A stretch of 64,000 nucleotides of DNA from positions 67,394,001 through 67,458,000 of the forward strand of contig CM052841.1 of assembly GCA_028534125.1 (NCBI GenBank), read 5' to 3'. A program made the position numbers and the translations under genes. Every line of letters starts with the position of its first letter. The first letter of the stretch is position 1. This DNA is from Lama glama. Lineage: Eukaryota. This document shows positions 1-64,000 of the stretch, in pieces. The notes beneath the pieces are model-generated. The model did no database searches. It was not told where the DNA came from and saw nothing but the letters and a program-made list of their open reading frames with translations.

Positions 1-1019
1 CGGTGGGCACTCAGTGAACAGCCAGGTGGACGGGATCACCCAGTGGCTCTGGGCCGGCCAGTCCTCTGGGGCCCCGGGCACCCCTTCTGAGCGTACAGGG
101 ACCCCTCAGTGCTTACAGCTCTCAGGGGCCTGAGCTCACACCTGCTCGGCCACTTCTCAGCTGTGTGCCCTCGGCCGGTCCCCCGACCTCCCTGAGCCTC
201 CGTGTCCACTCCGGAAAGGGGAGTGCAGCTTGCCCACTCACTGAGGGCTTCCCACGTGGCAAGAGGCCGGTGCACAGCCGTGCCCAGTAGCACTTAGCAA
301 ACAGCCAGCGCCCTGTGTAGTCTGCTCTCTTATTAGTGAAATGTCTCTGAAGCCTGCAGACGCTGCACGGGGGTACTCTCAGCTGACACATAGGGTGCCC
401 TGTTCTGCAGTGGGGTCCCCTGGACACTCTTTCTCCCACCTCCTGAGTCCTGACAGCCCTGAGCTGCAGGGGCTGGCCTCTCGGCAGCCCCCAAGTCTCG
501 TGGGGTTAAGCATCCTCATAGACCCCCCGGGGCCCACCTGGGCGGAGGAGGAACCCAGCACTTGCCAGGTGCTGAGACTGGTGGGAAACAGCCTTTGGGA
601 TGGTTTGTTTTGTGTGCTTTGAACACCCAACTCTTCCTGTCCCATGAGAAAGGAGAATGGGAGCTGGGGGCTGCGGGGAAGGAAGGGGGTGAGGCTCCCT
701 TGTGCACGGGGGCCCAGCACGACAGCTGCTGTCCATCCACAGACATCACACAGCCCGACTTCCGCCTTTGCCAGGGCTTTGCAGAACGGGGGTGTTTGGG
801 GCTGCCTGGCTGGGGTCCTGGCCCCAGCGTAGACCGGCTGGCTCGCAGGGCGCAGCGGGAAGCACCTCCGGGCCCTTGGCACTGATGGGAGAGCTGGGGT
901 GGGCGCAGCGGAACCAAAACCGCTGTGTCACTGCAGCCGCGGCCGCTGTTGCCAGGGTGACCGGTGAGTTTCCCACGCTTCCTCCTGGCGCAGCATTAGG
1001 ATGGCGGGAGGGGTGGAGG

Positions 1020-1193
1020 GCATGTGTGTGTATGTGTGTGTGTGCATGTGCGCGTGCGTGTGCCTGCGAGTATATGTGCGTGTGCACGTGCGTATGTGTG
1101 CGCGTATGTGTGCGTGTGTATGTGTGTGCGTGCGTGCGTGTGTGTGCTTGCATGTGTGTGCATGTGTATGTGTGCGTGTGTGCGTGTGCGTGT
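1020..1193. repeat. Imperfect (TG)n/(TGCG)n alternating purine-pyrimidine microsatellite
   Basis: ~170 nt of near-uninterrupted RY alternation (tgtgtgtgtatgtg...gcgtgcgtgtgtg). Confidence 0.95.
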
Positions 1194-1594
1194 AGGGGTT
1201 GGTGTCTCCTCCCTCTCTCCTTGGGTCGTGTGATCTTTGACCCCCACCCTGCCTGCTGAGGCTGTGTGCCCTGCTGGGGTGGACACCCTCTCCTCCCTCC
1301 TCACTGCGACCAGACTCGGTGCCCACCTGTGGGCCAGGGGTCCCCAAAGCGCCTGCCTCCCCAGGGGGTCCCGGAGCTCTCGCTGGCCTGTGGGGGGAGC
1401 ACCCAGTAACGGCAGGCAGTTCTTACTTAGGTGGGTGAGGGATGCGCGTATGAGCAGGGGCCTCTCGAGGTCTTTTTCACGCCCGGTTGCTGTGGGAGGG
1501 TGGGGCTCCGAGGGCGGGACAGCCGCCGCCAGCCTGCCGTGCTCGCAGGCTGAGCACCCAGCTGCCCCTCCGTGGGGCCTGGGGTGGACAGGGC

Positions 1595-1635
1595 CCCTCT
1601 CTGAGCCTCAGTTTCTCTCTCTGTACAGTGGGGGT
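1595..1635. mobile_element. MIR SINE core fragment
   Basis: cctctctgagcctcagtttctctctctgtacagtggg matches the MIR core motif. Confidence 0.6.
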
Positions 1636-1685
1636 GTGGCAGCACCTTCTGGCCCCCAGGGCTGACCGCGGTTTCCCCTCCTCAG

Positions 1686-1836
1686 CTCAGCTCCCCCATG
1701 AACCCCGTCAGCAGCAGCGAGGACATAAAGCCCCCGCTGGGCCTCAACGGTGTCCTCAAAGTCCCGGCCCACCCCTCAGGGAACATGGCGTCCTTCACCA
1801 AGCACATCTGTGCCATCTGCGGGGACCGCTCCTCAG
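1686..1836 (+). CDS. RXRA: RXRA coding exon (human exon 3 equivalent): end of A/B domain and start of zinc finger 1
   Basis: Acceptor tttcccctcctcag|, translation [50 protein letters not shown], donor CAG|gtgagg; 151 nt. Confidence 0.97.
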
Positions 1837-2470
<634 letters not shown>

Positions 2471-5400
2471 GGCCCCCTCGTGGCGTGGCCCGGGCTCCTG
2501 GAGCACAGGGTCCAGCCCTAGACTCGGCAGCTGTGCAGACCTCCAGTGGTGGCCGTCGCGTTTGCGAACCTTTGATGACGGGGCGCGCACTCCCTCCAGA
2601 GGCAGCTGCCGCAGTGCTGGCAGCCTGTCCCCTGGGCTGTGGGCTCACCCACCGTGCCTTTACTGAGCGTCTGTTGTATGCCAGGCTCTGGGTTAGAGGA
2701 GACACAACTTTGGTCCTGCCTGCGGGCTGCTCCCGGCCCCGCTGGGGACAGGCATTGGTCAAGGCCTCTTCAAGGTCGTAGTGGGCCCGGGCCAGGTGCG
2801 TGGGCTGTGGAAGGTGGAGAGGCAGAAACACATCGAGGGCCGAGGTTGGAGGTGGGGGGTAGGGGGTCACCGGAGGCAGCCAGCCCAGGAGAGTGGGTGC
2901 ACCTGGGGCCTGGTGCTCTGCTGGGTGAGGAGACGGTCACGTCCTGGAGGGGACAGTGCTGACTCAGGGGTGGGAGGGCAGGGAACTCTAATAAGACCAT
3001 CAAGACGTCCATCAGGATGTCCCTAAGCCTGTTGGGTGCCAGGCCATCCCATGCTCTGCTTGCTCTTGTGAGCCTGGGTGAGAGTGCCTGGTGACCCCAG
3101 GTCCTCACAGTAGAGGGACGGGCCGTGGGCCTCTCGGGCTTGGGTTTATGGGCCCATTTCATTGAGGACATTTATTCGGGGTGGGTGGGGGCAGGCAGCG
3201 TGGAAGCCCAGAGGGGGCTCCTCGCCTCCCCTTGCTGTCTGGGGGTCTCTGTCTCCCCCTCTGCAGGTTTGATGGCTCCTGTGTTCTGGGCGTCTTCTCT
3301 AGGTTTTGGTCTGCATCCACCCTGGGGTCTGGGATGGGCCGCATCTCTCTGAGTCTCGTGCCCGGGGCCTCGTGGGGTTGGGAGGTGCTGTCTGGGGTCA
3401 GGATCCGTGTGGTCCGTTCTGCACTGTGGCTGCTCCCGTGGTCCGCACGTGGCTTGTGTCTGCCTGCCTCTCTCCCACTGTCTCCTGGCGGAGTCCCCGG
3501 GCTGCAGATTTCATCCCATTTCATTCTTTTTTTTTTTTGCTCTTCAGCACCCATCAATTGTTGTTGTCAAGAAACTGAAACTCTAGCAAGGCCACACGGT
3601 CCTGCAGGATTTCCTCCTTGAGGCTGTGAGCGCGTGTGGAGTGCAGTGTTGGTGGGGGTGGGGCTGGGGCTGGGTGGCAGCCCCCGGCGAGGGGCGGTGG
3701 GTCTGTGGACCCCACAGAGGGGAGCCTCCTGTGAGCTGAGGGGCGGTCCTGGGCCGAATGGGCATCCGCCCACCAGGCCTTCTGATCTGGGCGCGTGTTT
3801 ATTTAGAGAGCTCGGCCCATGCTTCTTTGCGCAGGTGGAGAAACAGGCCTAGAGGGTCCAGGGCTTGTCCACAGTCACGTGCCAGCCTGGAACCTGAACT
3901 TCTGGTTTCCGGTGTAGACTTTGTTCCTATAGGCCAGCGAGGGGCAGAAGAAGCGTGGGCCTGGCTGGGGGAGGCATGTACCCAGACCTGGTCCCTCTGT
4001 CCGCCCCATGCAGTCAGGGTGGGCTCGCTGGAGGTGGTGAGTGCAGCGTTGCTCCTGAAGGGGGAAAACTTGGGCGGGGCAAGCACGTGGTGGGCAGGGA
4101 TCAGTGTGCACCATGCGTGGAGCCTGGCCAGAGGCGGGGCCCTGCCATGCAGCTCGAGGCTCCAGGCCCCCTCGAGGTCACCACTGTGCAGTGAGCCTCG
4201 ATTCGTGCCTGGGATCACTCACTCGCTGGGCTCACCGCCCCTGGTGCCTGGCCCCATGCTGAGCGCTGGGCACACAGCGGCCAGCTGTGGCCCTCCGTCC
4301 ATTCAAAGTGACTGTCAGACAGGCCGGCCCCCAGCTGTGGTCATTGCTGGCTTGGAGAAGCCCAGGGAACTGTGGGAGCCCAGAGGAGGTGCCTGGCCCA
4401 GCCATGGGCGCCAGGCAAGGCTCGAGTGGGTGGGTGTCCAGCTGACACCTGAAGAGTGTTCAGCAGACCATGTGCCCGGCTGGAGGGGGCAGTGTGTGCA
4501 GGAGCCGAGACTGTCAGCAGCTGTGGCACCCTGCGGGGCCGCAGGCAGTGCCCTCTGCCGGTCCTCGAGACTGTCCAGGAAGTGCTGACTCCTTCTTAAA
4601 GCCCCCTCAGCCTGTCCACCTGTGAGCCTGGGCGTCAGCAGACTCAAGCTGCCTGTGGCCCCAAGGAGCCACAGTCTCAGGGCTGGGGAGTCACCGGGCC
4701 TGGGCCCTCCCCTGGTGCTCACCAGTGACTAGGTGACTGGGTCTTGTTACAGCGGCTGTTAGGAGCTCCTGCTGTGTCCGGGGTCTCTTTGGGCACCCTG
4801 TCCTCGTCACGCACACTCTCACTCACCCGTGGTGCTGCGATGCTGTCCCCACACATCCCAGATGGAGACCCGGGGACGAGGGGCGCTCGGGGAGGCCTCA
4901 GAGCCGGCACCGTGGGGCCCGGGCTGCTCCCGTTTGTCTGGTCCAGAGCTGTGTCGCCCGCGTTCTCCCGTCTGGTGCATAAATCTGCAGCTTTGGGCAC
5001 ATTCCCGAGGCGGCGCGGCCCTCGAGACCTGATTTATGGGCCATCAGATAAGTGCCTGATCGCATCGGGACCCGCCTTCCCCGGCCTCCTGCTGGGTTTA
5101 TAGTCACAAGCAGGCCGTGAGGACCTTCCAGCAGAGCTCCCTCCTGCTGGAGCACCACGCAGAACCCTCCCCCCGGCTGTGGAGGGTGGCTCTGTGCAGG
5201 CCCGAGAGCCCAGGGCGCAGGAGGAGGCCCGGGCCTTCTGCCGGTGCGCTCCGGCCTCGCGTGGGTGGCAGTGCCCGTTACCCGCGCTCGTTGGGGCGTG
5301 GCTCGCAGCAAGGTGCCTGTGAGGCCCAGGCCATGGCCTTGCCCTTGGGAGGAGTGACCAGTGGCCCTGGTGTGGCCTTGGTGCCGGCTGTGCAGGGAAC

Positions 5401-7374
5401 TCAGTGGTCTCCAGGACGAGTGGCTCTGAGGGGTCGAGGGGCAGGCCTCCTCTCGAGGGGCCGGGTGCAGTGGCTAACCTGCAGAGAGGCCCCCCGGGAG
5501 GTGGTGGGGCTGTTGGCTGCATGGGTTGGGGCAGGGTGGCCGTCCTGGGAGGTGGGGAACCTGGGTACCACCTCAGCCTTGTCCGGGAGCACATAGGATG
5601 TGAGTTGTCTGCTCCTCTGGCTGGCCCGAGCCCTCATCAGACCCAGAGCGCCAGGCCCTGCCACTGCACGCTCCAGCGCATTGCAGCGCTGGGAGGGAGC
5701 GCCCCGCGGCTGGCACCCCTGCTGGCGGACCTCAGGGAGGGCCGGCGAGGACCCCACCTCCTGCTGGCTAATGAGGGATACCGCTGCTGATAGCATGTCG
5801 TGTCGGCCAGGGCCTTCGCACACAAGCAGCCACCAGGGACTTGTTCCGCAGCATTCCCGGGCACTGGGGGGCCCAGGTGGGAAATGCCACACAGGCCAGC
5901 CTTCCCCTGGCCGAGCCTGGGCCTCTGCTGGAGCGTGCGGTGGCAGAGCCTGGCGCTCTGGGTCTGATGAGGGAGGCCGGCCCTGCACTCAGGGCTCCCC
6001 AGTCTGATGCTGGTGACCTGGCCCCCGGCCGGGGTGACTCGGGCCCTCTCTGGTCCCTTCTTCCTCCCTCAGGAAGCCTCTCCCCTTTCCTTCCTGCCTC
6101 CCTGTGCTTCCCGCGCCCCATCTCTGACTCTGCAGGACTGGGGTGTGTGCACAGGCACGTGGAGCCCCACGTCTGGTGGAGAAGGGGCTCCAGCTGGGTC
6201 CCAGCCTCCCTGTCAACACGGCGTGGGGCTTTGCCTCTCCGAGCCTCCATGTCTTCTCCCGTGTGCAGCACGTCAGCGAGGCTCCCTTCAAGGGCTTGCT
6301 GGGAGGAACCTGGCGGGTGGCAGCACCTTGGGGGACCAGTGGTGGGGTTGGAGAGTGTGAGCACAGGGTGATCATTCTCATGTGCAGATATCTTGTCCTG
6401 GACTGAGTCCCCTGGGGGACAGAGGGACGCGTCCTCCGAGCTTGAGAGACGTAACTGGCCATGTGACCTCGGGCAGAGGCACCGCCCTCTGGCCCTGAGA
6501 GGCGGCTGGGCCAGAGCGTTCTAGTGAAATCCGCTCTTGCCTGCTGTGGGGGGTGGGCAGGCAGATTGCAGGGGGAAGGGATGGAGGAAGGGCCCGGCCG
6601 GCTGGCAGTGCTTTGAACCGGGGAAGCAGCAGACCTGGGGTTCCCTCCCCCAGGTGCCCCCAACCCCGAGGCTTCCTGCCCAGCCCCAGGCAGGTCCGGG
6701 GTGTCCCTCTTCCGCATGCCGGGGACCCCGGTTATGCTGGGCATTGAGCCCCCCTCCCAGGCATGTGCTTGGCTGCGGTGTGGGGTCAGCCCCGAGGGTT
6801 TTCCTGGGGATCCCCAGCGCCTGGCCCGGCCCAGCCGCATCTGCGCTCCTGGCAGCCTCCCCTCCCTGTGCCGTCCCCTCCGCCCCACACTCAGGGCTGG
6901 GAGGATAACGAGGCCCTGTCTTCGCAGACGCCTCCTGCCCGAGGCTTCCTGGCGCCAGCGGGACGTAAGTCAAACAGGACTACTGCAAGGTGATTGAGCT
7001 GGCAAAATGAATCCCCGGGCTCCCCCGCCCCCTCCGCCGTCTATAAATAAAACCATAATATTTATAAGACGCTGCTCAGAGCTGTGGGCCTTCACGGCTT
7101 CCAAGTGCTTCACAAAGCACTCTAATTAATTCTTGCCGCCCCCGTGCAGGAGGCAGGTGCCGGGAACCCCCGCCCTCTCCCCGTTCCTGGCGCTGCCTCC
7201 ATGCATGGGGCCACCTCGTCCGGGACTCCCCGTGCCCCGGGCTGTCTGTGGAGTGGGAGGAAGTCCCCGTAGCTGGGCCGTGTCGTGGGGAGCGTGGGAG
7301 CGGGAGGCATGTGACAGCTGGGGACATCCCGAGGGCACCTCCCTGTGGCTCCAGCCTGAAGGCCAGCGTGTCGT

Positions 7375-7480
7375 TCTCATTCTACAGCTGAGGAAACTGG
7401 GGCACAGAGAGGCCAGGGTCTCACCCAGAGCCACACAGCTGTTGGGCAGAGCAGGGTCTGACTCTGGAGCCTGGAGCTTT
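7375..7480. mobile_element. MIR SINE fragment
   Basis: cattctacagctgaggaaactggggcacagagagg...cccagagccacacagct is a reverse MIR core. Confidence 0.7.
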
Positions 7481-9195
7481 CAGCTGTCCGCTCTCCTGGG
7501 GGCCCAGCCTCACCCCTCCGGCACTGTCTCCCCACGTGGTGAGATGCACCCCTTAGCTGTGTCCTAGCTCCTGAGGGTTTAGGATTCTGTCCAGGGGCAG
7601 ACACCAGGGACCCCATCCTCTAAGGTCTCAGGGTCACCCTGGATGCCAGCCCAGACCAGCCTCCCACAGGGTGGGCTCTGCTGGCCTGTGACCCCGTCCC
7701 CTGTGACAGAGGGTGCTGTGAGGAGGTGCCCGCTCTAGCCCAGCACCCCATGTGGGGAGCGGCCAGAGTCAGGCCAGCCAGCCTGAGCTCCCCGCCCAGC
7801 CCCACCGGCTGTCAGATTTTCCAGAAGCACCAGGCTTGCAAAAACTCCAGGCCTCCTGCCTGGCTCTTTGGCCCGGCTGGTGCAACCTGAGGTGCTGGCC
7901 GGGCCGTGTCTGAGTCTCCCCCACGGATGGGAAGCCCCTCACCTGAGTCAGTGTTTGGGTCCTGGGTTGGTGCAGCCCTGGCAGGGGGTGGCTGCAGATG
8001 GCCACTTGTCGATGCAGGAAGGGCTCAGGGAGCCCTGCAGTCTGGAGGGGGGCAGAGACGGACCCAGCATTCTCTGAATGGGTGTCAGCAGGCCGGCAGG
8101 AAGCCCTTGGCATGGCGTGGTGGAGAGGGACCTATGTGCATTGTTACAGAACCACTCAGGCCTGCAGGATCCCCAGGCAGCAGCAGCGGGGGGCCCTCCC
8201 TCTCCCCCCCCCCCGCCTGGAAGAAGGGGATGGGGGGCTTGCGGAGTCCTGAGAACAAGGCTGGGCGGGGTGGGGCCCCGCCTTCCTCCGGCTGGTCCTC
8301 TGCATTTGCCCAGGGTGAGCGGCCTGAGTGAGAGCCCCAGCCTGGGCTTTGGAGCAGGCAGGGTGGGTCTGGAGGTGCACGGGGGCAGTCCCGTGGCAGC
8401 TGATGTCAGCGAGGATGCGGAACCATTTCTGCCCGGCAGAGATGTCCTGCAGGGGAGGGTGAGCCCCATCTGAGGCCTGGAGAGGCGCTGGCACGTGGGG
8501 GGCCCCACGGGGGCCGCACCCTCCCGGCCTCTGGGAGCTTGGCCTATCATGTTGGACCGGGAAAGAGGAGGGGGCTGAGAGCAAGCTCCCCCAGGAGAAT
8601 GAGGGCTGGGGTGCCGGGCTGAGGCTCAGTGGGGAGGGTGTTCGGGCTGGTTTGGGGGGCAAAACTCTGGGATGGGTGAGAAATAAGGAGAGGGAGACCT
8701 GGGTGGGACTAGGGCTGGACGAGGGAGGTGGGTGTCCTTGGAAAGCCCTGTGGCCTCTTTGCTGAGCCCCCACCTCCAGGGCTGACCAGAGGCTGGGCTC
8801 CAGGCCAGGGTGCTTGCAGCTGTCGCAGTCAGCCGGCCTGAGTCAGCCCCTGTGCGCTAGCTGACCTGGAGCTTCCCACACGGTCACCAGCCTCTGTCGG
8901 AACATCCTATCCTCAGGTCCCCCGGGGTGGGCCGTTGACCAGGACCTCTTGGTGCCGTGGCTCTGAGTGTGGCTGGGGAGCAGGACGGTCCCCAGGGGGC
9001 AGGAGGAGTGGCCGCCATGAGGCCTGGTCCCAAGCTGGGGTGGGGCGGGGCTCATCCCAGGTCTGGCTGGTCCCGGGCGTGGGGGGCGGGGCCTGTGGAT
9101 GCCGCAGGCCCTCCTGCTCTCACGTGTGTCGCTCTAGGCCTTGAGGTCCATCCCCGCAGGAGTGGTCTGGGAGTTGGGGCACACGGTGGTTCGTG

Positions 9196-9230
9196 GCCAC
9201 CTCCTGTGCCACCTCCCGTGCCACCTCCCG
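9196..9230. repeat. 12-bp tandem repeat x3 (gccacctccYgt)
   Basis: gccacctcctgt gccacctcccgt gccacctcccg seen directly. Confidence 0.9.
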
Positions 9231-9759
9231 AGGATGAGTGTGGTGCCGCTTAGTTCCCGAAGCTCTGGGGTGCCGGCATGGAGTGAGCCCGGCCCCTCTT
9301 GGGAGAGGGCGGCTTGAGCTGCGCAGGCCACAAAGTCGAGGGTCTATGAACGCCCAGCTGTGGGGTGCCCAGTCCCCTTGACCTTCCTTCCGTGTGGTCC
9401 CCTTGGGGACAGCGTTGAAGTGAGCCCTTCCCATCAGCTTCTCTCCTTGGGTTCCCAGAAACTAGGCCGCCCCGCTGACCACACCATCTGCTCGGTCCTC
9501 CACCCCCGTGCTGCGCCTGTCCCCTGCCCCGGCCCCCGCCAGGCCAGCCCAGGGCGGCCCGACTCATGCCTGGGTTTGGCGCCTCTCCTCCCTGCAGTAG
9601 AAGGGGCCTGTCAGGGATCTGCGTCCCCTCCTGTCCCTTTCCTGGGACACATTGGACCCCATCCAGGTGCCCGGCCCTGCTCCCCATGCTTGTACCCCTT
9701 GTTGTGACTCTGCAGCTGGTATGGGAGGCCTTGGGGCAGCAGCATCTCTGCTCTGGTGC

Positions 9760-10000
9760 TGGCCCTTTGTGTATGCTGCCTCCTCTGCCTGAATTGTTAC
9801 CCCTGTTTTCCCTGCTTCTTCAGTTTCATTGCCACTTCTTCCGGGAAGCCTTCCTGGCTTTGCCCGAGTCTATAGCCTATCAGAGCCCTTCTCCTTGCAT
9901 GTTTGGGTTCCTGCTGAACCGTCAGCTCCCCGAGCGCCAGGCCCCAACTGTGCTGGTCCTGGGTGGGTCTTGGTGTGAACAGTAGTTGAGTGAGTTAATG
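9760..10000. mobile_element. L2 LINE fragment
   Basis: cctttgtgtatgctgcctcctctgcctgaa...cacttcttccgggaagccttcctg...gagtgagttaatga resembles the L2 3' region. Confidence 0.5.
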
Positions 10001-10219
10001 AGAAGTGGCATGCTCTGTGCTCAGGGCCCACAGCCACTGGGAGGCCAGGCATGGGGCAGAGACCTGGCTGTGGTTTGGCCAGCTCCGAGCAGCGTCAGTC
10101 TCCCTGGCTCTGGCCGACATTGTGGACGGGCTGGCTCAGGGTGGGCGCTGCTTGGCCCCTGGCAGCGGAGGGGCTGCGGCAGGAGCTGTGGGCTGACCGG
10201 CGGCCTCCCCGTGCTCCAG

Positions 10220-10389
10220 CCGTGCAGGAGGAGCGGCAGCGGGGCAAGGACCGGGGGGAGAACGAGGTGGAGTCCACGAGCAGCGCCAACGAGGACATGC
10301 CGGTGGAGAAGATCCTGGAGGCCGAGCTGGCCGTGGAGCCCAAGACCGAGACGTATGTGGAGGCGAATGTGGGGCTGAACCCCAGCTCG
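10220..10389 (+). CDS. RXRA: RXRA exon 5: T-box/hinge and LBD helix 1
   Basis: Acceptor gtgctccag|, translation [57 protein letters not shown], donor TCG|gtgagt; 170 nt. Confidence 0.98.
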
Positions 10390-10945
10390 GTGAGTGCACT
10401 CCCGCCCCCGCCCACCCTGCTCTGGGGAACCCCGTTGGTCACGGCCCCGCTGGCTGGTTCCCAGTCGGGTGGATGATGTTTTGATTGCTCGGTTCAAAGC
10501 CCAGGACTCTACATTTAACATTCAAGCTACCTGCATCTCTGGCCCATTGTCCAGCCGGTTTCAGGGGTTCTGTGTCTGCCCCAGGTTTGCAGGCAATGTT
10601 GGGTCCAGACTTCATCTGTGTCTCCTGTGTGGGTTCAGGGCTGGGGCCGGAGCCCTATGGCTGGCTCTGGAGACCTTGCCCAGGCTGGCCCTGAGGTCAC
10701 CCTGGCCTCCCTCCCTCTGTTCTGTCGTTGGCTCACAAAGGCCCACACCCACTGACGTTCTGCTGCACTGGACGCTCCCTGCCCAGCCCCAGGACCTTTG
10801 CACATGCTGCTCTCACTATTCCCACTCAGGCTTCAGTCTCAGAAAAGGGTCACTTCCTCAGGGAGCCCTTTCCCTCTTGACCCCCCCCCCAGCAGCCCTG
10901 TTATTTGGGCTCAGAGCCCCTGTGGCTGCCCACCAGGGCCCCGAG

Positions 10946-11015
10946 CGTAGGGGGTGTGGCGGCTGGTTCCCCCTCCCCACCGTGGGGGGTGTGGCGGCTG
11001 GTTCCCCCTCCCCAC
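10946..11015. repeat. 35-bp tandem duplication (1 mismatch)
   Basis: cgtRgggggtgtggcggctggttccccctccccac at 10946-10980 and 10981-11015. Confidence 0.95.
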
Positions 11016-13279
11016 CATGAGGCTGCCCTCACTGCCCAGCTGCAGTCAGGGACGGAGACCCTGTCCCAACCATAGGTGTTCACTGTGACCCCCAGCCACA
11101 GTCTGAGTGTGGGGGTCCCATCTTGCCTGTGGTCTCAGGGCACCGCTGCTCCTCTGCACCCCTGTGATGGGAGGCCTGGTGCCCCAGGCCCACGGCCCGT
11201 CAGACCCCTTCCTTCTGGGGGTGCCGCCCCTGGTTGTGGAATGGCTGACCTCCCTCTCTGGCTTGGATGCTCAACAGTGCTGTGTGGCCCATGTCCCAGC
11301 CCCACCCTACACCCCGTCTCCAGTCCCAGGGAGGGTGGGGGAGGCCCGCTGTGAGTTTCATGATTGAGCAGAGACTCCAACGGGAAAGTTAGGAGATCTC
11401 AGAGGTCTGCCAGCTTTTAATTTTGTCAAGTAAGGACATTATTTGGAAAAAACAAGTCTGCTGTCTGCTCTCTCCACGAATGCAGACCAGGAGGGCGGTT
11501 TCCCCTATGGCAGGTGGGCGGGCTGGCTGGGTGGGGGTTCTGTGCATGGTCTGCCCTCCCGCAGGGTACCTGGTCCCCTCTGAGGATGTCTCATTAGGCC
11601 TCTCCCCTCAGACCCACAGCACGAGCCGCAGCTGGTACCCCTGGAGCCCTAGGGGTCCCGCTGTCACTGCCCAGGACAGGGAAGGCCCCTGCACTGGGCA
11701 CGGGGCGGGAGCTCAGGTGATGCCTGCTCTCTGGTGAGGCCTGTTTTGTCTCTGGGTGGGAATCTAGGCTCAGAGAAGTTAAGCACTTGCTCTGCAGGAT
11801 GGAGCAGGGTGGACCTGGATCCCCCTTCCCCGGGAGGGCCCCCTCCCCCTGGGGAGCCCCCAGGGCCTAGCCCTGCACCCCCTGCACCGACACCCCTTGT
11901 TCTCAGTTCTAGACATGACCTGGCGCCCACCTCTGAGGCCCCATCCTGCCTGGGAGGGGCTCAGGGTGCCATCCTGTGCCCCCGGCCTGCTCTGGGCCCC
12001 TGGAGGACTCGGAGAGGGTGCTTGCCAGTGGCCAGGGAGAAGGCCTTATCCAAGGGCTCCAGTCTGGGGCTCTTGTCCGGCCTTCCCCACATCCTCTGCC
12101 TCCCCGCTGTGCAGCTCTCCCGGGCCCCCATCCCCCTGGCCCGGGCTCTCACGTCGGAGGGCCGCCTGTGGTATGGAAAGGCAGGGAGCAGGTCCAGGTC
12201 TGCACATGGCAGAAAACCGCTGGGGCCCTGCGGGGTGGAGCCTGGCCATGGCCCTGGCACGCTCGCTGCTGGGGTGCCACCCCGTGCAGACCAGCCTCTA
12301 CTGTGGCTGCCGTCCTGTGTCAGGTGGCATGGGGCGGGGGTGTGCCCACAGGTGACCTGAGCCAGATACGTGGTGTTCAGGGCTGGCAAGTATTCAGGCT
12401 TCTGGTCATCGCTCCTAGAAGGTTCTCAGAGGAGCAGACGGCAGGGGGACGGAGGAGGGGATGCCCTGTAGGACGTGTGCCAGCCCCCTACAGCTCAGGG
12501 ACTTCTGTGTGAAGGTGACTTCGGGGGAGTCTGCGTGCCAGTGCTGGCCCACCCTTCCCCCTGGGGTCTGCGGGGACCCCGACTGCTGCCCTCCCTTGGC
12601 CCCAGGCCCCCTTTCTGCATGCCCGCCTCGTCTGCCCTGCTGGCCTCGTGCCAGTCTGTCGCTGGGCCTCCCACGAGAGCCCTCGGCAGGCCCTGCGTGG
12701 GGCCGGGTTGTTTAGACTGAGCGTCACTGGAGGGCAGATGGTTTCTGTCAGAGGAGGCTCTTTGGAGGAGGCCTTCCCTCACGTGGACGCCGGCTGTCGT
12801 GGTTTCTGGAATGAGGGATTCCTGCATCCGGTGCACCAGCCTTGGTCCCCCCAGGACCCAGAGGGTTCGCCTTCCGAGCCCCACAGGCTGGGACACTGAG
12901 GCCCGCCTGGCTTTCCTGGTCTGTAAGAATGTCCAGGGCGGCACCTCCTGGCTAGACCTTTCTGGAAGGGCCTCTGGTGCACCGCAGTGTTCTGCGCTCC
13001 ACCTCTGTGTCTGGTAGGAAGAAGCAACCCGGCGGGGCTGGCGGAGCCCATCCCGGCCCCACACGCTCTCCCGTGTCTCGGTTCCCTGGTCTGGGACGCG
13101 AAGTCGCCCGGCACTGCCCCCCAGGGCTGCAGTGTGGACCCAGTGGGTCACAACACGGGGCGATTGTCCTGTGTCTGCTGGGACACATGACCACACCCTA
13201 TGTGCCTGTAACAACGGATTTTCCTATCTTATGCTCCTGGAGAAATCAGTATTTCTGGGCCACATCTGGGCACCGGTGC

Positions 13280-13555
13280 TGGCCCCTCCCAGCTCTGGAG
13301 GCCCCCCTGCTCCTTGGCTCCGGGCCCTTCCTGTAACTTCATGGCCGGCAGCATCTTCTCCTTGACCTCAGCCTCCCTCTTGTAAGGACCCTCGTGATGA
13401 CACTGGGCCCACCCACCTCTTCTGGGATAACCTCCCTCCTCAAAACCTGTACCTCGATCGCGTCTGCAGAGCTCCTTTCGCTGTCACTAGTGGTGTATTT
13501 GCTGGCTCTGGGAGTGAGGACGAGGATGTCCTGGGGGGTGTTGTTCCGCCTCCAT
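13280..13555 (-). mobile_element. MLT1-type MaLR LTR fragment just upstream of exon 6
   Basis: cttgtaaggaccctcgtgatgacactgggcccacc...gataacctccctcctcaaaacc...tctgcagagctccttt...gaggacgaggatgtcctggggg is the typical MLT1 reverse pattern. Confidence 0.65.
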
Positions 13556-13626
13556 GGGTAGAGCATGGGGGGCCTGGTCTGGGGCCACGCTCTCCTTGTG
13601 GCGCTCACTGCGTGCCCCTCCCCCAG

Positions 13627-13756
13627 CCCAACGACCCCGTCACCAACATTTGCCAAGCGGCGGACAAGCAGCTGTTCACCTTGGTGGAGTGGGCCAAGCG
13701 GATCCCGCACTTCTCCGAGCTGCCCCTGGACGACCAGGTCATCCTGCTGAGGGCAG
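13627..13756 (+). CDS. RXRA: RXRA exon 6: LBD helices 3-5
   Basis: Acceptor ccctcccccag|, translation [43 protein letters not shown], donor CAG|gtgagt; 130 nt. Confidence 0.98.
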
Positions 13757-14444
13757 GTGAGTGGCGGGCCTGGGGGGCGGGGATGCAGGGACGGGGTTGG
13801 GGCAACCCCTCTCTCCTGCTGTGTGGGGCTGTAGGGGGGAGGGTGCCTGGGGACCCAGGGCCGGGGTCCTGCTCCAGCACTGCCCCCTCCAGCTCAGTTT
13901 CCCTCACCTGCCTCATAGGGGCATAGTAAGTTTGGGGTCTCTGCTGGTGGCCTTCAGAGAGGTAAAGGGCTGTCTGGAGGGGCCGTGGAGAAGGAGGCGT
14001 GTGCAGCAGGGGCTGCCCTTAGGGGTCTGTGTGTTCTGCCTCCTCCCCTTTCCTGGCCTGTGCTTGTGACACACATCTCCCGAGACTGAGCGGGGCCCCA
14101 CGGGGGTGCCGGGCCGCTGTGGGGAGCGTCCACTTTGGGCGTGGGGTCAGGCCTGAGTCCCAGAAGTGGTCATGACGGACGTGCCGAGGGGAAGCCGGTG
14201 CCCGCTGTGAGGCTGGGATCCAGGGTGCAAGTTCCTGCCGGAGGGACAGCAGGGACGGATGAGCTGGGAGGCGCGGGGAGAGGGCTGCAGCCCCCTCAGC
14301 AGCCGCCTCCTGACCAGCGTGCCCCAGGCCTGTGCTGGGGGGCAGCCCAGCCCTGAAGAGCTTTCACTCTAAAACCCAGCACCCAGAGCCATCAGGGGAG
14401 GCTGTCGAAGAGGCGCTGGGGTCTCTTCCCGATTCTCTGACGGG

Positions 14445-14570
14445 GCAACCCCTTCCTCTCCCTGGGCCTCAGTTTTCCCCTCTGTAAAATGAGGCAGGTA
14501 CTTGCTTTGTCGGGTTGAGTCAGGATTAGGTGGGATGATCCACATGATACTGTCTGTCAGCCATGGAGCC
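14445..14570. mobile_element. MIR SINE fragment
   Basis: cctctccctgggcctcagttttcccctctgtaaaatgagg...aggattaggtgggatgat. Confidence 0.75.
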
Positions 14571-15266
14571 TGGACCCTTTGGAGCCCTCGGGAGTGGTGG
14601 CCGTGACAGTCACTAGTGGTGTCCTTAGGGGAGATGGTTCACGTGCTCCAGTTCACAGCAGCATTGAAGCGTCTGAGCACGGAGTTGTTCCCCTCCCTGC
14701 TCCCAGCCCTCATACCCACTCTGGTCTGTGCACGCCAGGGCCTCACTTACAGGGAGCGTGAGTTGGCCTGTGGCTCCAAGATGCCTTTTTTCAGTTTAAT
14801 AACTTCCTGTTTTGTGGCATTCACGCAGCACGTGCCGATCTTTGGGAGTTTGCCATTGGGACCAGACTGGTGGCAGCTGCTGTGCGGCTGCCCAGAAAGG
14901 GTCGTGGGACCTCCCTCTCGCTCTGTGGCACAAGCGTCTTGCATTTGCAGACAGAGACTTCCCCGGCACCCGAGTTTGGGAGGGCTGGGGTTCAACTGCG
15001 CTTCAGGAGATGCTCTGCACAGGACTCCTCAGGGCCTTTGTTGTGCCCATGCGCACTGTAGAGGCACCTCCCAGGCGCCAGTGCTCGGGAACCTCCTTTC
15101 TGTGGAATGTTCATGGGGTTGGGGTTCCCTGGATTCCTGGCTTGGGTTCCCAGAGGGATGGGTGTGTGAGAGCCGCCTTTGGAGGTCTGAACTGGGGTTG
15201 GGGGCTGGGGGCTGGGTGGCTGGGGGCCTGGAGACAGCGGTGACCGCGTGCACCTCCTCCCCGCAG

Positions 15267-15399
15267 GCTGGAACGAGCTGCTCATCGCATCCTTCTCCCA
15301 CCGCTCCATAGCCGTGAAGGACGGTATCCTCCTGGCCACCGGGCTGCACGTCCACCGCAACAGCGCCCACAGCGCGGGCGTGGGCGCCATCTTTGACAG
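15267..15399 (+). CDS. RXRA: RXRA exon 7: LBD
   Basis: Acceptor cctccccgcag|, translation [45 protein letters not shown], donor CAG|gtgccc; 133 nt. Confidence 0.97.
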
Positions 15400-16622
15400 G
15401 TGCCCGGTGTCCGTCCTGTTCCTGAAGGTTTTGCACGTGGACCATGGGGGGACCCGACAGCCACAGTTAGCATTTTGGTTTATTCCCCGCCCATTCCCTC
15501 TTTAAACCCTGCATGTGGGGAGGAAGGCTGCACTGTTTCTAAAGCGAAGGTAGATTACGCCGTGGATACAGTTTCACGGTGGCTGTCACATCAGCCACGA
15601 CAGGGCCTCTTCTGAGCCGGGACTAGCACACACCTCTGTGCGCCGCTGCCGCTTCTCAGCTCACACCCGGAGGCCTGGGGCTGGTCGGCGGGCGGGCGTG
15701 GCCTTCAGGTGCTCTCGGAAGCACAGCCCGTCGGCTGCACCAGGCCAGGCGGCCAGGAGCTGCCCGTTCCTGTCTCCGGCTGGTCTTGTCTGGGAGCCCA
15801 GAGGGCCTGGGGCCCCTGGGGACCTGGGCGTCGGCGCAGCCAGCCGGCGCGGGCCCCTCGGAGGGGGGCTGCTGCCCAGGAGTGGCGAGGGGGAAGGAGC
15901 AGGCCGGGGAGGAGGTGGAGGGACGGGTCCCCTGCCGGCACCCCCTGGGGGTAAGTGTGGGAGCTGTGCCGCCCCTCTGACTTCCACGCGCCGCGTACTG
16001 CGGGCGGGCGCTGGTGCAGACAGTGTGTAGACGTCTTTGCTGCAGGACGTTTCAGGGCCTTTAGTAAACGCAAGTGCAGGGGCGCCACCCAAGGGGGCTG
16101 TGGGGGGCAGCGTTCATTGCCCACAGAGCTTCCTGTGGGGAGCGTGTCCCTCTGGGGGGGTGTCTTCAAGCTCAGCCCCAGCCATGCAGCAGCCGGCCGT
16201 CCAGGGGTCCCAGATGCTGGGAGGCGACGGTGAAGGGCATGTGATGAGTGGCCGGTGGTGGGAAGTGGAGCAACCAGGAGGAGCCAGGAGCCAGGGAGAC
16301 GGCCTCCCATGGGCTCGAGGTGGCGGTCGGAATGGGGGCAGCAGGGCCAGACCGTGCCTGGTCTGCAGCTGAGCTCTGGCTCGCCTCAGACGAAGGTCCT
16401 CCTTCGTCCCCAGGTTCCCAGAGTAAAGTCCCACGTGCAGACCCTTTCTGGTGAGGGGAGAGGCACTCACCCTGGGACTGGGACCGGACAGGTTGTGCGT
16501 GGAGACCGTCGGCCCGTCTCAGCTGCCCTCCAGGCCCACGTCGGGCTCCCGGAGTCCTTCGGGGGTTTCTGGGGGGCCCTGGGGGACACAGCCTGACTTG
16601 GATCTGGCCGCTTCCCCCTCAG

Positions 16623-16714
16623 GGTGCTGACGGAGCTTGTGTCCAAGATGCGGGACATGCAGATGGACAAGACGGAGCTGGGCTGCCTGCGCGCCATCGT
16701 CCTCTTCAACCCCG
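16623..16714 (+). CDS. RXRA: RXRA exon 8: LBD
   Basis: Acceptor cttccccctcag|, translation [30 protein letters not shown], donor CCG|gtactg; 92 nt. Confidence 0.97.
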
Positions 16715-18266
16715 GTACTGCCTTCCCGCTGCCCGCTGGTGCTGCTGTGTTGGCGAGCCGCCCCCCCCCCGGCCTCCATGTCGCTCTTAGGATGGGGGTG
16801 CAGCCGTGCCGCCTTCTCGAGGCCCTTGTGAGGGTCCAGCACGGCTCAGTTGGCCAAGCTCATCCTCCGTGGTTCGGGATGCCTCTGGCAAGGCCTTCTG
16901 GTCACTGTCCAAAGCGTGGCACCACCTGGCCCAGAATCCGGGCTCCAGGAGAGGCAGCCTCTTCATGCGCCTCCACGGCTGACGTTCTGGACCCCGGATG
17001 GTCTGGGGCTGGACCGGGACACGGGGCAGGTTCAGGGCTGCTGCGGGCTTCTGGGGGGAAGTGCAGGGAACCAAGCAGGCGGTGGTGAGGGTGGGACAGC
17101 CCCAGGGTTCGCGGGCCCTGACCTCCTTGCTCTCCATTGGCTCCAGCACTGAGGGGCCGGCTGGGGTGGAGACGCGGCCCCCTCGTGGGGACAGCTGTTC
17201 CCAGGGGCGTTTGTTCACAGGGTTTGTGCTCTGGCGTGTGACCCTGCCAGGATGGGAAGCTGAGCTGTGAGCCCTGGCCTGGCCCGGCGGGATCCCTGTT
17301 GGAATCCTATGTGGCTTGGCCGCGGGCGCTGGTTCTCCTGTTGGGGCCTGGGTTTGGGGCCGCTGGGGACAGAAGGGAGACGGCCACAGCGGGCACAGCC
17401 CCAGGGCCCGGGGAGCCTGGCTGTGGAGAGCAGCTGCGCGGTGCCCCTGCTGGGATGTCAGAGGGCCAGGCAGGCCGGGGCAGGGCCCCCGGGCTGGGGC
17501 TCAGAGACGCCTTCGCAGCTGGCCTGCCCCACGGCCCAGCCCCCAGGGGGCTGCAGCACTTGCCGGCCAGCGGCAGGTGGCCCCCCTGCCATCAGGATGG
17601 ACCACGCCCGGCTGGGGCCAGACTCCTCTGCGGGAGCCCGAATCCTGATTCCCGTGGTGGCTGTTGTGGGGCAGGGGGCAGAGAGAAAAGTCGGTCCGGC
17701 GTTGGCTTGTAGGGGAACCACGGGAGACGAAGAGAAGGCTCAGCAAAGCTTTACCTGGCTGGGGGCTCTGCCTGCTCCAGGGCGGCCTGTGACAGCCCGC
17801 CGAGGTGACCTGGGGACAGCCTGCGGTCCTCAGTCCTCAGTCCTGGGCCTTGGAGGTTTTTTGGCCCTCGTCCCAGGCATCCCTGTCCACCAGCGGAGCC
17901 CCTTCCACACTGGGACCCACCCCCAGGGTCCCAGAGCTGAAGATGGCTTGAGGCCCCCCTGCAGCGTGGGTCCGGCTATTTCAAGGAGAGGCTTTGGAAC
18001 CTTCATCCAGCTCAGAGGGGCTGGGAGCCAGTGCAGCAGAGGCCTCAGGCGTCAGCCCAGTCTCCATGGCAGCAAGGAGCGGTCAGGGCAGCAGTCCCAC
18101 TTTACAGATTGGGCAGCTGAGTGACAGGAGGTCAGGGGACTGGCCTTAGGTCGTGGCAGGGCTGGGGCTCAAGCACAGGGCACGATGTCTGGGCAGGATC
18201 TGTGGGTCCCAGGGGCAGCCCCCTTCCCGGGGACAAGCTCTGACCTGAGGCCCTGCTCCCTCCCAG

Positions 18267-18372
18267 ACTCCAAGGGGCTCTCGAACCCGGCCGAGGTGGA
18301 GGCGCTCCGTGAGAAGGTCTACGCGTCCCTGGAGGCGTACTGCAAACACAAGTACCCGGAGCAGCCGGGAAG
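18267..18372 (+). CDS. RXRA: RXRA exon 9: LBD
   Basis: Acceptor ctccctcccag|, translation [36 protein letters not shown], donor AAG|gtgaga; 106 nt. Confidence 0.98.
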
Positions 18373-19972
18373 GTGAGACCTGGGCGCAGCCTCTGCCCGG
18401 ACGGACCTCCAGGGCTCTTTCCAGACCCCCTGCCCAGGGCAGGACCACCACCTGCCCGCTGGGCACTTCTGTGAATTAGAAGTTGGCACCCCTCCTCCAT
18501 CGAGGGCAGGAGTCAAGGCGCTCTCCTGGCCCGAGCACTATGCTCTCACGTTGTCCTGTGGCTCCAGCAGAGGTGGGCCTGGTGCCAGCACACAGTAGGT
18601 GCTTGTCTCTGTGGAGCCCATGAACAAAGGCAGTGCTTTCCACCTCTCGCCAAAGGGAACTGCTGGAGGCAGGGCCTTAGCGCGCTCGCCCAGCAGGGAT
18701 GGACGCCAGCACGTAGTAGGTGCTTTACAAACTCACGCACAGTCTGAGTGCAGAGCTTGGCTCTCTTGCCTGGCGGACTGTGGGCCCCAGAAGGGCTGGA
18801 ATTGTCTCATTTCCGGGTCCACGGTGCCGGACGCACAGTGGGGGTCCAAGAGAAGGGAGAACATGAGTGGCTTCCTGGCATTCTGCATCTGTAGTCCTGA
18901 TTCTCCCCCCTCCAAGGGGCACCTTCTGGGACGGGGTGGGGGCCTCTGAGACCAGGCCTCCTCCTTCCCCTGCCCACCCTGCCGACTGGCGCACACATGG
19001 TTAACCGTGTCCTGCTTCTGCTCAGCCTCATCTGGTTTGGTTTAAATGAAACTTCCCGGAGGAGGAGGACAGAGGGGCAGCAGGCCCTCCTGTTTTTCCT
19101 GGCTTCCTGGCCCAGCCCGTCTCGCCAGCTCAGCAGAAAACAGCTTGTTCTCTGGCCTCGGTCCAGCTTCTAAGCTGCATTTTTGCCTTTAAAACGCAGG
19201 CTGTGTTGCAGCCAAGCCCGGAGCTTCCCCCCCGAAATACAGACATTGTTAATAATTAATAGGGCCCCGCAGCTCCGGAGGGTCCTCGGTGGCAGAATAG
19301 CGGAGTACCCCCAGCTGTCTTCCCCCTTCCCTGCCCCACCAGAGTTCTCACCAGCAACTTCGGGGCATGGGGAGGGGCGGGGAGCCGGCCAGCAGGGCCT
19401 GAGGAGCCCCCTCCCTCCCTCCCTCCCGCCCCGCCCCCCGGGCACCAGGTGCCCCTGGCTCAGCTTTAGCATGGCTCTTTCTGGGCGGTGGGTGCTGATG
19501 GTGGGCACCCTGGAGGTCAGAGCTGTCTAAGAAGGGCCTGCTGGAGCCCAGACCTGATCCAAGCTCAGGGGTTTCTCCACCTTCGTTCCCCGCTGCAGCC
19601 AGAGGCAGCGCTGATCCTCAGGCCCCTTCTTGTAGCCCCCCTCCCTGCTTAAAGCCCTGCTGTGGTTCCCTCTCGCCCCTGGAGGAAGCCCCACGAAGCC
19701 CTGTTCAGCCTGCTCCCGCCTGGCTGCTGTCTTGCCTCTGGCCCTTCATCCCCAGTCTCCACCCTTGGGGTCTCCTTGCAGGGTCTTTGCACCCACCCTG
19801 CACTCTTCCGCCTCCAGGCACTGGCCTGCTGTTTCCTCTGCCTGAGAGATTCCCCCTTCCCTGCCAAGGCTCGGCTCAGGCAGGGGGACTGGGCAATGAG
19901 GTGGTCCCTTCCCGGGACCGGGCGTGGGGTGGGGGGCCTCGCCGGCCCCTCACGCCGGCTCCTCTTCCGCAG

Positions 19973-20120
19973 GTTTGCCAAGCTCCTGCTGCGCCTGCCG
20001 GCCCTGCGCTCCATCGGCCTCAAGTGCCTGGAACATCTCTTCTTCTTCAAACTCATTGGGGACACGCCCATCGACACCTTCCTCATGGAGATGCTGGAAG
20101 CCCCGCACCAAATGACTTAG
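19973..20120 (+). CDS. RXRA: RXRA exon 10 coding part: dimerisation helix 10/11, AF-2 helix 12, stop TAG
   Basis: Acceptor cctcttccgcag|, translation [51 protein letters not shown] at 20118-20120. Confidence 0.98.
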
Positions 20121-23100
20121 GCCCGCCGGCCGTCCTTCGCGCCCACTGGTCCGGCCGCCCCGCCTGGCTGCCAGCTGCCCTTCCCGGCCGAGCCCCGTCC
20201 CACCCCTTCTCCGCCTGGCTGTTGGCCTCGGGGGTGCGGCCTGCCATCGCAAAGCCTCAGAGACGTGCTGCACCCTCCTTGTTCTCAGTACTCCTCGTCC
20301 GCACCGGGGCAGCAGCCGGAGTGGCAGGAGCTGGCGTGAGCCCGGCCAGGCCCGCCAGGCTGTCCCCCGGGAGCCCGGGCGGCTCGCGGGGCCTCAGGCC
20401 CTCGCCACTGGAGCTGCAGCGGTCGGAGGGCGGCTCGTTCGGGCACAGTCAGTTGTTGCTGGTTTTGGAAATCTCCCATGAGCCCTACTGTGTGTGCTGG
20501 TGTCGGCCCCACCAAGGCTGGGAGAAGGGAACAGGTGGCAAGGGGACGGGGCGGGGGCTGGTGTTTCATTGCAGAAGACCCCACCTGCCCCCCGGGAAGA
20601 TGGGAGGGCTCGGGGCAGGCAGCCTTGCCTTCTGTCAGCGTGGAGGGTGAGCGGCCCCTTTTTCCAAAGATGACTTTTGACTTTGCCCCTGAGCCAGCCA
20701 GAACGGGAGCTGACCTCTGTGCGGGGTTTTGGGGCCGCCTCAAGGCTGCAGGCAGGGGTCATCCACCTGCCCCACCTCAGTTTTCTCTTTGCATCATCCT
20801 GGTTTCAGCTTCTTCCCCAGTGTGCCCCTGTCCAGCCAGGGTAACCAGACCGCATGGCCCCAGCCCCTGCCCAACCCTGGACCCGTTAGTCTGCGGAGGG
20901 CAGGCCCGGTCTCTGGCTTCCTGGAAGCAGCAGGGGCCCATCCCAGTGTGGGCTCTGCTCACCTCTTAAGGGCAGAGGTCACCACCCAGGAGGCCTGCGG
21001 GCATGTGGTGGGAGGAGGGTCACTGCCCAGAGGGTCTTTGGTCAGCCCTGCACAGGGAGGAGGCGGGCAGCGTGGGCACGGGGCCAGGTGGTGGAGGGGC
21101 GGGCCACATGCTGGAGCTTTCTGGGCAGAGTCCCCTTTGCTGGCTGCTCTGTCCTGAAGAGTCTTGGAATCAGGTGCCAGCATCCTCGGGCCGGGGCTGG
21201 ACACCCCTTGGGGACGGCCAGCCCTGTGGTCGTCTTGTTGGGGTGACGGAGCCCTGTCTGGGGGCCCCATCGACTGCCCCACGCAGCCCCGCGCCCGGCC
21301 CTGCACGTTTCACCCCCGCAGGCAGGCGCTTTGCCCCCGGGGCGGGGCGCTCTCAGGTGGAACCAGCCTCCTCTGCACTGTAAGCCCTCCCTCTGGTCTG
21401 AGTACTTCGCATTTTCACGCCTCACTCCCCGTGAGCCGGGCCTTTGTCAGAAGTGGGGGCCTGAGCTGGGTCGGCAGGGTGGGGTCCCGTCTTAGCCCCC
21501 CAGGGGATGCTGTGTCACGCCTGTCTTCCCTCCTGCTGCCCCCAACAGGAGCCCGGGAACAGGGCTGGAGGGCGGGGTTGGAGCTGCCTGCCCCCAGGTC
21601 TGTCTCCCCAGGTGGTGCGGGGGTGCCCCTGGCGGGGCCTTACTGGCCCCAGGCCTCCATGGGGCAGGAAGTGTCCATTCTTTGCCTTCCAGAGTCTGGC
21701 CCCAGCTGAGCGTGGGGCACCGTGGCAGAAGGTACGGGGGATACCGCAAACACCTCCTTCCTCTGGCACCCCGCCCTAATAGGCAGGAGAGGCGGTGGCT
21801 GCCACACGGGGAGTCCCTGTGCACCATTTGAGGCAGAGATGGGCGTGCCGGGGCCTGCCCATTGTCTCTCCTCCCAGACTGCCCCTGGACGTCTCGGCAG
21901 CCCTTGGGGGCTTGGTTGTATCAGGCAGAGTGATGCAGGCACCCTTGGGGGTCCCCCTGCTTGTGGGAACGCTGGGCTGCCCCACCCCCGACACCCCTGG
22001 TGCCTTCTGCAGCCAGATGCACCCCGCCACCCACGCCCGGCCCCCCCACCCCGCTTCCCTGGGCCCCTCAGAAACAGGACCGTGGTGGCTCCCATGGAGA
22101 AACCCAGGGTGGGGCCCTCTAGGTGGAGGTCGGCCTCCGGCTGGCTGCCAGCAAAGCAGCGAGGCCCCCGGGACAGCCCCTCCCCCAGCCAGAGCTCCCA
22201 GCCCCTCCGGCCGCTCGGTGTCTTGGGCTCCTGGGGCCACCCTTTCCTCCCTCGTCAGCCCGCTGTCACCCTTGCTGTCCCTGCAGTGCTGTTGGAGAGG
22301 TGATGTGGGGAGGCTGCACGCTGCTCGGTAGAGGCAGCGTTTCTGTTTAACCAGACCTGCAGCAGTGTCACCAATCTGGTTCAGTTACGGTGATTTTTTT
22401 GTAATTATTATTATTTTTATTATTGTTTCGGTGGGACAATCTTTAATTTTCTAAAGATAGCACTAACATCAGCGTGCTAGCCGTCCTGTGCCCATCCCGC
22501 CTTGCCTGCCGGCGTCACCTCCCGCGCTGACATCAGACGGGGCTCCCGCAGCTGTGGAGCGAAGATGACCGCGTCCTGTGGGGGAAGGCGTCGGCTGAGC
22601 CAGGCTCGGGCTCGTCCCGCGTCAGGGATCTCCTGGGAAGCCGGCCTGCCTGGGGGCCGCCACCGAGAGGCTCCCGTGTCCGAGATGGCCCTCGTCACCT
22701 GGGGGAAGACAGCTCCACGCCCTCGGCTTTCCAAGTCTCGGAGTCCCCAAAGGATTCGGGCTGTCAGGCCGGTAGCAAGAGCTGGAGACCACGCCGGAGC
22801 CCCCTTCTCTGCGGGGCTCCCGGGAGGGCCTGGCTGGGGCGCGCGGCCGGTGTCATCAGCTGATGATGTCCCCATCACGGAATGAGGGCGCGTGGCCTGT
22901 CCCTGCCCACGCAGGTGTGTGGTGTGAAGCGTGTGTGCTATACAGGGAGCCTGTGTGCACAGACCCGCACACCATCCATACAGTACATGCTGAGCAGTTT
23001 CCAGCATTTCTGTGTTCATTTTTAATTAAGATTTCCCCCCGTTTTCCTATAAATTTCCTTAATGTAAGCAAGTACATAAGGACCCTTCCTTTGGTGAAAT

Positions 23101-23755
23101 CCGGGTTCGAATGAATATCTCAAGGCAAGGACGTGCATCTATTTTAAGATGCTTTGGAGCCAGCAGCTTTAGCAGTTCCCAGCCCTCAGCAGCGCCTTAG
23201 CCAGGATGTGTAGCTCACACTCTAGAGAGGAGGCCAGACAGAGAAGAGAGGTGTGTAAAGCATCGGGAAAGGTAGAAAAAAAATCTATTTTTGTACAAAT
23301 GTAATTTTATCCCTCATGTGTACTTGGAGGGTGTGACGGGGGGCTTGTTTTGTTTCTGCTGTTAGAGATGGAGGTGGAGGCTTTCTCCGCGGATGTCTCG
23401 ACAGGAGACGCAGCAGAGAGAGGGGCTCCTGGGACTCAGGCTTCGTACGAAACCTCTGCGCATGGGTCTTCTCCCGCTGGGGCGGAGGGTGGGCCTGAAG
23501 CTTTCAAGGGTTTTCTTCCCCTTTCGAGTAGTTTTTACGCCTCGCTCTGTTCTGTCCCTGTTGCCAGCTGGCCTTCCCGCGACTCTGACTGTGAAATTAC
23601 TTCCCTACGTGATTGTTCTCAAAACGTCGCGGCCGCAGGTGCCGGGGATTGACGAACAATGGTGGTAGAATTGTGGAAAAGGGAAACGCAGAGAAAAACG
23701 TGAGAGGAGAAACGAGCAAAACACGAGTGTTTAAAAACACACCCGTTCAGTTCGC
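20121..23755 (+). other. RXRA: RXRA 3' UTR (end approximate)
   Basis: Follows the stop codon. AU-rich conserved-looking blocks lie at ~22380-22470, ~22970-23170 and ~23255-23330. The stretch ending ...tttaaaaacacacccgttcagttcg resembles the recalled human RXRA mRNA end. Confidence 0.65.
23588..23595 (+). promoter_or_regulatory. miR-27 8mer seed match in RXRA 3' UTR
   Basis: ACTGTGAA seen directly; RXRA is a reported miR-27a/b target. Confidence 0.6.
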
Positions 23756-26700
23756 CTCTGTTCCCATGGGGTCTTCCGGGCTCGGTCTGGAAGCCGGCCG
23801 GCCGCCCTGGGCGGGGCGGGTGGCGGAGGGCCTGCTGGCCTCACCCTGGCCGGGGCTGGGTCCAGGCAAGGCACCTGGCTGCCCCGACAGCGGTGGTAGC
23901 TGGTCCTGGGCCACGAGACCCGGGCCTGGGGCTCCTGGGTGCCTGCCCCCAGGTCCTTTCTCCTCCGGGTCCCGTCCAGAGGCACTGCCCTCCGTCAGCA
24001 GCCACCAGCCCCGGGTGTGCAGCCACCTACACGGCCCCAGGCTGCCTGAGCCCAGCCCGGCGGCCATACTGGAGCTCACGCAGCCACAGAATGTGATGCC
24101 ATCTCACCTCCTGGTTAATAACCAGGTAATGACGCTCTGTCTGCTCCAGCTCCTCTGCGGCGGGGCCGGGCCGGCTGCAGTTCGGTGATGCTGCCCAGAT
24201 CCTCTCGTGCCCCTGTCCAGCAGGCACCCTCCGGGGAGGCCCTGGGCGCCCTGGAGCTGGGAGCCTTGAGGGCCAGAGTCCTGCTAGACACACGGTACCG
24301 AGGAAGAGACTGGTTCTCAGTGGAAGGGGGTGACCCTCACGACAGGCTGGCGGCCAAAATGGCGCAGTTGCCCCGGTGCCCCCTGAAATGCATTCACACA
24401 CATGCGACATGCACAGGACACGTGTGTTCACACACAATCCTGCACGCTGGTACACCACCTCACTGACTCTCCTGGGCAAGGGGAGCCCCAGGACTGTCAT
24501 GATGGTGGATGCAGGGCACAGTCGGGGCAGAAGGGGCTCTCGGGCCTCAGGGAAGGTCGAGGCAGGACTGAGTGGGCCCCTGCGGCTGTCGAGGCCCCAC
24601 ACCCACACTTTCCCCCTTCCCAGGCCGCGTGGGGAGGCTGCACCAGACCGCAGTGGGGGGGCAGTGCCCGCGGGACGCGGGGGACTAGCCGGGAGGCCCG
24701 CTGCCGAGCCTGCTGCTGGTCCCTGCAGTCAGGCCGTGGCCGAGCCCACCGGCCCTCGGCCCGGACCTCCGGGGTGGGGGGGCGGCCCGGGGAGACAGCC
24801 CCTGCGGGCCCCCGGGCTGCACTGGGACCGGCCCACTCTGGGTTCCTGTCATCAAAGCTCAAGTATACCGGCCGCGGGGGCCCCTTCTTGGTCTGGAAAG
24901 GGGTCAGCCCTGGGGGGCCTGGAGACCTGGAGGGTTGTCTCCCCACTGAGGGCCCCTCATCCTGCCCCCCCGCGGGCCCGCTCTGGGCTCGCCCCCCGCG
25001 AGGTTGCCGCGGGGACGCCTCAGGCTCGGGCTGCGAGGGCACAGGTGTGACGTGCCCGTGAGAGGCGGCTCCGAAGGCCGCAGGGCAGGGGGAGGCTGCG
25101 GGCACTCGGGGGAGGCCAGGAAAAGGAAAGCTCCACACAGGCTCCCGGGCCACAGCAGGGCAGCGACCAAGATGACCTGACCTGGCCGAGTCCCACAGAC
25201 ACTGTCCAGGACGCAAGCTCCCGGGCCCACCTGGGTGGCGTGCTGTCCCCAGAGGAGGGGGAGCAAGGAGCCAGTGGGCGTGGGGGGCTGAGAGGCGGGT
25301 GAACAGGGCTCCACCACCCGACTTCCTGCGGAGAGCGGGCCTGGGGAGCCCCCAGGGGCAGGAGCCCCACCCCGTCACTGCGCTCCCACCGGTCAAGTGG
25401 AGACCCCGGGCTGCCACGGGCATGGCGTGCTAACCTGGCTTGAGGCCTCCTTGCAGCCTCTGGCTGCCCTGCTGATTCCTGCCCAGGATAGTCCCCTGTG
25501 TCAGAGATGCTTGATCAGTTTATCTCAGCGGGAGCAGGTGGTGACAGAGCCTTAGCAGGGCTTGGGGCTTGTAACCTGAGAGGTGAGGGCTGGGCAGGGG
25601 GCTTCTGGATGGGACGTTGCTGGGCACCCCTGTGTACCAGGCCCTGTGCTGGGTGCCCGGCACCCAGCGACCAGAAAGGGCTGGCCCTGCCATCAGCAAG
25701 CGGGGCCGTGTGACGGGAGAGAGGGCCCGCGTGGGAGGCGGAGGAGGGGCATCCCGGGGGGCCGGGGCGAGCCCCATGGAGACCTGGCACCCGCCCCAGG
25801 ACATGAAGGGCGGGGGAGTGGGTGTCATCACCGGGCCCGGGGGCAGCGGAACCTGAGTGGCCAGAGCCCTGCGGAGGAGGCCAGGGAGGTGAGACTTCAG
25901 GCAGGAAGGGGCTGGAATGTGGAGGGAGTCAGGGAAAGGGGCCACAGAAAGGTTTCAGTCCTCAGGGCCCTCATGTGCAGACAGCCCCACCTGCCTCCCA
26001 ACTCGGGGGCTCCCCAGCAGTGGTAAGGGCTGCCCCAGCCTGGACACAGACAGGCCACTGCTCCCGTGCCTGCCAGCGTGGATCCCGACGGGAGTGCCAG
26101 CCAGCTGCCTGGACCTCCCATCCGCTCTGTCCCTGGCGGGCCGTCCAGCTGCCGGTGACCTCGTGGACTGAGAGTGTCAGAGTGGACGGGCCATTCAGTC
26201 TAGCATTTCCACCCGCCCGCCAGCAGCCAGCGAGCCCATCGACACAGATGTCTGGAGAACACACTGGAGGTGGGGAGGGCAGGGCAGAGCAGCGCCCCTG
26301 GGAGGAGTCCTGAGACGAGAGACGGGGCCCAGAGGCCGTAGCAGCCCACTGTCTGTTAGGACAGACCCCACTGAAGGCGCACTGGGCGGCTCAGCACGGG
26401 AGCCCCACCTGTGAGGTGGCACTGCCCCCTGCTGGAGGCGCCAGGGCAGAGCCCACCCTGGTCCTTTGGTCCCTCCGTCCACAGGCGTTTCCTGTGGCCC
26501 ACGCTGCAGTGCGTCCCAGTTCCCTGCATGTAGACTCGCTGGAGATTCACAGAATCCTGACGCCCAGATCGCCCCCCCGAGCCAATTAAATCAGAAGGTC
26601 TGGGCGGGCGCGGGTGGCACCAGCGCTGTGTAGAGACTCCCAGGTGGGCCAGGCAGCGGAGTGCTGCTGTGCGCTCAGCCTGGGCCGGGGGCGGGGCGGG

Positions 26701-27989
26701 CCCCCGTCCCCGCGGTGGGGACAGGAGCCTCCACCTCCCAGGGCTGTGGTGACGAGGGTGTACAAGACCTCGGTCATCCAGAAAGTGCTCTGATGTCGTC
26801 ACTCGCTCCCTGTTTTGTTTCTGTGTGAGGAGGGTGTCATGCTGGGACACGGACCTGGGCAGGGTAGGGGCTGGAGCCCTTGGAGATCAGGCCCGGGGCC
26901 ATGCTGGGAAAGCCAGGCTGTGGGCCTGGTCCCAGGGAGCCCTGGAAGGGTCTTGGTTCATTTGTTCATCCCCTCATTCATTCACTGGATGGCCCCACCC
27001 TGAGGGGTTGTCCGCCCCACTGGGGCACCAGGGCCTGAGTCCCTGAGCACCTGGACCGCCCCCCACCCCCTGAAGGACGACCTGGCACAGCTGTCCCTGA
27101 GCTTGACCGTGACTGACCCCTGGGACACTGACCTAACCTGGCAGGGCTGGCTGTGGACGCTAGGACCCAAAACCTGTGGGGGCAAGGCGCTGGACACACA
27201 GTGGGGCTGGAGAAATCTGCTTCTGCTCTTGGGGCCACTGTTGGTTCTGGAGTTTACAAGCCAGAGGTCGGCCAGGAGCTTCTGCCCGGGGGGCGCGGCG
27301 GGCGGGGGCCTGGGACCAACGCGCCTGACGGCGACCTTCCCGGCTGCCCTGCCCCTCGGGGGTGGTCCTGATGCAGCTTTGAGAAGCCTGCTCTGGCTGG
27401 GGAGTGACAGGTGTCTGGGGCAGCCACCAAAGCCGGACCTGCCCTTCTCACACCAGCAGCTGCCAGAGCCTGGCCAGGGCCATCCGGGGAGGCCCAAGGC
27501 TCAGGAGGCCAGGTTCACCCCCAGCTGCTGATCAGTGGACAACATGCTTACCTCCTGGGCCTCGGTCTCCCCTCTGTGGACAGGGAGAATTGCAATGAGC
27601 GTGTGTGCAAAGGCTCAGAGCAGAGTAACACTCTCGGCAAAGGTGAGTAGCCCCATTGCTCAGGTAAGAAATTGACGCCGGGCAGAGTGGTGATGGTGCG
27701 GGCTCAGTGAGAGCAGTGGACCCGGGACCGGCTTCTAGGCGGTGCTCCAGGCAGGGGCCGGCCTGGGGCTGGAGGAGGGGGCAGGTGTGCGCCCGCCCAG
27801 ACGTCTGCTCGGAGCCCGGCTGCCCGGCTTCCCGGGTGCCGGGGCGGAGCAGCCCCGCAGAGCCGCCTGCAAACCGCCCTTTCCCACCTGCTGCTGCGTC
27901 CTCAGGGTGGCAGGTAGGGGCTGGGCCGTGGGTCCGAACTCTGTAGATGCCGAACGCATTTGAGAGCTGAGCAGGGGAGAGGCTGCTGG

Positions 27990-29595
27990 GACAGGCCATG
28001 AGGAGGCTCCCCTGGCAGCTCCCAGCCCCTCCAGGGGGCTGGGACGGCTGCTCTGGGAGGCCGTTTGGCAATTTCAGACAACGCTAGACACCGTGCACCG
28101 ACCGCGCTCCTGGGCGGCACAGCCGACCTGAAAACACGCCCACCCCCGCACGCTCCTCTCTAGCAGCTTTACTCACAGCCACCAGAGCCTGGAGGCAGCC
28201 GCGGGGCCTTTCAGCAGCAGGCGGATGGACGAGCAGGCTGAGGTCCATCCAGACAGGGGAACTCTTAGCAATAACGAGAAGAGAGCCGTCAAGTCAGGAA
28301 AAGGCGGGGTGGATCATAGCGCACGTCGCTGGGGGAGACAGCCTGGGAAGGGGAGGCCACGCCTAGCACGGCCCCATTTGCATGAGGCTCCGGGCATGGC
28401 AGAACCAGAGGAAAGGCGAACAGATCGGTGGTCACCAGGGGCTGCTGTGGGGGAAGTGAGGAGGCGAGACACAGGGTTTAAAAATCCTGGGCAGCGAAAT
28501 GATTCTGTACGAGGCTGCTGGTGGATACGCCGCATGCTCGTCAGAACCCACAGGACTTTCACGGCACAAACAGTGAACCGTGTTTATGCAAATAAAACAA
28601 TTGCTCAGCGGGTGGGGAGAATCCCAGGGTGGACCACAGGCTGTGAGAGAACCATCCTCCTGAGCCAGCCTCACGGAAGGGGTGGCAGCTTTGAAATGAG
28701 TGGGGTTTGTAAAACTGGACGCGAGAGGCTGCCCTCTAGTGACCACGCAGCAGGTGGGAGCCAGCGTGTCGGCGTGGGAGGGGCAGGTAGGCAGGGTGGT
28801 GAAGGATCAGGGCTCACGACCTTGTGCACTATGCCTTCGTGCGGTCAGCTGCGTACAGACGGCTGCATGGAGAAACATCTAGAATTATGTGTAACGCAGC
28901 CCAGGTTAGGATACATGCAATTTTCTTGCTCCATCAGCTGAGAGACAGCAGAGTGACGGAGAGCACCCAGTGGCCACTGAGCACCCCCGCACCCAGGCCT
29001 TGGTTTCCAACACCATCCTCCAGTGCAAGAACCAGGATGCCTGGGGCAAGCCGCTGATTCGAGGGCAGGAAGTGGCCAGGATGAGCCTGGAGCATCTTGT
29101 TGAGCCAGGAGGTGACGGTCAAGAAGTCAAAAGCGGAACGGTGGGGTCGTCAGAGGGACAAGCAGGCGGCCGGCACGGTTCCCAGCGGCAGGGGCTGGAA
29201 AATCCAAGTGGGGACAGAGCAATTCAAGTAGAATTGGGTTACAACTCAAAGCATGATGTGAATGTCCGTGAGTCCGAACTCCTACAAATACATGCATCAC
29301 TAAGTGGAGGAGAAGGGACAAGTCGCCTGCAGAAGGGCTCCTAGTGCCCCCGCGGGGTCTTCCCGCCAAACCCACCGCCAAGTCCAGCCCCGAGAGCGGC
29401 GCCAGACAAGTCCCGGGCGAAGGACAGTCTACAGGCCCCCGAGCTGCCCCCTTACTGCCACGGCCATCGCCAAGAGGGGAGTCTGAGGGACCGTGCCCGC
29501 CCCGAGGGGCCCACGGGGGCCTGATGCCTGAAAGTCACGTGAGGTCCTGGGACAAAGGAGGACATTAGGTGAGAAACAAAGGACAGACGAAAACT
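27990..29595 (+). mobile_element. Old L1 (L1MC/L1MD-type) ORF2 end and 3' UTR, 5' part, interrupted by Tigger1
   Basis: Motifs such as tagcagctttactcacagcc, gagcacccccgcacccaggccttggtttccaacaccatcctccag, gatgagcctggagcatcttg and ggacattaggtgagaaac match recalled L1MC/MD 3' sequence. Confidence 0.7.
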
Positions 29596-31099
29596 CAGGC
29601 CGACTGCGTTTGTTGGCTCCGCTGTCCCGCCCTGAGCGGACACTGTGCTTTTCACAGATTGGAGGTCTGTTCCCACCCGGCCTCNNNNNNNNNNNNNNNN
29701 NNNNNNNNNNNNNNNNNNNNNNNNNNNNNNNNNNNNNNNNNNNNNNNNNNNNNNNNNNNNNNNNNNNNNNNNNNNNNNNNNNNNNNNNNNNNNNNNNNNN
29801 NNNNNNNNNNNNNNNNNNNNNNNNNNNNNNNNNNNNNNNNNNNNNNNNNNNNNNNNNNNNNNNNNNNNNNNNNNNNNNNNNNNNNNNNNNNNNNNNNNNN
29901 NNNNNNNNNNNNNNNNNNNNNNNNNNNNNNNNNNNNNNNNNNNNNNNNNNNNNNNNNNNNNNNNNNNNNNNNNNNNNNNNNNNNNNNNNNNNNNNNNNNN
30001 NNNNNNNNNNNNNNNNNNNNNNNNNNNNNNNNNNNNNNNNNNNNNNNNNNNNNNNNNNNNNNNNNNNNNNNNNNNNNNNNNNNNNNNNNNNNNNNNNNNN
30101 NNNNNNNNNNNNNNNNNNNNNNNNNNNNNNNNNNNNNNNNNNNNNNNNNNNNNNNNNNNNNNNNNNNNNNNNNNNNNNNNNNNNTGTGTTCTGTACGAGT
30201 CCAGCTGCCTTACATAGTGGTTCCTCTGGCGGACCTGGGGCAAGTGAACCAAAAATGTTCTGTGACGTATTCACCCTTCTCAATGCTGTTAAGAAACACT
30301 CTCAGTTCCCGGGAAGAGGCCAGCACAGCCACACTCACCGGCGTTTGGAAGACGCTGGCCCCAGCCCTCCTGGGTGGCTGAGGGGTGAAGGCTTCGCTGG
30401 AGGAAGTGGCAGCAGATGCGGTGGAAGCAGCAAGGGAGCCAGAACTGGACGTGCAGCCTGGGGATGGCGCCGCACTGCTGCAGCGTCGGGGCAACGCTCG
30501 CATGGAGGGAGCTGCCTCTCGTGGGTGAGCGAAGACAGTGGCTTCTTGAGATGGACTCCACTCCTGGTGAAGATGCTGTGAGGAATGTGGAAGTGACAAC
30601 AAAGTGTCTAGAATATTCCATAGACTTTGCTGATAAGGCCGTGACAAGTTTTCAGAGGACTGACACCGATTTTGGAAGAAGTCCTAGTGTGGGTGCACGC
30701 TGTCTGACAGCGTTGCCTGCTGCAGAGAGATCCTTAAAGGAAGAGTCAGTTGATGTGGCAAACTTCATTGGTGTCTTGTTTTACGAAATTGTCACAGCCC
30801 CTCCCCACCCCCAGCCTTCGGCCACCGCCACCCACTCAGGCAGCAGGAAAATCAGAGCCCGCTGAAGGCTCAGGTGATGGGTAGCGGTTCTCAGCCATCG
30901 AGCGTCAGAAGTGCCAGCGTGTACACTGGTCGTTTGAGACGCGACGCCGCTGCATGCGTCACAGAACGGGGGGGGGGGCAGCGTAAACACCACTTTCAGA
31001 CGCACAGGAAACCAGACAGTCCTGGGACTCGCTCTCTTGGCTCATCGCTGCACTGCGGCGGGCGGAGGCTGGACCCACAGGGTCTCTGAGGTGCGCCTT
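29596..31099 (+). mobile_element. Tigger1 (TcMar-Tigger) DNA transposon fossil, split by the assembly gap
   Basis: 5' end caggc...cttttcacagattggaggtctgt. Transposase C-terminal remnant (WLLEMDSTPGEDAVRNVEVTTKCLEYSIDFADKA, ORF 30416..30865). 3' terminus ...ctctgaggtgcgcct resembles the Tigger1 TIR. Confidence 0.88.
29685..30184. other. Assembly gap (500 N)
   Basis: Run of n characters. Confidence 1.
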
Positions 31100-31265
31100 T
31101 CACAGCACGCCCATCCTGGTCCACGCGCTACAGCGCACGTGCTATAGGAACACAGGTGTCAGCACGGGGGAAACCTGGGCGTGGGGCTCGCGGGCTCGCT
31201 GTCCTGTCTCTGCCGCTCTCTGGTACATCTAACGCTCCAAAATTTTTAAGAAAAGTTTATTTAGA
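31100..31265 (+). mobile_element. Remainder (extreme 3' end) of the L1 interrupted by Tigger1
   Basis: ggggaaacctgggcgtggggctcgcgggctcgctgtcctgtctctg...tacatctaa...aaaagtttattt resembles an L1MC/MD 3' terminus. Confidence 0.65.
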
Positions 31266-32729
31266 GAAGTAAAGGCGCGTGTGTGCACAGCAGCCGGCGC
31301 AGGCCGCGGCCTGGCCCTGACTTAAGGAAGCCCGTGCGCTTGCCGAGGGCCCCGTGTGGGCTGCTCCGGCGGCCGGGAGTCAGGGCGCAGCTTTTCTAAA
31401 CAGAGTCCGCATCCAGCCTCTGACTGACATCCCGCACTCAGAGGAGCGTGGGAGAGAAGGCACGTGACTGCGGGGGCCTGGGGGCTGGGGCTGGAGGGGG
31501 CCGGGGAGGCGCCTGCTAGGCTGCCTGGCACTCCCCGCCCTCCCTCCCTCCGACCCCTCTCCGGTCACCAGCCAGGGTCCCTGGCATGTGCGCCTGCACC
31601 TTAGTCTCCCCAGGAGTGAAAGCTCTTCAGGGGTGGGCGCGACCCTGATTACACGAGCTCATGTGGCAGGTTTTTGTCCCTGAGCTCAGCTGATGCAGGA
31701 GCAGCCTGGGAGCCTAGGGCGGGGTGGGGCCCTCTCCCAGTCAGTGGCCACCTGGCGGCCCTGCAGCCTGGCTTCCAGGGACCTGTGAACACACTGGGGA
31801 CTGCAGGGCTGGGGCTCAGCATGGCAGCCAGGCCACACTGCGTGTCACCCCGGGCTGGTCAGACTCCAGCTCTCTCACAGAACACCCCTAGGTTCCAGGT
31901 CTGCAGGATGTGGGCTGGGGCGGCCCCAGGACCAGGGTCTGAAGGCTGTCCCCACTGAGAGGCGGGCCTTTCTCGCTTGTCTGGGGCTGGACGGGGAGGG
32001 CGAGGGCAGGCAGACTCGAGGTCCATGTGGAGCAGGGAGAGCGAGCTTGCAAAGCCTCTGAGGCCGTGTTCCATGGAGTGACGGGGGGCTGGGAGACCAG
32101 GGCCCTGCTGGTGGGGGCAGCCCAGAACCCCACCTTAGTCCTCTCCCACCCGCCCCCCAGGAATACAAGTGTGGGTTCCGGAGTCGCACACGTCAGCCCC
32201 TCGCTCGCTCACTGAGTGAGCTTCAGTTTCTCCATCTGTGAAATGGGTCAATCACAGGCCCGGCTGCATGGGGCTGAGGTGAACTGAGCACTCAGATGGC
32301 ATTGCCTCCGTCCTGGCATCAGAGAAACACTCAGCAAGTGACTGCTCTCCTCCACTAAGGGCAAGAGACCCTCAGGGGCTGGCTTACAGGAAGGTCCTTT
32401 TCCAAGAAGGGCCTTTCCTGGGCACCTGGGGAGTTTGGAGGTGCAGCTGGGGACGCTACGTGGTATGCGCGGAATCTGTGACAAGCGTGAGTCTGTCTGG
32501 AACTGAACCGTGCTGAGGAATTCCCGACGTGGGTGAGGATGGTGGAGGGGCAGACTGTTGCAGGGCTGGAGGTGGCTGCAGAGACGGCCCAGGGAGTGGA
32601 GGACCAAGATATCACGGTGGCCAGAGGGCCTTGAGGTCTCGGAGGGCCCTGGGTGGGACAAGTGGAAGGAAAGAGTCCAGGAACTTGCCAGGAAGTACAA
32701 ATCCAGTGAACTTGGATACAACAAACAAG

Positions 32730-32800
32730 TTTTATTTATTTTTTTATTTTATTTTATTAATTAATTTATTTTATTAATTAATAAAAGAAATTTACAAAAA
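32730..32800. repeat. AT-rich low-complexity tract with 17-bp tandem duplication and 18-bp palindrome
   Basis: tttattttattaattaa x2 (32748-32781); ttttattaattaataaaa palindrome (32769-32786). Confidence 0.9.
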
Positions 32801-34857
32801 ACCCCAACCAGCTGGGAGCACGTGGAATGAAGATGGAGGGGCTGTTCGGAACTCTTCGTCCAGGGCAGCTGTTTGGCCGTCCAGCCCACAGCAGGGGCTG
32901 CCTGGAGCCCTGTGTTAAGAAAGATTCAGGTGCCTGACGGGCTGGTTCTGCCGAAGCCTTAGGAGGATGGAGGCTGTGCACCCACCCCCCGATGGCACTG
33001 TCGCCATGTAGCTGCTCTGACGGGTCAGTCGGAATATTGAGATGGCAGCTGGCTTAGAGGTCTGGAGTCAGGTGACTTCCCTGGCTCACCCCTCCGACTC
33101 TGGTGGTTTCCTTCCGTCGGTCACATCAGGACCTCTCAGCTGCTGGAAATCCCACCGGCTCCTGGACACCCTCCCCAACCCCTCCCACCACAACGGCTTG
33201 TAAAGCTGGGCTGCAGTTCTCTGGGTCGACAGTGGGTGGCTCTCTCTAATGACGCCAAGCTGAAAGATCCTCAGCTCTGTAACTAGGGCTTTGTAAAACC
33301 AAATAACTTATTGAATGAGCAAGTTCAATAAAGCGCATTTCTGTGCACAGAGATGTGTGGATTATAACTTTGAATTGAGTCAGACTCAAGGAAAGAGACG
33401 CTCCAGGATCTCGTTATTACCCACAAACAGCTTTCCTTGGCTTGTGAGGTGACTCCAATAAAAAGGGGCCTCCTTGGAGTACAGGATGGGTGTGAAACCC
33501 ACCACAGCTGGAAGTATTTAGTCTCCTCCCCCAGAGGAGCCCCTGACTTCCTGGGCACCTTTAATATACCTAGAAGGAGGGGTGGGGGGCAACATCGCCA
33601 GGTGCCTGCACCTGGTCTGAGGGCAGAGAAGGGGCCGGGCTGTCAGCGCCCACCTCCACCACCAGAGGGCGGCATTGCCCCGCTGAGTGAGCACACCGCC
33701 TAGCCCGGCGGCCGGTGCTGATTGGCTAAGCCCTGTCATCTCCCTGGCAGCCGTCCTCCTCTCCCGGGGCCCATCCCGCAGCCTGGTGCTCTGTGACGGA
33801 CAGGAGCTGCCCCTCCGCTCTCTGTCCCCGTGCCTGGGGCCGGGGAGCTGCCCAGATGGGCTATGTGGGATGGTGGGAGCAGCCAGGGGCCCCGACAGCA
33901 TCTCGGATTTCATCTGTGCTGAGGGCCCTCCTTGTCCCCAGAGCTTCTTTCCAGTCCTGGAAACACGGAACCGATAAAAGGAGTGAGTTTTCAGAGCCAG
34001 ACACGAAGGCGGTAGTCGTCTCACACCCGGCGGTGGGGAGTGGTCCCGGGAGGGTGGACCTGCTGCCGCGGGGAGAGGGCAATGCAGAGCTCAGGGGATC
34101 GTGGGCAGAAGAGTGGAGGTGCCTGGGACGTCCACCTGGCGGAGGTCCAGTGGGAGCCCCCTCTGTGGCCAGGCCTTGGGTGTGAAGTGATTATGACTTC
34201 TGACCGCCTTCCACCCCCATGTGATACCCTAGCTTGTCCCCAGAGGCGGCAGGAAGCTTCAGGGGGCACCTTCCCAGTTCAGAGCGAGACACAGAGGAGA
34301 GGGGAGGTTGGGGATATGCCAGGAGCCCTCGAGTGGCCACGTCTAGGAGGCCAGGGCCATGGGTCCCGGCCAAGTGCTCAGGAAGCAAGGTGTGGGTGGG
34401 TGGGCGGACAGTCTAGACAGCACGGTCAGTGAGGAGCCAGCCACACCAAGACCCAGAGAAGGACACCGCAGCCTCCCGCTTCCCCTCCCTCCTCCCTCCA
34501 ACTCGGCCTGGCAGACTCTTACCCTGAGCCAAAGGCCGGCACCCAGCCTGTCCACTGTGAGTCCGCAGGGGTGGTCAAGGACGAGCTGGCAAACCTCTGT
34601 AGCTCCTCACTCACTGGAGCTCCCTGTCTTCCCTGGGGGCACCCCCATCTCCTCCCCCAGGTGCGTGAGACCCCAGCAAGGGGCCAGGTGCCGGACGGGG
34701 CTGAGCACATGACATGCAGGTTGGGTGTGGACTCCAGTGGAGGGAGCTGTGGCTCAGTAAACACCTCATGTTGTCTGTATTGTGACAGGAGAGTCATGGT
34801 TCATGCTGGGGCCAGTCCGAGGCTCCAGGGCAGAGGCATTTGGCCCCAAGAGCCCTT

Positions 34858-34920
34858 GAATTCATTCATTCATTCATGCATGCATGCATTCATTCATTCA
34901 TGCATTCACTCAGCAAACAC
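34858..34920. repeat. (CATT)n/(CATG)n simple repeat, probably an L2 tail
   Basis: ttcattcattcattcatgcatgcatgcattcattcattcatgcattcactcagcaaacac. Confidence 0.85.
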
Positions 34921-34974
34921 TGCTTGGAAATCTGAATGGGCCAGGCCCTGGGCTGGCGCAGGAGAGAGCAGAGT

Positions 34975-35277
34975 CTGCCCGACAGAATTAACCTGGGCCC
35001 ATGTGTGACCGAAAATTTTCTAGTAGCTGCATTAAGAACCATGTGAATTTTAATAATATGTTTTATTTAACTCAATATGTCAAACTATTATTATTTCAGC
35101 ATGTGAGCATCTAAAAATGATTAATGAGCTACTTTACGTTCATTCTTTGGGTGCCGAGTCTGAGACGTGGTACTAATTTTTCCCTTACAGCCCATCTCCA
35201 CTTGTACAAGCCACATTTCAAGCTGTCAAAGGCACGTGTGGCCAGTGGCTGGCATATGGGACAGTGAAAGTCTAGAA
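34975..35277. mobile_element. MER33-like hAT-Charlie non-autonomous DNA transposon
   Basis: aaattttctagtagc...aattttaataatatgttttatttaactcaatat...cttacagcccatctc...agccacatttcaag...gtgtggccagtggct...ggacagtg. Confidence 0.8.
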
Positions 35278-36889
35278 CATTTTCTGGGGGCTGCATGCAG
35301 GCAGCAAATGTGGGCTGCTCTGCGCCGGAGGAGGCCACGTTGGAGGAGGGAGCTGCCAGCGGGGGAGGTGGTGGAAGGCTTCCCAGAGGACGCGGCTGTT
35401 AAGCTGGGCACTGAAGGGTAAATAGGGGTTCTTTGGGCACAAAATTGGGAAAGGAAAATCTTCTAATTTCATGCCTGGTTCCTCAGGGAAGTCTTCTGCT
35501 TTGAGGACCAAGGTCAGTCTGAAGAAATCACGGACCCTCAGTGACATCCACCGGGCTCTCCGAAGGGAACTGCGGGCCGAAGCCCCCTTATCTCCGCCCC
35601 TGGGCTGCTGCGGGCGCTTTGGCTTCTTTTAGCTACAAGCGCTGAGGCCTAGAGGTTTAGCTACTGACAGGTGGGCCATAAATCTTAGCTGTACTGACCA
35701 GGGCATCATCGGACGGGTCGCCTGGTCCTGCCGTTGTCTCACGAGGTCGCTGTGTGCGCCTGTGCCTTCCGGAAGCGTCACGTGTGTCGCAGGGAGGAGA
35801 GCACCTGGGGGCTCCTGGGGCTTGTCCGTAACCAGTGTGATCTCCTGGTTGCAGCTTGTGTCTTCCTCAGGTCTAACTGGAATCTCTCTTGCTGCTGCTG
35901 GGGTCCCGGGTGAGGCTGCTTTGCAGGGCTGCTCAGACGACTCCCCTCCACCTGCACTGACGGCTATCCTCTTGGGCCAGCCTGGAAAGCCGCTGTGTGA
36001 AGACTCAAAAAATTCTGAGCCTGCATCAGGAACACCTCTGGATAGGTGAGCAGTGTGGGGTGGCCAAGGGCTGTGACATCTCTGTGGACTGGGGGTGCAT
36101 CCCTTCGGGTCTCTGGGCTGCCAGCTTTCCTTTCTGTAGAAAGAGGAACTGATGCTCTGTGGTTCCGGGTGACGGGGCTGGGGTGGGCAGCACCAAGGCT
36201 TCCCTCCCCCACAAGCCCCCTCCTTTGTCGTCTGGAATCTGAGCTTCACTCCCTGGGGTTAAGCATCGCCCTCTGCCCTCACAGACGCCTGCCGCCCATT
36301 CTGAGACTGGGGGTCCTGGGAGGGCTTGGGTGGGGACCCCTGTGAAGGATGCTCATGTCACCCGCAGTTGAGGAAACACTCGCTGAGGTCTGGGAGGAGG
36401 CGACTCCGTCCCGGCCCGCTGCAGGGTCCCGCAGGCGTGTGCCCGGCTGGCTCTGGGAGGGGAAGCTCAGGGGGAGGTTGGGAGGGGCTAGGCTGCCGTG
36501 AGAGATGGGGTTTGGATCTGGGCTGCAGTGCAGGCTGACTCTGCACCCCCACTCAGCCTCTGTTCTGTCACCTGTAAGACAGAGGTGACAGCAGTGTCGT
36601 CCTGGCCCCCACACCGCCCATGTCTCTGGCAGGGGCTGTAGCTTCCTCCCTGCCTTGGGCTCCTTGGGGCCAAGTGCCTCCCAGCGTGGTTCCCAGTGTG
36701 CTGTGGTCACTGTGCAGGGAAGGGGTAACTCAGCAGCCCTGGGCCCAAGAAAGGTCTGGTCCTGGCCCGGCTCCCGGGAGGGACCGCTGAGCCCTGGGGA
36801 CGTCCTGCTGAAGAGGGCATCTTTGTTTACCTGGGGCTGGCCTGGCAGGAGAGTCCTGCTAGCGAAGGGTTTATAGAGGACTTCGGGCC

Positions 36890-37195
36890 TCCGGAAGGGC
36901 TGGAGGTTCAGGTCAACCATGTGTGCAGTACACGGCCAATCCCCAGGGAGACCCTGGATGCCAAAGCTCAGGGGGGCTTCCCTGGTTGGCAGCCCCCACC
37001 CGTGACGTCACACGTCCACCAGGAGGGGCTGGTGCCTGGTCTCTCCTGGACCTGCCCCATGGGGACCCTCCCTTGCCTGGTTTTTATCTGTCCTTTCGCT
37101 GTAATAAACCCAACTGTGAGCGTAGCATCTTGGCTGAATTCTGAGTCCTTCCAGCGAATCACCAAAGCTGAGGGGCTGGTCTTGGGGGCCTGGCC
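36890..37195 (+). mobile_element. MER21-like ERV LTR fragment
   Basis: ccctggatgccaaagctcaggggggcttccctggttggca...ttttatctgtcctttcgctgtaataaac...tgagtccttccagcgaatcacc...gtcttggggg; poly(A) signal aataaa near 37103. Confidence 0.7.
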
Positions 37196-40100
37196 TGCAA
37201 TGTCAGTGTCTCTGTTGACTGGCCCTGAAGTAGGGTGGGGGGTCAGACTCATTTCTGTCATGACCCCCAGCACGCCCCTGCGGTCCGTCTTCAAACCCTT
37301 GGACACTTGGCTGGGGGCTCCTCACCTGTCCACACTCCCGGCTCTGCCCACCGGGCATCCCCTGGCGGCCCAGAGCCCCCAGGGAGAACCAAGAGTTTCA
37401 GGTGAGGGGAGCCTCCCTGAGGCAGGGGTCCTGCTGACCAAGGTAGGGGGCATGGTCCAGCCTGTCCACCTCGCCCCGTCCTGGACCTGGAGGCACACAG
37501 GACGGAGGGGACCCTGCCTGGTAGGACTCTGCATGTGAGGACTCTGGGGGCTGAGTGGGGCCGCGGGGCTTCCAGAGGCGGCACCTGGGCCCTTCTCTCC
37601 CGGCTCAGGCCATGCCTCCAGGATGCCCTCACAAAGGCTTCGATGGTGTCCTGGCGGCAGGGTGGGCCGGCCCCACCTTGCAGCCCGGAGGTGCCGTGGG
37701 CCCCCACAGCGGGTCCCCACACAGTGCTTCCCCGCCGAGCACAGCCTTCCTGCCTTTGCCTGGGGGCTCCGGGGGCTCCTTCCAGGCTCCAAAGCGCCTC
37801 TTCCCATGGGGCCTCTGGAACCTGCCTCCAGGTGAGCTAGACAGGTGATGCCAATGCCGGATGGGCACTGCTTGTAATTAGGGCCCCCAGCCGCGCGGCC
37901 AGCGCCGTGGAGACGCGCTCTCCCAGGGCTGCGCGTGTGAGCGCGCTGCTGGGGGCCCCCGCCGGGTCAGCCTGGGCCCAGCGCCGGGGCCTGCTGCTCT
38001 GCCCTGCCCGGCCCATCGCTGCGGCCGCGGTCCCGGCGTCCAGGGAGAGGGGCTGCCCCAGGGCCACGTCCTGCGGATGTCCGGACCCCAGGCCTGCCTG
38101 GAGCCTGCGGCCTCCCGCCGGCCTGCGGACGTGGCCGCCACCCCCGCCCTGCCACGTCGTCGCTTCCAGCCCTGGCCGGCAGGAAACTGCGCGCTCTCCC
38201 TCTCTTTTTGAGAATTTTTGGAGGGTTGCCTTTGCTGGAAACATCTGGACGTGGTCCAAGGAACATAATAAAAGAGAGAGGGAGAGAGGGAGTGGGGGAG
38301 GAGGCAGGGGCTGGGGGAGGTTTGGAGACACCATCTGATTTCACTTTGCAAGACAGCTGCAATCAGGCCCCTGAGGGTTCGCAGTCACTTCAGAGGCAGG
38401 CCATGCCGGTGACGTCAGTGGGAAAGTATGCAGCCCGCCCGCTGCTGCTGGGACCCGCACCACAGGGCAAGGCCCCGGGCCGGCTCTGGCCCTCGGGCCA
38501 GGCCAGCCGATGACCCGTGGGGTCCTCTGCAGAAGGCGGAAGGTAGAAGCGAGGAGGACAGACTGGGTTGTCTGGTCTGAGGCCCGTGGCCCGACCCAGG
38601 CGGGAGGGAGGGGAGCGCCCCCTGGGCTCTGCCTGAAAATTCCAGTTTCTGTCAGTCCCGCTGGGCCTGTGATGGAAACATCGGGAGGCCCCTGGGAGGG
38701 TCCCTGGGGCTGCAGAGGGGGGCGGGGCACGGCCCCCAGGGTTCCCCACTTTGAGCGGGGCCTGGCTCCAGTACCTCCCGCAGGCAGCTCTGCAGCCTGG
38801 GGCCAGGTGTCTGGGACCCTCATGGTGTCCCCAGGTCCTGGCTACCGTGGGCCTGGGAGTGGGAGGGAGGGTGGCAGGCCACCTCTGTCCTCTCACAGGG
38901 TGCTGTTCCGGCCCCTGGGTCTGGGTCCTGCTTGTCCCTCCAGAGAGCACGCCCCTGAGCCAGGGGTCCTGGAACGTGACAGCTGACGTAGTCCTTGCTG
39001 CCCAGAAAAGGATACCAGTTCCCTGTGCCCAAGATTCCAGAGACGCCGGTGGAAACACTCCTGACCCCGAAGGCGGACCCCGGGCCTCTGGCCGAGGTTG
39101 GCACGGCTGCAGACCCCCTCCCGCCCCAGAGCCAGGGAGCTACCAGGGCAGAAAGGGCCTCGCCTGCCGCTCATGAGCCCCGCCGGGCACGGCCCTGCCA
39201 CCTCCGAAGGGTCACGCCGGGGTCTGCACCGCGGCCTCGCTTAGGCTCATCTCCACGTTTCATCTCAGAAACGTTTCTTGAAGTAAAACCTCACAGAGAA
39301 ACCCAGTGACAGCGCGAGGGTGGGCAGGCGTCTGCGTGAGGAACTCAGGTTCCAGTCGGCCAGCGTTCCCTGGCAGCTGCCAGGTGCCAGGCCTGAGGGC
39401 CAGGACGCAGGGCCTGAGGCCACCCTCGCGGGTCACCCTGAGCAGTCCGCCTCTGGGCCCTGAGGCCTGGCCCACCGCCAGCCGGGCTCTTCTCCCCACT
39501 TTGCAGGTGGGAGGCGGACGCCCCAGAGGACGGGGACTCAAGTGGGGGGCTGTGCTGGGTGGGGCGGAGGGCCGGGGAGCCGGGAGGAGGGGCTCAGCCT
39601 GGAGGGGCCCTGGCCGGGCGGGCCTGCCGGGCGGGGGCAGAGCCTGGCTCAGGACGGGCTGGGGGGCGGGGGGACGGCTGTCTGTCTGGGAAGAGTTTCA
39701 GCAGTGGCTGCAGCCGAGCCTGAGCCTTGACTCATGGGCTGGGGCCTCCCGGCCTCTGGGGGTCTGAAGACATTTTTTCCGTGGAAAGTAGCTTCTGGCT
39801 CTCCACTTAGCAGGGAGCTCTGGTCCCCCTCCTACCGCAGCCGGGCCTTGGCCGTGGGCTGTGCTGTCCTTGGGCTGAGTCTCTCTGCTGGACTTTCCAT
39901 GGGCCTGGGGCAGGGTGGGAGCTCCAGGCAGGGGTCAGACGGGCGGTCCTGGACCCTGGACGGCCTCCAGCAAGCCCTGCCCTCTCCACCCGTGGTTCGC
40001 TTTCCGCTGGGGCTAAGGTGGGACGTCAAACGTCACCATCTGTGAAGGAACACACCTGGCTCCTTCGTTAACTCCTCAGGAGGAAGATGGGGGGTCGGGA

Positions 40101-43100
40101 GGTCCGGGAGGCGGACCGCCCTCCTGGGAACTGCAGAAAGCAGGGTGGGGCTGGCGGATGTGGCAGATCTGGGTGTTGGCTGATGCTTCTGAGTTTAGGG
40201 GCAGCGGCCCCGAAACCTGGCCCCCGGGGAGGTGGCGATAGGGCACGTCCCGGCCTGCGTGGTGCCCCGGGCCAGTTCTCCACTGGCGAACCCTGGATGT
40301 GGACTGGCTAGCCAGGAGCCCTCCTTGGAGCCCCTGAAGGCCTCAACCCCCCATGGGGAGTGCAGGCACCTCGGGAGCCCAAGAGCACGTGCTGACCAGT
40401 GGCCTGAGCTGTGGGGCGGCGGGTCCACAGGGATGATCGAGGCTCAGGGCCGCCGGGAAGAGCAGTGGGCGGTCTGCGGCTGCGCTCGGGACCCCAGGCC
40501 CCGTTTCCTCCCTGTAGCCCGGCTGGGAGGGTGCGCTGCACAGGACCCTCCGGGGCAGCAGGCCTCCAGCCTGCACCGGGCGTGACTGCAGCCTGGGGAA
40601 GACCCCACGTGGAGTACCCCCAAGCAGTCTCAGCAACGTGGCCCTGGGCTTCCACAGGGAACACTCGGTGGCCACCCCCAACCCTACTTCTTCCTCCAGG
40701 AAGCCCTCCTGAGCCAGCCCTGCCTGCCTGAGTTTCTCCCTCATTTGGATTCTGCTGCATTTGATACACGGGTCACAGTCTGATCTTCTATGTTTTGTGA
40801 ATAGAAGTCTTGTCTCTTGGAAGAGCCAGGGGCAGGGCCAGGCTCAAAGCTCAGCTGGTGGAGGCTCCCCCCAAAAGCCCTGGTTGTGTTGACTGTGGAG
40901 TGGGGGGGGCAGGCATGTGGGCCCCGAGAGCGCACCTGGCTTTTCAGGTGGTCCAGCCTGGGTGTGACCCCCAGCGATGCCACCCACAGTCTTCACGCCC
41001 ACGGCTCTGAGTCTCAGTTTCCCCTTCTGGGAAATGCGATCTTAGCAGCACTGGCCTCACCGGGTTGCCGGAAGGGACGGCAGATGCGAGCCTCCCGCCC
41101 GTGCCTGGTGCCTGGAGAGGCCGGGAGCCCCAGAGCGGACCAGGCCAACCGGATTTCGACTCAGGATGCCCAGGCCATGTGTGGGGTCATGCCGCCCCCC
41201 TCCTTCTCCAGGCCCTGCAAACTGCCCAGGTCTGAGCCTCCTCCAGAAAGTCCTCCATGCCTGCCCTGCCCCATCGCTTCGTCTGTGTTCTGAGAACTCC
41301 AGGCCGCTCGCATTGTTGGGTTTTTTTGGGGGGGGGTTGGGGGAGGAGGCTTGGAGACTATGCAAATACCCTGTTTCTTCTTTTGCCCACTAAGTTTTGC
41401 ATCCACAGTGGAACCACATGGTGGTCCGACTGGCTCCCCTGGGGGAGCACCTGCGGCTGCCTGCGTGTCTTCATGGCACGTCAGCTGGCTTCCTGGTGCA
41501 AATAGTCTCGGCCTGGAGAAGCCGCCACTCAGAAAGTCAGACACTGTCGTTCGCACTAGGTCCTCCTGTCACCTGGCCCTTGGCTCAGCAGGGTCCCAGC
41601 AGCGGTCCTTCTCCAAGATGGCCCTCGTGGTGCCATCCGCGGCCCATTTCCTCACACGCCTGTCTCCTCTCCTCAGTGGGACCCCAGTGTCTGCTACGCA
41701 GGCGGGGTTCAGTCAGCGTTTGAGTTGAGCTGGGCCACAGGCCTCCCAGCTTGCCTCTTCCTGGGGTGAACTGGACCCTGGGGGGTGCTGTAGGGCCCAT
41801 TTGTGGCTTGGAGGGAGTGTGGCACTGTGGTGGTGAGCAGCGAGAGACATGTGTTCCAACTCCGGCCGCGTGGCCTCTGGCATGTTGCTGGGCTCACCGG
41901 CCTCCGTTTCCTTGTCTGTCAAGTGGGGGAAAGACGAAGCCCCTCCTCTGGCACAAAGGTTCCAGCACAGCGCCCAGCTGGGAGCCGAAGCAGAGCGACG
42001 GGGCGGCCGCAGCGGCAGCCTGCCCAGAGCCAGGCCGGGCACACGCCGGCCTGCTGGGTCTCTGCGGCTGGACGCCCGGGCGGGCCTGTGCCACTCGCGG
42101 GAGGGCGGAGGCAGACAAGGGAGACTGACTTCCCCGCTGCAGGCCACGGCGGGGACAGAGACGGGGAGGGCGGGCGCCGTGCTGCCTGGCTGCGGGAGGC
42201 CGGTCCCTAGGTACGGGGCGGCGGGGAGAGGAGGGCCCCCCGGAGCAGGGCGGCCCCTCCGCACCCTGAGGCCGCGCGGTCCGGGGGATCCCGGCCCTTG
42301 CGTTTCCTGTGTGTCCGCCTCTTTCTGGCAGCAGAACGGCTACGGCTCCTCCCGGGGCAACCAGACAGATACTGAGCTGTCAGCCAGCGAAATGCCCGGC
42401 CGGGGAGGAGGTCTGAGTAGCCCGGGCGGCGGCAAGGCGCTGGCGGCTGAGGCAGGACGGCCTCTGGTCGTCTCGGCCGTCGGGCGTCAGTCCACGGGCG
42501 TGTGGCCCCAGCCCCAGCCCAGGCTCCAGAAGATTCGTGCTTGTGCAGGTCACTGGCCTGCAGCCTGTCCCAGGCTTCTCCGTAGCAGCCACATCCCTCC
42601 TCTGTTACTCGATCTCCTTTTCATGAAAACATGAAAAATAAAAAAGGTAGAAAGAGGGCAGGATGTTCGCGCTCAAGACCTGTTTGGCCCCTGACGTCCA
42701 CTGAGGGAGACGCGGGTGCGAGGGGGTCTCTGGCCCGGAACTTCCAGCTCCCGCTGCGAGCAGGTCTGGGGAGAGCTGCTCTGCCTGCTGCCCCTCCCCG
42801 GCCCTCGGGCCCCCTCCGCGTGAGGCCCCCTCCGCGGCCCCCGCTCCTGCAGCGGCGCCTCCGCCCCAGGCTGACCCCCTCTCCTGTCTGCCGACTCCAC
42901 GAGGTAGAACGCAGAGCCCAAAGCCGAGGGCTGCCGTGGCCCAGGCGCCCCTGCTCTCTCTTCACTGCCTCCCTCTTCCTTACCCGGAGACACCTGGCTG
43001 GGTTTGGGGGCCTCCCCTGCACCCCCTTATTTTCTGTGCCCCCCGGGACTCAGGGCAGACGTCCACTTCCACCCTTGGGCCGTGGCCTCTGTGAGGGTCC

Positions 43101-44350
43101 TGGTGAGCCTCCCTCCTTCTGTGTCCCCAGGCTTGGCCTGTGTGTGTGTCCACGGGACACCTGAACAGACGCCCTGTCCACAGCTCAGGTGAAGGTGGAG
43201 GGGGAGGGGGAGGGGGAGCCCCCGGGCCTGTGACTGTCAGCCCAGTGGGACGGGAGGAAACGAAGCCCATTTCCCAGTGGTGGTCTCTCCGGTTTCAGAG
43301 TTAACACCAACGAGTGGGACCCCTCGGTTGGAGCCTAGATGGCCAGCTGGTTCTAGGCTAGTGGCCTCAGCCCCTGGAGAGCCCACCGTAGACCGAGCAC
43401 TCAGTCTGTGCTGGAAATCTGTGTCCTTGTGGGGGGACCTGGCATGAGGCTGAGAACGGCTTGTGGTGCTCGACGCCCCTTGGGGAGAGGCGGAGCTATC
43501 CCAGAGGGGAAATGTCTGGCACCCAAGACACGGTGGGGCTCCCAGCCAGGCCCCATGCTGGTAAAACCTGACCCCACTGGGGCCAGCCGTGGAGGGCATC
43601 GGTGTCTGGGGCCCCATCTGGCCGTCTGGGGGCTTCTGGGGCAGGACGGGCATCCAGCTGGCCTCTTGGAGGTGGAGCAGAGAGGTCAGAGCCCCAGCCT
43701 CTCTCGAGCCCCTGTGTCCTGCTTCTGCTCAGCTCACTTGACTGGCCTCTGCGTGCCCAGCCCTGACCCGCGTCCCTGGCTTCAGTGCCCATGGACCCAG
43801 TGGCCTCACGCACGTGCTCATCCCAGGTCTGGAGCTGCAGCTGGGCAGCCAGGCCTGCAGGGCGGCCAAGCTGGGGGCCGGGAAGTGGAGGTGGGTGCTG
43901 GGTCTGCTCCCTCGGCCCCGCAGAAGGGCCCCTGCTGTCCCCGCCCCCACCTGCGTGCACGGCCGAGGCCGGAGCCAGGGGGCCCCTGTGGGAGGGGTGG
44001 AGGAGGGTGCCCAGGGCCCTGGCACCAGCAGGAGGTACACCGTGGGGGCTGGACGGGCCCTGGCTTGGGCCGGTTATCTCTTTCTCCGGCAGAGCAGGGA
44101 CGTCCTGGGCAGCTGCCTGCCTGGAGGCTCAGCCATCCCCAAGAGCCTGGTGGGGGTCCTGCCATCTCAGCACCGAGCAGCCCGGCCCCCAGGAGGCCAG
44201 CGCCGCCGCCGAGCGAGGCCTTCAGGAGTAGCGGGCCCCGAGGCAGCCTGAGCTCAGTGAGCCCCGAGCCCCCGGTGGCCGCCTGCCCGCCTGATGGGAC
44301 AAGAGCCGTGCGGGGCTTCTTTCTGCACGCGCCTCCGTGGCAAAAACCTA

Positions 44351-44841
44351 TGTTGACCAGAAGGCACCGGAGTTCCTAAATTCTCCTACCTGCCTCAGAG
44401 CAGAGCCTCCCAGAGGAACTCAGAAGAATCTGACTCATCAATCCCCTCCTCGGAGCCACCAGGGCAGTCTGTTCCCATGAAGACCGAGGCCCCACACGGC
44501 TCATGGTTCCCCTGAGCCTCTCCCGGTACCTGAGCAGATGCCTGCAGAGCTGCCCCAGCCCCGCCCTCCTCCCATGGGCACTTATCCTTCCAAACAGTCA
44601 CATGCGTTCTTTCCGCTGGTGCCCTCCCCCCTCCCCTCCCCCGTCGTGTAACCCGAAGGGGGCATATAAGCCCCAAATTCTAAGTCCGCCTCCGAGTCTC
44701 AGGTTTCTGTGAACCCCTGAGTACACGTGTACAGGAGGAAAGATCTATCTTTTCTCTCAGTAATCTGTCTCTTGCTGGTTTAATCTGCAGGCCTCCACAA
44801 CTGCACTCAAGAGCCCAGGGGGAAGCTTCACCTCCCCAACA
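44351..44841 (+). mobile_element. Solo ERV1 LTR (MER34-like)
   Basis: Begins tgttg, ends ctccccaaca. TATA-like catataagccccaaattcta at 44663. U5-like taatctgtctcttgctggtttaatctgcaggcc. Confidence 0.65.
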
Positions 44842-47800
44842 GGAGATGGTCCTAGACACCCCCGCACGTTGAGAGGAGCCGGGATGAGGGGGGGTGGGGA
44901 GGCGGGCCTGCTTCTGCCTGGGAGAGGTCTGCCGGCCTCCCTCCTGCTGCACGCACGCAGCCTGCGTCCCTGTCGCTGCCCAGCCAACCTGGTGAGCTCC
45001 TGCCCACCCGTCCAAGCCCTTCGTGGGCCCTCCTTTCCTGAACGTCATTTTTTGTTGCTCTCCATGAGTCAGGCCCTGTGCCAGGTAGTTTAGGCACAGT
45101 GAGGTCCTTAATGTTCAGAACCACTTGCAGATGGGGAAGGCGAGGCTTGGAGGCCCCCAGGGCTGACACCCCCAACGCCAGCACCCTCCCTTCCGACGCC
45201 CATGGCCCAGCTGTTTAGAGGTTGCCCCGGGGCCAGCCCCCAGCTCGGCCATTTGCTCTGAAGTCCAGGCAAGCTCCTCTGCCTCTGCGGGCCTCTGCGG
45301 GCCTCAGTCTCTCCCCAGCACCTCGAGGCTGGGCCCCGTCCTGGCCCAGAAAGCCTGCATGGGGCAGGGAGCCGTCCGCACGGATGCAGTGCTGCTATTT
45401 AGCAACTACAGAAACAAACTCGCCATGAGTCGTATTTTGGCCCCAGAAAGAGGCCATTTGAAGAGGGCAGGCTGGCCTCTCCCGCCCAGCGTGTCCGGCA
45501 GCTGGGAGCCTGGGCTGGCCGGGGGAGGAGGCCAGAGGAGCCTGGGGCTGGGATGCGGGTCAGGCTTGTTTCATGTCAGGATGTCTCCGGCCATGGAGGA
45601 GTTGCGGCGTTGCCAAAACAATGTTTAAAACATCTCGGAAAATGTGCAGCCGCTTCTTTTCCACGGGACTCGGGCCGAGTCCTCCCAGCTCCTCGGGTGA
45701 GGGTGGGACTGGGCCAGGGGGGTGTAGGGGAATGCTGGAGAGAGAGAGGGAAAGAGAGAGGAGTCTGCAGACCTGGCGGGCTCCACCTTCGCCTGTGCCC
45801 GGCCTGGCCCTGCTCCCTGCCTTCTCCTCCCATTAGCGTCCCTGCTCCCCTCTCTCTCCTCCCTCTCTCCCTGCTTCCCCCCTCACTTCCTCTTCCCGCA
45901 TCCCTCTGGCCTCCCAGACTCCCTCCTCATCCACCACGAGCTTCAGAGCTCTGTGTTTCCTTTACCCTCTGACCACCCTGGGAACTGGGCATAAACCCAT
46001 TTCACAGATGAGCAGCCAAGGCCGGGGCCGGTGGGGGCAGGGGCATGGCTGAGTCTCACCCACCTAGTGTGAAAGCTGGGAGCAGGGCCGGCTGCAAAAT
46101 TTGTGGGCCTCTCCTTCCAAAGAGACTAAGAACCTCAAGAGGGCAACCACAGTGGGCCAACCCCAGACTACCTCCTGCGCGCGAACAGCTCGTGGGGCTG
46201 TGCGGCTCGGACGCCCGTGGGTGGGGCTGCGCCTGGGCTCACACCCGCTGCACAGGCACCGGTGAGCTGGGGCTGTGAGCGTGACCTCCTGCCTGGGGCC
46301 TGGTCATAGGCCTTCCTTCTGCCCCGCTGACCCCGATGGGTGGGGGGCGACTGCCAGCAGCCCTGAAGTGCTGACACTAGGGGGCAGAGGAGGCCCACCC
46401 AAGCAAGGGGCCTGGCCACTGGCAGCCCAGGGGCCCAAGGCGGGTCCTGGGCTGGGGTTAGGGACTCCTTCCTCAGGTAGCACCCTGGGCTTTGGGTTTG
46501 CAGGAACCATCTAGAGGCCCAGTGGTGGGCCTTGACGCTCCTGGCGACAGAGGGTGGCCTGGCCGGGGCCCACATTCAGAGCCGGGTACCTGGGACAGGT
46601 CAATCCATCCCTCCCCGGTTCCCAGAAGGTAAAGTGGAAGCTGTGGCACTGACCACACAGGCTTTTCCGAAGACCCGTCATTTGCACCCCATGTGCCCGG
46701 CCTGTCCCCCCATGTCCTAGTGCCCGGCAGGGTCCAGCCTCTAGCGGGGTGTTGGGCTGTCGCGTCCGGGGGGGACTTGGGGTCCTCTCCCAGATGGGAC
46801 TGGAGCCCCAGGACCCGGCCCTGCCCCACTGTCAGCTTTCCCGGGGATAAGCCCGGGTGGGCTGGGCTTCGCCCTTGAGGGCACGAATGGTATCTGACTG
46901 TGGCCCCTGCAGTAAGCTGGACCCCAAGGCTCAGGGGAGCCCGGGGCCGGGGGCTGCGCCAGCCCTTCCCATGGGCCCAGCCCGGCCGAGCGCCCGCCGG
47001 TCTTCCCCACTCCACGGTCGCGCTGGGCGGATGGCCCGAGTCTCCCCCCGTGTCATCCACACTGCTTCCGCCGGCCCCCAGGAGCCCGTCAGGCTCCAGG
47101 GACGCTATGTTCAGCAGCAGCGTGGAACTCAGCCTCCTCTACAAAGATGACCGATTTAACGCCGATTAAGACTGCAACAGAGCAATTTGTTCTCAGGGCA
47201 CCCTGCGTCCCTGGCCCCCAGGGGCTCTGTGGAGGAAGGCCCCCCCATCTGGCCCACGCAGAGAAGCCAGGGGCAAGTGCTCCGGGAAGGAAGGCAGGTC
47301 GGCGGGCAGCACTTGCACTCACTGGAGAGGCCGGCTCTTCCGCGGGAGTGAGGGAGGCCCTCGGCTTTCCTTTCCCTCTGCTCGGGAAGCCTGCCCTGGC
47401 ACCCCACTGGCTGTCCGTTTGGGGACCTGAGGGGTGCTGAGACTGGGCTGACTTGCCTTGTCTTGGAATATTGGGAGCAGGTGCAGCTTGCTCTGGGTGC
47501 CAGGGCGGAGCACACTGTCAGCTGACTTGGACGCTGAGCCCGGAGGGAGCGCCTGGGAGCGTGGCTGGGGAGTGGGCAGCGCAACCTCTCTGGGCATTTG
47601 TGGCAGGGGGCGATCATCCCCGCTGCTCTGGGCTGCTGCGAGGCCATGTGTGCTCTGTGCCGCGGTGGGGCCCCACCAGTCCGTCGGTGCAGCAGTGGTG
47701 ACTCTACGTTTCTTCCGGGGGATCCACAAGGAGGCGGGGAGGGGAGCTTGGGCGTGGAGGGGGAGGAGGAGGGGGCCGGGAGGGCCTCACTTCCTCGTGT

Positions 47801-48439
47801 GGGATGGCTGGCCCTGAGTGCCCCCGTCAGCGCCCCCCACTGTCCTCGGGATGCGGCTGCGCCCTGCCAACCCTCCTCCTGTGGACCCCTCCACTCCTCC
47901 CTCAAACACCCTGTGGCCACCACTTCCCCTGGAGGAGCTGCCCACACTGGGAGACCCTGGCACTCAGGCACTTGCAGACCCCCGGGGCCGGGGAGGACCT
48001 GCCGGGCAAACGCCTAGAACCTTCCAGAGCTGCCTCCTGGGGGCACCATCAGCACGGGCTGCCCCGCAGCAGGAAGCTGCCCCTGGGCCGGGCCGCACCG
48101 AGTCGCTCTGTGCCGACCAGCATTTCCTTCAGTGCTGTTGGACAGTGAGTGTCCCCCGGTCCTCAAGGCGGGACCCTGGGGGAGGATTTAGCCTGCCCTG
48201 GAGATGGCACCCAAAGTCGGCCTCAGGTACACTTCATGGATGCGAGGGCCAAGCTAGGTAAGCCTGGGCCTCTCACCCTGCTGTGACCTGCCCCAGGGCA
48301 CCGTCGGCTGGAACACCTGTCCCCTAGGGAGACCCCGAACCTGTGGGAAAAGAGCCCCACCCCCGCAGAACCAGGCACACAGCTGGTGCCTGATGTGTGT
48401 TTAGGGAGAGGATGGCACATACGCCTGCCCCTCCCCACT

Positions 48440-48770
48440 CACTCCCTCCCACATTGGCCTCCTGGGAGCCCCTCCTGCCCCAGGGCCTTTGCATTTGCCA
48501 TGTTCTCTGCCTGGAGCACTTCCTCAGATCTCCAGCTTCTTTCTGCTGGCTCTGGTGTCCACTTCTGCGCAGGGCCTTCTCCGAGGGTCCAGTGGGCACC
48601 CACTCTCACCCTGCTCCCCAGTCTCCTGCCCACATCTTCCTTCCTCAGGCGCGGGAGGCATCTCCTGTGCTTGTTTATTTGTCATCTTTCCGGGACCCAG
48701 AGCAGAGGCAGATGTGTTATGCTCGGCTGTGTCCCTGGTGCCCGGGGCAGACCTCGCACACAGAGGCGTG
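48440..48770. mobile_element. L2 LINE fragment
   Basis: cctgccccagggcctttgcatttgccatgttctctgcctggagcacttcc...cttgtttatttgtcatctttcc...tgtccctggtgccc. Confidence 0.65.
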
Positions 48771-51700
48771 GATTTGGCCCCGAGGGAGAGCCCAGTCCTG
48801 GCAGTGGAGGTGTGTGAGCCTCTCCTCGGGGGGGAGAGCCCCACAGGCCCCCGCCCTGACCGGCTCCCGGGGCCCTTTCCCCCTGCCCGGGGCTGAAGGG
48901 AGAAGCAGCAGCTGGTTCTGCAGGGCCAAGGAGGGCAGGAAGGGACCAGCCGTGAGGAGGGGGTGCCTGCTGTCCCAGCAGGGCCCTCCCAACCCCTCGG
49001 GAGCCTGCAGGGTGAGGCTGCTGGCCGAGGGCGCTGGGGGACTGCCACGTGGACGAAGCCGGCACTCTTCCCTTTCCGCACGCATGTTCAGGAAATGAAC
49101 TTTTTCCTCCTCCTTTTCTGGGTGGCTTCCCGGGGAGGCTGGGGCCGTGGGAGGGGAGGCGGGCCCTGGACATGGAGTTGCTCCGGAGTGTCCCTCCCCG
49201 CCCAGGGCTGTGCCCTCTCCCCACCAGGGTGTGCGCCCTTTGCTCGGATGCCGCCAGGGTCAGCTGCCCCCTGGGCCCCACGCGTTACCAGAGTTGGGGA
49301 CCCCGGAAGCCTCGTGAGCCCCTGCAGGGCTTCAGCAGGACCGCAAGCATGCGTGCTGTGGACAGTCAGCCGGGGCCTCCACCTGTGCCGCTGGCTGGCT
49401 TCCTCTGCGGCCTCGGTTTGCCCCTCTGTGCCCCAGAGGTGGGTGTGGACTGGATGTGGGGGTTCAGACACCAGCTTCAGTGGTGCACAGGCTGGTCCCG
49501 GCTTGGCCACATCTGGGCTGTGGAGCCTTGAGCGAGTGGCTGTCGCTGCCCGAGGCTCAGTTTCCCTGCCTGAGTCGGTGCACAGTGAATGCTCAGGCAC
49601 TGGGCAGGGTTGTGGCCACCACTGCACTGCGCCTTCCCAGGGCCTGGTGGGGCCCACCAAGGGATGTTCCAGAGAGCACCGGCCTGGGCCTGGGGGCAGG
49701 CAATGCAGCTCCAGGCCGCAGGGCCGCCGGGTGCCGTGTGGGGCCGGAGCCCCGGAAAGGGAGGGGTATGGGAGGCAGGCCCCGGGGGTGTCTGTCCACC
49801 GCATGCCACCGCCTCCCCTGCCAGCTCCTCTGGTGTCAACCCCAAGACAGACTCGGCCCCCAGTCCGGCCATCAGCAAGCCTAGGACGGCTGTGGCCTGG
49901 ACGCCACCACTGGTGACCACTGCCTCCTCCTCTGCGACTGACTCAGCCTGTGGGAAGCCTGGTGGGGGCTGGGGTGGGCCGAGCCGACTCCTGGGCCGGG
50001 ACTGGCCAGGGTGCCCCACTCTTGGCAAAACTCCAGCCGGGCCGGGGAGCCAGGGTCTGGGGCAGGGCTGCTCCGATGAAATCAGATTCGAGCACCGGCT
50101 GTGTTCTGCCTCTTGGAACCAAACCCGGGCTCTGCCCCCTCCCTGCTTGGATCTGCCCCCCCCTGCCCTCGGCCCCCCTTGCCCTCCGCCCGCTGGCACG
50201 GCTTCCACGCATCCGCCCTTGTAAATGTGCTCGCGAATGCACTCTGGAATGGGAAAGAATTTTAGGTCTTTGTGAAGTTTTATTTGGGGAAATACAGAAA
50301 CCAGGTGGACAAAATTAGCTGCATTTAGGTTTGTAACACTTGTGACATGTATTAAGAATGCTTCAAGTGCAGTTTTTGATACTCCTTCCAGGGGAAGTGG
50401 AAAAGGTTTTTTTTTGAATTCAGTTTTGAGGAAAACTCATGTCCCTCAGGAGGCAGTTCTAAGGGGGCTTTTGTTTCTCTCCTTAAAGGTCAGTCCAAGT
50501 TGCTGTGAGAGTGAAGGAGGCCCGTCTGCTCCCGGGCTCAGGCCGTGGGGGTTGTGGGGGCTGGGGGCGTGGGGTGTGGTGGGAGTAGAGGGTGTGGGCA
50601 TGGGGGCCGTGGGGCCGCGGGGGGTGTCGGGGCGTGAGGGCTGGGGGGTGGGGGGATGCGAGCAGAGTAGAGGGCATGGGCGGGGGCCGCGGGGGCGGGT
50701 CTGGGGTCAGGCTGGAAGGGGGCTACAGGGCTGAGCTGAGCAGCTGGGGAGCCCGCTGCATGTTCTCAGCTGGCACCCCCACACCCAGCAGGCCCCTAGG
50801 CACCCCGGCTGGGGGTCCCTCCTCCTCCAGCTCTCTGTGTGGGGCCCCAGAACCCCCAGGGGCAAGTGGAGGCGGGTGCTGTCTGCAGCGGGGGCTGAGA
50901 GTGGCTCCAGGGCACGTGACCCCACCCTAGGAGGGCCTGGGGTTCCACGGTCAGGCCCTCCGTCCCCGCCAGGGCCTTGGCACGCCAGGAGGTGCCTTTC
51001 AAAAGGCCTGTGGTCCTCTGCAGCCGATGGCCTGCTCCGGCCCGGGGCCTCTCTGTTTCCCCTACTGAGGCTGTTACAATGGCCCAGGGACAAGGCCCGC
51101 AACCCCGAAGTCTCTTCCAAGGCAGCCTCTTCCCTGGACGGTTCTGTGATCCGGCCCTGGCTCCGGCGCACAGAGGCCAAATCCCGCGCCTACCCCGGTC
51201 TCCTGCGCACACGCCAGCCCCCCTGCTGCTGGGCGCTGCCCCCTCCGCCCCGCCTTGAGTCAGCCTGCAATGGGGCTCTGCGTGCAGGGGAGGCGGGGGC
51301 CGCGCTTGCTGTCTCTCAGGGCCGGGGGGGTGGGCTACGCTGCGGCTCAGGCGCTCGGAGGAGCCGGAGAGCGTGCACCTTTGGGTATCTCACCCCCGTG
51401 TCATGGTGTAGACCCTCCCCACCGCAGGCCCCTGGTCCTGGCCCAGCTGGCCCGCCTTGTAGGACGTCTGGCTGTCTGTGGAGTCCAGCCACTCCGGCCA
51501 CCTCTGACCTTGGGCGCATCCTGGGCGCTCTCAGCCGTCCCCTCCCCGCAGGCCCCTGGCTTTCCCACTTGGGCTCCACTGCCTGTCCTGGCCCTCGGGG
51601 TCTCTCAGGGGTCCCTTGTCCTTCTGGGCAGCACCAGCGGGCTTTGCCGTGACCATCAGTCCTTGTTCCTCGCAGATACCATCTGCCCGTCCAGCAGCAA

Positions 51701-53123
51701 CACCGTCCAGCTCCTCCTGGTCGAAGTCGCGACACCAGCACAGCGGGCCCTGTAGGCCGTCTGTGCCCTGGCAACCAGCTGGGACACAGCCTCCTCGGAC
51801 CACTCGGAACCACTGTCTCGGGCTAGGTGCTCCGAGTGTGGACGCTGAGCTGCAGTTTGCGAGGGCAGATGTGTACGAGGCGCGCACACGGCGCGGGGCA
51901 GGGGGAGCCCGGACGGAGCAGAGACAGCGGCTGTAGGTGCTGCAGGCCCGCAAGGCGTTGCCCAGCTCCATGGGGGCGCGGGGTGAGTGCGCCCGACGGA
52001 GCGTCCAGCGTTAGACAGCGGTGTCTGAACCACGCGAGCCCCCCCAACCCCTCTCACTCTGAATGTGGGCCCCAGGAAGGGGGGAGGCCCCAAGGAAGTG
52101 CTGACCGCGCCCCGCGCCAGCCACACTTCCTGCAGGGACCTCAGGGCTCAGTCCCTCGTGGAAGGGGCGTCACAGTGGTGCCGAGAGCGAGCGACACGGC
52201 CCGGGGCTGGGCGTGGCAGTGGACGTCGGGGCAGACTGGGCTCCGGCGCCCGGGACTCGTTCGTCTTCCCGAGGGGCTGGCCGCTCTGTGCGGGCAGGGT
52301 GGGGTCTGCGGTCTGCTGCTGCCCCCGTTCTGGGCATGGCTCAGCTGCGTCTGTTTTGAGCATGGACTGTGGGCCAGGCTTCGATGATTTCCTAGAGGAG
52401 CGCTGGGTCACCCTTGTGCCTTCTGCAGGGCACCCCCAACCCCTGCCAGGATCCAGGGCTCCCGTCCCGCACCCTCTGAGGGGCTCCCACCCTGGCCTGG
52501 GGCAATGAGTCTGAGCAGGCAGCCTGTGCCCTGGCGGGGCTTCGATGCTCTTTCAAGCCTGTGAAGGGAGGAAAAGCCTCTTGTTTTGGTTTGCGCACGG
52601 ATTGGCAGAGAAGCGACCTCTCGCGCAGTTTATGGAGTGGCGGCAACTGGGATCGAGGCAGGAGCTGGGCCAGGCTGTGGCAGCAAGGGGGCGGGAGCCA
52701 GCTATGCTACCGGCCGGACTCCCTCGGGGCTCATCTGTCTGCTGGATGAGGGGGTCTCCCCCCCAGGCTCTGACTCCCTTGGGGACGGTGTGACGGGATC
52801 CACTGCCTGGACGCAGAAGGGCAAGTGGCCACGTGGTGTCTGGGCCGGAGGCTCTGTCCCTCGCCCGTCTGTCGGAGGAGAGCGGCCCAGGCGCAGAGAG
52901 CCTGTCACACTTGGTGTGACCCGACCCTGAGCCGGTTTCACGATGGAATCTTCTCTGCAAACACTGTTGCCCTTGCCCGCGCAGCGGGGTTTGATGGAGA
53001 ACACCTTGGGAAGTGTTGCCTCCCTTTCCCATCAAAGGAATAAGAGAAACCATCCCGGTAGATGGTCCTGTCCGTGGTGGAAGGACAGACGCCCAGCCTG
53101 TCTTTGCAGATGGCCATGGGGTC

Positions 53124-53466
53124 TGTTACAGACCGAGTGTGCCACCCCTCCGGCAGCTCCGGCGGGACTGTATTTGGAGATGCGGCCTTCGTGGAAGTTG
53201 TTAAGGCTAAATGAGGCCCTGGGGGTGGGGCCCCAGTCCTGTTTAATCGCAGTCCTTATGAGAAGAGATGGGACCGTCTCTTTCTTTGCCCTGTGAGGAC
53301 TGCGGGAAGGTGGCTTTCCAAAAGCCAGGAAGAGAGCTCTCACCAGAAACGGAAGCGGTTGGAACCTTGATCCTGGACCTCGCAGCCTCCGGAAGTGTGC
53401 GAAGGGCCTTGCTGCTCTGGCCCCCAGTCTGCGGCGTGTGGCTAGGGCCACCTGAGCAGCCTGAGT
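53124..53466 (+). mobile_element. MLT1A-type MaLR LTR
   Basis: gactgtatttggagat...ttaaggctaaatgaggcc...gtccttatgagaagaga...aagccaggaagagagctctcaccagaaac...accttgatcctggac...cagcctcc. Confidence 0.8.
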
Positions 53467-53874
53467 GTCCAGATGCTCAGTCACGCTGACACCAGGGGAC
53501 TGGTGGCTTTGCTCTAGCAAATATGATAGTGACGCCCCTGGGAGGTGGTAGAGAGAACTGAGCTTGAGGATCTTCCAATGGTCCAGGGACTCCAGGAAAA
53601 AGAAAGGAAGGACCTGCTCAGGGCCAAGGCAGGTTCCCAAGTCATAGCCGGGAATGGCTTAGGAGCCTGGAGCCCGAAAGTGCGCTCTGGGGCTGGACGC
53701 TCCCTCCGGCGAATGGGTCTCGGGAGCCCTAGCGCTCCTCAGTACTTGCCGAGTGCTTTGTGCACTTTAGCCCCATCATTTTATTTAAAATACTTGGCAT
53801 GGTGGATCCTCTGTCCGAAATAGCTGCCACTGTGTGAGCATCTCCCGCTCAGCATGTCCCCTCGTGCTGCAGGT

Positions 53875-54395
53875 GTTAGCACCAGCATCGCGGTGTGAAA
53901 TGACACACCCTTGTTGTCGCACAGTTTCTAGGGCAGGGGTCTGGGCACAGCAGGTCCTTGGCAGGGCTGCCATCGGGTGCTGGAGGCTGGGCTGCACCTG
54001 GAAGCTTGGCCCGGGAAGGACCCAAGCCCCTGTCTCCAGTGGTTGCTGGGAGATTCAGGGCCTTGTGGGGTGTCACACGAGGGCTTCTGTTTCTTGCTGG
54101 CAGTCCCCTAGAGACCACCATCAATTCCTTGCTGATTGCTGGGGGGCCGCCTCAGGCCACCCTCAGTCCCATGGGGCCCTCTCCTACGGCCGCGTCCTTC
54201 ATCAAAGCCAGCAAGAGAGACGGTCTCCTGGAACGTTGGGCAAGATGGAATTCTGTCAAGCACCACGCAAGAGACAACCCACTTCCTGTGCTGTAGTCTG
54301 CTGAGTGTGAGGTCTCAGGTCAGCCCCCACGCAAGGGGAAGGGGTTACGCAAGGACCCTGGGATCATGGAAGCCACTTTAGAACTTGTCCAGCAG
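53875..54395 (-). mobile_element. MLT1 (E/F/G-type) MaLR LTR
   Basis: cacagtttctagggcagg...gttgctgggagattcag...ttcttgctggc...aaggggaagggg...ggatcatggaagccactttaga. Confidence 0.6.
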
Positions 54396-55224
54396 AGTCT
54401 GCTCTCTGGCCCCTGGTGACTCACGTCCCTCCCACACATCAGACAGTCATCCATCCGAGGTTCCCGAGTCTCATCCCATTACAGCGTCTGCTCAAAGCCC
54501 AGGGGCTGTGCACTAGATGGGGGGTGGGCGTGGGGCTGTCCCTGGACGGCTGACTCCCCATTTCTGCCCTAGGTGCGTGACCAGGAGAGCGGGAAGAGAT
54601 GCCACAGGGGACGAGGGACCCACAGGTGGCCTCTGGCAGGGGGACAGCCCAGCCCACGACAGCCTGCGTGTCCACACAGCAGGGGCGCCTTTATTTCTGC
54701 ATGGAATTTCATTCCTGGGTTGCGGGGTGCGGAGACATGTGTCCCAAAATTTAAATCAAGTTCATTCTACATACCAGCAAGCCACGTGCAGCCCTCGGCA
54801 CTTCCTGCCTCCCTCCACAGAGACCTCATGATGAGGCTGGTCCTGGCTTGGCCCCGTCCTGGGCTCAAGGGGAAAGCAAGTCTCGTCCTCCACTGCAGTC
54901 CACGATGATGACCCGGCAGGCCCCGGGCCCCTGAGGGCCTGACCTTGACAGAGGCCAGGACATGCACTTCCTCTCAGAGCCGGGCCTGGTCAGTGGGGGG
55001 ACAGGATCAGAAGTCCCACTTCCGACCTGCTGGGTGTCAAAGTTACTCATCTTCCTTGTCTGTCAGATGGGAACAGCGACCCGGCTCCGTCTGCCTCACT
55101 GGAGGGCGATGAGCGTCGGGTGGGAGGGTGGCGTCCCAAGGCTCATGGGGTGGGAGACACGCACCCACAGGTGGGATCCACGCCTCGGCATTGCCCCGAG
55201 TGCCCGTGCCCTGCTGGGGGAAGG

Positions 55225-55520
55225 GGGCGGTGGGATAGCCCCGCTGGACACCGTCCGGCCTCGTCTGTCGAAGCTGAGCCCGCCGTGTGCTGTGACCGAG
55301 GCTCTTCCCCTCAGGGAGCGCACACATGGGCCCCAAGAGATGTGTGCAAACATGTGCGTAGCAGCTCTGCTCCACAGCCAGAACCGAGACGTGCTGACTG
55401 TCCCTCTTAGGAAAATGGGTAAATAACAATGGTATTTAGACAAACAACATCCGGCAGTGAAAATAAATGCTCTTTAGCTGTGGAAATACGCAATGGACGC
55501 AAACGTAACGTGCAGAAGAG
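55225..55520 (+). mobile_element. L1ME-type ORF2 end/3' UTR fragment
   Basis: ccaagagatgtgtgcaaacatgtgcgtagcagctctg...aaaatgggtaaataacaatggtattt...cagtgaaaataaatg. Confidence 0.6.
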
Positions 55521-56488
55521 ACTGGGGACCAGCAGCAGTCAAGCAGCACGGAGAACGGGCCGCCCGTGCCGAGCCCTGGACCTCGGGCAGAGTGGCGGGG
55601 TCGGGGACCCGGGCAGCACGAGGACCGCTAATGACCATCCGATGCCTTTCTGATGCCTTGAGGCATACTGACAGCTCTCCGCCTGCTAGCGGGGCTGCCG
55701 TTCCCCGCACGCCGGCACGCAGGCGCGTCCCATGCCTTTTCTCTGTCCTCCTTCCATCGGCGGGCACCACCGGGTCATCGCGGAACCGCGGCGCCCTCGC
55801 AGCAAGAGGAGGCACGGCTGTTCCTGCTCAGGAGTTCTCCTCCAGGCAGTTACTGGGGCCCCAGGCTCCCCCCGGGGCTCCCCCGAAGCCTGTACAGAGA
55901 GAGAGCATGGCGGCACCGCGCCTCCCACCACCTTGACCGGGAAGTGCTCCTGGCGCCCCCTCTTCCCTCTCATTGGTGAGAACCGATCACACGGTTCCAC
56001 CCAGCTGCAAGGGAGGCGGGGAAACGTCCGTGGCAGCGCAGCGGCTCCCAGCACCACTCTGCACCACGGAAAGGGAGTCAGGCCCCTGCGGTCAGCTGGC
56101 CGCTTCTGCCACGGCTCAGGCCTCCGATTCTTGGCTTGGTAGCACTTCCTTGGGGGGATTTTAACCATTCAGAATCTCATCCACTTTGTGCAGATTTTGT
56201 GGTCAAATAATGAGAATCTGGGGACATCTATAGCCCGATTTCAGAGCTTCTGTGACTCATCTTTTATTCCAGGGCTGCATGAAGGGATGGTGGGAAACTC
56301 GGCCAAGCACTGGGTTGAACTTTCTGCTAGACTCTGGGTCAGCAAACTCTCCCCAACAGCTGCCCCTCCTGCATTTCGAGCTGCATTTTCACTGGGATCA
56401 CAGAAGCAGAAGGCGGGCGCTTGGACAGAGGCATTTTTCTGGCTGAAGCTGGAGGAACGGCTCTAAGGGGATGGTGATTCTTTGCATC

Positions 56489-56872
56489 GTTACCAAGCCA
56501 AACTTGAGTCCGCTCGCCTGCTGTGCAGCAAAGCCAGTCTGTGACATCAGGCCGTGCTGAAGCGCAGTGCAGCATCTATTGCACGGTGCCGAGCACGGAG
56601 AATGGGCTGCTCGTGCTCAAAGACTGGAACTCCCTGAAGACTTTCAAGGAAAGGTTCTTAAAGACAAAATGAGGGAGAGGATCGTGGGGTGCATGCTCAG
56701 CTTGTGCACGCTTCTCTGACTGGTTGGTGGGGAGGTTACAGGACGATGTGTCAGGAATCTCAGTCATCAACCTTCTGGTTCCAGCTGGTCTGGGGTCTAC
56801 GTGCTGGTGGTCAGCACGCAGTTAACTTCTTCCACCTGGTCGGGGTTTGAGTATCTGCAAAACAGCTCAGCG
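56489..56872 (-). mobile_element. MER41-like (cetartiodactyl MER41_BT/SS-type) ERV1 LTR
   Basis: gttaccaagccaaacttgagtccgctcgcc...gtgctcaaagactggaactccctga...ttctctgactggttggtggggaggttacagg...gttaacttcttccacctgg...tctgcaaaacagctcag matches the recalled reverse consensus. Confidence 0.7.
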
Positions 56873-57760
56873 TGAAAACTTGGGGGAGGACCCTCCAAAG
56901 TCAGCTCGGACGTGGGTACTTCCACCATCAAGGAGATGCAGGCAGCAGGGGCCCGAGGATCAATGTCCGGCTCCTTCTCGTCAGAGTTTCGGGCTTCCTG
57001 CGCCGATGTCCTGGAGGACAGTCCTCTGCTCTGGTCCAGGGCCCTCTCTTTCATGGGGATGGTCCTTAGAGACCAGTTCTGGGGTCAGTGGCCTGTGTTC
57101 AAATCCTGACCCCACTGTGTGGGCTCCTGGGCAGGCCAGCGACCCTTCAGAACCTCCCGGCTATAAAATTGGGGTGAGGATGGGGCCTGGCTTGTTGGGC
57201 TGTTGGGGGAATCCATGAAATAGTGGATGGAGAGCACTCTGCCTGGGACCTGGCTGGAGGGACCGTGGGGATCCTGTTCCTGTGTTTCTGCGCGCACCAC
57301 GCTGCCCCCGCCTGGCCTGTGTGCACCTGGGGGTGCAGCTCTTCAACCGCGTCTGTGGAGAGCTCCCTGGAGGAAGCTTCCAGCAGAGCGCTGGTGTCCC
57401 CTTGCCTCGGCCAGTGAACTGCAGAGTGTATGTGCTCCCGGGAGGGGTGCTGCTCGCCGGGGGCCCCGCCGTCCTTCCCACCTTCCTTTCCCACTTGTGT
57501 GCTTGTCGTCCTGGGCCTGTGTTCTCTCCATGGATAAAGAAGGGGCTTCGTTATAACCTGAGCCCCAAACAGGGTCCTTCTGTGGCCAGACATGCGGCCC
57601 CTGGGACAGTGATCATGGGGGCTGTCATGAATGGGCCCGGGGCCTGGCATACAGTAGGTGCATAACAAAGCCATCCACAAACATCGAGCGCCTGAGGTGT
57701 GCCAGGCGCGGTGTGCGTGTCTGTTGACTCCACAACAGAAGAGTGTTTTCTTCCCCACAA

Positions 57761-57980
57761 TTTAAAAAAATTTTTTATTGAAATGTAGTTGATTTACGAT
57801 GTCAGTTTCAGGTGTGCGGCAGACGGTTCAGTCATACAGACACATGCATGTGGACATTTTCTTTTGATTCTTTTCCATTATAGGTTATTGCAAGATACTG
57901 AATATAGTTCCCTGTGCCGTCCAGTAGGCCCTCCTTGTTTATCCATTTTATCCACAGTAACACGTGCCTATTAACCTCCC
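57761..57980 (-). mobile_element. Laurasiatherian/artiodactyl L1 3' end
   Basis: ttttttattgaaatgtagttgatttac...gtttcaggtgt...gattcttttccattataggttattgcaagatactgaatatagttccctgtgc. Confidence 0.85.
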
Positions 57981-59694
57981 CGTTTATGGATGAGGCTCTG
58001 GGGTGAGTGACTTGCTGTGGGCCATGGAGGGGCTGAGTAAGCAGCTGTGATCTGAAGCCTGTCTGGCTCCAGGGACGCCCCCTAGCTGCTTCGGTGCCCT
58101 GACCTGCTTCGTGGCGACGACCTGGCCCCCCCCCCGACCCCGTGTAACCCTCCCGCCCCCTGCTGCAGTGCAGCGAGCGCGCGGCGGGGCTTGCCGGGCA
58201 GTGGAGCTGGAGAACAAGCCACTGCTGACTTATATAAAGTTCCGTCCACGTCCTCGGGTGTCACGGAAGGTTTTGGAGAAGATAGGATGTGGATCTTCTC
58301 AAAGGCTGGTCGAGGTGCCCCTGTCAGGCCACGCCTGAAGTCGCAAGTCAGCCCACCAGAAGGAGGACCACGTCCAGCCCTCCAGCTGAGGCCTGTGCCG
58401 CCAGTGAGCCCAGATGTGCCTCTGCAGGCTTTCAACACGAGCGTTAGGAATCTGTCCGTGTGTTTCAGAACAGCCGGCTCACGCCCGCCCAGCATCTGAT
58501 TCAGATGGAGGATTGCCGAGTTCACCGCCCCCCCCACCCCCGCCCTTGAGCCTTACTGGTTTGCATGTTCTCTAAACGGACAGTTAGGATTAAAGTGAGT
58601 TCCAGTGTTTTGTGCAATCCTTGAAGATAAGGAGTCCAGTTGGGGTTTGGAGCAGAATTCTTTGTGCTGCCAAAGCATTCCCGAGAGTCCAGAGTCACAG
58701 CGCAGCCGGGATGCCCGCGTGCGCTGCTTGCTGTAACCGGTGGGGGCTGGCGGGGGGGCGGGGCGCCAGCTCAGAGGGCATTTCATTCACGCATTCATTC
58801 ATCCCCTAGCAGGCAGTTGCTGAGTTCCTGGTCTGGGCTGGTACCTTGCCCGGTGCTGAGAACACAATAGTAAGCAAGAAAGAAAAACAAAAAACCAAAA
58901 AACCACCCTGCCCTGCGCCAAAGGAGCTAGCCCTGTAGGAGAGGAGAGATTTAGCCAAGGGACTGAGAACTGAGTATAATTCCCCAAGTGGGAGGTGCAG
59001 AAAGGGCAGGTTCTAGGGTTCTCTGGAGGTGAGCGAGACAAAGGGGTGGAGGACAACGGGGAGGAGGTGAGGCAGGGTGCTGAGAACGGGCAGATAGCCA
59101 GGCTGGAGTGAGGTCCTGGAACTAACCCCTTCGTTTCTGAACGGCCCCGGTGTCTGGAAGGAGAGGGGAGCATGGAAAGTCCCTGTCCCTGCTGAGCGAC
59201 AGGCAGTGTTTCAGCATTTTATGCCCTGTCTCAGTGTCCCCGTGCGCCTGTTGTACAGTCGCCCTCTGGAGCAATGGGAGGACATGAATGGGAGCAGAGT
59301 GAGGGGTAGGGACGGAACCAGGCAGCATCTGGTTGGGTCCCCGACTGCAGGGGAGGACAGGTGGTGGAGGACGGGCAGAGGACGCACCACCAGGCACCAG
59401 GGTCCCCCTGTCCTCTGAGCAGGAGACGGTGCTGGACGCTGGGCCGGGTGGGTCCGGAGCCTAAGGTGACGTCTCCGCTGTTTAGAAGGAAGGGGCCGGT
59501 GCCCAGTGCCTGGCTGGCTCTGGGTTTGCCTGGAAAGTCCAGTTTGAAGCCTCTTCTCGGGGGCAGTTGGGGGACGGCCCCTTCACCGTGTGGTTAATTC
59601 TGGGCCGTGAGCCCGGGGCCGGCTGTGATTTTCCTTCTCCTTCTCAGGCACAACGGACGTCTTCCCGCCCAGGACGGCCTCGGGGGCCTGAGTG

Positions 59695-60010
59695 TGCCGT
59701 AGGCTGGCTTCCCACCCAGGCAGACCCCAAGACAGAGATCTGGATGCAAGTAGTTTACTGCGGAGGTGCTCCTGGGAGTCCCTGCGAGGCCGTGGGGAAG
59801 TTAGATGGGGGAGGGGGACCAAGAGTGTGTCCTAATGAGCGGAGCCTCTGAGCTCTCTCTCTGAGGGTGGTGGGGACACTGGGGACTTCTGACTCCTTGT
59901 TCTTCGAGGGTTGTTCTGGGGACTTCAGTCCTGTGTGTTCATGGACAGAGCAACCCCTCAGCAGAGAAGCCTCCCGGCTAAGAACGGTGGGCAGCAGGGG
60001 TCATGGTGCG
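59695..60010 (-). mobile_element. ERVL LTR (LTR16/LTR33-like) fragment
   Basis: gcagaccccaagacagagatctggatgcaagtagtttactgcggaggtg. Confidence 0.5.
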
Positions 60011-60819
60011 CTGCCCACGTGACCCGGGGCAGGCTGAGGGCGTGTGGGCAGGTTTTCGCCTTGTTCAGACTCCTTGAGCCTCTCCACCGGCCCTTTCTGT
60101 CCGGTCTTTGATGCTTCAGTATGGTGGCTCTCAGCATCCCCCAAAACCCCGCCTCAATTCAGGAGAGTTAGTGGGATGAGCTGGAATGCCTTCCGGTGCA
60201 TCCTCGCTACATCCTGCCTGCCTGGCCCCGCCTGCCTGACCCCACCCCCGCACCCCCGCTTCTGCGGGCCTGGGCTGCTCGCCATGCAGAGACCGCAGCC
60301 TTCCCGCGCCAGGCCTGGGAGTCCCGGCTTCCGTTGTCCCTGGCTGCTGTGGTGGTCCATCGACTCTTATCCCCAGGGTGGTGGCCCCCAGAGGGCGCCC
60401 AGAACGACCCTCCTGCCCCATGACGCGGCTGCACCCCCAGCCCCTCGTGGGGAGGGTGGGGAGGGAGGATGGGGCACCCCTTTCTTTGCTTTTGGCTCAG
60501 CTACCCTGAGGGAACCGAGAGCAGGAGGTTCGCAGAGACCCTTGTGAACCTCCCTGGAGGAAGGGTATCATCCCTGGGGACTGGGCCTCTCGTGCTACAG
60601 ACTGAAGCTGTGAGGATGGAAGCCGGATTCCCAGGGCTGGGCTCGGGGTGGGCGTGGGAGGGCCGCTGCGGTGGGAAGGGCTGTGCCGCGCGCGCCTTGG
60701 CTCCCAGGTCCGTGCCTTCTACTTTCTGGGCTCAAAGCGCTCACTGAACAGTGGCCGCCGGTTCAAAGCGTTTATGGCGCCTTGAAGCACAAGGGCTCAA
60801 AATATATACGGAACCTTTC

Positions 60820-61480
60820 CCTTTTCTCTTTAATGTATTTCTAGCGAGATGAAATTTGCATAACATACAATTATCCACCTTAAAGTGAACAGCTCAGTGG
60901 CGTCTAGCGCATTCACGATGTCGCGCGGCCAGCCCTCCAGCTAGCTCGGAAACGTGTTTATCGCCCCACGCACATGAAATAACCACGCCCGCTCCTCTGC
61001 CCCAGTTTCCCGGCAGCCGCCCGTCCGCCTGGATCTGCTCTTTGTGGCCTTCCCTCTCCCCGGGGTCGCACGATGGGTGACCGCTCCTGCCTGGCTGCTT
61101 TCCCGCGTCGGTTTCTGAGGTCCGTCCCCAGCGCGACGGGCACCAGGACGCCGCCCCCTGCAGTGGCTGAGCGCTGCTCCGCCGAGAGCACAGACCACGT
61201 CTGCTCACCGGTTCCTGCCGGTGGACTTGCGGGCTGTCTCTACCTGCTGGCTGTTACACGGAAGGACAGCGTCCTCCTCCACAGAGGCCACCGTCCAGCC
61301 GGGCCAGGAGGTAGGACGCCACGGAGCTTTCTGGGTGACGAGGTGGGAGGCAGGGCCACCGGGGCCGGGGGTGGTGGTCCCGTGCCGCTGCCTCGCCATA
61401 GCGCGGCCCCGCTGGCCCGAGGCACGTCCCGCGGGTCCCGTGCTGCGGAGCGAGGCGCCCGCGGGCCCGTGGCGCGTGCA
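60820..61480 (-). mobile_element. L1MB-type 3' end, progressively GC-converted
   Basis: gagatgaaatttgcataacatacaattatccaccttaaagtgaacagctcagtgg...ggtggacttgcgggctgtctctacctgctggctgtt follows the reverse L1MB 3' UTR layout. Confidence 0.7.
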
Positions 61481-63080
61481 GCCGGCCGAGGCCGTGTGGC
61501 CGGGGACGGTGGGCCCGCGCCTGGGTCGCGGAGCGATGCAGAAGGCAAGTGGCCCCCGGGGCGGAAGGTCTGATGGGGCCTGACAGCCCTGCCTTGTCCG
61601 AGGGAGGCCGTTCGGGGGCGTGGAGGCACGGCGCCCTCCCGGGGTCTCTGTGCCCGAAGGCTGCACGCTCGCCTCGGCGGGGGCCCTCCCACCCAGCCCG
61701 CTGCTCTGCCGCCCAGCCCGGCTCTGCACTCTGGGGCCGGCCGAGCCGCTCCGGGGGCACCCGTCCCCCCGGACCACCGCCGCCGGAGGAGGCCGCGGAG
61801 GGCGGCCGCACAGGGGCGCCCCCCGCCAGGCCGCTGGCTCTCCGGCCGCCCGCCCTGCCCCGAGGCGTCGCGCGCCCCGACCTCCTGCCTGGCCCCGCAC
61901 GGGAGTCTGACGGCAGGGGTCCTACCTGAAGGCCGTCTTCCGGGGCCGCCCCGAGTGAGGGCGGGCCACCGGGCCCAGGGGCTGGGTCGGGGAAGGCTCG
62001 CGTCGGGAAGCCACGGACTGCGCGCAGCCCGCGTGGAGGGCCGAGGGGTGGGGACCAGCCTAACCTCTCCCGCGGTTTGTCAGGGGCCGCAGGGTGCAAA
62101 TCCGCAACTGTTTTTTATTGTTTGGTAATGCTTTAAAACCTCTGCAGTAGCCCACGCGGCAGCGAGCAGAAACGTGCAGACCGGGCCTCGCAAAGCCTCG
62201 AAGAGAAGGGAGCGGCCATCGAGCGTAAGGCCGGCGGGGCTGCGCGGCAATGGCGGCAGGGCGAGAGCGGGTGGGCGTGGCCAGCGGGCCCGGCCCGCTT
62301 CGGGGCGGGGCTGTGGGCGTGGCCATCCGGCCCGCCCGCTTCTGGGGGCGGGAGACAGCGGCACCCGCGTGGCCGCAAGGGCTGCGCTGACACCCACGCG
62401 GTGGAGCCCGTGATTTTACTCGGAGTGAGCGTCTGTTCTTGGAAAGTCGCTTTCTTCGTCCCCGGTCCCGGTTGCGCGTGTCACCAGCGCACTGTCCCGC
62501 CCCTGGGGGCACCTGTTTAGATCTGCATCATCAGTTGCTTCGAGCAGGAAACCAGTTAAATTCATTCCCAAACCATTTTTATTTATTTTTTTAACCCAGT
62601 GGATGGAACAGAGGGGAACACCTGGAAGTTCATTGGAACAAACGAGAAACATCTGGTGTGCTGTCAACAGGGCTGCACGTGCAGGGAAAACCAAACGAGC
62701 CCCTCAACACTGAAGTTTGTTTGTTCTGAAGGTGACAAGAGGCTGAATTTTGGAGGATCGTAGCTCCGTGATTAAAAAAATACAGCATTTTGCCGAAATC
62801 GAGGAACTCATTCTTTATTACTGGGAACGGGCTGCGACGTGCGCAGGACCCCTAACCGCACTGAAGCCACGCCGTGTGCAGCCGATGGAAACGGACGGCG
62901 CAGGCACCCGAATGCCCGAGCGCCCGCGTGTGCGCAGGGGCGGCGCACGCACGGCGCGCCGGGGAGGGGCCGCGCGACGAAGGGGCGAGCCGGTCCGCGC
63001 TGCGGCGCGCGCTCTCTCCGCCTGCCGCCTGCCGCCTGCCGCCTGCCGCCTACCGCCTGCGGCCGGGCTTCAGGCGTGTT
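61300..63080. other. Orphan CpG-island-like region (patchy: 61300-62050, 62150-62420, 62830-63080)
   Basis: Dense CpG; GC box GGGGCGGGGC at 62302-62311; no associated exon or ORF. Confidence 0.75.
63018..63059. repeat. 7-bp tandem repeat (ccgcctg) x6
   Basis: ccgcctg x4, ccgccta, ccgcctg seen directly. Confidence 0.95.
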
Positions 63081-63733
63081 TGCGCCATCGAAGTATCACC
63101 CGGGAGTCTCCTGCGTTCTATTTGAATTCATTTGGACGGCTTTCAGTGATCGATGTGACAAACGGAGCCAAAGCCCCCGAGCTTTCGAATCTTCTAAGAA
63201 TCGTCATGATTGAAAACAAAGTCCCCACGTGGAGGGCACTGCCGTTTATCCCCGTGGAAGCCAAAGGGGAGACAGACAGACTTCGCTCCAGGCCTCAGAC
63301 AGTGCACGAGATCTAATTTCAAGTCGTGTAATTGTGCTTTGGAAAAATCGTACTTGTGGGAGGAACGTTTTGATGGTGCTTGTAGGTTTAATTGGGTAAA
63401 TTTATATGCTGAAGCTAAACGGAACAAAATTGAGACGGCCATTCGAAAGAGTCAAATGTAGCAACAACCCATTTGAACTTTGTGTTACAAACGTATCTGT
63501 GGGAGAAAGGCACCCCGAACAGAGGTGCAAACGCAGCACCTGAGAGAACACTTGGGCTGAAATATGGTCACATTTAAGTACAACAAAAGACAACAAATAA
63601 ACAACAAAAAACACCAAACAAATAAACCCAAGGTTGTGAATTTCCTTCACCCAGCAGAAATCGCCTTAAACGTACGTGCTGTCTCAGCCTTTATGAAGAA
63701 TATATTTTCTCAAATAAAAATACCCTGGTCTGA

Positions 63734-63889
63734 GGGGGAAGGCAGAGCTCAGTGGTAGAGCGCATGCCTCGCACGCACAAGGTCCTGGGTTCAATCCCCA
63801 GCTCCTCCACTAAAGTAAATAAACAAATGAAAACCCAATTATCCTCCCCCCACCCAAAAAGAATTAAAAATAAACTGAAAATTGAAAAC
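63734..63889 (+). mobile_element. tRNA-derived SINE (camelid Vic-1-like) inserted in Blackjack
   Basis: Pol III A box agagctcagtgg (63744-63755), B box ggttcaatcc (63788-63797), then aaataaac...aattatcctccccc and an A-rich tail. Degenerate TSD aaaataccctggtct (63717-63731) / aaattaccatgattt (63890-63904). Confidence 0.85.
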
Positions 63890-64000
63890 AAATTACCATG
63901 ATTTACAGAGAAAGGTCTAGTCAGGGCCTCAAGAAATTCAAATTAATTCACATAAATTCGAATGATTTACCAGCAGTTTCATGGAAACCAGGAAAAAAAT

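What the first reader, a model, noticed from the sequence alone, without database searches (positions are those of the whole stretch)
60820..63200. A CpG island apparently built de novo out of AT-rich fossil transposons
Seen: a reverse L1MB-type 3' end starts AT-rich at 60820 and becomes progressively GC/CpG-rich while still traceable to ~61450. The adjacent Blackjack-like hAT fossil alternates between near-consensus AT-rich stretches (62100-62145, 62520-62820, 63180-64000) and CpG-dense patches (62150-62420, 62830-63080). These patches include a perfect Sp1 box (62302-62311) and a (ccgcctg)6 repeat. No gene is attached. Known: these repeat families are AT-rich, gBGC acts in short tracts at recombination hotspots, and CpG-dense DNA can recruit CXXC proteins and become unmethylated and promoter-like. 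Inference: a snapshot of recombination-driven birth of an orphan CpG island, possibly self-reinforcing. This is the most unusual signal in the window.
Basis: partly seen in the sequence, partly recalled or inferred. Interest (0 to 1): 0.72.

Follow-up and report, generated by a model that had tools for sequence, protein, structure and literature searches.

The report
Transposon fossils rewritten into CpG island
A 3-kb CpG island with no gene on it lies mostly on two dead, AT-rich transposons whose A/T bases were replaced by G/C far more often than the reverse, likely through recombination-linked gene conversion, and since neighbouring fossils show the same shift it is a clear local example of a known process.

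Summary
Real, but a known process. 60451-63450 is a strong CpG island (279 CpG, o/e 0.90; highest o/e in 384 kb). Against consensuses built from other copies in this genome, an L1 3' end (60825-61258) and a DNA-transposon fossil (62077-64159) stay collinear through the GC patches. [quoted passage not shown] None of 11 inferred ancestral CpGs survives, so these CpGs are new. Three corrections: the L1 is traceable only to ~61260, not 61450; the densest 818 bp (61259-62076, 101 CpG) matches neither fossil and may be an older island; and the bias is regional (7 of 18 neighbouring L1 fragments have W>S of 0.30 or more, 1.5 Mb from the contig end). A 4-8% diverged relative has the same patches, so this is no fresh birth. 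Low germline methylation is suggested (CpG-forming changes fully kept) but not shown; self-reinforcement is untested. gBGC-made non-genic islands are described in dog and primates, and this scan noted similar cases on other DNA (e1-9350526, e1-7801886).

The parts
60451..63450 (.). CpG island by sequence criteria (GC 0.64, 279 CpG, o/e 0.90)
60825..61258 (-). L1 3' end fossil (consensus positions 10-478), T-rich tail at the left, W>S rising from 0.19 in the first 100 bp to 0.4-0.6; 37 CpG, o/e 0.95
61259..62076 (.). Untraceable core: GC 0.78, 101 CpG, o/e 0.81; no match to the L1, the DNA transposon, its 5' arm, or elsewhere in the genome
62077..64000 (+). DNA-transposon fossil (hAT/BLACKJACK-like by recall), consensus 44-2175, running on to 64159 beyond the window; consensus GC 0.285 with 1 CpG in 2384 bp
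62150..62515 (+). GC patch 1 (GC 0.72, 46 CpG), collinear with consensus about 130-560; symmetric W>S 24/55 in 62401-62482
62271..62352 (+). 42-bp tandem duplication (1.9 copies, 87%) holding the GC box 62302-62311 and a degenerate second box
62516..62814 (+). AT-richer stretch of the same fossil (W>S 40/166, 8 CpG, o/e 0.60)
62815..63110 (+). GC patch 2 (GC 0.74, 48 CpG, o/e 1.18), collinear with consensus about 865-1160; symmetric W>S 26/48 in 62819-62904
63018..63064 (+). (CCGCCTG) x6.7 microsatellite lying on the consensus stretch near 1090-1105; slippage after GC conversion is inferred
63111..63732 (+). AT-richer stretch with moderate W>S (0.24) but full retention of CpG-forming changes (21/89 vs 49/283)
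63734..63830 (+). tRNA-derived SINE inserted in the fossil; W>S 7/34, S>W 1/42 against a consensus of 36 other copies

Best explanation
Two old AT-rich transposon copies here had A/T replaced by G/C several times more often than the reverse, which made most of this island's CpGs, likely because GC-biased gene conversion (gBGC) has acted for a long time at a local peak of a region-wide bias near a likely chromosome end, and the island is probably under-methylated in the germline. Steps: (1) shown: L1 and DNA-transposon copies inserted with AT-rich sequence; (2) inferred: they were methylated at first and lost their original CpGs; (3) shown as a substitution pattern, inferred as a mechanism: recombination-linked mismatch repair favouring G/C fixed W>S changes and held back S>W changes, unevenly over 100-300 bp; (4) shown: this went on after the SINE inserted, and the patches predate the split from a 4-8% diverged relative; (5) inferred, weaker: CpG loss slowed inside the island, as expected if it became unmethylated and so attracts PRDM9-independent recombination. 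No function is needed to explain it.
For: L1: W>S 95/232, S>W 9/128, W<>W 8/232, S<>S 6/128; W>S transversions 24 vs S>W transversions 0 (symmetric scoring). At sites not next to a consensus C/G: 62/145 vs 6/87 (p=9e-10); 72 other hits pooled 1173/9044 vs 816/5241. A>G 27/88 and T>C 44/144 are equal. DNA transposon, alignable pieces: 226/855 vs 35/255; 52 other loci median 0.11 vs 0.25, maximum 0.22. Ancestral CpGs kept 0 of 11 while 17 of 81 plain TpG/CpA became CpG. Regional: 18 other L1 fragments in 384 kb have W>S 0.15-0.43; 9 regional SINEs 59/297 vs 24/360, 27 distant ones 91/914 vs 104/1096. Window lies 1.47 Mb from the end of a 68.9-Mb contig; GC* rises towards telomeres in human (PMC2346554, passages). 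13 of 20 listed differences to run X16 could be polarised: 10 W>S, 1 S>W, 2 W>W. CpG-forming transitions are kept at 1.36 times the rate of others in 63112-63732, against 0.63 in the two most shifted other copies (p=0.008), 0.26 in the same fossil's tail and about 0.65 in a methylated simulation at that W>S level.
Against: No outgroup DNA, recombination map or methylome was available. The core with 101 CpG has no traceable ancestor. Methylated sequence under strong late gBGC also reproduces the L1's numbers in simulation (W>S 0.37-0.48, ratio 0.92), so the L1 says nothing on methylation. 4 of 7 variants among close relatives inside the island are CpG transitions, against 3 of 14 in the flank, which does not look like protection (small counts, uneven cover). 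The island's o/e is 0.60 in 62516-62814. Tail versus interior is only p=0.09. S<>S is slightly raised (0.047-0.07). Polarising with an AT-rich consensus favours W>S calls, and 4 of the 13 sites lie in a piece not alignable on its own. Ancestral CpGs were inferred by a heuristic.
Confidence: 0.65

Rival explanations
1. Island first: the core 61259-62076 is an older unmethylated island or regulatory element; it attracted PRDM9-independent recombination, and gBGC spread into the transposons on both sides. Same force, reverse order, so the island grew rather than being born from fossils.
For: The core is the most GC- and CpG-dense part and matches no repeat. W>S in the L1 rises towards it (0.19, 0.40, 0.50, 0.59 per 100 bp) and falls to 0.17 in the far tail of the DNA transposon. 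In dog, lack of methylation is inferred to attract recombination (PMC4350167, abstract and passages).
Against: 0 of 11 inferred ancestral CpGs beside the core survive, so the neighbourhood was not protected at first. Patch 2 is separated from the core by 300 bp of weaker shift. A fossil converted at 60-80% of its A/T would be unrecognisable anyway, as 62920-63020 is.
Confidence: 0.3
2. A methylated, inert 'BGC island': strong episodic hotspots alone keep CpGs by blocking fixation of CpG>TpG; no unmethylated state, no feedback and no regulatory role.
For: Simulation with tenfold CpG mutation and late B of 6-10 gives o/e 0.76-0.94. Neighbouring L1s reach o/e 0.78-0.88. 4 of 7 variants are CpG transitions. 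BGC islands are a described class enriched among islands that are not constitutively unmethylated (PMC4121359, passages).
Against: In 63112-63732 W>S is only 0.24 yet CpG-forming changes are fully kept (21/89 against about 10 expected, p=0.0007). A 3-kb span at o/e 0.9 stands well above the next best (0.75) in 384 kb.
Confidence: 0.3
3. Selection built a promoter or enhancer (for RXRA, COL5A1 or a non-coding RNA) out of the fossils.
For: A duplicated GC box. RNA-run contigs of a relative cover 62022-63010 without a gap but only scattered pieces to the left; 6 RNA runs from 3 studies hold a small share of the stretch. Orphan-island gain is tied to enhancer gain in mammals (PMC11170920, passages).
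Against: Changes are faster, not slower: the relative differs at 22/260, 8/105, 33/491 and 8/203 sites there. The bias hits all A/T sites and neighbouring fossils alike. Eight perfect GC boxes occur in the window. Contigs give no start, strand or level, DNA can be in the library, and only 1 RNA run was laid.
Confidence: 0.07
4. The GC patches are separate insertions, CpGs inherited from the element, or one-strand editing (ADAR-type) or a mutation bias.
For: Sub-pieces 62150-62270 and 62920-63020 do not align on their own. A local mutation bias towards G/C cannot be excluded without allele frequencies.
Against: Patch lengths match the consensus gaps (356 vs 460 bp, 304 vs 345 bp) and the patches align. 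The consensus has 1 CpG and none of 11 inferred ancestral CpGs is kept. A>G equals T>C and transversions share the bias.
Confidence: 0.03

Closest known systems
gBGC-generated, mostly non-genic CpG islands and GC-peaks of dog (Berglund et al. 2014, PMC4350167; abstract and passages read)
   Same: New CpG island away from genes, attributed to W>S-biased fixation; link to low methylation.
   Different: Dog lacks PRDM9 and dog-specific islands average about 300 bp; here the island is 3 kb, the ancestral state is read from transposon consensuses, and PRDM9 status was not examined.
'BGC' class of CpG islands (Cohen et al. 2011, as described in PMC4121359; passages read, the original not seen)
   Same: CpG richness from biased gene conversion rather than only from slow deamination.
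   Different: That class was defined on primate alignments of non-repetitive islands; here part of the island also shows signs of slowed CpG loss.
Orphan CpG-island turnover in nine mammals (Kocher et al. 2024, PMC11170920; passages read, supplementary Fig. S47 not seen)
   Same: [quoted passage not shown]
   Different: There transposons are discussed as carriers of CpG-rich sequence; here the carriers were CpG-poor and were rewritten. No chromatin data here.
PRDM9-independent hotspots at hypomethylated DNA in placental mammals (Joseph et al. 2024, PMC11161765; passages and first part of the Discussion read)
   Same: Long-lived gBGC at a CpG-rich, possibly hypomethylated site.
   Different: Hypomethylation and breaks are not measured here; the main text has no mention of camel, alpaca or Vicugna, and the authors say the method is not suited to single loci.
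BLACKJACK (autonomous hAT) and L1MB subfamilies of Repbase (listed in PMC5753468; passages read)
   Same: About 2.9-kb element with terminal inverted repeats and transposase-like frames; L1M-type 3' end.
   Different: Names rest on recall; no Dfam or Repbase consensus was available and Pfam found no hAT domain in the decayed pieces.

Membership tests
CpG island (sequence definition) | At least 500 bp, GC at least 0.55, CpG o/e at least 0.65 | tested here: met
   3000 bp, GC 0.64, o/e 0.90; 43 stretches in 184 kb pass these thresholds, so only the rank is informative
CpG island (functional) | Unmethylated in germline or soma | tested here: inconclusive
   Context ratio 1.36-1.41 favours low CpG loss; 4 of 7 variants are CpG transitions; no methylome
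gBGC tract / BGC island | W>S far above S>W at non-CpG sites | tested here: met
   62/145 vs 6/87 (L1), 32/77 vs 4/38 (patches)
gBGC tract / BGC island | Bias in transversions as well, and strand-symmetric | tested here: met
   24 vs 0, 68/855 vs 6/255; A>G 27/88, T>C 44/144
gBGC tract / BGC island | W<>W and S<>S rates not raised | tested here: met
   W<>W 0.03-0.046 as in other copies; S<>S 0.047-0.07, slightly above the usual 0.02-0.04
gBGC tract / BGC island | W>S alleles at higher derived frequency; high recombination | not testable with these tools
   Only contigs of 3 DNA runs were laid; no map
PRDM9-independent hotspot | Bias persists across lineages at the same site | tested here: inconclusive
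   6 W>S on this lineage, 4 on the relative's, 1 S>W among 13 polarised sites; the region as a whole is biased too
PRDM9-independent hotspot | Meiotic breaks at hypomethylated DNA without PRDM9 marks | not testable with these tools
   No DMC1, H3K4me3 or H3K36me3 data
L1M 3' end (L1MB) | Homology to a high-copy interspersed repeat ending in an A-rich tail | tested here: met
   28 other genome matches; profile match E=7.5e-34 with T-rich left end
L1M 3' end (L1MB) | Subfamily-diagnostic match to the Dfam/Repbase consensus | not testable with these tools
   No library held; the name is recalled and the 72 hits probably mix subfamilies
hAT / BLACKJACK | Terminal inverted repeats | tested here: met
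   Sister copies start with TAGGGTGACC-like and end with GGTCACCCTA-like ends; neither end is recognisable in this copy
hAT / BLACKJACK | Transposase with hAT domains | tested here: inconclusive
   The consensus reads as long protein-like frames resembling a hAT transposase by recall; Pfam gave no hAT family for 10 window frames and 16 sister-copy frames; no intact homologue found
hAT / BLACKJACK | 8-bp target-site duplication | tested here: inconclusive
   No copy gave two clean ends

The most novel reading that the evidence does not exclude
A 3-kb island as CpG-dense as the neighbouring RXRA promoter was made wholly from methylated, AT-rich transposon debris (core included), crossed a threshold to an unmethylated state, and has since kept itself as a long-lived PRDM9-independent recombination hotspot that is now transcribed: a dated, fossil-calibrated record of the gBGC-to-hypomethylation feedback at one neutral locus.
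Probability: 0.2. Interest if true: 0.6.

Novelty: new member of a known kind. Interest (0 to 1): 0.33.

Why it matters
Papers read here infer genome-wide that gBGC makes new non-genic CpG islands and that unmethylated islands attract recombination, but the order of events at one site is hard to see. Here the starting sequence is known (a consensus with 1 CpG in 2384 bp against 128 in the copy), and three insertions of different age give time points. If methylome and outgroup data showed that the island became unmethylated only after the GC gain, it would be a clean test of the feedback. As it stands it is a good teaching example, and a warning that heavily GC-shifted repeats near chromosome ends drop below repeat detection and can pass as unique CpG islands.

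Tried and rejected
Extending the L1 beyond 61260: an iterated W>S-aware alignment ran on to 61748 but scored no better than shuffles, so rejected. Assigning the core to the transposon's 5' arm: best case 1-2 of 100 shuffles among 20 tests, rank 71 of 756 against real windows, so rejected. Core paralogues: none (the search skips common words). Orthologue DNA from other mammals: two metagenome scans found nothing; P0002 shares deletions and derived residues with this copy and matches it (E=4e-18) far better than the consensus (9e-7), so it is a likely orthologue, but its DNA could not be obtained. Loci L026-L031 were not copies of the element. A covariance model was built but could not be used on this genome. 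Heterogeneity of W>S along the fossil is significant (chi2 37.5, 8 df), but the bins were chosen after seeing GC content. RNA cover: 1 of 6 RNA runs was laid; uncovered parts are no evidence, and contigs cannot show start, strand or level. A bacterial promoter scan was irrelevant. Rfam gave only the SINE's tRNA head. Literature: searches turned up no paper on this locus or on an island traced base by base to AT-rich fossils; the library lacks most subscription papers and I read no supplements.
Full report
Setting. The window is G000:C26:67394001-67458000, 1.47 Mb from the end of a 68.9-Mb contig. It is GC-rich throughout: 63% GC, CpG o/e 0.48. It holds the 3' half of a nuclear-receptor gene (zf-C4, E=3e-27); short recalled peptide motifs place an RXRA-like first exon at -71.4 kb and stop near 20.1 kb, and a COL5A1-like start at +148.2 kb with collagen repeats beyond.

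The island. 60451-63450 has GC 0.64, 279 CpG and o/e 0.90. Among 3-kb windows of the 384 kb fetched around it, it ranks first by o/e (0.94; next 0.75; median 0.47) and ties in CpG count with the island at the RXRA-like first exon (284 vs 286). Forty-three stretches in 184 kb pass the usual thresholds, so the rank is what counts. The GC box at 62302-62311 is one of 8 in the window and sits in a 42-bp tandem duplication. The heptamer repeat is 6.7 copies at 92%.

The L1. No repeat library was at hand, so I built one from the genome. The AT-rich start found 28 other copies; 25 seeded a profile (L065, L072 and L077 were left out as too short), which collected 72 hits from fetched loci, none overlapping the window or its flanks, and gave a consensus of 35% GC. 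It matches 60825-61258 at E=7.5e-34. The GC-rich half alone beats 200 of 200 shuffles and 728 of 728 real GC-rich windows. With symmetric scoring the copy shows W>S 95/232, S>W 9/128, W<>W 8/232, S<>S 6/128, and 24 W>S against 0 S>W transversions. Leaving out all sites next to a consensus C or G gives 62/145 against 6/87, while the 72 other hits give 0.130 and 0.156. A>G (27/88) and T>C (44/144) are equal, which excludes one-strand editing.

The DNA transposon. Protein and DNA searches gave 53 loci, 88 hits and a 2384-bp consensus with 28.5% GC and 1 CpG, plus a 5' arm of about 550 bp. Sister copies have terminal inverted repeats. The frames and ends resemble BLACKJACK by recall, but Pfam and three protein searches gave no confirmation. 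The AT-rich stretches anchor at consensus 44-128, 589-863 and 1209-1987, and the two GC patches fill gaps of about the expected length (356 vs 460 bp; 304 vs 345 bp). Both patches align: 0 of 200 shuffles under two scorings, 0 of 668 and 0 of 680 real windows. Two sub-pieces (62150-62270, 62920-63020) do not align alone. Symmetric counts give W>S 0.44 and 0.54 in the alignable patch parts, 0.17-0.27 in the AT-richer parts, and 226/855 against S>W 35/255 overall; 52 other loci with at least 150 scored A/T sites have median 0.11 and maximum 0.22, S>W median 0.25. So the patches are rewritten transposon, not insertions, and the 'near-consensus' parts are shifted too.

New or inherited CpGs. Columns where copies mix TG and CA mark likely ancestral CpGs (a heuristic). 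This locus keeps 0 of 11 such sites, while 17 of 81 plain TpG/CpA became CpG. The fossils therefore lost their own CpGs first and gained new ones later. This supports 'de novo' for the 37 CpGs of the L1 and the 128 of the transposon up to 63732.

The gap in the story. The core 61259-62076 (GC 0.78, 101 CpG) matches neither consensus, nor the 5' arm once tested against real sequence (rank 71 of 756), nor anything else in the genome. It may be a fossil converted past recognition or an older island that drew recombination; W>S in the L1 climbs towards it. Only outgroups can decide, and none could be fetched.

Regional control. The same L1 profile finds 18 other fragments in the 384 kb. Their W>S is 0.15-0.43, 7 of 18 at 0.30 or more, one in this window (28161-28464, 56/139). 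The focal copy is above the pooled region (62/145 vs 577/1962, p=0.001) but not clearly above the high group (p=0.06, a group chosen by its value). Fragments converted further would escape this search. Three island-like stretches at 68.0, 105.9 and 120.6 kb (o/e 0.78-0.90) overlap such L1s. Regional SINEs are biased as well (59/297 vs 24/360; distant 91/914 vs 104/1096). In human, equilibrium GC rises towards telomeres (PMC2346554, passages). The finding is a local peak on a regional bias.

Timing. The SINE inside the fossil shows 7/34 W>S and 1/42 S>W, so the bias outlasted its insertion. Run X16 comes from a relative differing at 22/260, 8/105, 33/491 and 8/203 sites over 62022-63010, far less than the roughly 50% of A/T sites converted, so the patches predate that split. 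The table showed 40 rows and withheld 46; of the 20 listed X16 differences in 62066-62358, 13 could be polarised: 10 W>S (6 on this lineage, 4 on the other), 1 S>W, 2 W>W. An AT-rich consensus biases this count, and 4 sites lie in a weakly aligned piece.

Methylation proxies. A simulation with tenfold CpG mutation and no gBGC reproduces the distant copies (W>S 0.12, S>W 0.25, o/e 0.19). The L1's numbers fit either an unmethylated state or methylation with strong late gBGC. The stretch 63112-63732 is more telling: W>S is 0.24, yet CpG-forming transitions are kept at 21/89 against 49/283 elsewhere (ratio 1.36), where the methylated model gives about 0.65 (p=0.0007), the two most shifted sister copies 0.63 (p=0.008) and the fossil's own tail 0.26 (1/28; p=0.09). 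Against this, 4 of 7 variants among close relatives in the island are CpG transitions (3 of 14 in the flank), with uneven cover: X11 to 62908, X12 to 62116, X2 only to 58789. Low germline methylation is likely but not shown. RNA-run contigs cover 62022-63010; they cannot show strand, start or level, and 1 of 6 RNA runs was laid.

Comparison. Berglund et al. (PMC4350167; abstract and passages) infer that gBGC made many new, mostly non-genic islands in dog and that low methylation attracts recombination. BGC islands are a class in primates (PMC4121359, passages). [quoted passage not shown] PRDM9-independent hotspots at hypomethylated DNA are common in placentals (PMC11161765, passages and part of the Discussion). 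PMC4417305 (abstract) finds little BGC contribution to sperm-methylated human islands, which tells against the inert-island rival being the rule. Eight literature searches found no paper on this locus. This scan noted similar cases on other DNA; these are AI notes, not support.

Verdict. 'Birth from fossils' is unproven for the densest quarter of the island's length, the signal is regional and old, and feedback is untested. New member of a known kind; interest 0.33.

Noticed in passing
window 28161-28464: A second L1 3' fragment as GC-shifted as the focal one (W>S 56/139, S>W 6/86) but with CpG o/e only 0.54: a natural methylated-type control.
   Followed up: partly
L004:355-515 (just past the window end): An inverted second piece of the same DNA transposon (consensus 1778-1970), 72% like window 63905-64032 and without the SINE.
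   Followed up: partly
L004:4011-5210; L008:1901-3130; L009:6561-7460 (68.0, 105.9 and 120.6 kb in window coordinates): Three more island-like stretches (o/e 0.78-0.90) overlapping L1 fragments with W>S 0.31-0.36.
   Followed up: partly
window 63282-63999 versus P0002: A predicted protein from a public assembly shares this copy's deletions and derived residues and lacks the SINE: likely the orthologous fossil in another mammal.
   Followed up: partly
window 62806-62808: Run X16 carries a 33-nt TAA-rich insertion here.
   Followed up: no
window 62022-62361: Among the 21 listed differences to X16 here only 7 are transitions and 2 are CpG transitions, whereas the differences not listed are mostly transitions by the run's totals.
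   Followed up: partly
L104 and L036: The two most GC-shifted sister copies of the DNA transposon (W>S 0.22 and 0.18) are patchy too (bins up to 0.39 and 0.30).
   Followed up: partly
window 1685-2361 and 1601-2640: Intragenic CpG-rich stretch (o/e 0.76) over two RXRA-like exons with a short, very GC-rich intron.
   Followed up: no
window 29685-30184: A 500-base run of N; the many long ORFs listed there are artefacts of it.
   Followed up: no
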